A stretch of 64,000 bases of DNA, from contig NC_081392.1 of NCBI RefSeq assembly GCF_030684315.1, positions 682,001 to 746,000 on the forward strand. The letters are read 5' to 3'. Under the pieces are notes generated by a model. That model made no database searches. It had not been told where the DNA came from and saw only the letters and a list, made by a program, of their open reading frames with translations. Positions 1 through 64,000 of this stretch are shown in pieces. The position numbers and the translations under genes are program-made. Each line of letters starts with the position of its first letter. Position 1 is the first letter of the stretch. Source of the stretch: Stegostoma tigrinum. Taxonomy: Eukaryota.

Positions 1-609
1 AGAGGATCAAACGAATAATGGATATTTGAACATTTATATGCTCACAAACTCATTAAAAATAATCAAATTTATCTCATACCCACAGTACGAAGTATCAGCA
101 AAACACAGGACTAGATGTTTCTATTAAAATATTTCGCCACTCTCTTTTACAGTCCCTTCCTAATCTATTAAAGATTTTAGATGAAAGGGGATGAATAGAG
201 TAATAAAAATATCCACAACAGGAACCGGCCCCCCCATCATTCAGGTCCATGTCAATGTCTCCTGCAACTCTCCTTATGCCATTCTACTACAATATGTCTC
301 CGTTCCTTTCTCCTTCAAGAATGTATCCAGTTTCCACCTTAACTGCACCTTAAATGCATCAATACTGTTCACTTCAAAATGTTTGATAGGATAGCTAGCC
401 TTAATGTTTACAACAGGTCTTTGGTGAAGCCTCTCCTGAATTTCTGATTGGTTTTATTACCAGTTATTTTATATTTATAGCCTCTGAACATGGTCTCAAC
501 AGCAAGTCAAAGTTAAACTATTTTGAAACTCCTTTCATCATCTGAAAAAAGCTGTAGGCTTACTCCTCACCTTGCTATTTTCCACAAAGTGAACCCACAT
601 AGTTGAGTG

Positions 610-819
610 ATAATGGGAATGGCAGATGCTGGAGAATCCAAGATAGCAAAGTGTGGAGCTGGATGAACAGCAGGCCAAGCAGCATCTCAGGAGCACAAAA
701 GCTGATGTTTCGGGTCTAGACCCTTCATCAGAGAGGGTCTAGGCCCAAAACGTCAGCTTTTGTGCTCCTGAGATGCTGCTTGGCCTGCTGTGTTCATCCA
801 GCTCCGCACTTTGTTATCT
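610..819. mobile_element. Penelope-like terminal fragment forming a fold-back (inverted repeat), with 14-bp target-site duplication
   Basis: Left half (about 638-724) is the reverse complement of the right half (about 735-819). CACATAGTTGAGTG flanks it at 596-609 and 820-833. The same terminal sequence occurs at about 24975-25068 and 10975-11085. Confidence 0.75.
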
Positions 820-839
820 CACATAGTTGAGTGTTTTTT

Positions 840-1165
840 TTAAATTCATGCACAGTTTGAGGGCATCACCAGATAGGACAGTATTTATTGTCCATTCCTA
901 ATTACCTCGAGGGCATTAAGAGTCAATCACATTATTATGGAGTCACATGTAGGCCAGCCCAGGTAAAGGGCATTAGTGAACCAGACGGGTTTTTCCTGAC
1001 AATTGACAATGGACTCATGGTCACCATGAAATTCATAAAGCAGAGTTTTATTAAAATCATATTCCACCATCTGACATGGTGGGATTCCAATGCATGTCCC
1101 CAGAACATCACCTGGGTTCTCTAGATTAATAGTCCAGCAATAATCCCACTGGGGCATCATTTACC
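840..1165 (-). mobile_element. tRNA-derived SINE (DeuSINE/SacSINE1-like)
   Basis: Similar to copies at about 2345-2680 (+), 40715-41210 (+) and 45905-46225 (-); shared core cattagtgaaccaga-gggtttttcctgacaattg-caatgga. Confidence 0.6.
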
Positions 1166-1746
1166 AGTTCAGCTGCAGCCAATGTTAACCTTTGTTATGT
1201 TTAAAAATTTATCCAATGTCTCTACACTGGCACAGTTAATTAAAATTACAATATTTAAAAGACATTTAGACTGGTACATGGGTCGGAAGGGTTTTGAAGG
1301 ATATGGACCAAATGTAGGTAAATAGAACTAGTTCAATTTTGGATATCTGGTTGGCATGGACAAGTTGGGTCAAAGGTCTATTTTTATACTGTTTGATTCT
1401 ATAACTTTAAATATTGTATATTTACTAGAACTGCAATTAGTCCAGTTGAATATGATACTTTTTTGTTGTATTGCCTTGCATTCTTGCTCAACATTCAGAG
1501 ACCAAATTCAATAATTCTGTTGTGCCTATGTTATCTCTATTTCTGCTTATGTTAGGGATCTTCAGTTATGTTGTCTCAAGGCAATGAATTAACACATTTC
1601 CTCAAGGGCAATGAATTAACACATCTTCCACTGTAAAGATCATACTTATTTTACCAAGTTCCTGTGTTTCAACTCCCTCAACCAAACCCTGCATAAAATT
1701 ATTAATTTAAACAACTTTCTCGAGCACAGGGAATATAATCACTTAC

Positions 1747-1790
1747 CGAAAATGACCAGCTTCGTCCCATTTCCAAAATAAGCTTCGTTA
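1747..1790 (-). CDS. TRBJ: TCR beta joining segment, apparently functional (NEAYFGNGTKLVIF)
   Basis: FGxGTKL motif followed by G|GTAAGT donor (1741-1746), preceded by a canonical 12-RSS. Confidence 0.93.
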
Positions 1791-1818
1791 CACAGTGGTA
1801 CCAAGCTGCAGCAAAACC
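1791..1818 (-). promoter_or_regulatory. 12-spacer recombination signal sequence (RSS) of the J at 1747-1790
   Basis: On +: CACAGTG (1791-1797), 12 bp, AGCAAAACC (1810-1818). Confidence 0.92.
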
Positions 1819-2739
1819 ACGCTCAAGTCTGTGTTACTAAGTTTATTCTGTTGAAGTTCCTATTATAGTTCCTAACTGGCCTTAGGGGGCATAGGATAAG
1901 TGGTGACAATTCACTCTTTAGATCCTCTTTCACTATTCAATTACATCATGATTTATTGGTATCTCAAATCCATTACCCCACCAGGATTATTTAACCCTTA
2001 ATATCTTTGCCTAACAAACATTTACCAATTTGTAGTTGAGATATTAAGTAGAGAGCCAATCTCAAGAGACTTAATGGAGCGACAGAATTCCAAATTTTCA
2101 CATTCTTCCTCAAAACAGCCTGTCTCTAATTTAAGATGCTGCAAACTCCTCCTTCCCTCTCTATCTAACTGAACATGGGTATCAGTATCTTTGTATATAG
2201 GTTCTCAAGTTCTCTAATGAACTTAACAGTGATTATATCACTGTTTATTGTTTTATACATTTACTTAGACAATGTAACCAGTGCTGGTCATGTCACCCTC
2301 ATCATAAAATAATATGCTTATTCTCTTCTAGGAATGAGGTTACAAGTGGCATTTTCTCTGGACTAGTTTTGCAGAGACCCACGTAATGACTTGGGAACTT
2401 AGGTTTCAATCTGACCAGGGGTGATGACAGAATTTGAATTCAACAAAATCTGGAATTGGAAGTCTAGAGATGACCTGAATCCATTGTAGTTAAACGTCAT
2501 CTGGTTCACTAATGTCCTTTTAGGGAAGAAAAACTAATCTGCCCTATAGGCCACAGCAATGTAGTTGACTTTTTAGTGAATTACAGCCCTTACAGGGCAG
2601 GCAAGTCATTCAGGTACAAGCGCAAATTGTTATTAGCAGTAAATGGTGACCTAGTAAGTCAGGTCGCAGGCCCCATCATTTTTTTTTCTAAAATCTTGAC
2701 TTTACCCCTCATCATTTTTAAAATTGCATATTGTCATGG

Positions 2740-2873
2740 ATTCTGATCAGCACTAGAACTGAAATAAATTAGACTGACCTAAGAATGTTACCTTAAATTT
2801 ACTTTGGTACTGGGACTAAGTTAACAGTCTTAGGTAAGTCTACTTTTGGTTCAGTTCTAGTTCTGATCAGAAT
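2740..2873. repeat. Imperfect inverted repeat, arms of about 56 bp, 21-nt loop
   Basis: 2740-2795 (attctgatcagcactagaactgaa...gactgacctaagaatgttacctta) pairs with 2817-2873 (taagttaacagtcttaggtaagtc...ttcagttctagttctgatcagaat). Confidence 0.9.
2800..2833 (+). pseudogene. TRBJ: Inverted, RSS-less J segment (YFGTGTKLTVL) inside a palindrome
   Basis: TAC TTT GGT ACT GGG ACT AAG TTA ACA GTC TTA G|GTAAGT on +, opposite to D and the other Js. The upstream flank is an inverted copy of its own 3' end and intron rather than an RSS. Confidence 0.8.
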
Positions 2874-3009
2874 GTTCACTTTATGTTCACTATGTTTATT
2901 TTACAGGCCAAAGTATAAGAAAAGCGTAGCCGAATTGAAGAGAATGTGGAAGACTCGGCTCATTAATCATCAATAACAGACACACTGGAAAAAAAGATAG
3001 CTGACTTAC

Positions 3010-3050
3010 CAAGAACTGTTAATTTGGTGCCTGGCCCGAAATTACAGTGA
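3010..3050 (-). CDS. TRBJ: TCR beta joining segment (HCNFGPGTKLTVL), RSS non-canonical
   Basis: FGPGTKLTVL followed by G|GTAAGT donor (3004-3009). No clean 12-RSS; 5' boundary uncertain. Confidence 0.82.
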
Positions 3051-3630
3051 CACGACTCCGTCACATGCAGCCTCAAAACGGCGTCAATTTCTAGTCTGCG
3101 TGGTGCCATTCTAATTAAATGATACCGTTATCAACTCCATGAATCCTATTCTAATCTGCATGATTCCAGGTTAATCGATCGATGCTGCAATTACCTGTAA
3201 ATCGTGTTCTAATCAATTGGTTCCATGTTTATCTCCATGTTGATCTCTGCCGATCATTTTATTATCAACGGATTCCGAATGAGTGGGTACAATTATAATT
3301 TAATTGTGTGGCTTGATAAACATAAGTTAAGATTGCGTAGTTGTATTCATGTATTGAACTGATTAGAACAATCACCCCAACTATGCTGAATTTGCCCCAG
3401 GATGGACCAGGCATCCTTCCCTTGTAAATCAGGAGAGGGTCAATGCCGACGCAGGAATTGAATATTGTTGTGAAGTGATAAATAGATGTTGTCACCGCAT
3501 TACATTGAGTGTTCTTGAGGTTATTGGCACGTTTCGAACAGTCTCTGACGTTTTAAATAGTCCAGATCTCAGGGGACTGCGAATGTATATCGCTCGGTAA
3601 GAATTTAGAGGAAGAAAGCCTTTTTCTTAC

Positions 3631-3673
3631 CTGATACCGTTAATCTGGTGCCTGTCCCGAAGTAGGTTATTCT
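3631..3673 (-). CDS. TRBJ: TCR beta joining segment (RITYFGTGTRLTVS), RSS degenerate
   Basis: YFGTGTRLTVS followed by G|GTAAG donor (3626-3630). No CAC heptamer found upstream. Confidence 0.82.
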
Positions 3674-4088
3674 ACATCAACAGTTCATATTAGGCCAACA
3701 CCTTCGACCAGTCATCTAAAAGTGGACTGTTGGCGCAATTACCAGTTACTGGTCAAGTCAAGATAGCACATAAAAGATAGTGGGACTCAAAAAAGGCTTT
3801 ATAACAGAGGAGACACATTCGAATTCTGCCAAGGAAGTCGCATCAAGTGGTGTAAGAAATGGTCGCGCGATTCTTCGCCAGGTTTGATCGGGAGAAAAAA
3901 GACAAGCAGCGTGCTGGAGTTGGGATAAAGAGTGATCAATGCTCAGATAAAATTACACAAAAATCATGCATTTTGTTTCGTTAGAAGTGCCTTGCAGTTT
4001 CGTGGTCCTTCACTGAACCACTTTGATTGAAGTAGGATAACAGCTCCTTCACCTCGTTACCACTGCTCTTCTGTTGAGCTTGTTTCCA

Positions 4089-4127
4089 GGTTTTTGTACA
4101 GCGGTTGCATTGGATTTTATCATAGTG
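4089..4127 (-). promoter_or_regulatory. 3' 23-RSS of D
   Basis: Minus strand: CACTATG, 23 bp (4098-4120), ACAAAAACC (perfect nonamer). Confidence 0.95.
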
Positions 4128-4141
4128 GTCCCTGTTGTCCC
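4128..4141 (-). CDS. TRBD: TCR beta diversity segment GGGACAACAGGGAC
   Basis: Flanked by a 5' 12-RSS and a 3' 23-RSS, the TRB/TRD configuration. Begins GGGACA like conserved vertebrate TRBD (GGGACAGGGGGC). Open in all three frames (GTTG, GQQG, DNRD). Confidence 0.95.
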
Positions 4142-4169
4142 CACAGTGAAATGTTCTCATACAAAAATA
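4142..4169 (-). promoter_or_regulatory. 5' 12-RSS of D
   Basis: On +: CACAGTG (4142-4148), 12 bp, ACAAAAATA (4161-4169). Confidence 0.95.
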
Positions 4170-4187
4170 AAAGTGGGGTATGAAAAG

Positions 4188-4262
4188 TATTTAAGAGCCT
4201 CTTAAATGGCTCTGCCGAGCTTGAGTCGTGATGTCATTTGGGATTGACGTGCTGGCAATTGG
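4188..4262 (-). promoter_or_regulatory. Putative germline D-beta promoter
   Basis: TTAAATA TATA-like (4188-4194, minus), CRE-like TGATGTCA (4229-4236) and TGACGT (4245-4250), CCAAT (4258-4262, minus), immediately 5' of the D 12-RSS. Confidence 0.55.
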
Positions 4263-6499
4263 TTAGATCATGGTGGACTTCACCAAACTCTTCTGTAACT
4301 TGATACGTAAGAATACGGGGAGGACTCGTCAGCAACGACATGGAGACTTTAGGATGCCATGTTACACCAGAGCTTGTTAATATGGATCAGGAAACCAATA
4401 ATTTCATGAGGCAATTGTCTCCCCTAACATGTACTATACTGTTATCACTTCAACTGATCTTACTTGCAGATGCAGTCCTATTCCTATTATGTATTCCCTG
4501 TTACGAATGTAATTCCGTTCCTTAACGAGATGCTAAAATATTGAAATATACATGTACCTCGGGGCTTACAACGTTCTATTTGGTTTTAATTGTAATATAA
4601 TGAACACATTGCATGACACTTTCTTTAGCTTTGCATCCATTGTTCCTCTAATCGCTGTCGTATTAGTACAGTTACGCAACTAAATCATGCTGACTTGCTT
4701 TTACCTGATTTTGTATACTGATTTCTTGCTCAATATTGAATATGATTGCCTATGTAACCAATACTGCAATTATTCTTCTGGAATGTTAACAAACTATTAT
4801 TTTCTCCATTTGCGATTTTAATATTAACCCATTATTACATTGAGAACTTCTAAGACTGGAAAGGAATTAGGTTCGACAACATGTGTTTAATGCATACAGG
4901 TCTGGAATCTATTTCATAGAAAGAAACATGGTGGCATTGGGCGAGGTGCAAAAATGATTTTCAAAGACAGAAACTGAATGGCTGTACCTATTGGGAATCA
5001 AAGTTCAGATTGGCACACCTATTTCCTGGAAGAGACAAACTGGTGGTGACGGCACGTTTGTCAAATGGTTTGTTAGTGTCGGCGTAGGGAAAATGTTGAG
5101 AGTCCAAAATATGTAAATAAACGTTGGTATAAAATAGTGAGTCTATATAATAGACGATGCAACTGAGAACATGTACAAGCATGCTCCAGATACTATAAAC
5201 CTTTTTTTAATACTTAAGGCTTATTCCCAACATGTTTTAGTTGAGTAATGTAGCTGATTACAGCCTACATACACGACCGAAGGGTGAGGTGGTGGTCGGG
5301 TTGGGGGTGGTGTGGTGGTGGAAGCAACTGTAAAATTCATTGAAAAGTATTGTGACTTTTGTTTTATTATTCTTGCGTGAGAGTAGGCCATCGTTGGCAA
5401 GGCTGCATTTGTTGTCTCCCTCGGCCAATTCAGAGGATATTGCTCTGAGTCTACAGTCACTTAGGGGCCAGACAAGGCAAGGATGGCAAATTTTCTTCCT
5501 TATAGGATATTAATGAGCCAAATGATCTTTATGTGTATATTGACGTTCGACAGTTTCAAATTCCATTTGTTTAGCAACTGGAATAATCATGTCAGTTGTG
5601 ATGGTACTGAATGCCTGGGCAGATTAAATAAGTTGAGTAGCCTATTCCTGCTTCTAATGTGTATGTTCGTATTTTTGTATATTATTAAGTTAAATGAGCT
5701 TTATGAAAGTAAGCTGTTGTTGAAGAATGCAGCAGCGACAAAGGACTTGCAGTGGTTTTTGACAAAGGGTCCACGATGGCTCCACAGATTTTTGAAAGAT
5801 CTCAATATGCCTTATCATGTTTACCTCAGAAATTATTGTTTTATTCTTTTTAAATTAAGTAATGGAATATTCCATGAAGGCATGCTCAAAAAGTGGTGTG
5901 AGTTTTTATCAATGTCAGAACAGAGTGAATGAATCCTGTGAATGAATTAAAAATAAAGAATAGAGTGAATCTTTGAGTGAATTAGGACATGGGAGCCAAA
6001 ACATTGGCACTGACTCTGAAATCCTAACCAAAATCAATTAGCATTAACCTCACAACTATTCAAGTGAGATTTATTTACTTACTGGCTGACATGTAATGAA
6101 ATAATTCATATGATATTTGTCTTTCTCAGAAAGATAAGTACAACCAGATATCTCAACAAAGAATGTGCACTTATTTTACATCTTTCGCATCCAGAAGGGT
6201 TTTACAGCAATGATTTACTTTGATTGTTCTGCTTCATTTCAGGGGGCAGGCACCAATTGCGCACAAATGTTCCCACAAGCAAAACATTGATCGTTGGTCA
6301 GGAAATCTGATTTTAATAATGTTAGTTGAGGGAAACGTATCGGCCCCAAAACAGCTGGCAGAATTTGTCCTGCTCATCATCTAACTGATGAGACACATTT
6401 TCTTCCGTTGAAGATGTCAGAGAGACTTTCAATTTAAGATCTTTTCCTAAATTAAATCACTTTGAAGATGCACGTAGTACTGAGCTTTTGGTAGTGTAG

Positions 6500-8490
6500 T
6501 AATACAATCCTCTGACAGTGCTCCACCTCCTTGGCACTAGCTAGCCAAGAGAAGTTAGTGGTGATAGATTGGGGACAGTCCACATCACAGTAGAGAAGAT
6601 GTTGGAAGTAATAGAAGCATGAAGGTGAATAAATCTCCTGCTCCTGACCGATATATCCAAGAATCCTGCAGGAATCTAGGGAATATTTTGCAGGGGCCCT
6701 GGCTGATATATTTCCGTCATTGTTAGCCATGGGTGAGGTTCTGGAAGACTGGAGGGTAATGATTGTTGTGCCTTTATTCAAGGAAGGCTGCAAGGCAAAA
6801 TCTGGGAATTATAGACCAGTAAGCCTAACATCTGTGATCGGTAAGTTACTTGAGAAGATTCTGAAGGACAAAATATACATGCAGTTGGAAAGACAAGGTT
6901 TGATTAGGAGTAGTCAGCATGGCTTTGTGCGTGGAAGATCATGCCTCACAAATTTGTTGAAATTTTTTGATGAATTGGTCAGGAAGATTGATGAGCGCAG
7001 GGTGGTAAATATAATCCAAATGGATTTCTGTAAGGCCTTTGATAAGGTTTCACACAGCAGGCTGTTCTAGAAGATTAGATCGCATGGAATCCAGAGAGAG
7101 CTGACAAATTGGTACATAAAAGACTTGATAGTAGGAAGCAGAGAGTAATAGTGGAAGGATGCTTGTCAGACTGGAGGCCTGCGTCAAGTGTGCCTCGGGG
7201 TTTGGTGCTGGGCGCATTGTTGTTTGTTATCTATATCAATGATTTAGACGAGAATTTAGGAGACATGACTAGTAAGTTTGTGGATGACACTAAAATATCG
7301 TGGACAGTGAGGAAGGTTATCAGAAATTGCAACAGGATCTTGATCAGCTGGGGCAGTGGGCAGAGAAATGTCAAATTGAGTTTAATATAGATAAGTATGA
7401 GGTGGCGCATTTTGGAAAGTCAAATCGAGGTAGGAATTTCATGATGAATGGTAGACCCTTAAGGAAAACGGTGGAACATAGGGACCTTGGAGTTCAGGTG
7501 CACAGTATCTTTAAGTGGAGTCACAGAGAGACAGGGCAGTGAAGAAGGCTTTTGGTACACTGGCCTTCATCAGTCAGGGCATCGACCATAAAGGTGCGAA
7601 CAAACCGAAGTGTTTCGGGTTTGGTGACCCTTCCCCAGAACCCATTTAGCACTGTCCACAATATTTTAGTGTCATCCACAAACTTACTAATCATGCCTTC
7701 TACATTCTCATCTAAATCATTGATATAGATAACAAACAACAATGGGCCCAGCACCAAACCCTGAGGCACACCACTAGACCTTCAACTCTGACAAGCATCC
7801 TTCCACTATTACGCTCTGCTTCCTACGATCAAGCCAAACCAGTTCTGAGGCTTTTCAGCAACTTTGTTCCTGATTTACACCATCCACAGTTCTTTTGGTT
7901 TTTATAGAAGTTGGGAGGTTATGTTACAGTTGTATAGAATGTTGGTGAGGCCCCACTTCGTTTATTGTGCTCAGTTTTGGTCATCTTGCTATAGCAAAGT
8001 TGTTATTAAACTGGAAAGAGTGCGGATGAAAATTTACAAGGATGTTACCAGTATTCAAGGGATTGGGTTACAGGCAGAGATTGGACAAGCTAGGACTTTT
8101 TTAAGAGCACAAGAGACTGATGGGGGATATTATAGAACTGTAAAAGATCACGAGGGGCGTGGATAGGGTGAATACATTCAGTCATTTTCCCAGGGTTGGG
8201 GAAACGAGGACTAAACAGCATCTGTTTAAGAGGAGGAGCAATACATGGGAACAGGAGGGGCTTTTTTTTACACAGAGGGTGGTACGCATATGGGATGAGC
8301 TGCCAGTGGAAGTAGTTGAGGTATGTACATTGACAACATTCAAAGGTATTTAGGCGAATACATAGACAGGAAAGAAACAGAGGACATGGGCCAGGTGCAG
8401 CAAAATGGAATTAGACTGGATGGATATTTTGGTTGAATTGGACCAGTTGGGCCAAAGGACCTGTGTCCATGCTGTAGGACCCTATGACTC
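6500..8490 (+). mobile_element. CR1-clade LINE, decayed ORF2 (reverse transcriptase) and 3' end
   Basis: ORF fragments GNYRPVSLTS, QHGFVRGRSCLTNL, MDFCKAFDKV, FVIYINDLD, LVRPHFVYCAQFWS, FFTQRVVRIW. Confidence 0.9.
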
Positions 8491-9911
8491 CAACTATACA
8501 ATAAACACAAATCTCCTCCAGTGTCGAAATAAGGCTACCTTGTCTCCTGAGCAACGTTTGCCTATCACGTGTGTAACAAAAACAATTTTGCATCAATTTA
8601 TGCCATGTGAGTTAGCAAGGTAACATTTAAGGCAGAGATGTCACAATGCAGGTTATAATTCATTATGCCTAGCAACAAGAGCAGAGATTGTCACTCAAAT
8701 CAGTTCAAAAACTCAGTCAAATACTCATCCGTCATGGAAAGGTCAGAGAAGATAGCAAATGGCTTTATGTGTTGCCCTTTTTTCTACGAATTTCTGGTTA
8801 ATAGAAGATCTAGAACCCTTTAGTACTCAGTGAAGCTGGGAGTGCGTCGCAGGAAGGCAAGAATTTGCTTGGTACAGCTGTAAAAAATAATCGGGGCTGA
8901 ATGAAAATCAGGGACTAAAAGAAGTTGAATCCACTTTGCTAAACGGCTGCTATCAGCTGGTTCCAAGCAGCTGGGGTTAGGTTTCTCTTAGAGCAGCTGG
9001 AGAATTGGAATTGTGCCACTGATTGGAGCGGCTGGCGTTCAATACTTGAATATCAATGAGATACAGCCTGGTTGAGGAGCAGTAATTGCGCCTGTGTTAA
9101 GAAGCCGAGTATTGCTAGGTCATTACGCTGAGGCCCAATCTAAGAAGCAAAACGAATGCGCTGGAAAAGATCATCGGGTTAAATGTGGGACCAAATCTGA
9201 GGGAAGTTCGGACTCCTGTGCATTTCGCTGAGGTCCGTAACCCTGAAATTCGGGAAGGAGTTTTTAGCTGGGGAGCAATCTAGCTCTGTAAAGGAAAAAT
9301 AATAAATTTCCTTGTGACAGAGGCAAACGTTTCACGAGATTTGGTGACCGGCAGTGTCACCAACATCTGGCTGGGTTGCCAAGAAATCGATAGCATCTGT
9401 TTTGACTCTTGGAGACAGTAAGGACTGCAGATGATAGAAGCCAGAGACAACAAATGTAGAACTGGAAAATCACAGGTCAGCCAGCATCCGAGGAGCAGGA
9501 AAGTCAACGTTTCGGGCTTTCCAGCTCTGCACTTATTGAATCTGTTTTGATGTTTGTTCGCAAATGGAATCTTTTCATAGAAGCCTGAAATAGCAAATTT
9601 TGTCAATTTTAAACAAAAAAAAATTACTGCTCCCGAATCAGGTGGTAACAGAAATTTGCTACTCTCATCTCGGATCGCACGCAGCAAGTTTTACTTCAGA
9701 GAAACTTAACGAAGTAGCTACAATGGAGGCGGAGTTCTTTGTTTCTACTTGCCCAGTCAAACCTGGTTTTAGCCAATTAACGAGTTAGATGTAACAGCGA
9801 AAGCTGAGCGATGTGTCAGCAATGTGTCAATAATGCCCGTGAGACATCATTTCTCTTTCTAGGCCTCAGGTCTGTACTTGTCTCCCGAAAATTCTTGGCC
9901 TCTGCTCTCCC

Positions 9912-10212
9912 TTGGCAGCACAGTAATATTTCCCTTCATTCTCTGCATTTGCCCCAGTTATGTTCAAATTTATGTTTTGCATATCATTTCTTATCGCTTG
10001 GTACCGATCGGATACGCCTTTCTCTTTCTCTATGTTTCTATTATAGATGGATGAGCGGAAAAGCATTTGCAGTCCTCCACCTTTCTTCTGTTGCTACCAA
10101 TACATGTACTGTAACGACTGACACTGTCGGCAGTTCAAGCTCACGTTTTTTCCCCGTTCAACAGATAGTTGAGTTGGCGATTGTAAGATCCGGTGTTCCT
10201 GAGATATCGTAT
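9912..10212 (-). pseudogene. TRBV: TCR beta V exon pseudogene, D-proximal, without recognisable RSS
   Basis: Acceptor ttacgcag, then TISQEHRILQSPTQLSVERGKNVSLNC...MYW*QQKKGGGLQMLF...LNITGANAENEGKYYCAAK. TAG at 10094-10096 replaces Tyr of WYQQ. Confidence 0.9.
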
Positions 10213-10511
10213 CTGCGTAACAGAATAAAAATAGGAACTGATGTTTTTATTTAAAGGTACCGACAATGCTTTTGAAAGCAGGCAATTAACGCGTCAGTTA
10301 TTAATGTGTCTAAGTTATAGCAAACGCATGCAGTGAATAAGGAGGAAGTTCATCGCCGATATCCAACAATTGCCCTTCCACAATCACCACTCTACTGTTA
10401 AATGTTTTAAAAACCTTTCCCCAATCATTTCACCGCAGTGCAATTCCTAACATTTTCCAATTTCTCTGAACATGACCTCAGTAAATTCAGCGGGAGGGCC
10501 AAGTAACTTAC

Positions 10512-10557
10512 ATGGCAACAGTAAAATAATAATTCATTAATTTGGACCGAAGTGCAT
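10512..10557 (-). pseudogene. Leader exon (two stops) of the D-proximal V pseudogene
   Basis: ATG CAC TTC GGT CCA AAT TAA TGA ATT ATT ATT TTA CTG TTG CCA T|GTAAGT; 46 nt, phase 1 like the other leaders. Confidence 0.7.
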
Positions 10558-11094
10558 TCTATCCCAAGTTCTGTCTCCTGATTTTCTAGTTGACCTATAG
10601 AATATCATCGGGCGATTATGTATTCAGAATATGCTAAGCTGGAAGTAGCTTAAGCAGACCTGTGAATCTGGTCAGTTCCTCTGCTGTGTACTTAAACACT
10701 GACCGAAGCTTCCTAAACCCCACCCTCACCACCGAGATGACTGCATTTAAATCACATGATTACAACCAAAGCACCAATCCAGAGTGTCATTCAGTGCAGA
10801 ACAAGGGAAGTTCTGCGGGACTTGAAATGACAAGTCCTGAGGAAACGCTACATTGTCGGAGGGGGCAGCCGGGAGGTTCTGTGCACCTTTGAAGGACTCA
10901 TACATACAGAGTATGCTGCGGTGTCGGAGGAACAATGCTGCACGAGAAGATCAATACAAAGGGGACAGACAGTAGGAACTGCAGATGCTGGAGAATCTGA
11001 GATAACAAAATGTAGAGCTGGATGAACACAGCAGGTCAAGCAGCATCAGAGGAACAGGAAGGCTGACGTTTCGGGCCAAGACCCAAGCTACAGA

Positions 11095-11805
11095 ACAGAA
11101 GCAGTTATGGGTCCTCATGCAAAAAGCTAGCACTCAAGGTCAGCAGGTAATAAGGGAGGCAAATGGAATGCTGGCCTTTACATCAATGGGAACGTGGTAT
11201 AAAATTATAGAGATTTTGTAAAACTATACAAGGCACTAATCAGACCACAACTGGAACACTGTGAACCGTTTTTGACATTTATCTAAGGAAAGATATACCG
11301 GAACTGGAGGAGGTCCACTCGGTTGATACCAGACATGAAGGGATTGCGAGTAGAGATTTATGGATTAGGCCTAAACTTGTCGGAATTTAGAAGAATGAGA
11401 GGCAATCTTAATGAAACACACAAAACTATCCAGAATTGAATTGATAGAATAGAAGAGGAAAGATTATTTGACCCTGTGGGAAAGTTCAGGACCAGAGGGA
11501 ATAATCTCAGAATATGGGGATGCATATTGAAGGCAGAGATGAGGAGAATTGTTTTGCCTCAGAGAAAAGTGAATCTGTTGAATCTCAACAGTCATTGGAT
11601 TGTTGAGGCTGGGCAATTAAATATATTCAATACTGTGATAGGCAGAATTTTAATTAGCAAAGGAATCAAGGACTGTGGAGAAAATGCAGGAAAGAGGAGT
11701 TGACAATTATCAGATCAGCCATGGCCTCACTGAATGGCAGAGCAGTGTCAATGGGCTGAATGGCCTACTTATGCTCCTACACTTTAGGGTCTTTATGGTC
11801 TATGA
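11095..11805 (+). mobile_element. CR1 LINE 3' fragment
   Basis: ORF 11476-11703 RTRGNNLRI...PQRKVNLLN; typical CR1 3' UTR. Confidence 0.75.
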
Positions 11806-13129
11806 TTGGTGACAACAGACCATCCATCTGCTATGACAGAGTCCATCTACACTCTATCTTATGCAATTTATTTTAAATGAGTCCTTGGGTGTGCCTCTTT
11901 TCCTGTTTCAGGAAAGGTAGAACAAAATTGGAGACTGGAAACCTTTTGCATTTCTATTCTGGCAATGGTGTTCCGATTAATAAATTTGAATATGCCTCGG
12001 CTTAACAATATACTGTACAAGGGAAAGTGTGAATACAGATAATATCAAAGTTGCAGTTGAATGACTCCTTTCAGAATGTGCTACTTTGTATTAGAGCATG
12101 TTTAATAGCCTTGTGATTGTTGGTGCACTCTCCCTTTGATGCATGAGCTGTGGAAAAATCGATGAGCTTTGTTTTCTTTTGATGTTTGAATGCATACAGT
12201 CATTAAAAACAAATACAATTTGAACATCCCATCGTGAGTTGCTTGAGATGGTAGCAGTAAGTGGCTTTCTTCAATACATCTATCACCACTATACTTTTTC
12301 ACCTTTGAGCTATACCTCTTTCGTCAACACATTCTCATAATTATATATTCTCATGTACTTAAGTTTAAAATTCTAGCTTCAGTCTCAAATTTCGCAACCT
12401 CAAACTGAATGTGATATTCTAACATACTACAATCATTCAGTCTTGATTTTTGTTGATGTAAGATCATGAATAAATCCTATCTTATTTCCATATCTGACGA
12501 AGTTTTGACCCAGGTTGGTTCCAGAACATATTGCTCTAACAATCTGTCCCAAATACCTGCTATGAATTCTTCCTACTTTGGGCAGTTCGATTTGCCCAAG
12601 CTATGAAGATTAAAGCCTCCCACTGCTGTTGCAGTACTTTCTCTGTAAGTCCCATTTATCTATTGGTTTTGATTGCATCATCCATTATAGCTCAAATCAA
12701 AGGATCGAAGTAACACTGTCGCTAGTAATGTTTTCCTTGTTTCTTATCTCAAACCAAACATTTTTTACACTTTAATATTCTGAATAAACAAGATTTCCTA
12801 CCGCAGTACTCTCATTATTCTTTATTGGATAATCATCTGACCATCCTGCCTACTTTTTAAAAATACTTCCAATGGTCAAAACTCAGGCATTTGCACTGCC
12901 TGATTATTTCTCTTTGTTTTTTTTACCTTGCATCCATCTCTATTTATTGGATATCATATCGCTGTACCCATCGTGATAAGAATTGTGAACATAATTTAAG
13001 AAAATTCACTTCTAATTATCACCCCTGTTTACTATTTTCATCTACTTAAACCTGATTGAATGTACATTTCAATGCAATCCACATTTCTTTCACGTCCTAG
13101 TTATCAATAACTGTGTTGCTATCCTGTTC

Positions 13130-14295
13130 TTATTCGTTCATATGATGTGGGCATTGTTACCTAAGCCAGTGTTTATTTCCCATCCCTTGATGCCTCGAAG
13201 ATGGAAAACTGTCTTTTTGAATGATTAAAGTCCGTTTGCTGTAGGTAAACCCAAAATGTCATTGAAGAAATGGGGTGGCATGTAAAAGATTTTGACCCGG
13301 GACACTGAACGAGTGGTGATTTATTTTCAAATCACGATGGTGAGTAATTTAGAGGACAACTTGTAAGTGATGGTGTTCCCATATCTCTCCTGTCCTTCTT
13401 CCAGTTAGTAACAGTCATAGATTTGGAAATTGCTGTTTACGGCACTTTGATGAATCTTTATATTGCACACACTGCTGCTGCTGAATGTCAATAGTGAAGA
13501 GATTTTTTTGTGTGTGTTTCTGGTGCCAATCAAGTGAATCACTTTTATACCAAACTTTCTTTATTCTTTACTCATTAATACGATGAGGGCTTTTTTGCAG
13601 GTTCATTCATCCAGACAAATGGGGAGTATTCCATTATAGTCCTGACTCGTGCTTTGTAGTTGGTGGACCAGATTTGCAGAGTCAGGAGGTGAATTACTTG
13701 CGGTAGGATTCCTAGACTCCCAAATCATCTTGTACTCACACTACTCGTGTTTCTAGTCCAGTACAGTTTCTGGCCTTTGGTAAACCCCAGGTTATTGATA
13801 GTGGGGGCTTCAGTGATAGTAAAGTTGTTGAATATCAAGAGGTGATGATTATATTCTCTCTTTTTGGCGATAAACACTGCCCACACTCGTGAGATGCCAT
13901 TGTTACTTGCCACTTGTCAAACCTAAGCAAGGCCTTTCTCCATGTGGTTTTGAATCTGAGGAGTCGGGAATGGTGCTGAGCTTTGTGCAATCATCAACGA
14001 CTATCCTCACTTCTGACTTTATGATGGAAGCAGCAGAAGAAAGCTGGGTGTAGGGCACTACTCCGTGGAACTCCTGCAGAGATGTCAAGGAGCTGAGATT
14101 TCTGACCTCCAACAACCACAATCTTATTCCTGTGTGCAAGGTATGACTACAAACAGTGGAAAGTTTTCAACCTGATTCCCAATGTCTAGACCTTTGCGAG
14201 GTCTCTATGTCGCCACTGTTGGACAAGTGCAGCCTTGATGTCTTGGGCAGTTACTCTCACTTCCCCTGTGGAAATCTGAGCTTTTGTTAATGCAC
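13130..14295 (-). mobile_element. Decayed CR1/L2-type LINE 3' part
   Basis: RT-like fragments (RIVVDDCT; FNNFTITEAPTINNLG), homologous to the element at 61530-64000. Confidence 0.6.
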
Positions 14296-16489
14296 TATTT
14301 TGCTGCTCCTTCTTCTTAATCTTCACTGATGTGAGCACCTTTCTCTACCACATCCCTCCACCCTGTTATTTGGCTTACAATTCTCTTTGAAGATCTCGTT
14401 ATTCCATTCACTGGGACACCGATTGTGTCTGTTTAAGATCAAGGTTGCTCAAACTACAACTCTCTCTTTTACCTTGGCATTCAACACAATTACAGAATTT
14501 GCCACAATCAGCATTCAGTGGGTGACATTGACAGGAAACATAACTAGGTCAAAACAAAATACTGTCGCTGGCAAAACAGATCTGAAGTTAGAAATCCTAT
14601 GCAAATAACTGGCATCTGGATTCCACAAAGGCTGCTGACCATTTAAAAGCACTGGATAGGCATGCAATAGGATGTTCTCAACCTTCCTTGAGAGTTTAGT
14701 TCCTGTAACAGTTAAAAATCTGACACCATTAAAGACCAAGAAACCAGCTTTGTTGGCATCCCAAACACCATCTTCAACATTTATTCCTCCTAACAATGAT
14801 GCACATTGGCTGCAGATTTCGATAAGGTGCACTTTAGGGAATTATTAAGTCTCCTTGTGCAGCATCTTCCAAGCTGGCAATCTCAACAAACTCCAATTGA
14901 ACATGGACAACATTTTAATGGAAATGCAAACCTGAAAGGTCCTGTCCAAGCTACTCACCATTCTTACTTGGAACTATAATGCCATTCTTTCACTGTGACT
15001 AGTTCAAAGCATTGGAAACTCAGCATGGTGCCCCTTTGCTACATGGACTATAGAATTTCAAGAAAATGGTTAACCTTTAACTACTCAAAGACAATTAGTT
15101 ATGGGCAATAAATGTTAGCCTAACTAGTGATGCCCTTGAGCAGGACATAAATGAAAGGTTTTGTCAGGAACCGGGACTAACAAATGTGGAAGAGAGAGTT
15201 ATATTATTTTATTTTGTGACAATTGACAATGGTTTCATGGTCATGATTATTGAGGCAAGATTTCCATTCCATAATTCTTAATTCAATCAAAGTCTCACCA
15301 GCTGCTATGGCAGAATTTGAAGAATAATGCATCAGCATTTTCCAAAGTGTGCAATTCTTTTCCCAAATTATTGTTTCTAAAATTTATCATATAACTGATG
15401 TTAATGAGCTTGTAGTTCACGGATTTATCTTTGCACTTTTTGCATAAAGGCTGTAACATTTACAGTCATCCCACCCTCAACCATTTCTCTAACTTTGGTT
15501 CCAAAATAATGGCCAGTGTCTCCGGAATATGCAGACTCTCTGCTGGTTCCGGAGCCACGAGTCAACACAAGCACATATCAAAACATCTGAAGAAGCATCA
15601 CTGGGCTGAAAAGGCTAACTCTGTTTTCCTTTCACATATGCTCCTGAACTGTTGACTTGCTCAAGCAATTTCTGTGTTTGTTTGTTCCAGATTTGCAGTA
15701 TCTGCCGTATTCTGTTTTATGTTACCATACCAAACTCTCCTTTTGTCTAATTCTAAATCCTCAAAATATTTGAAATATCTCAGTTTTCTACTATGACGTG
15801 GGCAGTATCTTCTTCTTAAGTAAAGACTGATGCAAACTATTCACTCAATACGTCTGTCATATTCTCCCTCACGATGCACAAATCACATTTTTCCTCTTAC
15901 CACCCTTTCACCACAAAGTTTACATATGTATAGAAAATGCTTAGATTTCCTTAGTAACTTATCAAATCTACTATTCTTTATTCCCTTCTCTTATGTATTT
16001 TGTTTTACAATTCCATTCTGAACCTTTTAATGCCATGTTCAGTCAAGCACCTCGCTCCCGTCAGTGTCCCAGGTGATGCTCTGATTCACACTATAGAATG
16101 ATAAGTTCAAAAGCTTACCTTGTTGATAGGATAGAGAAACCTTGCAGCGGCAAAATAAAGCCCCTCATCAGCTGGCATTAAACATCCAACAAACAAGTTC
16201 AATTTAACCTCCTTCTATTTTTGATATTTAATTTTTATAATCAGAAATTATCCAATTACATCCCATTACCAGGCATTGAGATCCAGGTCCTAAACTCCAC
16301 CTGCCTAAAACAAAAAAAAGTCCCCTTGCGCCATCGTTATAGTATTACTAATATGCTTAGATTAGTGCCAACTGATTCTCAACCCTCCCACTAATAGGAA
16401 GAATCATTATCTGCCTTCTCTATTCCAACTCTATTTGATTTTGTAGAGGTCAATCAATGATCATCTCAATCTTCTCTTCTCCAAGACTA

Positions 16490-16975
16490 GCACAGAAATG
16501 GGAGTAAGCCATTTAACCCCTCGAGCCAGCTCCACCATTCAATAAGATAATGTCTGATCTGCGGCCCAACTCTGTATGCATGCCTTTGGCCCATATCTAT
16601 TGATACCCTGGCTTAAGAAAGTCTATCTCCACCGTTTAAGGAAGAGAGGTCTAAGCCTCCACTACTCTTTGCATATGGAAGTATTTTCTAACATCTCTCC
16701 TGAATGACTTGGGCTTACCTCTTAAACTATGTCCTCTAGTTATAGAATCTTCAACAAGTTTATACTTATCTATCCTGTCTTTCCTTGTCAATATCCTGAA
16801 AACCTCAATTAGGTCTCCCCGTTAACCTTCTAAATTCTACAGAATAAAGGCTTAAATTGTTCAATCTTCCTTCATAACTTAACCACTGAAGGCAAGGTAT
16901 CATCCTTAAAAGCCTGTGCTGAACTCCCTCCATGCCCAAAACATCCTTCCTAAGGCATGGCATGCAGATCAGCTC
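16490..16975 (-). mobile_element. CR1 LINE 3' fragment
   Basis: ORF 16805-17053 PCLRKDVLGMEGVQHRLLRMIP...LSYEGRL. Confidence 0.75.
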
Positions 16976-17369
16976 CAGCTTCTGCAATCTATCCACACAC
17001 CTGATGTCTTCTGTCCCCAGAAATATTCTCCATAGCTGTATTGTTTCAGACACAATTTTCAGTGATTAATGCCATCGACCCCCATACTCTCCCCACCCCA
17101 AACACATGCATATACCTCTAAGGTGTAGTGCTGTGGCCAGAACTGGGCATGGTATCTAGGTAAGGCTGGAACATTGCTTTTTAAGTGTTTGTTATAAAGT
17201 CCTGGCTTTTGTACTTTTGACATGTGTTTGTAACAAAGATGATTCCTTATATTTTATTAACTATTTCTCAATCTGTCTTGCCAATTGTATGTCATGTGCT
17301 CTGTTTTAAATAATGGAAGAGGCATAGTCTAACTGCATATATACTTGTTACATAACAAAACATGTAACA

Positions 17370-17910
17370 TTGTGTGAAGTTTTGGGCCTCATATCTCAGG
17401 AAGGATGTACTGGCCCTGGAGCGGGTTCAGAGGAGTTTCACGAGAATGATCCCAGGAATGAAATTTTAACATACGAGGAACATTTCAGGACTCTGGAACT
17501 ACACTCATTGAAGTTTAGAAGGATGAGGGATCTAATCGAAACTTACAGAATACTGAATGGCCTGGAGAAAGTGGATGTTGGGAAGATGCTTCCATTGGTT
17601 GGAGAGACGAGAACCAAAGGGTACAGCCTTAGAGTAAAGGGAAGATCTTTTGGAATGGAGATAAGGAGAAACTTCTTCAGCCAGAGAGTGGTCAAACTAT
17701 GGAATTCACTGCCACAGAAGGCTGTGGAGACCAGGTCATTGAATACATTTAAGACTGAGATATATAGATTCTTGATTATCAAGGAGATCAAGGGTTATGA
17801 GGAGAAAACAGGAGAATAGGGTTGAGGAACTTATCAGTCATGATTGACTGGCAGAGCTGACTTGATGGGCTGTATGGCCTAATTTCTGCTCCTGTGTCTT
17901 ATGGTCTTTT
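17370..17910 (+). mobile_element. CR1 LINE 3' fragment
   Basis: ORF 17370-17819 DLIETYRILNG...RTKGYSLRV...FFSQRVVKLWNSLP. Confidence 0.85.
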
Positions 17911-18343
17911 AACATATCACGTAACATCAGTCAGCGTTTCCCTCTCTATGCACAAATACCACAACTCCTCTGCTCCCATACGCCTTATAGAACTGCATTC
18001 TTTATTTAGATTGTCTGTCCCCATTCTTCAGAAAAATTGTATTTCATAAATCTTCGTATTTCCTCATACCTAATAAAGTTGTTTGTAACGCTTGACCAGG
18101 TGCCGGTTTTTTTTGGGAGGTGGGAGTGGGAAATGTTGTGCTACACAGGACGGTGCATTCACTCCTCACTGCATGCCATTCTACGATTATGGCTTCCACC
18201 TGGCCCGCTTTCTATCAGTCTTCCAAACCGTTCATTGTTGTGTAGATGGACGATCTCGGTGTAGACGTTTACATGCAAACACGTGAAGGAAAGTCGGAAA
18301 TTGACATCGAAAAGAGACAAACGGAAACGATAGCTCTTGAAAT

Positions 18344-18382
18344 GGTTATTGTCGTGCTGCATAACAGGTTTGAAATACTATG
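18344..18382 (-). promoter_or_regulatory. 23-RSS with CATAGTA heptamer
   Basis: Minus strand: CATAGTA (18376-18382), 23 bp, ACAATAACC (18344-18352). Confidence 0.85.
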
Positions 18383-18684
18383 ATCACTTGCAGCGCAGAA
18401 ATAGATCGCCGTATCACTCTGGTCTAAAGTGAGAATTTTTAGAATGGACGTTTTCGGATTGCGTCTCACCACATCGAATCGCGTCTCGAATCCTGCCTCG
18501 AAGGTCGGTTTATTCCCAGATACGTCGATCACCACAAGATGCAGGCCCTGTCCAGTATACTGCCGGTACCAGAGCATTGTAATGGAATCAGTGTCTTCCT
18601 GTTGACAGGTTAGCGCTGCGGTATCCCCTCGGCCCACAGTTAACACTCTGGGAATCTGCGACACTGAAACACATGCACAGCAGT
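18383..18684 (-). CDS. TRBV: TCR beta V exon, intact ORF (non-canonical RSS heptamer)
   Basis: cttcag acceptor; VSQIPRVLTVGRGDTAALTC...MLWYRQYTGQGL...RFDVVR...LKILTLDQSDTAIYFCAASD. Confidence 0.93.
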
Positions 18685-19081
18685 CTGAAGTGGAAAACAA
18701 GATACAGGATTCCGTTAATGTAGCGACAGTAGTGAAACGGGTGAAGAACGAGGGCTTCTAATAAAAATGATCTTAACAAATCATACGGTACACAAAGGAA
18801 GTCATTTCGCCAAGAGTTTGTTCCAGCTTTTTGCATGAGCTATCCAATAAGTTCCAATAAAATGTCCTCCTATAGATACCATGTTAACTAATGGAAGAGA
18901 CATTATCTAATAAACATATACACGTTGAATAAAGAAATATTGGTGTAACATAATCCAACACTTTGCTTCGAAAAAGAGTGATAAAAGTCAAGAAAACAAG
19001 GGGAAAATGTTACATCGATCATTGATCGTATAGAACTGAACTTTGTTTCAATACGAGAACAATGGTTTAAAGTTAGCTTAC

Positions 19082-19127
19082 GAAACATCAGCAATGGAAA
19101 GACGAAGAGCAGGAGATTCATCTGCAT
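19082..19127 (-). CDS. TRBV: Leader exon of the V at 18383-18684 (MQMNLLLFVFPLLMF)
   Basis: Hydrophobic signal peptide, 46 nt, C|GTAAG donor, in phase with the V exon. CRE-like TGACGCCA upstream (19234-19241). Confidence 0.88.
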
Positions 19128-20529
19128 CTTTCTAGGGAATCTAATTCATGGTCCAACAGGAGAAGAGACACAAAAAAACAAATGGGGTCTATTGTTAAGG
19201 CATCTGTGAAAGCTGCAACGCCCCAACTGGAAATGGCGTCACGGATGTGACGAGACTTCCTGACGAAAAGCTGTGTACGGATGTGAATTAATGTGATGTC
19301 GAGTTAGCTCAATGCTCCAACTTCTATTACCTTAGGATGAGCGGCTTTCTGAGAGGGAAGAATATTTACTATTTCAGATCGGCCTTCGATTTGAGGCATT
19401 AACTGAATTTCTCTCTCCCTTGAATTGGGAACACCTATTAAGCACTTTCAGTACTTTTGGAGTTAATTTCAGATCCTTACTGCTTTTGGCTTTTATCTTT
19501 GCGGATAATTTCCTTTCTTCTAACTGCCATCTGTGGGGAATTAGTGAAAGCGCATATCTGCGAATCAATGCGTTCAGTAAAGTCCGGTAAGTTTCCGAAT
19601 GTATTTGCCCGATACAGGACAATGAGAAAATTACCAAATAAAAATACTGCCCAAGTGAAAAATCCCACTGATAGCCAATAAATAAATGATTGGATATCTT
19701 CACAGTGTTGAAGAATGAGTTGAATGGGAAATTGCTTGAAATGGAGATATCATTACTATCTGATATGTTGACAGCGTGATTTGTAGGTGGAACTAACAAA
19801 GGCTGGCAGAGAAAGGTTGTGCGGAATTGCATTGACCCTGCTGTAAATTCTGTGCTGTTCCATGTGATCTGAATGGGTTCAAGTGTATTACGTTTTACCA
19901 AAAATGAGAAATTTGAGTTTGATATGTTTAATTTGACTGCAAAGATAATACATATGGAAAGCAGAATATTTTCCTAAACTGTGTTCAAAGGCTTTTGGGA
20001 GCCCTTGCACAGGAGTCACCTCATGGTGCCATTCTGGTACAGGGTAAAAGAAAACAAAAAGATAACAAAATTGTTTTTATTTACTACGTTTGAGATGTTA
20101 GAATATGAATTCATGACGCAAAAATACAACGTTTTTGAGAAATAACATATGGTTAGGGTTAAAGTATTCTTGCCAAAGGAAAATCTTATTTGCTTTAGAA
20201 GCATTATGACAGCACGAATGATCTCTGGAATGAGAAGCTTGACCTGCAACGAAGGATTTTATAAAATTTTGCTCCCTCATACTGATAATGGAGAATAATG
20301 AGAGATAGCTTCCTACTGAGAGGTGAACACCAAGAGGATGAGTTTTACTGGGTGCAAAGTAGAAAAGCTGTCATCTTTACTTGGTCTGGCCTATTGGTGA
20401 CTCTAAACCCTCAGCACTGGCTCATTCTAAACTGCCATCTGACAAGACATCCAGTTCCAGAAAAATTAGGGAATCTCAATATATTCTGTTGCCAGTGATG
20501 CCTATATTCTGTTCATCATTTAAAGAAAT

Positions 20530-22965
20530 GATTTGCGTGTGAACATAAGAGTTACGTTTAGTACGTTTGCAAATGATATCAAAATTGGAAGTAAGATAGA
20601 CAGCAAGGAAGGTTACCTCACAGTACAACGGGATCTTGGTCAGATGTGGCATTGGGCCGAGGAGTGGCAGGTAGAGTTTAATTTAGGTAAATGTGAAGTG
20701 TTGCATTTTGGAAAGGCAAATCAGGGCAGGACTTACACCCTTAGTGTTAAGAAGTGTTGCTGAACAAATTGCAGGCTTATAGTTTCTTGAAAGTGGACTT
20801 GCTGGTAGATAGAATAGTGAAGGAGGCGTTTGGTTTGCTTGCCTTTATTAATCAGTATATTTCGCATAGAAGTTAGGAGGTCATGTTATAGCTGTACTGG
20901 ATATTGGAATACTGCGTGCAGTTCTGGTCTCCCTGCTTTTGGAAAGATGTTAGAGCCGTAGAGACACCATTAAGCGTAAGTGTCCTGCGCTGATTTGCCT
21001 TTCCAAAATGCACCACCTCACATTTAGCTAAATTAAATTCCTTCTACGACTCCTCAGCCCATTGTCTCATCTGATCGAGATCCCATTGTACTCTGAGGTA
21101 AGTTTCTTGGCTGTCCATTATGCTTTCAATTTTGGCTTCAGCTGCAAACGTGCCACCAATACCTCCTATGTTCATATCCAAATCATTTATTTAAATGACA
21201 AAAACCAGTGGACCCAGCACTGATCCTTGTGGCATACCATTGGTCACTGGCATCTAGTCTTAAAAGCAACCCCCAACACCATCTTCTACCTTCTATATTT
21301 GTGCCAGTTCTGTATCCAAATAGCAAGTTCCCTCGGTATTCTGTGTAATATAATCTTTTGAACCAATATTCCATGAGGAGCGTTGTCTAACAACTTCCTG
21401 AAGTCTACATTGATCATATCCACTGCTGTTCCCTCACCAATCGTCTTTATTATTTCTTCAAAAACCTCAATCAAGTTAGCAAGCCACGATTTCCCATGCG
21501 CAGTCATGTTGACTATCCCTAGTCAATCCTTGCCTTTCCAAATACATGTAAATCCTGTCCCTCAGGATTACTTCCAACAACTTCCCCACCGCCAATGTCA
21601 GGCTCACCTGTCTATAGTTCTCAGGCTTTTCCTTACCACTCTCTTAAACAATGGCACCACGTAAGCTAATCTCTAGTGTTTTGGCACCAAACCTGTGCCT
21701 ATCAATGATACAAATATCTCAGCAAGGTGCCCAGCAATCTCTTCCCTCGCTTCCCACAGAGTTCTAAGGTACGCCTGATCAGGTCCTGGGGATTTATCCA
21801 CCTTTATGAGTTTTAAAACGTTCAGTACTTCCTCTTCTGTTATATGGACAGTTTTTCTCGATGTCACTGTTTATTTCCCCTAATTCTCTATCTTCCATAT
21901 ATTTCTCCGCAGTAAACACTGATGCAAAATACTCGTTTAGTATCTCCCCCATTTCCTACAGTTCCACATATAGGTGGGCTTGCTGATCTATTCTTTCGCT
22001 AGTTTGTTTTTGTCATCAGTGCACTTGTGGAATCCCTTTGGATTTTCCTTCACCCAATTTCCAAAAGTTATTTCATGTCCTTTTCTCCCCTCCAGAATTC
22101 CTTCTTACGTATATTCCTAATGCCTTTATACTCTTTCAGGAATTCACTCGATCCCTGCTGTCTACACCTGACATATGCTTCCTCTTTCTCTTGACCAAAA
22201 CCTCAATTTCTCTGGTCATCCAGCATTCCCGATAACTACCAGCCTTGCCCTTCACCCTAACAGGAACATACTGTTTCTGGACTCTCGTCATCTCATTTGA
22301 AAGCTTCCAATTTTCCAACCGTCCGTTTACATGCAAAAATCCACCTCCAATCATCTTTTGAAAGTTCTTGCCTAATGCCGTCAAAGTCGTCTTCCTCCAA
22401 TTTAGAATTTTAACTTTTTGATCTGGTCTATCTTTTTCCAACACTATGTTAAAATCTAATCCATCTTGTGAATCTTGAAAGGGTTCAGAAAAGATTTACA
22501 ACGATATTGCCAAGGTAAGAGGCTTTGAGCTACAGGGAAAGTCTGAATAGATTGAGGCTACTTTTCCTGGAGAGCGTCGGAGGCTGAAGGGTGTCCACAT
22601 CGAGGTTTATAAAATCTTGAAGGGTATGGATATGGTAAATAGACAAGGTCTTTTCCCCTGGATGGAGGAGTCCAAAATTAGAGGGCGTATATTTAAGGTA
22701 AAAGGGAAAATTTTAAAAGGGAACTAAGCAACCCAGGTCTTCACTTGGGGGGGAGGAGGTGTAAGTGCGTGCATGGAATGAGCTGCCAGATGAAGTAGTG
22801 CAGGCTGGTACAATTACAACATTTAAAATGCATCTGGATAGGTAAATAGGTTAGAGAGATATGGGTCAAATGCTGGTAAATGGGGCTAGAGTTATTTCGA
22901 ATAGCTGGTGATGTGGACCGAAGTTGGACCGAAGGGTCTGTTTCCGTGCTGTACATCCCTATGAG
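20530..22965. mobile_element. Composite CR1 LINE: + strand 3' part split by an inverted ORF2 segment (about 20975-22460)
   Basis: + ORF FANDIKIG...WQVEFNLGKC; - ORFs DKSPGPD, KVKILNWRK; the + element resumes at about 22468. Confidence 0.8.
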
Positions 22966-24688
22966 TCTAATTAAGAACAAAAAAAGTGTCAAAATATCTT
23001 AATAATCGATTGGGGCATTTAGCGTTAGCATAAACTTCTCCACAAAAAGAGTTGTGAATTTTTGGAATTCTCATCCAACGAGATGCCTAGTCATTTATTT
23101 TAATCAGGACCGAATTTGGTTGATGTGATAGAAGGGAGGTCGAAGATAAGTGCAGGCAGGAAGAATTTGGGCGGCGAACAAACCACGATCTCAATGAATG
23201 GCGATGTTATCGTGAAGAGCTTAAAGGCATCCTCCTGATTTGTAGTCAGTCACTGAGTTTGAACTTAGATACCAGTCCCAGCATTTGTATCAAATCTTGT
23301 ATAGTCGATCGGATCTTGACAATTATTCTTTCTTCTGCACTGAAGTCCACAGAGCGACGTACAGTGCAGTTAACAAAGGAGATTTGAGATTTTAAAGGAC
23401 TATACTTGGGGATCTTGGCTTGCTGTACTAGTGCAACAATGTTCTTTATAGTTCAAATACGTACTGCAGTGAGAATGAAATGTATATGATTTCGCATTGC
23501 CATCTGCTGTTGTGGTAATGTATGGCCTATAGACGCTGCAGATTGTGTCATGTGACATCGTCAAAATTAGGTTGATAGTTAAGCGTTCAGTACATGTTTG
23601 CTTTTCTGCAACTCAAAATTCGTCGGCGCTCGTTGATACTTGAATTTCGCGAAGGAGACTACTAAGGGAAAGCACTTTTCATTTTATGTTGTCTTTCGTA
23701 GTGTAATGCCACGAAGCATTTTTCCACGTCCATAGAAATGTGGGAACATACAAGCGTGAGCTGAAATTAACGTCCTCGAACCATTCTGTAGTTAACATAT
23801 ACAATCACTATTTATATCATACATCGATTGGAGCGCATTGATTTCAAATCTTTACAGAGCTCAAATAAAACTTTCTGGAATGTTCAATTGACGCACCGAA
23901 CCACTACTTTTCTGCTTCGATTAGCATTTGTAACTAGGTTCTGTGAATTAGGGCGTAACAAAAAGTCTCTCTACTGATTAAAAAAGGAAGCAAAAAGACA
24001 GGAAGTTAAAATCTGTTCGTTTGGCATCTAAAAATGTTCGAATACATCATACGGGATGTGATAGCTGGAACTTAGAAAACAATGGCGCATTAACCAACGC
24101 CAGCATGAAAGGAAAATCGAGTTTTGAAGAACAGGACTTTTTTCAGGATGAAATTGGCACAACAGTTAAAGTGGATGTACTGGCTTTTAGTTAGATTTTA
24201 CACGAGATCAATAAGTATAATCAGAACACGTGATCTTGGAGGTAATATAATAGCATTAATGTAGTTTTAGTTAATGAGCAGAAAGCAGAAAATATGTGTA
24301 AATGGGTTACTTGCAACGTAGTTGGCGATGACTTAGGATACTTACACAGGCTAAATGAGCGGGCAATAACTTGGGTAGGATATACTGTTGAAAATTTGAA
24401 TTTATCAAGGATGTTAAGAAAAGTGGAAATGCAAAGTATTTCTTAAATGATCAGACAACGGAAAATGTTTATATGAAAAGGGGCTTGGGTTTATATATGT
24501 ACATAAGTGTTAACACTCATAACAGAACAGCTTCATTTCCACCACCAAGTCGCTCATGGAATATTCTTGATAATTAACAAGCGTGTGCAGCAAACAGTTA
24601 GGAGCAGACGTGATATGTTGCTCTTTCTATAAAAAAGAGTTGAGTCCAAACGTAAAGAAAATCTTGCTGCAATTAAACAGAGGCTAAA

Positions 24689-25068
24689 ATCTCCCCTCCC
24701 CCCACTGCATCCCAAAACCAGCCCAGCTCGTCCCCGCCTCCCTAACCTGACCTTCCTCTCACCTATCCCCTCCTCCCACCTCAGGCCGCATCTCCATTTC
24801 CTCCCCACTAACCTCATCCCGCCCCCTTGACCTGTCCGTCCTCCTAGGACTGACCTATCCCCTCCCTACCTACCCACCTGCACTCTCCTCTCCACCTATC
24901 TTCTCCTCTATCCATCTTCGAACCGCCTCCCCGTCTCTCCCTATTTATTTCAGAACCCTCTCCCCACCCCCTTTCTGATGAAGAGTCTATGCCCGAAACG
25001 TCAGCTTTTGTGCTCTTAAGATGCTGCTCGGCCTGCTGTGATCATCCAGGTCCACACTTTGTTATCTA
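24689..25068 (+). mobile_element. Penelope-like 3' fragment inserted in an older CR1
   Basis: C-rich tract followed by CTGATGAAGAGTCTATGCCCGAAACGTC and the same terminus as 610-819. Confidence 0.7.
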
Positions 25069-25420
25069 GGCAAGCATATACCTCGCTTATTGTGCGTTGT
25101 TTTTCATCCTTATTGAATTTTAAAAATCATATTTACCACCCAGGATTCAAAAACAAAGATTTTCGGAATTCCGTCTTTGTCCAATGAGCAGAGGAAGCCT
25201 ACATTTTGGAGGGATGAAATGGGAATTTCATTGACGCATACAACATTCCTAAAGAGCTCGAACCACTACCGACGTTCATGGGAGATGAGCGTCTCTGGAT
25301 AGGCCAGTATTTCTCACCCTTCCCTAATTGCCCGGAGGGGATTCTGAGCGGACCACATTTTTTAGGCACGAAGTCTCATGTTGGCCACGCCAGATAACGA
25401 TTGTAGACATAGTCATACAT

Positions 25421-25700
25421 GAGGGTGGCACGGTGGCTCAGTGATTCGCGGCAGGATGGGGTGGGGTTTGGGGTCGATTCACACTTGGGCCACTGTGTGC
25501 GTGGAGATTACACGTTCGCCCCGTGTCTGCGCGGGGTTCATCCGCACCGCCACCCCCCCCCCCCCCCCCTCCCGCCTCGCCGTCGAAAAATGTGCTACTT
25601 AGATGGCTTGGCCATGCTAAATTGCCCATGGTGTTTGGGAATGTGTAGCTTAGATGGGTTATAGGGGAATGGGTCTGGGTGGGATGCTCTTATGCCGCCT
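25421..25700 (+). mobile_element. HE1/V-SINE-type tRNA-derived SINE
   Basis: Head ggtggcacggtggctcagtg... and V-SINE core gtgtgcgtggag...cccgtgtctgcg...ttggccatgctaaattgccc. Confidence 0.7.
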
Positions 25701-25851
25701 GTGGTGTTTCTTTCCTCATTTCCTCACTTTATTCCATCTGTTCTTTCTTCTGCAAACATTTGCAGTGTAGTTTACTTAGCATGCTGAAGCGAGAGGAACT
25801 TTCAGGCGGCAACGTGTTGGATACATGAGTTGTCAGCCGTTACTCTGCGAC

Positions 25852-25890
25852 AGTTTTTGTCAGGTTTCCGAATGACTCCGCAGCGCTGTG
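25852..25890 (-). promoter_or_regulatory. 23-RSS
   Basis: Minus strand: CACAGCG (25884-25890), 23 bp, ACAAAAACT (25852-25860). Confidence 0.93.
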
Positions 25891-26199
25891 TCGCATCCTT
25901 GGCTGCACAGAAATAATTTGCCTCGTCTGCGGGGCCAACATCGCTAATTTTCAGGATAGACATCCTATCGTTCATGGCTCGTGTGATCTCAAATCGGATT
26001 TTGAAGTCATCTTCATTCACCGCTTCATCGCTCCTGTACTGATAGCCGATGAGTTTGAAACCATGTCCAGGTTTCTGGCGATACCAGAGCATGTTGCTAC
26101 GAACTGTCTCATTCTGATAACAATTTAGCACGGCCTGTTCGCCCTTTTGAACGGATCGCGAAGGTGTCCACTGATGTATCACATCGGCTAGCGGACAGT
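25891..26199 (-). CDS. TRBV: TCR beta V exon, apparently functional
   Basis: gtttcag acceptor; CPLADVIHQWTPSRSVQKGEQAVLNC...MLWYRQKPGHGFKLIG...LKISDVGPADEANYFCAAKDA; good 23-RSS. Confidence 0.95.
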
Positions 26200-26633
26200 C
26201 TGAAACAGAAGCGACACCTTTAATATTCGACCCAATTTCAGAAATTTCTAATTGAGTCTCGGCGTATAACTAGTACAACCGAGGGCGCACCTGGATAAAA
26301 CATGTTCAATATCTAACACTCGTTTATAACAACACGAAAAATCTAATGTTTAAAGGCCTTGGCAAAGGTAGCTTGCAATTAATCAACAAACTACGGGAAT
26401 ATGTTGTTACACTGAAAACATCTGATTCCATTAAATACTTTAGCAACTAAAATAATGTCAATCGACTGTAAATAGCAAGTACGGATTGCGAATGCACAAA
26501 CTGCGGATGTTAAATAAATGACTTTTCTCATAATTGCGCAGTAATACAATGTGTCGGTGGCACAATTAAGTTTAGCTATTCGATGTCCTGAAGGTCCTCA
26601 GTGCAAAGCCTAAAACGGGTCCATATATCTTAC

Positions 26634-26679
26634 TCGGGGTCAAAACTAGAAGAGAGAAGGAGAGCAATTGTATGTACAT
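26634..26679 (-). CDS. TRBV: Leader exon of the V at 25891-26199 (MYIQLLSFSLLVLTP)
   Basis: ACCATG Kozak context, hydrophobic core, A|GTAAG donor, phase 1. Confidence 0.9.
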
Positions 26680-26720
26680 GGTGAAAGCTACATCACTGAG
26701 GATGGCGATGGCACTGATTA

Positions 26721-26764
26721 TGAGTCACAGGCAAACGGAATCGTCAGAGCCGGAAATTACGTCA
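26721..26764 (-). promoter_or_regulatory. V promoter elements (AP-1, ETS, CRE)
   Basis: TGAGTCA (26721-26727), CCGGAA (26750-26755), TGACGTAA on minus (26757-26764), 40-85 bp upstream of the ATG. Confidence 0.6.
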
Positions 26765-27944
26765 GTGAGAAAGAACTAACATACTGCTCTGAGCGCCCCT
26801 GATATCTTCGGGAGGTGGGGTGGCTTTTCTGAGCCCACGAATAATCTATCAAATGAAGAATACATTTGAAAGGAGCCAGCCAGTGTGCGCAGAATAAATT
26901 GAAGAGCATTGCGATCATGAACACTGTTCACTTCAAATATTAGCCTGTAAGCAGGGGACGCTCTCCAGACGTTTTCGAAAAAAAAGTCCCTAATAAATTA
27001 TACGTCCAACAGAGAAAACGGGCGGAGCGTCAGTTGAATAAAACCTCGGTATTTACGATCCGACAGCATATAATAATTAAGTACGTACTCTGTGACAGGG
27101 CAGTGTGTTTTTAGTCCCTCTCAAAATGTCTCCCTCCCTCAATAAGGGACTTTCAGATACTCAGCCCTCCCACCAGCTCACCATCCAGCCACACACACAC
27201 ATTTCCAAATCCACTTCTGCACGGACTAAGGCAATGGCTTCGATTATCGAACAGGGCGACGGATAAATGACCTCTGTTTTGAGCAAGAACTGGAAAAGTT
27301 CCATTTGTGATCCTTGGAGCGGAGCAGATTGAAGCACCATGTGTCAGAATTGCATCAAAGATACTTCAGTTGCGTCCCGGCATTGAAGGAGATGGAATGA
27401 TTCTCTTTAGAGCAGAGTGGGGAAATCAGACAATTTGACACTTGATACTGTCTCTTCAATAGAGTATTTATGCGAGCATTTTTTCCACTCCAGGAGTGGC
27501 CCTCCAGAAAATAATGGCAGCAGTGCAATCTCAATTTACAAGACGCACTGCAGCAACTATCCGCTTCGACAGCACTTTCAGACCTGCGAACTTTTTCACC
27601 CCGCAGGACAGAGGTAGAAAAGGAAAAGCAGAAGGGACGCCTCATTTTTCAAATCTGATACCGTCCTGACTTGGAATTGTGACACTTCCGCTGAATCAAA
27701 TTCTGAGACTATCTAACAGCCTGGTGTGTGCATCTGCACACTTTAACTGCAGTTGCTTAAGCAGACAAGTAACCACCACCTCTCCAAAGCATTTAGGGTT
27801 GACCAGCAAAGCCTTCCCTTCCAGCGACGCCCAGATATCGTGAAAGAATTTTTAATAGCGTCTGTTAGTAGATTACTGGGAACCAGGATAACTGATAGAA
27901 ATGTCGAAGTGTCAGGCGAGATGGTGTTAAATGCAGAAGAAAGA

Positions 27945-28255
27945 AGCCGTAGAATCACTACAGTGTGGAAACAGGCCATTCTGCCGAACAAATCCACATC
28001 GCCCCTCTGAAGAACATCCTATCCAGACCCTTCTCCCTTTCCGTGCAAACTCACCCAACCCAAACAATTTAACATGACCAATCCGTTTAAACCTGCACAT
28101 CTTTGAACTGTGGGAGGAAACCGGAGCACCCGGCGGAAATCCACACCGACACGGGGGGACGTGCAAACTCCGCATAGACAGTCGCCCGAGGCTAGAATAT
28201 GGGACCCCGACCCTCTGAGGCAGCAGTGCTAGCCACTGAGCCACCGTGCCGCCCT
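27945..28255 (-). mobile_element. HE1/V-SINE-type SINE, near full length
   Basis: Minus strand ggcggcacggtggctcagtggctagcactgctgcctcag...gtgctccggtttcctcccacag. Confidence 0.8.
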
Positions 28256-30594
28256 ATTCTTGTCACTTGCTCCTTCTCTCGTCTAAGACTTCAATCTTAC
28301 AACTTAGAGCGTTTAGCTGAGTGCCAGCAGAAATTTTCGACTAACTGAAAGCAAAACTAAAAATCCTTGACCTGTGTGAGCCTTGACCTCTCCCTCACAT
28401 GCTTCTTTTACAGTTATTTATAAAAAGTTTTATTTTAAAACAGTATACAACTCGGTACAAGGGTGACAACACCCCCCTGCAAGAGAAGCAGGACAGAACA
28501 CATCTTGCTGAAACGCACAATACGTCAAAACTGTGACTGGCTAGTCATCACATATGCAAGCTAATCTACGCAATTTCGAGACAAGCTATCTAACGTGTTA
28601 ATGCCCTTTGGGAAGAAAACGTTCCTGTGTCGTCCGACCTGCACTTGATACTATATGTACAACAGCGTGGTTGACTGTTCTCTGCAATGGCTTAGTAAAG
28701 TCTTCAATGTAAGGACAATTAAGTACGTGCAGCACGTGTTATCTTTACTAGATATGCCTACAGGCGATCAAAGTGTTAAAGGAAAGTCAGGCAAATCCGT
28801 CTAAATTAATGAAAATATAGAATGTTCTACTTGAAAGTATTACTGAAGTGGGCTGAACAGTAAACCCCAAAAATGAATCAGATTAAATATTTCAACTAGA
28901 ACCCAATTTGGGAAAGAATAGGTTATATGACAACTGGAAAAAGAAGAAGATAACTATAGGCAGACTGTTTAAAATACTGTGCCATTAAATCTAACGGGCA
29001 ATTCAAGACAAGTGACGAAAACATGAAAGTCGTTGGCACAGGTTGAGAAAATAACGTAGATGCCTTTAAGGAGAAGCTGGTCAAGCAGATGAGATAGCAT
29101 TGGCTAAAAGATTTCCACATGGGCGAGTCAAAGAATAATTAGAAGTGGATGATGTTAGACTAATTAGTACTTCTTTCAAAGAACCAATACTGGATTCAAT
29201 TTGGCTATAAATCCTTATTCAATGTGGTATGATTCCATATTTTTAATAAGTTAGGCAAGTTCTCTTTTGTTTTAAGCAGAGAAAGTTTAACTTTCCCATC
29301 TGACAAATTGGGTTCGCGAGGACTAAAATCTTTACTACGCTGAACTGCAAAATGCTTTGAAAATCCCTAAAAGACACCCAAAGTCTGAATTGCAATGGGT
29401 TAACTGTTTACAACACCTGCTTGAACGTCATCTGGAGAGAGGCGTGCTTGTAACAAATTTCTGGAGATAGCTCAATTTCGTCTTGGATGAATAATTTTTA
29501 AGCCATAAGATTAACCATTTCTTGTTTGGTGGATTTCGTCCTCTTTGATACTAGCAATAAGGGGAATTTTAAACAGGTATTGAAATTCATCAATTTGTTT
29601 GAATATGTAAGTAATTGGAAACGATATGGAGAAACTAATAGCTACAGACATGTTCCTTAATCAGGGGCCATTGATTTAGGGTGACTTGAGAAAGGACCAG
29701 AGCAGAAGATCAGCAGAATTCTCAACGTCATTTTTATATATATGTATATATATTTGTTTTTTGAAATGCATTGGCGGAAAACACATTGTAACCAAATTTA
29801 GTAGTAGTCTTTAAAAAGATAATTAGAGAATTATTGGAAGAAATGTTTTTCGTGTTGTTGAGAGATGTTCAGGAGAATGACTTAATTAAGGACCTGTTAT
29901 ATAAAACAAATTTGAGCATTATGAATTGATTGGATTTTTCTTAGTTGTGTCATTCTATGACTGCATGATAATCAGCCCATCTCTCATTGCTATTGCAATT
30001 GTGCATACATCTAATAGAATAAACCTTGGACATTGGTGAAGTACAGAACAGCAGTTCGAGGCATTTTTGAATAAATAACATCCATTCAAATAGTTTTCGG
30101 TTGTTCAGAATTTGAATACCACTTAAAAATATATTTTGTGAAGCATTTGCCTTCCAGTCATCAAGAAAATTCTCAAGAAATACCAGGTTAAATGTAATTT
30201 ACCCTATCCTTTGACATTTCGATCAAGTTGTCCTTGTAATAATGTATTCACATAATTGAAAATTGAAGAGATAAAAAACGATAACAATTAAAACATATCA
30301 TAATGTTTACTATTTGTTTAAAGTTGCAATCTGTTTTTTGATGTTAGGCATTTAGCAAAAGGTAAACGTTTTGACAGAAGAACGGCAGATCGATATGACA
30401 ACTTGATGTATCAATAATAGAGGCAGATACAAAGATAGACATAATCAGTCAAATACGTCGACAGACAGACAGATAGATGGACAGAAAGATAGTGACAGAG
30501 GTTTAGAGAAACTGCCAGGCCAACATATACTCTGAATCACTTAGGGTGTTTTTATTTTTGTTGTTGAGCCCTTCCGTGCAGCTCAGTCAGTGTG

Positions 30595-30891
30595 TGTAAA
30601 CGCCAGTCGCGGTATTGCACGGCCGTGTGATTCACCCATCGGCCAAAACACTCAAGACAGAAGTGAGCGTTTTCAGCAATGGAACTGGTGGTGAAACCGT
30701 CCACCACTCAATTGGGAGTGATTGTTCTCGTACAGGAATAGACAAAGTTCTGATGCTCGCGACCACGAAGCCATTGACATCAATAGACGTTCAAGGTAGC
30801 ATTTTTGCGTAATGACACTCCATACTGATTGGGGTCCCTCCGTTTTGGAATATGGAAGTGGGTGTCTGCAGGGTCAACACGACGGCCACAT
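30595..30891 (-). pseudogene. TRBV: Decayed V exon of the CAWS (TRBV30-like) family
   Basis: ttttacag acceptor; LQTPTSIFQNGGTPISMEC, frameshift, VY*CQ...FVYS...DGFT...NHTAVQYRDWRL. 23-RSS CACACTG (30588-30594), 23 bp, ACAACAAAA, with a spacer resembling those of the 34802 and 42218 copies. Leader not found (LINE upstream). Confidence 0.78.
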
Positions 30892-30954
30892 CTGTAAAAC
30901 AGGAAATGTTGAAATCGACGGCCTTGAGGAAGCACTAATAAAAGCAAGACTGGC

Positions 30955-32790
30955 AGGGTGAGGGTGAGAGTGGATAGATTTAAAACGGACCTGAGGGACA
31001 ACTTTTGCAAACAGAACATGGTGCGTGCATGGAAAGAGCTGCCAGAAGAAGTGGTAGAGTTAGGTATAATTACAACATTCAAGGTCATTTGGACAGGTAC
31101 ATGGATAGCAAAGGTTGAGAGGGACTAGGCCAAATGCAGGCAAATGGGACCAGTACAGTTTAGGTGGTCGGTATGGACAAGTGGAACCAAAGGTTGTGTT
31201 TCCACACTGCATGACTTTATGACTCCACTTAAACCTATGCCCATCGTTTCGAACTCCCCTACTCAAGGGAAAAACACTTTTATATTCTCCTTAGCTATAC
31301 CACTCATGATTTTATAAACCTATGTAAGATCACTCCTCAAACCTCTTCCTCTCCAGCCATCCAGCCTCTCCTTATAATTAAAACCCCTGTGCCGATAACA
31401 GTGTTGTAAATCTTTTCTGTACAATTTTCGATTTAAAAATATCCATTCTACAGCAGACCAACAAAACCTGTATGCAGTACTCCAAAAGTGGCCTCCCTAC
31501 TATCCCATACAGCTGTAACATGATAGGACCAATGAAGGCAAGTATCTTCACCACCCTGTATGTCTGTGCCCCATTTTCAAGGAACTATATACGTGAAACC
31601 CTAGGTTGGTCTGTTCCACAACATTCCCCAGGGCCCTACCATTAACTGCGTATGTCCTGCCCTGGTTTGTTCTGCCAAAATGTAACATCTGGCATTTATC
31701 TAAATTAAATTCCATCTGCCACTCCTCGGCCCATTTGCCCAGTTGATCAAGATGCAATTGCACTTTTAGATAACCTTCTATACTGTTCACTATATCACCA
31801 ATTTTAGTGCCATCTAAATTTGCTAACCAACCTTCCTATGTTCTCATCCAAATCGTTTATACACAGGTCTCCAGTCTGGAAAACACCCCTCTACCACCAT
31901 TCTCCGTCTCTGGCTGTCTAGCCAAGTTTGTATTCAATTGTCTACCTCTCCCTGGATCCCAGGTGATCTAACCAGCCAATCATGCAGAAACTTGTCGAAG
32001 GTTTGCTAAAGCCCATGTAGACAGCACCTGCCGCTCTGTCCTCATCTAGTCCTCAGAAACTTCAACCAAATTAATGAGACATGATTTCCCATACACAAAG
32101 CCATGCCTACTGTCCCTCATCAGTCCTTACCTTTCCAAATGCATGTAAATCCTACATCTCGGCATCCCCTCTCCAACAACTTACCCTCCACTGACATTAG
32201 GCTCACTGTCCATAATTCGTGGCTTTTCTGAAATAAAGGCAAACATTCACAATTTCAGTCTTCCAGTATCTCAAACCTTCCTTTAGATTATACAAATACC
32301 TCTGCAAAGGGCCACACAACATCTTCCTTAGCTTCCCACAATATCCTGGGATATATTTGATCAGAGCCCGTGAGTTTATCATCTATATCAGTCTTACTCC
32401 CTCCAGTACCTCTTCTTCCGGCATGTGGACTGTAGTCAAGACATCTCTACTTAGTTCCCTGAGCTCCCGCGCTTCGATGTCTTATATCATATACCTACCG
32501 TTGAAGAGTCGATGACACTTCTACTGGCGTTGCGTTTGTTTTTATTTGACCTGTTTGCCTAATCAAACTATTCAGACTTGTTATTACACACCTCCCGAGC
32601 CTAATGTCTGTTGGTTCAGAAGTAAAGACAGTATCACTGCGCTGCAGGAGGGCCGACAATTTTTTTCTCTCTCTTGTTATTACTCCACTTGTATGGATTC
32701 TACATCTTCTGAACAATGATGATTTCTTGTTATTGTAGTTATTCTATCCATTGAACAAAACTACTCCGTCGCCCTTTTCTTCCTGCCTGT
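30955..32790. mobile_element. CR1 LINE fragments (short + 3' end, then long minus-strand copy)
   Basis: Minus ORF 31548-31790 QLGKWAEEWQMEFNLDKC; + 3' tail at about 30955-31225. Confidence 0.75.
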
Positions 32791-33380
32791 CATATAGAAC
32801 ATAGAACATAGAACATTACAGCACAGTACAGGCCCTTCGGCCCTCGATGTTGTGCCGACCTGTCATACCGATCTCAAGCCCATCTCACCTACACTATTCC
32901 ATGTGCGTCCATATGCTTATCCAATGACGACTTAAATGTACCTAAAGTTGGCGAATCTACTACTGTTGCAGGCAAAGCGTTCCATTCCCTTACTACTCTC
33001 TGAGTAAAGAAACTACCTCTGACATCTGTCCTACATCTTTCACCCCTCAATTTAAAGCTATGCCCTCTCGTGCTCGCTGTCACCATCCTAGGAAAAAGGC
33101 TCTCCCTATCCACCCTATCTAACCCTCTGATTATTTTATATGTTTCAATGAAGTCACCTCTCAACCTTCTCTCTAATGAAAACAGCCTCAAGCCCCTCAG
33201 CCTTTCCTCGTAAGACCTTCCCTCCATACCAGGCAACATCCTAGTAAATCTCCTCTACACCCTTTCCAAAGCTTCCACATCATTCTTATAATGCGGTGAC
33301 CAGAACTGTACACAATACTCCAAGTGCGGCCGCACCAGAGTTTTGTACAGCTGTAGCATAACCCCTTGGTTCCGGAACTC
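32791..33380 (-). mobile_element. Relatively young 5'-truncated CR1 3' end with (TTCTATG)n tail, nested in an older CR1
   Basis: Largely intact ORF 32889-33239 (RSYEERL...FFTQRVVREWNALP); ATAGAAC tandem tail at about 32794-32815. Confidence 0.88.
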
Positions 33381-34615
33381 GATGTCTTTTCTAAAAAGCT
33401 GTATATCTCTGAATATTTAGTTATTATTTTTGATCAATTTGAATGCATCTATGCCACAGGAGGTGAATCTTGTCGACCTGGCTTACACACACCACTAAGC
33501 TACTAAAATTTGTTACAAAGGAGAAATTGTTTTTTTTTCAGATATTAAGGATACTGACGACATAAACGTCTTCTACCATTTAGTTTTATACCTGTGGACA
33601 TTCGTACCTCGGCTTATTGAGAGGGATCACTGATGTGGCATGGTTTAGCAGTTGTCTCAATACAGGTAACACCACAGAGGAAGTATTCAATGTAGCATAA
33701 ATTCCTTTCACTCTTCGTGAATGCTCAATTATTAGAAACAGTATCAGAAATAATACGAATTGCAGATGCTGGAACAGTATCTTCAGTTGCCAGTATGACC
33801 CCATGCTGTGTTCTCGGCCTCATAATCTTTGGAGGGAAATATTGCGAATAGCTCTGTTACTAGGGCTGATAATAATGCAAACTCTGTAAAGAGTTTGAAA
33901 ACAAATCCTTTCATTAATAAATTACCTTTACACCTTTGCTTTTCCTCAGAACGTCCCAGTTACCGACTTCACCCGCCGTACTGTTACAAAGGTAGACGAA
34001 AGGATGCGTACATGTGAGAGCACCGTACCTTCTGATAATTAAGAATGCAGATATGTTTGGTTGCATTTTATTAGTAAATTGTGCAAATTTTGGAGGCGGC
34101 GGCAGAGTGATAAAGTCGCTGGGTTGACAATGCAGGGGCATATGGTTAGACGTAGGGGGAGTGAGTACTGACAAGAGAGAAGGGTTTATTTGAAGACACA
34201 AGCTTTCGGAGTCTTGCTTTTTCTTCGCATCAGTTCTATGACCCTTTGATCTTTTGATTATAAATTCAGAATCTCTCTCACTGACTCCTGGAGAAGGGGC
34301 AAGACTCCGAAAGTTTGTGACCTGTTGGATTATAACCTAGAGTCGAGCGAGCTTTTTTTTACCTGGTCCAGTCCAGTCCATCACCGGCATATCCACATCA
34401 AGACAGAAAGGACAAGAGAACAACCCAAACTGAAATTGCGACAGAAAGGAAATATTAAGACTCAGGTCAGTCAGCCAGTTCCATTCGAGGAAGGGCGGGC
34501 GATATGTCACTTCCTTTCGCCTTTCTTTCAAATCGTTTTAGAAGAGTGGGTTGATATTCACACATTCCTCAATTCTGCTCTCTCCTCTTTACAGATTAAG
34601 AAGACATTATAAAAT

Positions 34616-34652
34616 ATGAAATATCCTTTATTATTTCTGATTATGTGTCATT
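34616..34652 (+). pseudogene. Leader exon of the V at 34802 (MKYPLLFLIMCH)
   Basis: Hydrophobic peptide, T|GTAAGG donor, paralogous to 42044-42077. Confidence 0.8.
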
Positions 34653-34801
34653 GTAAGGAATAAATCTCAACTATAATATCATTTGATCAACACTTCATAA
34701 TTGTGTTTGTTTACATTTTCCTATTCTTTTAATCCGCATTTTGTTACACATTGGCCCAAATAACTCCTCTGACCTCTACCCTTTCACCCTCTCTTTTCCA
34801 G

Positions 34802-35099
34802 GCGTGCAATTGCAGACTATCCGCCAGACTCCCGCCGCTGTCTCCAGATCTCCCCAGGATGAACTAGAACTGACGTCGCTGTGAAGGGGAGCACTAACAC
34901 CATCTACATGCACTGGTACAGGCAACACCCAGGGAAGCAACCGGAGTTATTATTTTATTCCCTAACCACAGAAAGAGTGAATGCAGATCAGCCGGCAGTT
35001 GGTTTCACAGCCAAGCGACCAAGTAAATGCCTATTCATCCTGGAGTCCTCCAGCTTGTTGGCGAATCACTCGGCCATGTGTTACTGCGCTTGGAGTCTT
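34802..35099 (+). pseudogene. TRBV: TRBV30-like V pseudogene, inverted relative to D-J
   Basis: VQLQTIRQTP...ELELT, then a 1-bp deletion in the first Cys codon (acg-tc-gct, about 34876), AVKGSTNTIYMHWYRQHPGKQPELLFYS...FTAKRP...FILESSSLLANHSAMCYCAWSL. 23-RSS CACGGTG (35100-35106), ACTAAAACC (35130-35138). Confidence 0.92.
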
Positions 35100-35574
35100 C
35101 ACGGTGACACAAAGAGAGGGTGCAGCTTAACTAAAACCCCAAAGGCATGTCACAGCTGTGAGAACTGAAATCAGACTGTGCTTCGTCCTATTGAGGTATA
35201 TTTTGCAGAGTGAAATTGTTTTGATGAGAACACCAGCCGTGTTCAAATGGAGATTCAGAAATTGCGTATTGGGTGCTGAATCCAATGGTACAGGGTATTT
35301 GCAAGCGTGCTATCTGAAGTGATTCGTTAACATTAACTGAGAGGCTAGGAGTCTTTGTGAAAAACAGACCGCCGAGTAACCTCTTAGATGCCTTTAAAGG
35401 TAGGGTTGAACGGGATGCACGTAGATAAAACCATAGCAATATTTTCAGATAATGGTAACACTTTTATCAATGCTATAAGGTTTTTTGAGCAAGTGAGAAA
35501 AAACACGGCGACTTTTTTTAATGCACTGATGCTAAGTGAAAAGCAGGGACCGACAATTGCAGCAATGTTCAACG

Positions 35575-35905
35575 ATGTTCAGTGGTTAGCACAGCCGCCT
35601 CACTGCGCCAGGGATCCGGGTCCCATTTCAGCCCTGGGTGATGGTATGGAGTTTGCACGTTCTCCCTGAGTCAATGTGGGTTTCTACCGGATGCTCCGTT
35701 TTCGCCTCACTTCCCAAAGATGTAAAAATTAGGTAGATTGGCCATGCTAAACTGTCCGCAGTGCCAAGGGATGTACCCTGTTAGTCCTAGTAAATGTGGC
35801 ATCATGCGGATAGCTTCACGGCTGTGTTTGTGTGGGATTCTCTTTGGAAGGTCAATGCAGACTCAATGGGCTGAATGGCCTGTTTCCACATTGTACGGTT
35901 TCTAT
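35575..35905 (+). mobile_element. HE1/V-SINE-type SINE
   Basis: cagtggttagcacagccgcctcactgcgccaggga...ggagtttgcacgttctccc...ttggccatgctaaa. Confidence 0.75.
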
Positions 35906-36529
35906 CAACGATGATAGCGCCTGCATAACGAAATGCAACGGCGCATGAAAGGTAGTTTAATTGGAATAAATGGACAGACGGACGTCAATCGGAGGAGGGC
36001 GCCATTTGTCTTCTCTACAGCCTGACACGTAGGTACTGGAGTAATCCTTTCCAGTCTATGAAATTTGTTATATGGGACCGAGGGGAACTCGTTAAGCGTA
36101 TGTGATGTCTGTTATATAGAAAGGACAGAAAGATATTCAGCCATTCTTAGGGGCAAACAGGAGGAGGTCCATTCTGTTTCCATTAGTTTTGAGGCTCTAC
36201 ACCAGGACGCCATCGATACCAGTAGAAGGAAGAAGTAACTGTAGCTTCTGATCAAAGACATTCCATACTGATTGAAGTGCCAGGGCGTTGGGATATAAAA
36301 GCGGGTGGCTATCGAATCAGCACGCCCGTCACGTCTCTAGAACACAAAATGTAAAGATATGACACAATTCAAAGGGCACACAACTGCAGAGAGCAATGTG
36401 ATAGGAAATGATATCGCAATAGAAAAAGAATGAGTGACAGATAAAGAGACACAGAACTTGAGAAAGACAAGGAAAACGAAAGAAAATGACGCATAGAGGA
36501 GTGAAAACCAGCGAACATGAAAAGCGAAA

Positions 36530-49679: not shown

Positions 49680-50700
49680 ATGATTGTGGAGGATTCTGGG
49701 GGAATCTCTGCACCCTCACCATGACCAAAGAGGGGGAACACAGAAGAGCTGCCATCAGCAAACTGTAAAAGAGCATCCAATAGAGAAAATTGATGAGAAG
49801 CAACTGAGGAAAACTAAACAGTTGGACTGTTCCATATCACCTGTCCTTTGTGGAGAAATCTGCAAAAAAAAAACACAGTTGAGTACAAGTCCATCAGGAA
49901 GTGGCCAGCACATAGCATACTTGAGTGCCGGGGGAAAAGGAAAGGGTGGATCCTGTTGCATGGCTCCCTGAGTAAACTGTCAAAGTCATTTAGCAGAATG
50001 CCTCATCATTCCAACAAAGCAACAAGGCATTGCTTGGCTGGTGGTGAGAAGGGAGCTACCTATGAGATCCTTCAGTATGCCTGGTCAATCCATGCCATCA
50101 CAAGCTACCCACAAAGCAGTTTCGAGGTGGGGTTGAGACTGCCATGCATCTCCTTCTGAAATGTCTGGCAAAAGATGCAAGTGTGTTTGTCGAGGTTCGT
50201 CCCAAACGGCTCCATGACATGGGATTCTTTGCTCTACAATCTGTTCCCTGGGGCACGCACTGAGGCAAACATCGATGGCACTTTGGATGATTGTCAACTC
50301 AATGAAAGACACTCTTTGGTCTTGCTTGTCTTCCAGAATAAAGAATTGACCTTGACCAAGTGTTTCAAACTGGCACTTTCCAAGATCCAGGACTACATGC
50401 TAAGGTTGCACTACTGCACTAAAGGTTGGGGCAGATGCCACAGTGGGGAAGACCAAGTCATCCTGCAGAAGATAAATGGGGGTCCGCTCAGTTACTGGAC
50501 CCTCTTAGTGCTTCAAATACATGTAAATATGCTTTTTTTATGAGTAAGAGCTATCTTTGTTTTTTTTTCAATAGAGTCAAACTCCAATATTTGTTTGTTT
50601 CCTTGATATGCCACTGTAGAGAACAGAACTGCATTTGTGACTGTGTATATGTGAAAAAATATTTTTTGAATAAAGAATATGTTTGGAATAAAAAAATATT
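49680..50700 (+). mobile_element. Tx1/L1-clade LINE 3' fragment
   Basis: Decayed ORF2 C-terminal region ending in AATAAA and an A-rich tail (about 50669-50697); different in character from the CR1 copies. Confidence 0.5.
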
Positions 50701-50714
50701 CTGGGAGTAGTCAA

Positions 50715-53700
50715 TTCAGACATCAGTGACTGCCAAGGAGCGAATAAAAGGGAGGTGAGCTCTGGCAGAGGGGCCATTTTCAGAAGGGGCTGATTGCAGT
50801 GGCTGTTGTAGTGCTGCTGAAGGTTTAAGTTAGGCTTTGGTGAACACCAGGCTTTAGTGAGGAGGGTGATCAGCAAGAGTTAAGGCCATTGGAGGAGGAG
50901 TGAATGTTTGCAGCTGCCAAAGGCACGAGGGAAAAGGAGAAATCGAAGGAAATTGAACAGAGATGTCACAGCCAGCAGGCGCATGAGTGACGGATAAGTA
51001 TATTTTCTTTTGCCTTATTTTCTCTTGGCTTTGCTACAATTGTTGTTAACTTAAGTGTTAAGTCATTCAGGAGATCACAAACCTATGTCATGTTCCTACT
51101 GTGCAATTTGGGAAATCAGGGACCTTTCCAAAGCTCTTGACTACTTCATGTGCAAGAAGTGAGTCCAGCTGCAGATCCTGTCTTTCCACTTGACTGTCCT
51201 GGGGCTGGGGCTGGATTTACCTTGGAACATTCACAAGACTGAGGGAAACATGGAGGGGACGTTCAGTAAGTTGATTACACCACAGGTAAAAACATTACTG
51301 AGGAAGATAGGGAACTGGAGACCACCAGATATAGAAAGAATAGGAAGGCAGTGCAGGGGACTCCATGGTCATCTCCCTCCAAACCAGGTGGATACTGTTG
51401 GAGTGATGGCTCATCAGGGGAAGGCAGCAGCCAGATTCATGGCACTATAGCTGGCTCTGCTGCACAGGAGGGCAGGACAAAGGGTGGCAGAGCTACAATG
51501 TTAGGGGATTTAAATGGAGGGGAAATAGATAGGTGTTTCTGCAGCTGCAAATGATAGTCCAGGGTGGTATGTTGACTCCTGATGTAAGGGTTGAGGACGT
51601 CTTGGATTGGCTGTGGGATATTCGAGGGGCTAGAGTAAACAGCCAGCTATCATAGTGCATATAGGCTAAAATATGGAACAAGGTCCTACGAGCTGTATTT
51701 AAGGATTTAAGAGGTAAACTGAAAAGTAGAAACTCAATCTCAATCTTGGGATTGCTACCGGTGCCTCGTGCTAATCAGAGTCGGAATTTCAGGATAGCTA
51801 AGAAGAATATGTGGCTTGAGGGATGGTGCAAGAAGCTGGAATTCAAGGTCCTGGGGCACTGGAACCACATCTGGTGGAGGTCGAACCAGTACAAACCAGA
51901 TGGTCTGCACCTGGGGAAGACCGAAACCAACATCCTTGGAACAGTATTTGCTCGTGCTGTTGGGGGGGGTTTAAAATAATATGGCAGGGGGATGGGGACC
52001 AATGCAGGAAGTTGGAGGGAAGTAAAGTGGGGACAGAAACAAAAGGCAGTAAGTGCAAAAGTGAAAGTGGAAGGCAGAGAAACCAAAGACAAAAATCAGA
52101 AAGGGCCTCATTACATCATAATTCTAAAATGATAATAAATGGCAAAAAAAATCCTGAAGGTTTTATGTCTTAATGCAAGGAATGTTTATAATAAGGTGGG
52201 TGAAGTAACTGTACAGACCATTATTAATGGATATGATGTAATTGCGGTCATGGAGACCTGGTTCCAGAGGGACCAAAGATGGCAACTCCACACCATTCAA
52301 TTTTCAGGAATGATCAAGAGAAAGGAAAGGGGCATGAAGCAGTGTTGCTGGTTAAGGAGGAGATTAACACATTTGTAGGAAGCACATTAGCGTGGCTGAT
52401 GTGGATTCTGCATGGCTGAAGTTGCGGACCACTAAAGAGAAAAAAAACATAAGTTGGAGTTGTGTACAGACCACCAGACAGTAGGTATGAAGTTGGAGGT
52501 GGCATCAAACAGGAAATTAGACGTGCATGCAGTAAGGGAACAGCAGTTATGTATGACTCAATCTGCATATTGATTGGACTAACCATACTGGTAGAAATGT
52601 GCCGGAAGAGGATTTCCTGGTACCTATGAACCAACTAGAGAGCAGGCCATCCTAGGTTGTGTACTGAGACAGGCTAATTAGCAACCTTGTGCTGTGAGAT
52701 CCTTGGGGAACAGTTACCATAATACAGCAGAATTCTTCATTAAGTTGGAGAGTGACATAGTTAAATCTGAGACGAGGGCCCTGAACTTAAAGAAAGGTAA
52801 CTTTGATGGTATGAGGCATATATTGTCTCGGATAGCTGACCAATGATACAGAAGGGGTTGACAGGCATAAACAATGGCAGACATTTAAAGAACACATGGA
52901 TGAACTGTAACAATTGTACATACCTGTCTGGCATAAGGGTAAAACAGGGAACGTAGCTTAACCATGGCTAACAAGAAAAATCAGGGATAGTGTAAAAGAC
53001 AGAGATAGTGTAAAAGACAGCAAACCTGAGGAGTTGGGGAAATTTCTAATGCAGCAGAGGAGGACAAAGGGCTTAATTCAGAGGTAAAATAGAATACAAG
53101 AGTAAGCTTGAGGAAACTATGAAAACTAACTGCAACAGCTTCTGTAGATATGTGAAGAGAAGAAGACTGGTGAAGACAAAAGTAGGTCCCTTACAGTCAG
53201 AGTCAGGTGAATTCATAGTGGACAACAAAGAGATTGCAGACCACTTGAACAAATAATTAGGAGCTGTCTTCTTGAAGGAAAACACAAATAAATTTCTGGA
53301 AATGTTAGGGGACAGAGGGTCAAACATGAAAGAGGAACTGATGAAAAACCTTACCAGTCAGGAAATGGTATTGGGGAAATTGATGGGATTAAAACCCAAT
53401 AAGTCCGCAGGGCCTGATGCTTTGTGTCCCAGAGCACCAAAGGAAGTGGGCCGAGAAGTAATGGATGCATTGATGATCAATTTCCAGCATTCTATAGACT
53501 CTGGAAGAGGTCAATGGATCGGAGGATAGCTAATGTAACCCAAATTTGTAAAAAAGGAGGGAGAGAGAAAATGGTGTTTTATATGACAGTTAGCCTAAAA
53601 TCGGTGGTGGGGAAAATGCTGGGGCTAATTGATAAGAATGCAATGACTGAGCATTTGGAAAGCTGTGACAGGACCAGTCCAAGTCAGCATGGACTCAATA

Positions 53701-53945
53701 AAGGGAAATCATTCTTGACAAATCTTGTGGAATTTTTTTGAGGAAGTGACCAGTAGAGTGGACAAGAGTGAATCAGTGTATGTTGTTTATCTGGACTTTC
53801 AAAAGGCTTTTGACAAAGTCCCATGCAAGTAAGCAAGATTAAAGTTCATAGTATTGGAGGTAATGTTTTGCCTTGGATAAAGAATTGGTTGGCAGACATG
53901 AAGCAGAGATTTGGAATAAATGAGTCCTTTTCAGGATGGCAGGCA
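50715..53945 (+). mobile_element. Near-full-length decayed CR1 LINE (ORF1 esterase, ORF2 endonuclease-RT)
   Basis: ORF1 SGNH-like GLLPVPRA...YKPDGLHL; ORF2 start KVLCLNARNVYNK...IAVMETW; NKSAGPD; SQHGLNKGKSFLTNL. Confidence 0.88.
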
Positions 53946-54500
53946 GCTCTATAAAACTTTGGTTAGACCGCACTTGGAATACTGCGTCCAGTTCTGGGCG
54001 CCCTATTATAGGAAAGATGTGGATGCTTTGGAGAGGGTTCAGAGGAGGTTTACCAGGATGCTGCCTGGACTGGAGGGCTTATCTTATGAAGAGAGGTTGA
54101 CTGAGCTCGGTCTCTTTTCATTGGAGAAAAGGAGGAGGAGAGGGGACCTAATTGAGGTATACAAGATAATGAGAGGCATAGATAGAGTTGATAGCCAGAG
54201 ACTATTTCCCAGGGCAGAAATGGCTAGCACGAGGGGTCATAGTTTTAAGCTGGTTGGTGGAAAGTATAGAGGGGATGTCAGAGGCAGGTTCTTTACGCAG
54301 AGAGTTGTGAGAGCATGGAATGCGTTGCCAGCAGCAGTTGTGGAAGCAAGGTCATTGGGGTCATTTAAGAGACTGCTGGACATGTATATGGTCACAGAAA
54401 TTTGAGGGTGCATACATGAGGATCAATGGTCGGCACAACATTGTGGGCTGAAGGGCTTGTTCTGTGCTGTACTGTTCTATGTTCTATGTTCTATGTTCTA
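53945..54500 (+). mobile_element. Relatively young CR1 3' end with (TTCTATG)n tail
   Basis: Intact ORF LYKTLVRPHLEYCVQFWAP...FFTQRVVRAWNALP; tail repeats at about 54475-54499. Confidence 0.9.
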
Positions 54501-54509
54501 AAAAAGAAA

Positions 54510-55418
54510 ATTAGAGTACAAGAACAGGCCCTTCAGCTGTCCAAGCCAGCACCATCATGCTGCCAATCTCAACTAAAGCCCCCTACTCTTCCTGGAACCA
54601 TATCCTTCTATTCCCATCCTATTCATGTAATTGTCAAGATGCCCATTAAAAGTCACGATTGTATCTACTTCCACTATGTCCACCGGAAGTGAATTCCAGG
54701 CACTCACCACCCTCTGTATCAAAAAACTTGCCTCGTACATCACCTTTAAACCCTGCCCCTTGCGCCTTAAACCCACAGCCTCTGGTAACTGACTGTTCCA
54801 GGAAAAAGATTCTGACTGTCCAGTCTGTCCATGCCCATCATAATCTTGTAGGCATCTGTCAGGTGACCCCTCAACCTCCGTCATTCCAGTGAGAACAACC
54901 CAAGTTTCTCCAAACTCTCCTCATAGCTAATGCCCTCCATACCAGGCAGCATCCTGGTAAATCCTTTCTGTACCCTCTCCAAAGCCACCACATCCTTCTG
55001 GTAGTGTGTTGATCAGAATTGAACATAATATTCCAAAATCAGCCTAGTTAAAGTTCTATAAAACTGCAAAATTACCTGCCAATTTTTAAACTCAATGCCC
55101 TGGCTGATGAAGGCAAGCATGCTTTATGCCTTATTGACCACCTTTTCCACCTGCATTGCCACTTTCAGTGACCCGTGCACCTGTACACCCAGATCCCTCT
55201 GCCTATCAGTACTCTTAAGAGTTCTGCCATTTACTGTATATTTTCCATCTGGATTACACCTTCCAAAATGCATTACTTCACATTTTTCTGCATTAAACTC
55301 CATCTGTGATCTCTCTGCCCAAGTCACCAACCACTCCTTATCCTTTTGTATCCCTTGAAGGTCCTCATCAATATCTGCAATTCCACCAACTTTTGTGTCA
55401 TCGGCAAACGTACTAATG
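54510..55418 (-). mobile_element. CR1 3' fragment, inverted
   Basis: Minus ORFs WAERSQMEFNAEKCEVMHFG and QRVVSAWNSLP. Confidence 0.85.
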
Positions 55419-56568
55419 TCGTTGTTCCTAGTTAAAGTAGAAACATTAAGAAATAAAATTGAAAGTTAACATTACAGTCCTTCTAAATATTAAATGGAAA
55501 ATTAAGCAATAAAGATAAAACTGCACCAGTCTTTCTGAAGTGCATTATCCGCAAAGGCTCGGTCTCCTGTGCTTTGGCCCACTCTCTGGACAGCTCGGGC
55601 TTCTGTTCTCGACGCCGCAGATACGGAGGAGCGAAACTTCAGACACGCTGTAACCACGTTGGGTTCTGACCTACAGCCGCTCCATGCAGCGGATCTCCAG
55701 CCGACGCTGCTCGGGACCCATAGCCGCTGCCATACTCACCGTGATACCATTGCCGCTATTGCACTCTCTCCGGGAGGTGAGTATGAAAAGACGATAAAGA
55801 GAGAGAAAAACAGAATGCGAACGGGCCTACCATGTCGGTACTTGAATAGCTGGATCGCACTGCTGGGTCCCGCTCTCGCTGTCACTGCCTTAAAAGGCCT
55901 TTCAAAAGAAAGAAAAAAAAAGACTGCTGAATGACTAAAAAAGGCAAGAAAAGTAGGCGAAGGCGGACGAGCCCCAGACCAGGAGCTCGAATGCAGTACT
56001 GCTACTCCGCCACCGCCATATTGCGGTTTCTGGGAAGTTATTGCCGCACCACGGTCATGGAACAGCAAATCAGTTCCACTTCAGGTTGGCGACGTGCCTT
56101 GGCGTGGAACTTGGTGATGGTGGTGTTCCCATGCATCCACTGCCGTTGTCCTTTTAGATGGCAGAGGTTCCGACTTTGGAGAAGCCTTGATGAGTTAGTT
56201 TTTTGTTAAACAGACCAGAACATATAAATTTCAAACGGAGTAGAACCACATCGCTTCATCGTAGGCCGCACTGATGATCTTATCTAGCATAGTGACCAAA
56301 CGTCTGTACATCACCAGCAAGCTCGGCGAGCAAGCCAACTACCTCATCCACGACCCGAGCTACAAATCTTTGCAAGAGACTTGGTGAGTTGTTGCAGTGC
56401 ATCTTGAGGATCGTATGTCCTCCTGCCATTCTATATCAGTGGTGGAGGGAAGGGATGTTGAAGGTGACGGATAAGTGTCAATCAAGAAGAACAAAAGCAA
56501 AGTTGCTGGAAAAGCTCAGGAGGCCTGGTATCTGTGAAGGAAAAACAGCGTTAACGTTTCGAGCTCGG

Positions 56569-57056
56569 TGACAAATCCAGAATAGATCTGCAGCGCTGTA
56601 CCCTGCCATAATAAATATTGTGACTACAAGATCAAGTGGGAGGCTGGAAATTCTGTGATGAGAACTCAACGACTGACAGCTCAAACTCTGCGCTATCAGA
56701 CACAAATGAGGATTTGGAAGTGCCGGTGTTGGACTGGGATGGATAAGGTCAGAAGTCACAGGGCACCAGATCATAGCCAAAAGATTTATTTGAAAGCAGG
56801 GCATGTCAGGGGTGTGATGAAATAACCTCCATCACCTGTATGAGTGAAACTCCAACAACACTCAAGAACCTACACGCCATCCTGTCTAAAACAGTCCTGT
56901 TGATTGACAAAATAAAAACGAAAGAACTGCGGATGCCGTAAATCAGGAACAGTTCTGAGGAACGGGCGTGAAATTTCCAGCCTCCCGACTTGATCTTGTA
57001 GTCACAATATTTATTATGGCAGGGTACAGCGCTGCAGATCCTTTCTGGATTTGTCA
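56569..57056. repeat. Near-perfect inverted repeat pair of about 85 bp (56569-56652 and 56972-57056)
   Basis: tgacaaatccaga...gggaggctggaaatt and its reverse complement aatttccagcctccc...tctggatttgtca. Confidence 0.92.
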
Positions 57057-57331
57057 AAACTTGTGCAGATTAGTGCCGAGCGGTCATAACGCACCCTCCG
57101 CACCACAACACGCTCCTCCCCAAAAAACTTATTTCTTCGATGAAATTTCATTAACTTAAATTCAACTACGAGAGGAAAATGAAAATACTTGCAATGGAGC
57201 AAAAAAAATGCATTTTAAAAATTTGGTTTATGGCCTCTCCCTTAATTGTTGTGAGTCAATTACATCACCATTTCAGGCGAGACCAGCATGCAGCAAGCCC
57301 CGCCTCCTCGCAAAAACGGGGTGGAGATCAT

Positions 57332-57374
57332 TCTGCTTATGACGTCTGCTTATGACGCGCTTCACTTAATAAAT
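57332..57374 (+). promoter_or_regulatory. V promoter: tandem duplicated CRE and TATA-like box
   Basis: TCTGCTTATGACG twice (57332-57344, 57345-57357), TAATAAAT at 57367-57374, AP-1 TGAGTCA at about 57252. Confidence 0.65.
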
Positions 57375-57418
57375 CTCGATCCTGACCAACTAGCAGAACG
57401 CCTGTTAAATCCGACGCA

Positions 57419-57461
57419 ATGATGCGATTGGCTGTCTTTGGTGTTTTCCTTCTAGCGCTTA
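57419..57461 (+). CDS. TRBV: Leader exon of the V at 57790 (MMRLAVFGVFLLAL)
   Basis: Signal peptide, A|GTATGT donor, in phase with the V exon. Confidence 0.9.
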
Positions 57462-57789
57462 GTATGTTATTTTCTTTTACGTTTCATCAAGTAGACGAAA
57501 TGATTAAAGGTCTCTAAGTAATGTAGTACAGTGGTGACTTGTGAAGTCAGAAAACAATTATTTAAAGAGTGTGGTATTTATTCTGATCTCTATGGTACAG
57601 AACTTTTTAAATTATTGCGGTTGCGTGCAGGCATGTAGATTTCACTAATCCTGTTAGATTTGCGTGTTTCCAGTGACTAGTAAGAAATTAGAACAAAAGA
57701 TGAATTCCTGTCGATAACCCACTGTCACCATACGTTGTCTCAAGTGTGGCTTGAAAACCTTTTCTTTTACCTCTAATTCCCATTCCAAG

Positions 57790-58090
57790 GTGGCTCCCGG
57801 GGTGATGAGGTGCGTCAATGGCCCACTTCGCTAGCTCTCAACGTACGAGGATCAGCTGAAGTGAACTGTGTGCAGGAAGGAACGCTTCGCGATAACATGC
57901 TCTGGTATCGTCAATCCGCTAACGGAAGCTTCACTTTAATCGGCTACACAGACTTAGCAGGAAAAGCTCACTATGAAGAAGGTTTCAAGAGCGGCTTTCC
58001 TATTACAAGGACAATGGAAAATAAAAAATCTACTTTGAAGATTGACAGCGTTAAACTCACGGACAGTGCAATTTATTTCTGTGCAGCTAG
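57790..58090 (+). CDS. TRBV: TCR beta V exon, intact, inverted relative to D-J
   Basis: GSRGDEVRQWPTSLALNVRGSAEVNC...MLWYRQS...TLIG...YEEGFKSGFPITR...STLKIDSVKLTDSAIYFCAAS. Confidence 0.95.
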
Positions 58091-58129
58091 CACATCGCTT
58101 CATAGTCACCGGTAACTGAGACAAAAACC
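58091..58129 (+). promoter_or_regulatory. 23-RSS
   Basis: CACATCG (58091-58097), 23 bp, ACAAAAACC (58121-58129). Confidence 0.92.
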
Positions 58130-60194
58130 CTCACACAAACTGATCTAGATTGATTTAATGTTACAGCGAATTAACAGAGGTACTCTTCAAGTATACGAGA
58201 TTATTAAAGTGCTCCTCAGCCAAACCTGCATTTTAGGTGAACTCAGGGGGACCATAGCTGCAAACTCAGTCCAACTATGTTTCAATCCCGAATTCAGAAG
58301 AAATTCGATGACAATGAGAATGTGGAAAATGGGCAAACATGCTAAATGCGTTTAAGGTAACCTATAATTATTGAATGAATGAGGCTGATATAAAGGTTCA
58401 ACTGAGAGAGTGAAGCAACACCAGACCCTTCCGCTGTGAGTTTTATCACGTACAATTTTATGTGTGGAGGATAAACTATGAAGGGAAGGAATGAATAATT
58501 AAAAGGCAGATAATGCCTGGACGCGCACATTTTCACGAGCAAGTAGGAGGTGAATCCGCCACCAGCCACTCGGATTATAAGGGTACTTTGGTGTTTTGAG
58601 TATCAGGGGTTCAACCATAGAGTGTCGTCACTGTTGACCCGAGGCTCGTGACTTTTACTTGCTCTGCGGTGCAACGCAGAAAGACACCATTCTAGGGCAG
58701 AATGGAAAAACTGAATTCGTGAGAGGGGAGGGAGGAAATTAAAAGTTAAAGTGTTAACCTTTTATAAAATCTAGGACTACTTTGCCTAAAATTTGGCATT
58801 TCATTTAACTTTGCTGTTTTAAGTCTAAAGCATTTCAGAGGGTTGGAATCAAGGCAAAACAAGCAAATGAAGTCCTCTGCTGCAGAGCAGGTGACACTAG
58901 CAAATTGAGTATCTAAATAGTTTTTGTAACTGCCTCTAAAGAAAATGATCACAAACTCGGTAATCATAAATGTGAGAGGTTATGCATTCTGTGCTCTGGT
59001 GTAGAGTGGCAAAACTACCAGTCTGACGAGAGGGAGTTTCAGTGATGGGGGCACATTATTTCCCTTTTCTTTCTGTATTTTTGGCCTCTGGTACACCATG
59101 GATGAAAAACTGAAAGAGGAAGATGAGTTTTGAAAACATTCCAAGTTGACAGCGTAAAACTATGTTTGCCATAGATGGAGAGCAAAGAGATTCACTGGAC
59201 TGATGCCTGCAATGGCAGATTTGTCATATGAGGAGAATTTGAGTTGATTGGGCTTGCATTCACTTGAATATTGAAACAGAATCTCACTGAAATATATATA
59301 ATGATAGGACTAAACATACTGGATGCAGGGTCAATGTTTCACCTAGCCAGAGGGTGAAGAGCAAGGCGTCACAGTCCCAGGATATGAGATAACACTGTTT
59401 TAAATGAGGAGAAATATGTTCCATAGTCAGCACCTTCCAAACATACAACCACTGCCATCTAGAGGGACAAAGGAAGAAAATACAGGGGAGCATCACCACC
59501 TGCAAGTTCCACGACAAGCCAGTCAGCCATCTTTGCTGAGAAATTTATCATTGGTTCCTTTGGTATAACTTGGTCACAATCCTGGAACTCCTTCATTGCC
59601 ATTGTAGATGTATGTACACAAAATTGATTACAGCAGCTCCTTATCACCTTCTCAATGTCAACTACGAATAAGCAATAATTGCTCGCCCAGCCAACGTTGT
59701 TATTATCTCATCAGTGAAGTTTTAAGAAAGAAAAAAATTCATGTAGGTAAACCTATGGAATTCTTTGCAACAGAAGACTGTGGAGGCCAACTCACTGATT
59801 TTTTTTAAGAAATAAAAAGATTTCTACAGGTTAAATCTGGCAAGGTGTATGAGGATAAAGAACCAACATTGAATCTGAAAAGCATGATTGATGGAACAAA
59901 ATGGCCTACTCCAACTCCTATTTTCAAGTTATCTATGATTCAGTCTACACCAAGTTATCACCAAGGTCCTCCTCAACCATCTCCTCCTTGTGGCTGAGGA
60001 ACTTCTCCCAGGGTTGTAGTGTGCCTTTTGACCACAGAGGAGCACAACAGACATGATGTTCACTGCGTAAGAGCTGCATTATGGAGTGTCCTTCTCTGTT
60101 TGGTTGCACCATGATATTTACCACCATCCTTCACCTCTCCATGACAACATGGAAGTCATGATAATGACATTCCCCAATTGAACCGGCATCAAGC

Positions 60195-61395
60195 AGGTTG
60201 ATAGATGAGGGAAGGGCTGTGGATGTCATGTACATGGGCTTCAGTAAGGCATTGTTAAGGTTGCCCATGGTAGGCTGATGGAGAAAGTGAAGTCACATGG
60301 GGCCCAGGGTGTACAAGCTAGATGGATAGAGCACTGGCTGGGCAACAGGAGAAAGAGAGTTGTAGTGGAAGTGAGTTTCTCAAAATGGAGAACTGTGATT
60401 AGTGGTGTTCCACAGGGATCTGTTTTGGGACCACTGTTGTCTGTGATATACATAAATTATCTGGAGGAAGGTATAGATGGTCTGATTATCAAGTTTGCAG
60501 ACAAAACTGAGATTGGTAAAGTAGCAGATAATGAAGAGGACTGTCGGAGAATGCAGCAGGATATAGATAAATGGCAGGTGAAGTTCAATCCAGGCAAATG
60601 CAAGGTGATGAACTTTGGAAGATCCAATTCAAGAGCAAACTATACGGTAAATGGAAAAGTCCTGGGCAAAATTGATACACAGGGAAATCTGGGTGTTCAG
60701 GTCCCTTGTACCCTGAAGGTGGAAATGCAGGTTGATGGAGTGGTCAAGAAGGCATACGGCATGCTTTCACTCATTGGACAGAGTATTGAATACAACAGTT
60801 CGCAGGTCATGTTGCAGTTGTGTAGGACTTTGGTTCAACCACATTTGGAACACTGCGTACAGTTCTGGTCGCCACATTACCAAAAAGGAGTTGGATGTTT
60901 TGGAGACGGTGCAGTGGCGGTTCATCAGGATGATGCCTGCGATGGGGTTAGCTAGCTATGAAGAGAGGTTGAGTAGAATAAGATTATTTACATTGGAAAG
61001 ACAGAGGTTGAAGGTGTCCTGATTGAGGTACAGACAGGGTAGGTAGCAAGAAGCTTTTTTCCCAGAGTATGGGACTCAATTACTAAGGGTCATATTTCAA
61101 GATGAGAGGGGAAAAGTTTAAGGGAGATATGCATGGAAAATTCTTTATGCTGATGGTGGTGGGTGCCTGGAACACATTGCCAGCAGAGGTGGTAGATGTG
61201 GGCATGATAGAGGTCATTTAAGATGTATCTGAACAGATACATGAATGGGCTGGGAGCAGAGGGATACAGATCCTTGAAAAATAGGTTTAGATACAGTTTA
61301 ATTGGGTTAAATAGGTTTAGGTAGAGGATCTGGATTGACGCAGGCTTGGAGGGCCGAAGGGCCTCTTCCTGTGTTGTAATTTTCTTTGTTCTTTA
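60195..61395 (+). mobile_element. CR1 LINE RT and 3' end
   Basis: ORF 60278-60955 SGVPQGSVLGPLL...IKFADKT...LVQPHLEHCVQFWSP. Confidence 0.92.
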
Positions 61396-61529
61396 TACTA
61401 GTCCACCAACTTGATGTGATTGTATCCTTCTCATGCTGACTTGATGTCAAACTTTGTAATCTGAAAATATTATATTAGTTTATCTACTGGACAGCAATAG
61501 TGGTGTTGTTCCTTTGTCCTGAGGCCTTT

Positions 61530-64000
61530 AGTTTTTATTCACACTTGGGATGTTGATGTCACTGCCTGGGGCAGCATTATTGGCTATCTCCGGTTGCCCT
61601 TGAGAAGGTGGTGGTGTGTTGCCTTCTTAAACCACTACAGTCCACATCCTGTAGGTTGACCCATAATGCCGTTATGTATAGAAACTGCGATATTTTACCA
61701 GCTCAGCATGATAAGCAACTTGAAGGGGAAATTGCAGATGGTGGTGTTCACACATATCTGCTGTGCATGTCCATCTGGATGGAAATGGTTGTCTGTTTGG
61801 AAGATATTGTGTAAAGAATTTCTGCAGTGCATCTTGGAGATATTACACACTGCTGCTGCTAGACTTTAGAATCATGGAATCATGGAATCTCTACAGTGTG
61901 GAAGCAAGCTATTCAGCCCATCAAGTCCACACTAACTCTCTGAAGAGCATCACACACAGACCCTCCCACTTATCCTATCCCCGTCACCCTACATTTTTCC
62001 TTGGCTAATCCATCTAAACTGCACATCTTTAGATTTGGGGATGAAACTGGAACATCTGGAGGAAATCTATGCAGATGCAGGCAGAACATACAAAATCCAC
62101 AGACAGGTACTTGCCTGAGGATGGAATCGAAAATGAGCCCTTAGGGCTGTGAGGCAGCAGTGCTGAGCCACCATTCCACTAGATTGCTGGTGCCAAGCGT
62201 TTGTGGTTGAGGCAGTGGATGTTTGTAGATGTGGTGCTAGTCAAGTGGATTGATTTATCTTGGATAGATTCGAGTTTCTTGAGTGTACTTGGAACTGCAC
62301 CCATCTACACAAGCATGGAATATTCCATCACACTCTTGACTCATACATTGTAGCTGGTGGGGCAGATTTTGTTGAGCCAGGAGATAAACTGCTCTCTGCA
62401 GAATTTCTAGCATCTGACCTGCTCTTGTAACCATTGTGTTTACAAGGTGAGTCCAGTTGAATTTCAGGTCGATACTAACTCCAAGTATGTTGATAATGGA
62501 GGATTCAGTGATGATAACACCGTTGAATGTCACAAGGCAGTAATTAGATTGTCTCTTTTTGGAGATGGTTGTGGCATTGCATTTGTTTTGCTTGAATGTT
62601 ACATGTCACTTGTTAGATCAAGCCAGGAAATTGTCCAGGTCTTGTTGCATTTCAACATGAACTGTTACAGTATCTCAAGACTTGCAAATGGTATAATAAC
62701 CAGTTAATATCCCCACTTCTGACCTTATGATGGAGGGAAGATCATTGATTAAGCAGCTGAAGTTGTTTGGGACTGGGACAGTATCTCTGAGGAACTCCTG
62801 AAGAGATATCCTGGAGCTGAGATGACTGACCTCCAACAACCACAACCATCTTCCTATGTGCCAGGCATGACCTCAACAATTTTAGAGATTTTTTTTCCGA
62901 ACTCCATTGATGCCAGTTTTACTAGGGTTCCTTGATGCCACACTCAGTCAAATGCAGCTTGATGTCAGGTCTGTCATTCTCACCTCATCACTGGAATTCT
63001 GATCTTTTGTATGTGTTTAAACAAGGGTTGTAATGAGGTCAGGAGCTGAGTGGCCCTGGCAAAACCCGAATTGTGTTTCACCAAACGGGTTATTGCTAAA
63101 CAGATGCTGCTTGAGAGCGCTGTTCATAACACCTTCCATCACGTCACTTATGATCAAGAGTATACTGATGGGGCAATAACTGACTGGATTTTGTGTACAA
63201 GACATAACTGCAAATTTTCCACATTGCTGGGTAGATGATAATCGTAGTTGGATTGGAACAGCTTGGCTAGGAGAGTGGCAAGTCCTAGAGCATGTCTTCA
63301 GTACATTGCCGAAATATTGTCAGAGTCCATAGCTGTTGCACTATCCAATGAATCAATCTGTTCCTTGATACCCTGTGGAGTGAATTAAATTGGCTGAAGA
63401 ATGGTATGTGTAATGCTGCGCACCATTAGAGAAGGTTGAGATGGATCATCCATTTGGCACTTCTAGCTGAAAATTCCTGTAAATGCTTGAGCTTTTCTTA
63501 TGCTCTGATATACTGGGATCTTCCAACATTAAGCTTTGGAATATTTCTGAAGGCTCCTCCTTTAGCGAGTTATTTAATTGTCCACCACCATTTATGACTT
63601 GTGGCAGGACTGCAGAACTTAGATGCTTATGCTGTTTAGCTAGCATATGCTCCTGTTTTGTAGCTTCACCAGGTTGACACCTCATTTTTGGGTATGTCAG
63701 GTGCTGGTCCTGGCATGCCATTCTACACTCTCTATTCAACTAGACGATGGTATTGGTTGAGTGGCACAAATGCCGGGCCAGATTGTGCTGGAGTACAATT
63801 CTGCTGCTGATGGCCCACAGTGCCTCATGCTTGCCCAGTCTTGAGTTGCTAGATCATTTCAAAGTCTGTCCCATTTAACACAGTGATAGTACCATACAAA
63901 ACAATGAAGGCAATTCTCAGTGTGAAGGCAGGACTTTGTTTCCACAAGGACGATGTAGTGATCATTCTCATCAATAATGTCATGGATAAATGCATTTGTC
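61530..64000 (-). mobile_element. CR1/L2-type LINE (decayed RT) with HE1-type SINE nested at about 61868-62172
   Basis: Minus ORFs NPVSYCPISILLIIS...QFGFCQGHSAPDL and INILGVSIDLKFNW. Confidence 0.75.

What the first reader, a model, noticed from the sequence alone, without database searches (positions are those of the whole stretch)
2740..2873. J segment locked in a fold-back palindrome, inverted and without an RSS
Seen: a complete J (YFGTGTKLTVL with GTAAGT donor) lies on +, opposite to the D-J cluster. In place of its RSS is an inverted copy, about 56 bp long, of its own 3' half and intron, reading FKVTFL-G/GTCAGT on minus. The fold point is near the J coding end, where RAG makes hairpins. 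Inference: it may derive from a germline RAG-cut coding-end hairpin opened asymmetrically (a very long P-like palindrome), or from replication template switching. It would also form a stable stem-loop in DJ-C pre-mRNAs that span it.
Basis: partly seen in the sequence, partly recalled or inferred. Interest (0 to 1): 0.7.

Follow-up and report, generated by a model that had tools for sequence, protein, structure and literature searches.

The report
Shark TCR-beta J killed by fold-back
In a shark-type T-cell-receptor beta locus, one joining segment sits back to front inside a 134-base fold-back repeat with no recombination signal in front of it; it is likely a fossil of one old DNA-copying slip in a cluster where most neighbouring segments have also decayed, so it is real but likely an ordinary gene loss.

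Summary
The structure is real. Arms 2740-2795 and 2817-2873 match at 49 of 57 columns around a 21-nt loop. Contigs from two DNA samples span it without a difference. It is single-copy. It is the third J of a minus-strand TRB D-J-C cluster in which only 1 of 9 J segments is canonical. The left arm faces C and is likely the original; the plus-strand J is likely the inverted copy. An inverted repeat around an inverted spacer is the published 1-3-4-2 template-switch pattern (PMC5453318), and a 73-77 nt copy is long but within the reported range. A plain RAG P-nucleotide origin fits poorly: the axis lies inside the J, there is a loop, and reported P tracts are 1-7 nt. None of 102 other J motifs checked is folded. 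A RAG trigger is not excluded: a weak RSS remnant lies 14 nt outside the arm, and neighbouring J2 is damaged at its heptamer border. No outgroup sequence or RNA was available. The scan's notes show no look-alike on other DNA.

The parts
2740..2795 (-). Left arm: 3' half of J3 (KVTFL-G), mutated donor GTCAGT (2778-2773) and 33 nt of intron; faces C; likely the original copy
2796..2816 (+). Loop (inverted spacer), 21 nt, carrying I-Y-F-G-T-G of the J on the plus strand only
2817..2873 (+). Right arm: KLTVL-G, donor GTAAGT (2834-2839) and 34 nt of intron; likely the inverted copy
2797..2839 (+). Inverted J reading (I)YFGTGTKLTVL with intact donor and no RSS upstream
2872..2896 (+). 11-nt tandem repeat (2.5 copies) at the outer junction of the right arm
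2888..2915 (+). Candidate left-behind 12-RSS of the ancestral minus-strand J3 (heptamer CACTATG, poor nonamer); weak, 5.5% of background windows score as well
3004..3049 (-). J2 (FGPGTKLTVL, donor intact); heptamer has lost the first C (TACAGTG) and lies 2 nt from F, 15 nt shorter than its paralogue in the other cluster
3625..3685 (-). J1 (YFGTGTRLTVS, donor intact), no recognisable RSS
1741..1818 (-). J4 (NEAYFGNGTKLVIF) with canonical 12-RSS and donor; the only canonical J of the cluster
4089..4169 (-). D segment (4128-4141) with 5' 12-RSS and 3' 23-RSS

Best explanation
A single-copy J segment of a shark-type TRB cluster lies inverted and signal-less inside a fold-back repeat, likely made by one germline template switch during replication, and it is predicted to be unusable. 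Shown: the arms, the loop, the polarity of the J, the missing RSS, the single copy and the decay of the cluster. Inferred, reading the minus strand: the polymerase left its template at or just after the J's RSS (point 1), copied 73-77 nt of the opposite strand from about 40 nt past the J's end back to just 5' of YFG (points 2 to 3), and returned to the original template at the K codon (point 4). One event of order 1-3-4-2 gives an inverted repeat around an inverted spacer, which is what is seen. The plus-strand J cannot be targeted for lack of an RSS; a join at the candidate old RSS would meet a stop in all three frames and a mutated donor. The loss was likely tolerated because a second cluster 73 kb away has mostly intact J segments. 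The arms have since drifted apart by about 12%.
For: Geometry: YFGTG is present once, on the strand opposite to the cluster, between two copies of the J 3' half plus intron. This matches the definition of type 1-3-4-2, 23% of 794 human-chimp events (PMC5453318 passages). Copied length is below the reported maximum of 128 nt (PMC7954356 passages). Both arms come from one J: they share 29 of 34 intron positions, against 14-22 of 34 for 23 other TRB J segments, none of which matches the J core at more than 23 of 31. Single locus in the genome. 8 of 9 J segments of the cluster are defective, while 6 of 8 in the opposite cluster keep FGxG and a GT donor. No J-wide process: 0 of 79 J motifs in a 120-kb array on C55 are inverted or folded (best self-complement score 30 against 106), and no fold-back touches the other 23 TRB J segments. 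All three frames from the candidate heptamer stop before the left donor.
Against: No ancestral or outgroup sequence was seen, so the switch points are reconstructed and not observed. 73-77 nt is far above the median of 12 nt. The only single-copy fold-back among 15 in 323.5 kb sits on a J segment, which a position-blind process would rarely give (though the site was picked because it is on a J). All 3 differences that can be polarised fall on the left arm while the inverted J stays intact (P = 0.125). The outer junction lies 14 nt from a candidate heptamer, and J2 is also damaged at its heptamer border, which a RAG trigger would predict.
Confidence: 0.65

Rival explanations
1. Germline RAG activity started it: RAG nicked or cut at the J3 RSS, and the break was resolved either as a long hairpin-derived palindrome rejoined to its own signal end and later trimmed at the centre, or by a template switch begun at the nick.
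For: Germline RAG joining with hairpin intermediates is reported for shark Ig light-chain genes (PMC2193156 passages). A candidate heptamer lies 14 nt outside the right arm, or about 3 nt if the 11-nt tandem repeat arose later. J2 has lost the first heptamer base and 15 nt of coding sequence at the heptamer border relative to its paralogue, as an open-and-shut joint would. Single-copy fold-backs are rare here, 1 in 323.5 kb.
Against: The axis is inside the J with a 21-nt loop. P tracts are 1-3 nt, none above 7 in human TRB, typically 1-7 nt without Artemis; the shark germline example has 2 nt. A second, one-sided central deletion is needed. The RSS candidate is matched by 5.5% of 766 background windows. 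0 of 79 plus 0 of 23 other J segments show the pattern. J1, J2 and D remain, so no D-J join took place.
Confidence: 0.2
2. A RAG-independent double-strand break was repaired by end joining with a templated inverted insertion, or a longer palindrome formed and later lost part of its centre.
For: An 11-nt tandem repeat sits at the outer junction, as templated end-joining can leave (own knowledge). A weak extension of arm similarity beyond 2740/2873 appears in the local alignment.
Against: Needs more steps than one switch for the same outcome; the extension is gapped, AT-rich and may be chance.
Confidence: 0.09
3. The hairpin or the inverted J is kept by selection, for example as an RNA stem-loop or small-RNA precursor in germline TRB transcripts, or as a plus-strand J for the opposite cluster's C.
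For: Very stable fold. The inverted J keeps FGxG and its donor while the left arm carries all 3 polarisable changes. A second C lies on + about 82 kb away. Template switches are reported to create de novo miRNAs (PMC10710096, search listing only).
Against: 3 of 3 on one side has P = 0.125. No RSS on +. Rfam hits reach 18.9-31.8 bits against gathering scores of 58-211 for the four miRNA families listed. Seven substitutions and a gap have opened the stem; none restores pairing.
Confidence: 0.05
4. Assembly artefact (fold-back chimera).
For: Fold-backs are a known artefact class (own knowledge). X1 or X2 may be the sample the window was assembled from.
Against: Arms differ at 8 of 57 columns. Independently assembled contigs of two samples cross it unchanged at even depth. 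One raw read of run X7, from another study, appears to cover 2751-2898, inferred from bin depths.
Confidence: 0.01

Closest known systems
Short-range template switch, type 1-3-4-2 / 3-1-2-4 (four-point model; PMC5453318, PMC7954356)
   Same: Inverted repeat separated by a spacer that is inverted relative to the ancestral strand; local; copied length within the reported range.
   Different: Copied fragment is long (73-77 nt against a median of 12); arms are 12% diverged, far older than the ape events; no ancestor in hand; it hits an antigen-receptor J.
Germline RAG-joined shark Ig light-chain genes (NS4; PMC2193156) and P nucleotides (PMC3528771, PMC2193825)
   Same: A germline lesion at an antigen-receptor segment of a cartilaginous fish, with an inverted copy of coding sequence.
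   Different: No V-J or D-J join; palindrome at least 8 times longer than reported P tracts; axis inside the J with a loop; product is not a receptor gene.
Chiloscyllium punctatum TRB D2-J-C2 cluster (PMC10322711, supplementary file 16)
   Same: Same two-cluster, back-to-back layout around shared V genes; J08 and J09 fall at the distances of J2 and J4 from D; interval 1252 against 1263 nt.
   Different: No J is listed in that interval on either strand; five of seven J segments there are called functional, against one of nine here. Only coordinates were seen, not sequence.
Palindromic MITE-like repeat family of this genome (label inferred)
   Same: Fold-back of similar size; 14 of 15 fold-backs in 323.5 kb.
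   Different: Those have 45-108 other hits each in the fetched DNA; this one has 0 and is made of J sequence.

Membership tests
Functional TRBJ segment | FGxG-T-x-L-x-V framework open | tested here: met
   FGTGTKLTVL on +
Functional TRBJ segment | GT splice donor after the coding end | tested here: met
   GTAAGT 2834-2839
Functional TRBJ segment | 12-RSS directly 5' on the same strand | tested here: not met
   no GTG on + between 2649 and 2802; worst RSS score of 17 J segments
Functional TRBJ segment | Same strand as the C of its cluster | tested here: not met
   C exon on minus about 9.8 kb before the window start
Functional TRBJ segment | Used in rearranged transcripts | not testable with these tools
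   no run on record as RNA was offered
Template switch type 1-3-4-2 | New inverted repeat in unique sequence | tested here: met
   49 of 57 columns, single copy
Template switch type 1-3-4-2 | Spacer inverted relative to the ancestral strand | tested here: met
   YFGTG lies on + while the cluster and the in-place 3' half lie on minus; ancestral strand inferred from the other 8 J segments
Template switch type 1-3-4-2 | Copied fragment within reported length range | tested here: met
   73-77 nt against median 12, maximum 128
Template switch type 1-3-4-2 | One event rebuilds the derived sequence from an observed ancestor | not testable with these tools
   no relative's sequence found
Template switch type 1-3-4-2 | Short identity at the switch points (not required by the model) | tested here: inconclusive
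   ATT begins both the outer arm end and the retained J 5' codons; post hoc, three bases
RAG P-nucleotide / germline coding-end hairpin | Palindrome centred on an untrimmed coding end, without loop | tested here: not met
   21-nt loop, axis on the F-G codons
RAG P-nucleotide / germline coding-end hairpin | Length of 1-7 nt | tested here: not met
   at least 56 nt
RAG P-nucleotide / germline coding-end hairpin | Joined to another coding end or flush to its own signal end | tested here: inconclusive
   D, J1, J2 intact in place; weak heptamer 14 nt away, about 3 nt without the tandem repeat
Palindromic transposon (MITE-like) | Many copies in the genome | tested here: not met
   one locus; 0 other hits
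Known miRNA precursor family | Rfam gathering score | tested here: not met
   best 31.8 bits against 144
Known miRNA precursor family | Processed small RNA | not testable with these tools
   no small-RNA run offered

The most novel reading that the evidence does not exclude
Stray RAG cutting in the shark germline knocked out the D-proximal J segments of this TRB cluster one by one: J2 as an open-and-shut joint that lost 15 coding bases at its heptamer, and J3 as a RAG-triggered fold-back rejoined next to its own signal. This would extend germline RAG activity from Ig genes to a TCR locus and make it a cause of segment loss.
Probability: 0.15. Interest if true: 0.65.

Novelty: new member of a known kind. 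Interest (0 to 1): 0.27.

Why it matters
As most likely read, it is a tidy fossil of a known mutation type and one more lesion in a decaying, redundant TRB cluster; its use is as a lineage marker and as a warning for annotation, since motif searches will call the plus-strand J intact. If a RAG trigger were shown, it would be a rare record of germline RAG damage at a TCR locus, a question so far documented for shark Ig genes, and it is testable by aligning about 1.3 kb from a few related shark genomes.

Tried and rejected
Search for relatives' sequence: 10 runs listed, all one organism label; no RNA holder listed. Scan notes: 0 look-alike stretches. One degenerate J pattern in metagenome contigs: 0 matches. 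Longer protein relatives of the C exon: 0 of 132 candidates at E 1e-15. PDB sequence search showed only a generic C1 domain, with Ig and TCR beta chains mixed, and did not decide the isotype. Bisulfite raw reads gave 5, 2 and 0 reads in X7, X8, X9 and X10 gave 0 contigs: too thin to test polymorphism. X5 and X6 do not cover the palindrome. The 15 other exact matches of the D core: the 5 on C53-C55 were fetched and have no RSS, 10 were not examined. Dropped before J counts: two weak profile hits without an FG motif (window -21231 and C59:6181341). Dating with 7e-10 per generation (PMC10587355) gives about 1e8 generations by hand arithmetic from a per-arm distance of 0.068 (95% range of the pair 0.054-0.29), which is implausibly old; rejected as a clock, kept only as 'not recent'. 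An 8-nt match to the J's YFG codons on minus near 2908-2915 was considered as a remnant J start (event type 3-1-4-2): no heptamer lies upstream of it and it overlaps the candidate nonamer; unresolved. Head-to-head fusion of two different J genes and insertion of a J from another cluster were rejected on intron identity. One nurse-shark TCR paper asked for by DOI was not held. No paper describing this element was seen in nine full-text searches (two were aimed at it); subscription journals are largely missing from that library.

Full report
Observation. The plus strand reads (I)YFGTGTKLTVL from 2797, with F at 2803 and the donor GTAAGT at 2834-2839. The minus strand reads FKVTFL-G to 2779 with GTCAGT. 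The arms are 2740-2795 and 2817-2873, identical at 49 of 57 columns (7 substitutions, 1 gap), around a 21-nt loop. The stretch folds at -60.2 kcal/mol as RNA, z about -10, and none of 200 shuffles matches it. On + the nearest GTG upstream of F is at 2646, so no heptamer can precede the inverted J.

It is real. The genome holds it once. One contig of run X1 (sample S1) covers 2503-4400 and one of X2 (sample S2, same study) covers 2503-3898, both with 0 other letters and 0 gaps at even depth; either may be the source of the assembly. In bisulfite reads of X7, from another study, bin depths point to one read across 2751-2898 (alignment not shown, 5 reads laid in all).

The locus. The window lies in a TRB locus of a cartilaginous-fish type. 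That label rests on the D with 12/23 signals, 12-RSS J segments, and the match in layout to the published C. punctatum TRB map; the NEAYFG-type J as a TRB mark is recalled; the PDB search did not decide the isotype. Cluster A runs on minus: D 4141-4128, J1 (F at 3661), J2 (3040), this J3, J4 (1777), five more J segments at window -164 to -3969, and an open C exon near -9800. Cluster B runs on plus beyond the window: D at 75048, eight J segments, C at about 85300. A third cluster with seven J-like segments lies on contig C59. In cluster A only J4 has a canonical RSS, framework and donor; J1 has no recognisable RSS, J2 a broken heptamer, J5-J9 altered donors, altered FGxG or a stop. In cluster B, 6 of 8 keep FGxG and a GT donor. 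An earlier scan note on a retrotransposon in the RSS of one downstream J agrees with this decay (I saw that J's poor nonamer but did not check the insertion).

Which copy is which. The left arm continues into the intron towards C and is likely the original; the loop and right arm are likely the inverted copy. Both derive from one J: they share 29 of 34 intron positions, while 23 other TRB J segments give 14-22 of 34 in gapped alignments and at most 23 of 31 over the J core. The three differences within J and donor are all derived on the left arm by comparison with paralogues (P = 0.125 for one side), which is not enough to claim constraint.

Mechanism. Read on minus, the order is: upstream DNA, inverted (intron, J 3' half, YFGTG), then J 3' half, intron. 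YFGTG occurs once and on the wrong strand. [quoted passage not shown] The copied piece would be 73-77 nt; the ape set has median 12 and maximum 128 (PMC7954356, passages). Simple intra-strand fold-back from a J coding end would leave YFGTG on minus, which is not seen (inference). A RAG coding-end hairpin gives a loop-less palindrome centred on the coding end; P tracts are 1-3 nt with none above 7 in human TRB (PMC3528771, passages), typically 1-7 nt without Artemis (PMC2193825, passages), and 2 nt in the shark germline example (PMC2193156, passages). That route needs an exceptional tract and a second one-sided deletion.

Evidence for a RAG trigger. A candidate 12-RSS for the ancestral J lies at 2888-2915, 14 nt outside the right arm. 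Its score is in the range of two cluster-B J signals but is reached by 5.5% of 766 background windows. An 11-nt tandem repeat at 2872-2896 blurs the junction: with it the heptamer keeps a J-like 5' stretch (HKVN, continuing in frame into IYFG if the shared ATT is the switch point), which argues against a cut at the border; without it the heptamer is about 3 nt from the arm, which would fit one. J2 aligns to its cluster-B paralogue with a 15-nt gap starting at the heptamer border. In 323.5 kb of fetched DNA there are 15 fold-backs, 14 of them repeat-derived, and this is the only single-copy one. Against this, 0 of 79 J motifs in 120 kb of the large J array on C55 are inverted or folded, nor are the other 23 TRB J segments.

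Relatives. No sequence from another species was obtained. Supplementary file 16 of PMC10322711 (part 1 read; also passages and section 17) gives coordinates only. Calibrating on the first J of the other cluster, J08 and J09 would have F at 1074 and 2326 nt from D2, against 1088 (J2) and 2351 (J4) here (hand arithmetic). The interval is 1252 against 1263 nt and lists no J. This hints that J3 is not functional there either, but indels of 5-25 nt and larger occur in the other intervals and the list may be incomplete, so it cannot date the event. Supplementary files 12-15 and 17-19 of that paper were not searched and may hold more.

Consequences. A join at the candidate old RSS meets a stop in all three frames and a GTCAGT donor. 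The hairpin would lie 130 nt past the J2 donor in germline and D-J1/D-J2 transcripts, and is removed by D-J4 joining (inference). Rfam gives only generic hairpin hits far below threshold. Expression was not testable.

Verdict. Real, old, single-copy, and likely an ordinary template-switch loss of one J in a redundant cluster (0.65). A germline RAG trigger is the live rival (0.2) and is decidable with outgroup sequence. I saw no description of this element in nine searches of the held library. PMC5931798 (passages) and PMC10587355 (passages) did not bear on the structure; PMC10710096 was seen as a search listing only.

Noticed in passing
window 3004-3075 (minus): J2 has heptamer TACAGTG only 2 nt from the F codon; against cluster-B J1 it lacks 15 nt from the heptamer border, like an open-and-shut joint. 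A nonamer-like stretch lies 22-23 nt from that heptamer.
   Followed up: partly
G000:C51:671888-686200 and 757000-767600; C59:6154580-6172520: Three TRB D-J-C clusters in this genome: two back to back on C51 (C exons 56% identical) and a third on another contig (C 43% identical). The published C. punctatum map lists two.
   Followed up: partly
window -3969 to 3661 (cluster A): 8 of 9 J segments are defective although D, J4 and the C exon look intact: a cluster reduced to one usable J.
   Followed up: partly
window 3850-4142: Small runs X5 and X6 hold contigs only here (apart from a repeat), between D and J1; one ends in what I recall as a Tn5 adapter. It may mark open chromatin at a D-linked promoter; library type is not on record.
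   Followed up: no
window 641-819 and 13 other places in fetched loci: An abundant palindromic repeat family of 90-200 nt (45-108 hits each in 323.5 kb), MITE-like.
   Followed up: no
window 18415 (minus), 25927 (minus), 58062 (plus), 35100 and 42517 (plus): V segments in both orientations between the two clusters; the one at 18415 has a non-canonical heptamer, and strong 23-RSSs at 35100 and 42517 follow V-like ends not caught as open V exons.
   Followed up: no
window 7124-7833: Large inverted repeat with arms of 52 and 122 nt at 92-93% around a 340-nt core; likely repeat-derived.
   Followed up: no
G000:C55:850001-970000: Array of 79 J motifs, all on minus, likely the TRA/TRD J region, with tandemly duplicated blocks.
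   Followed up: partly
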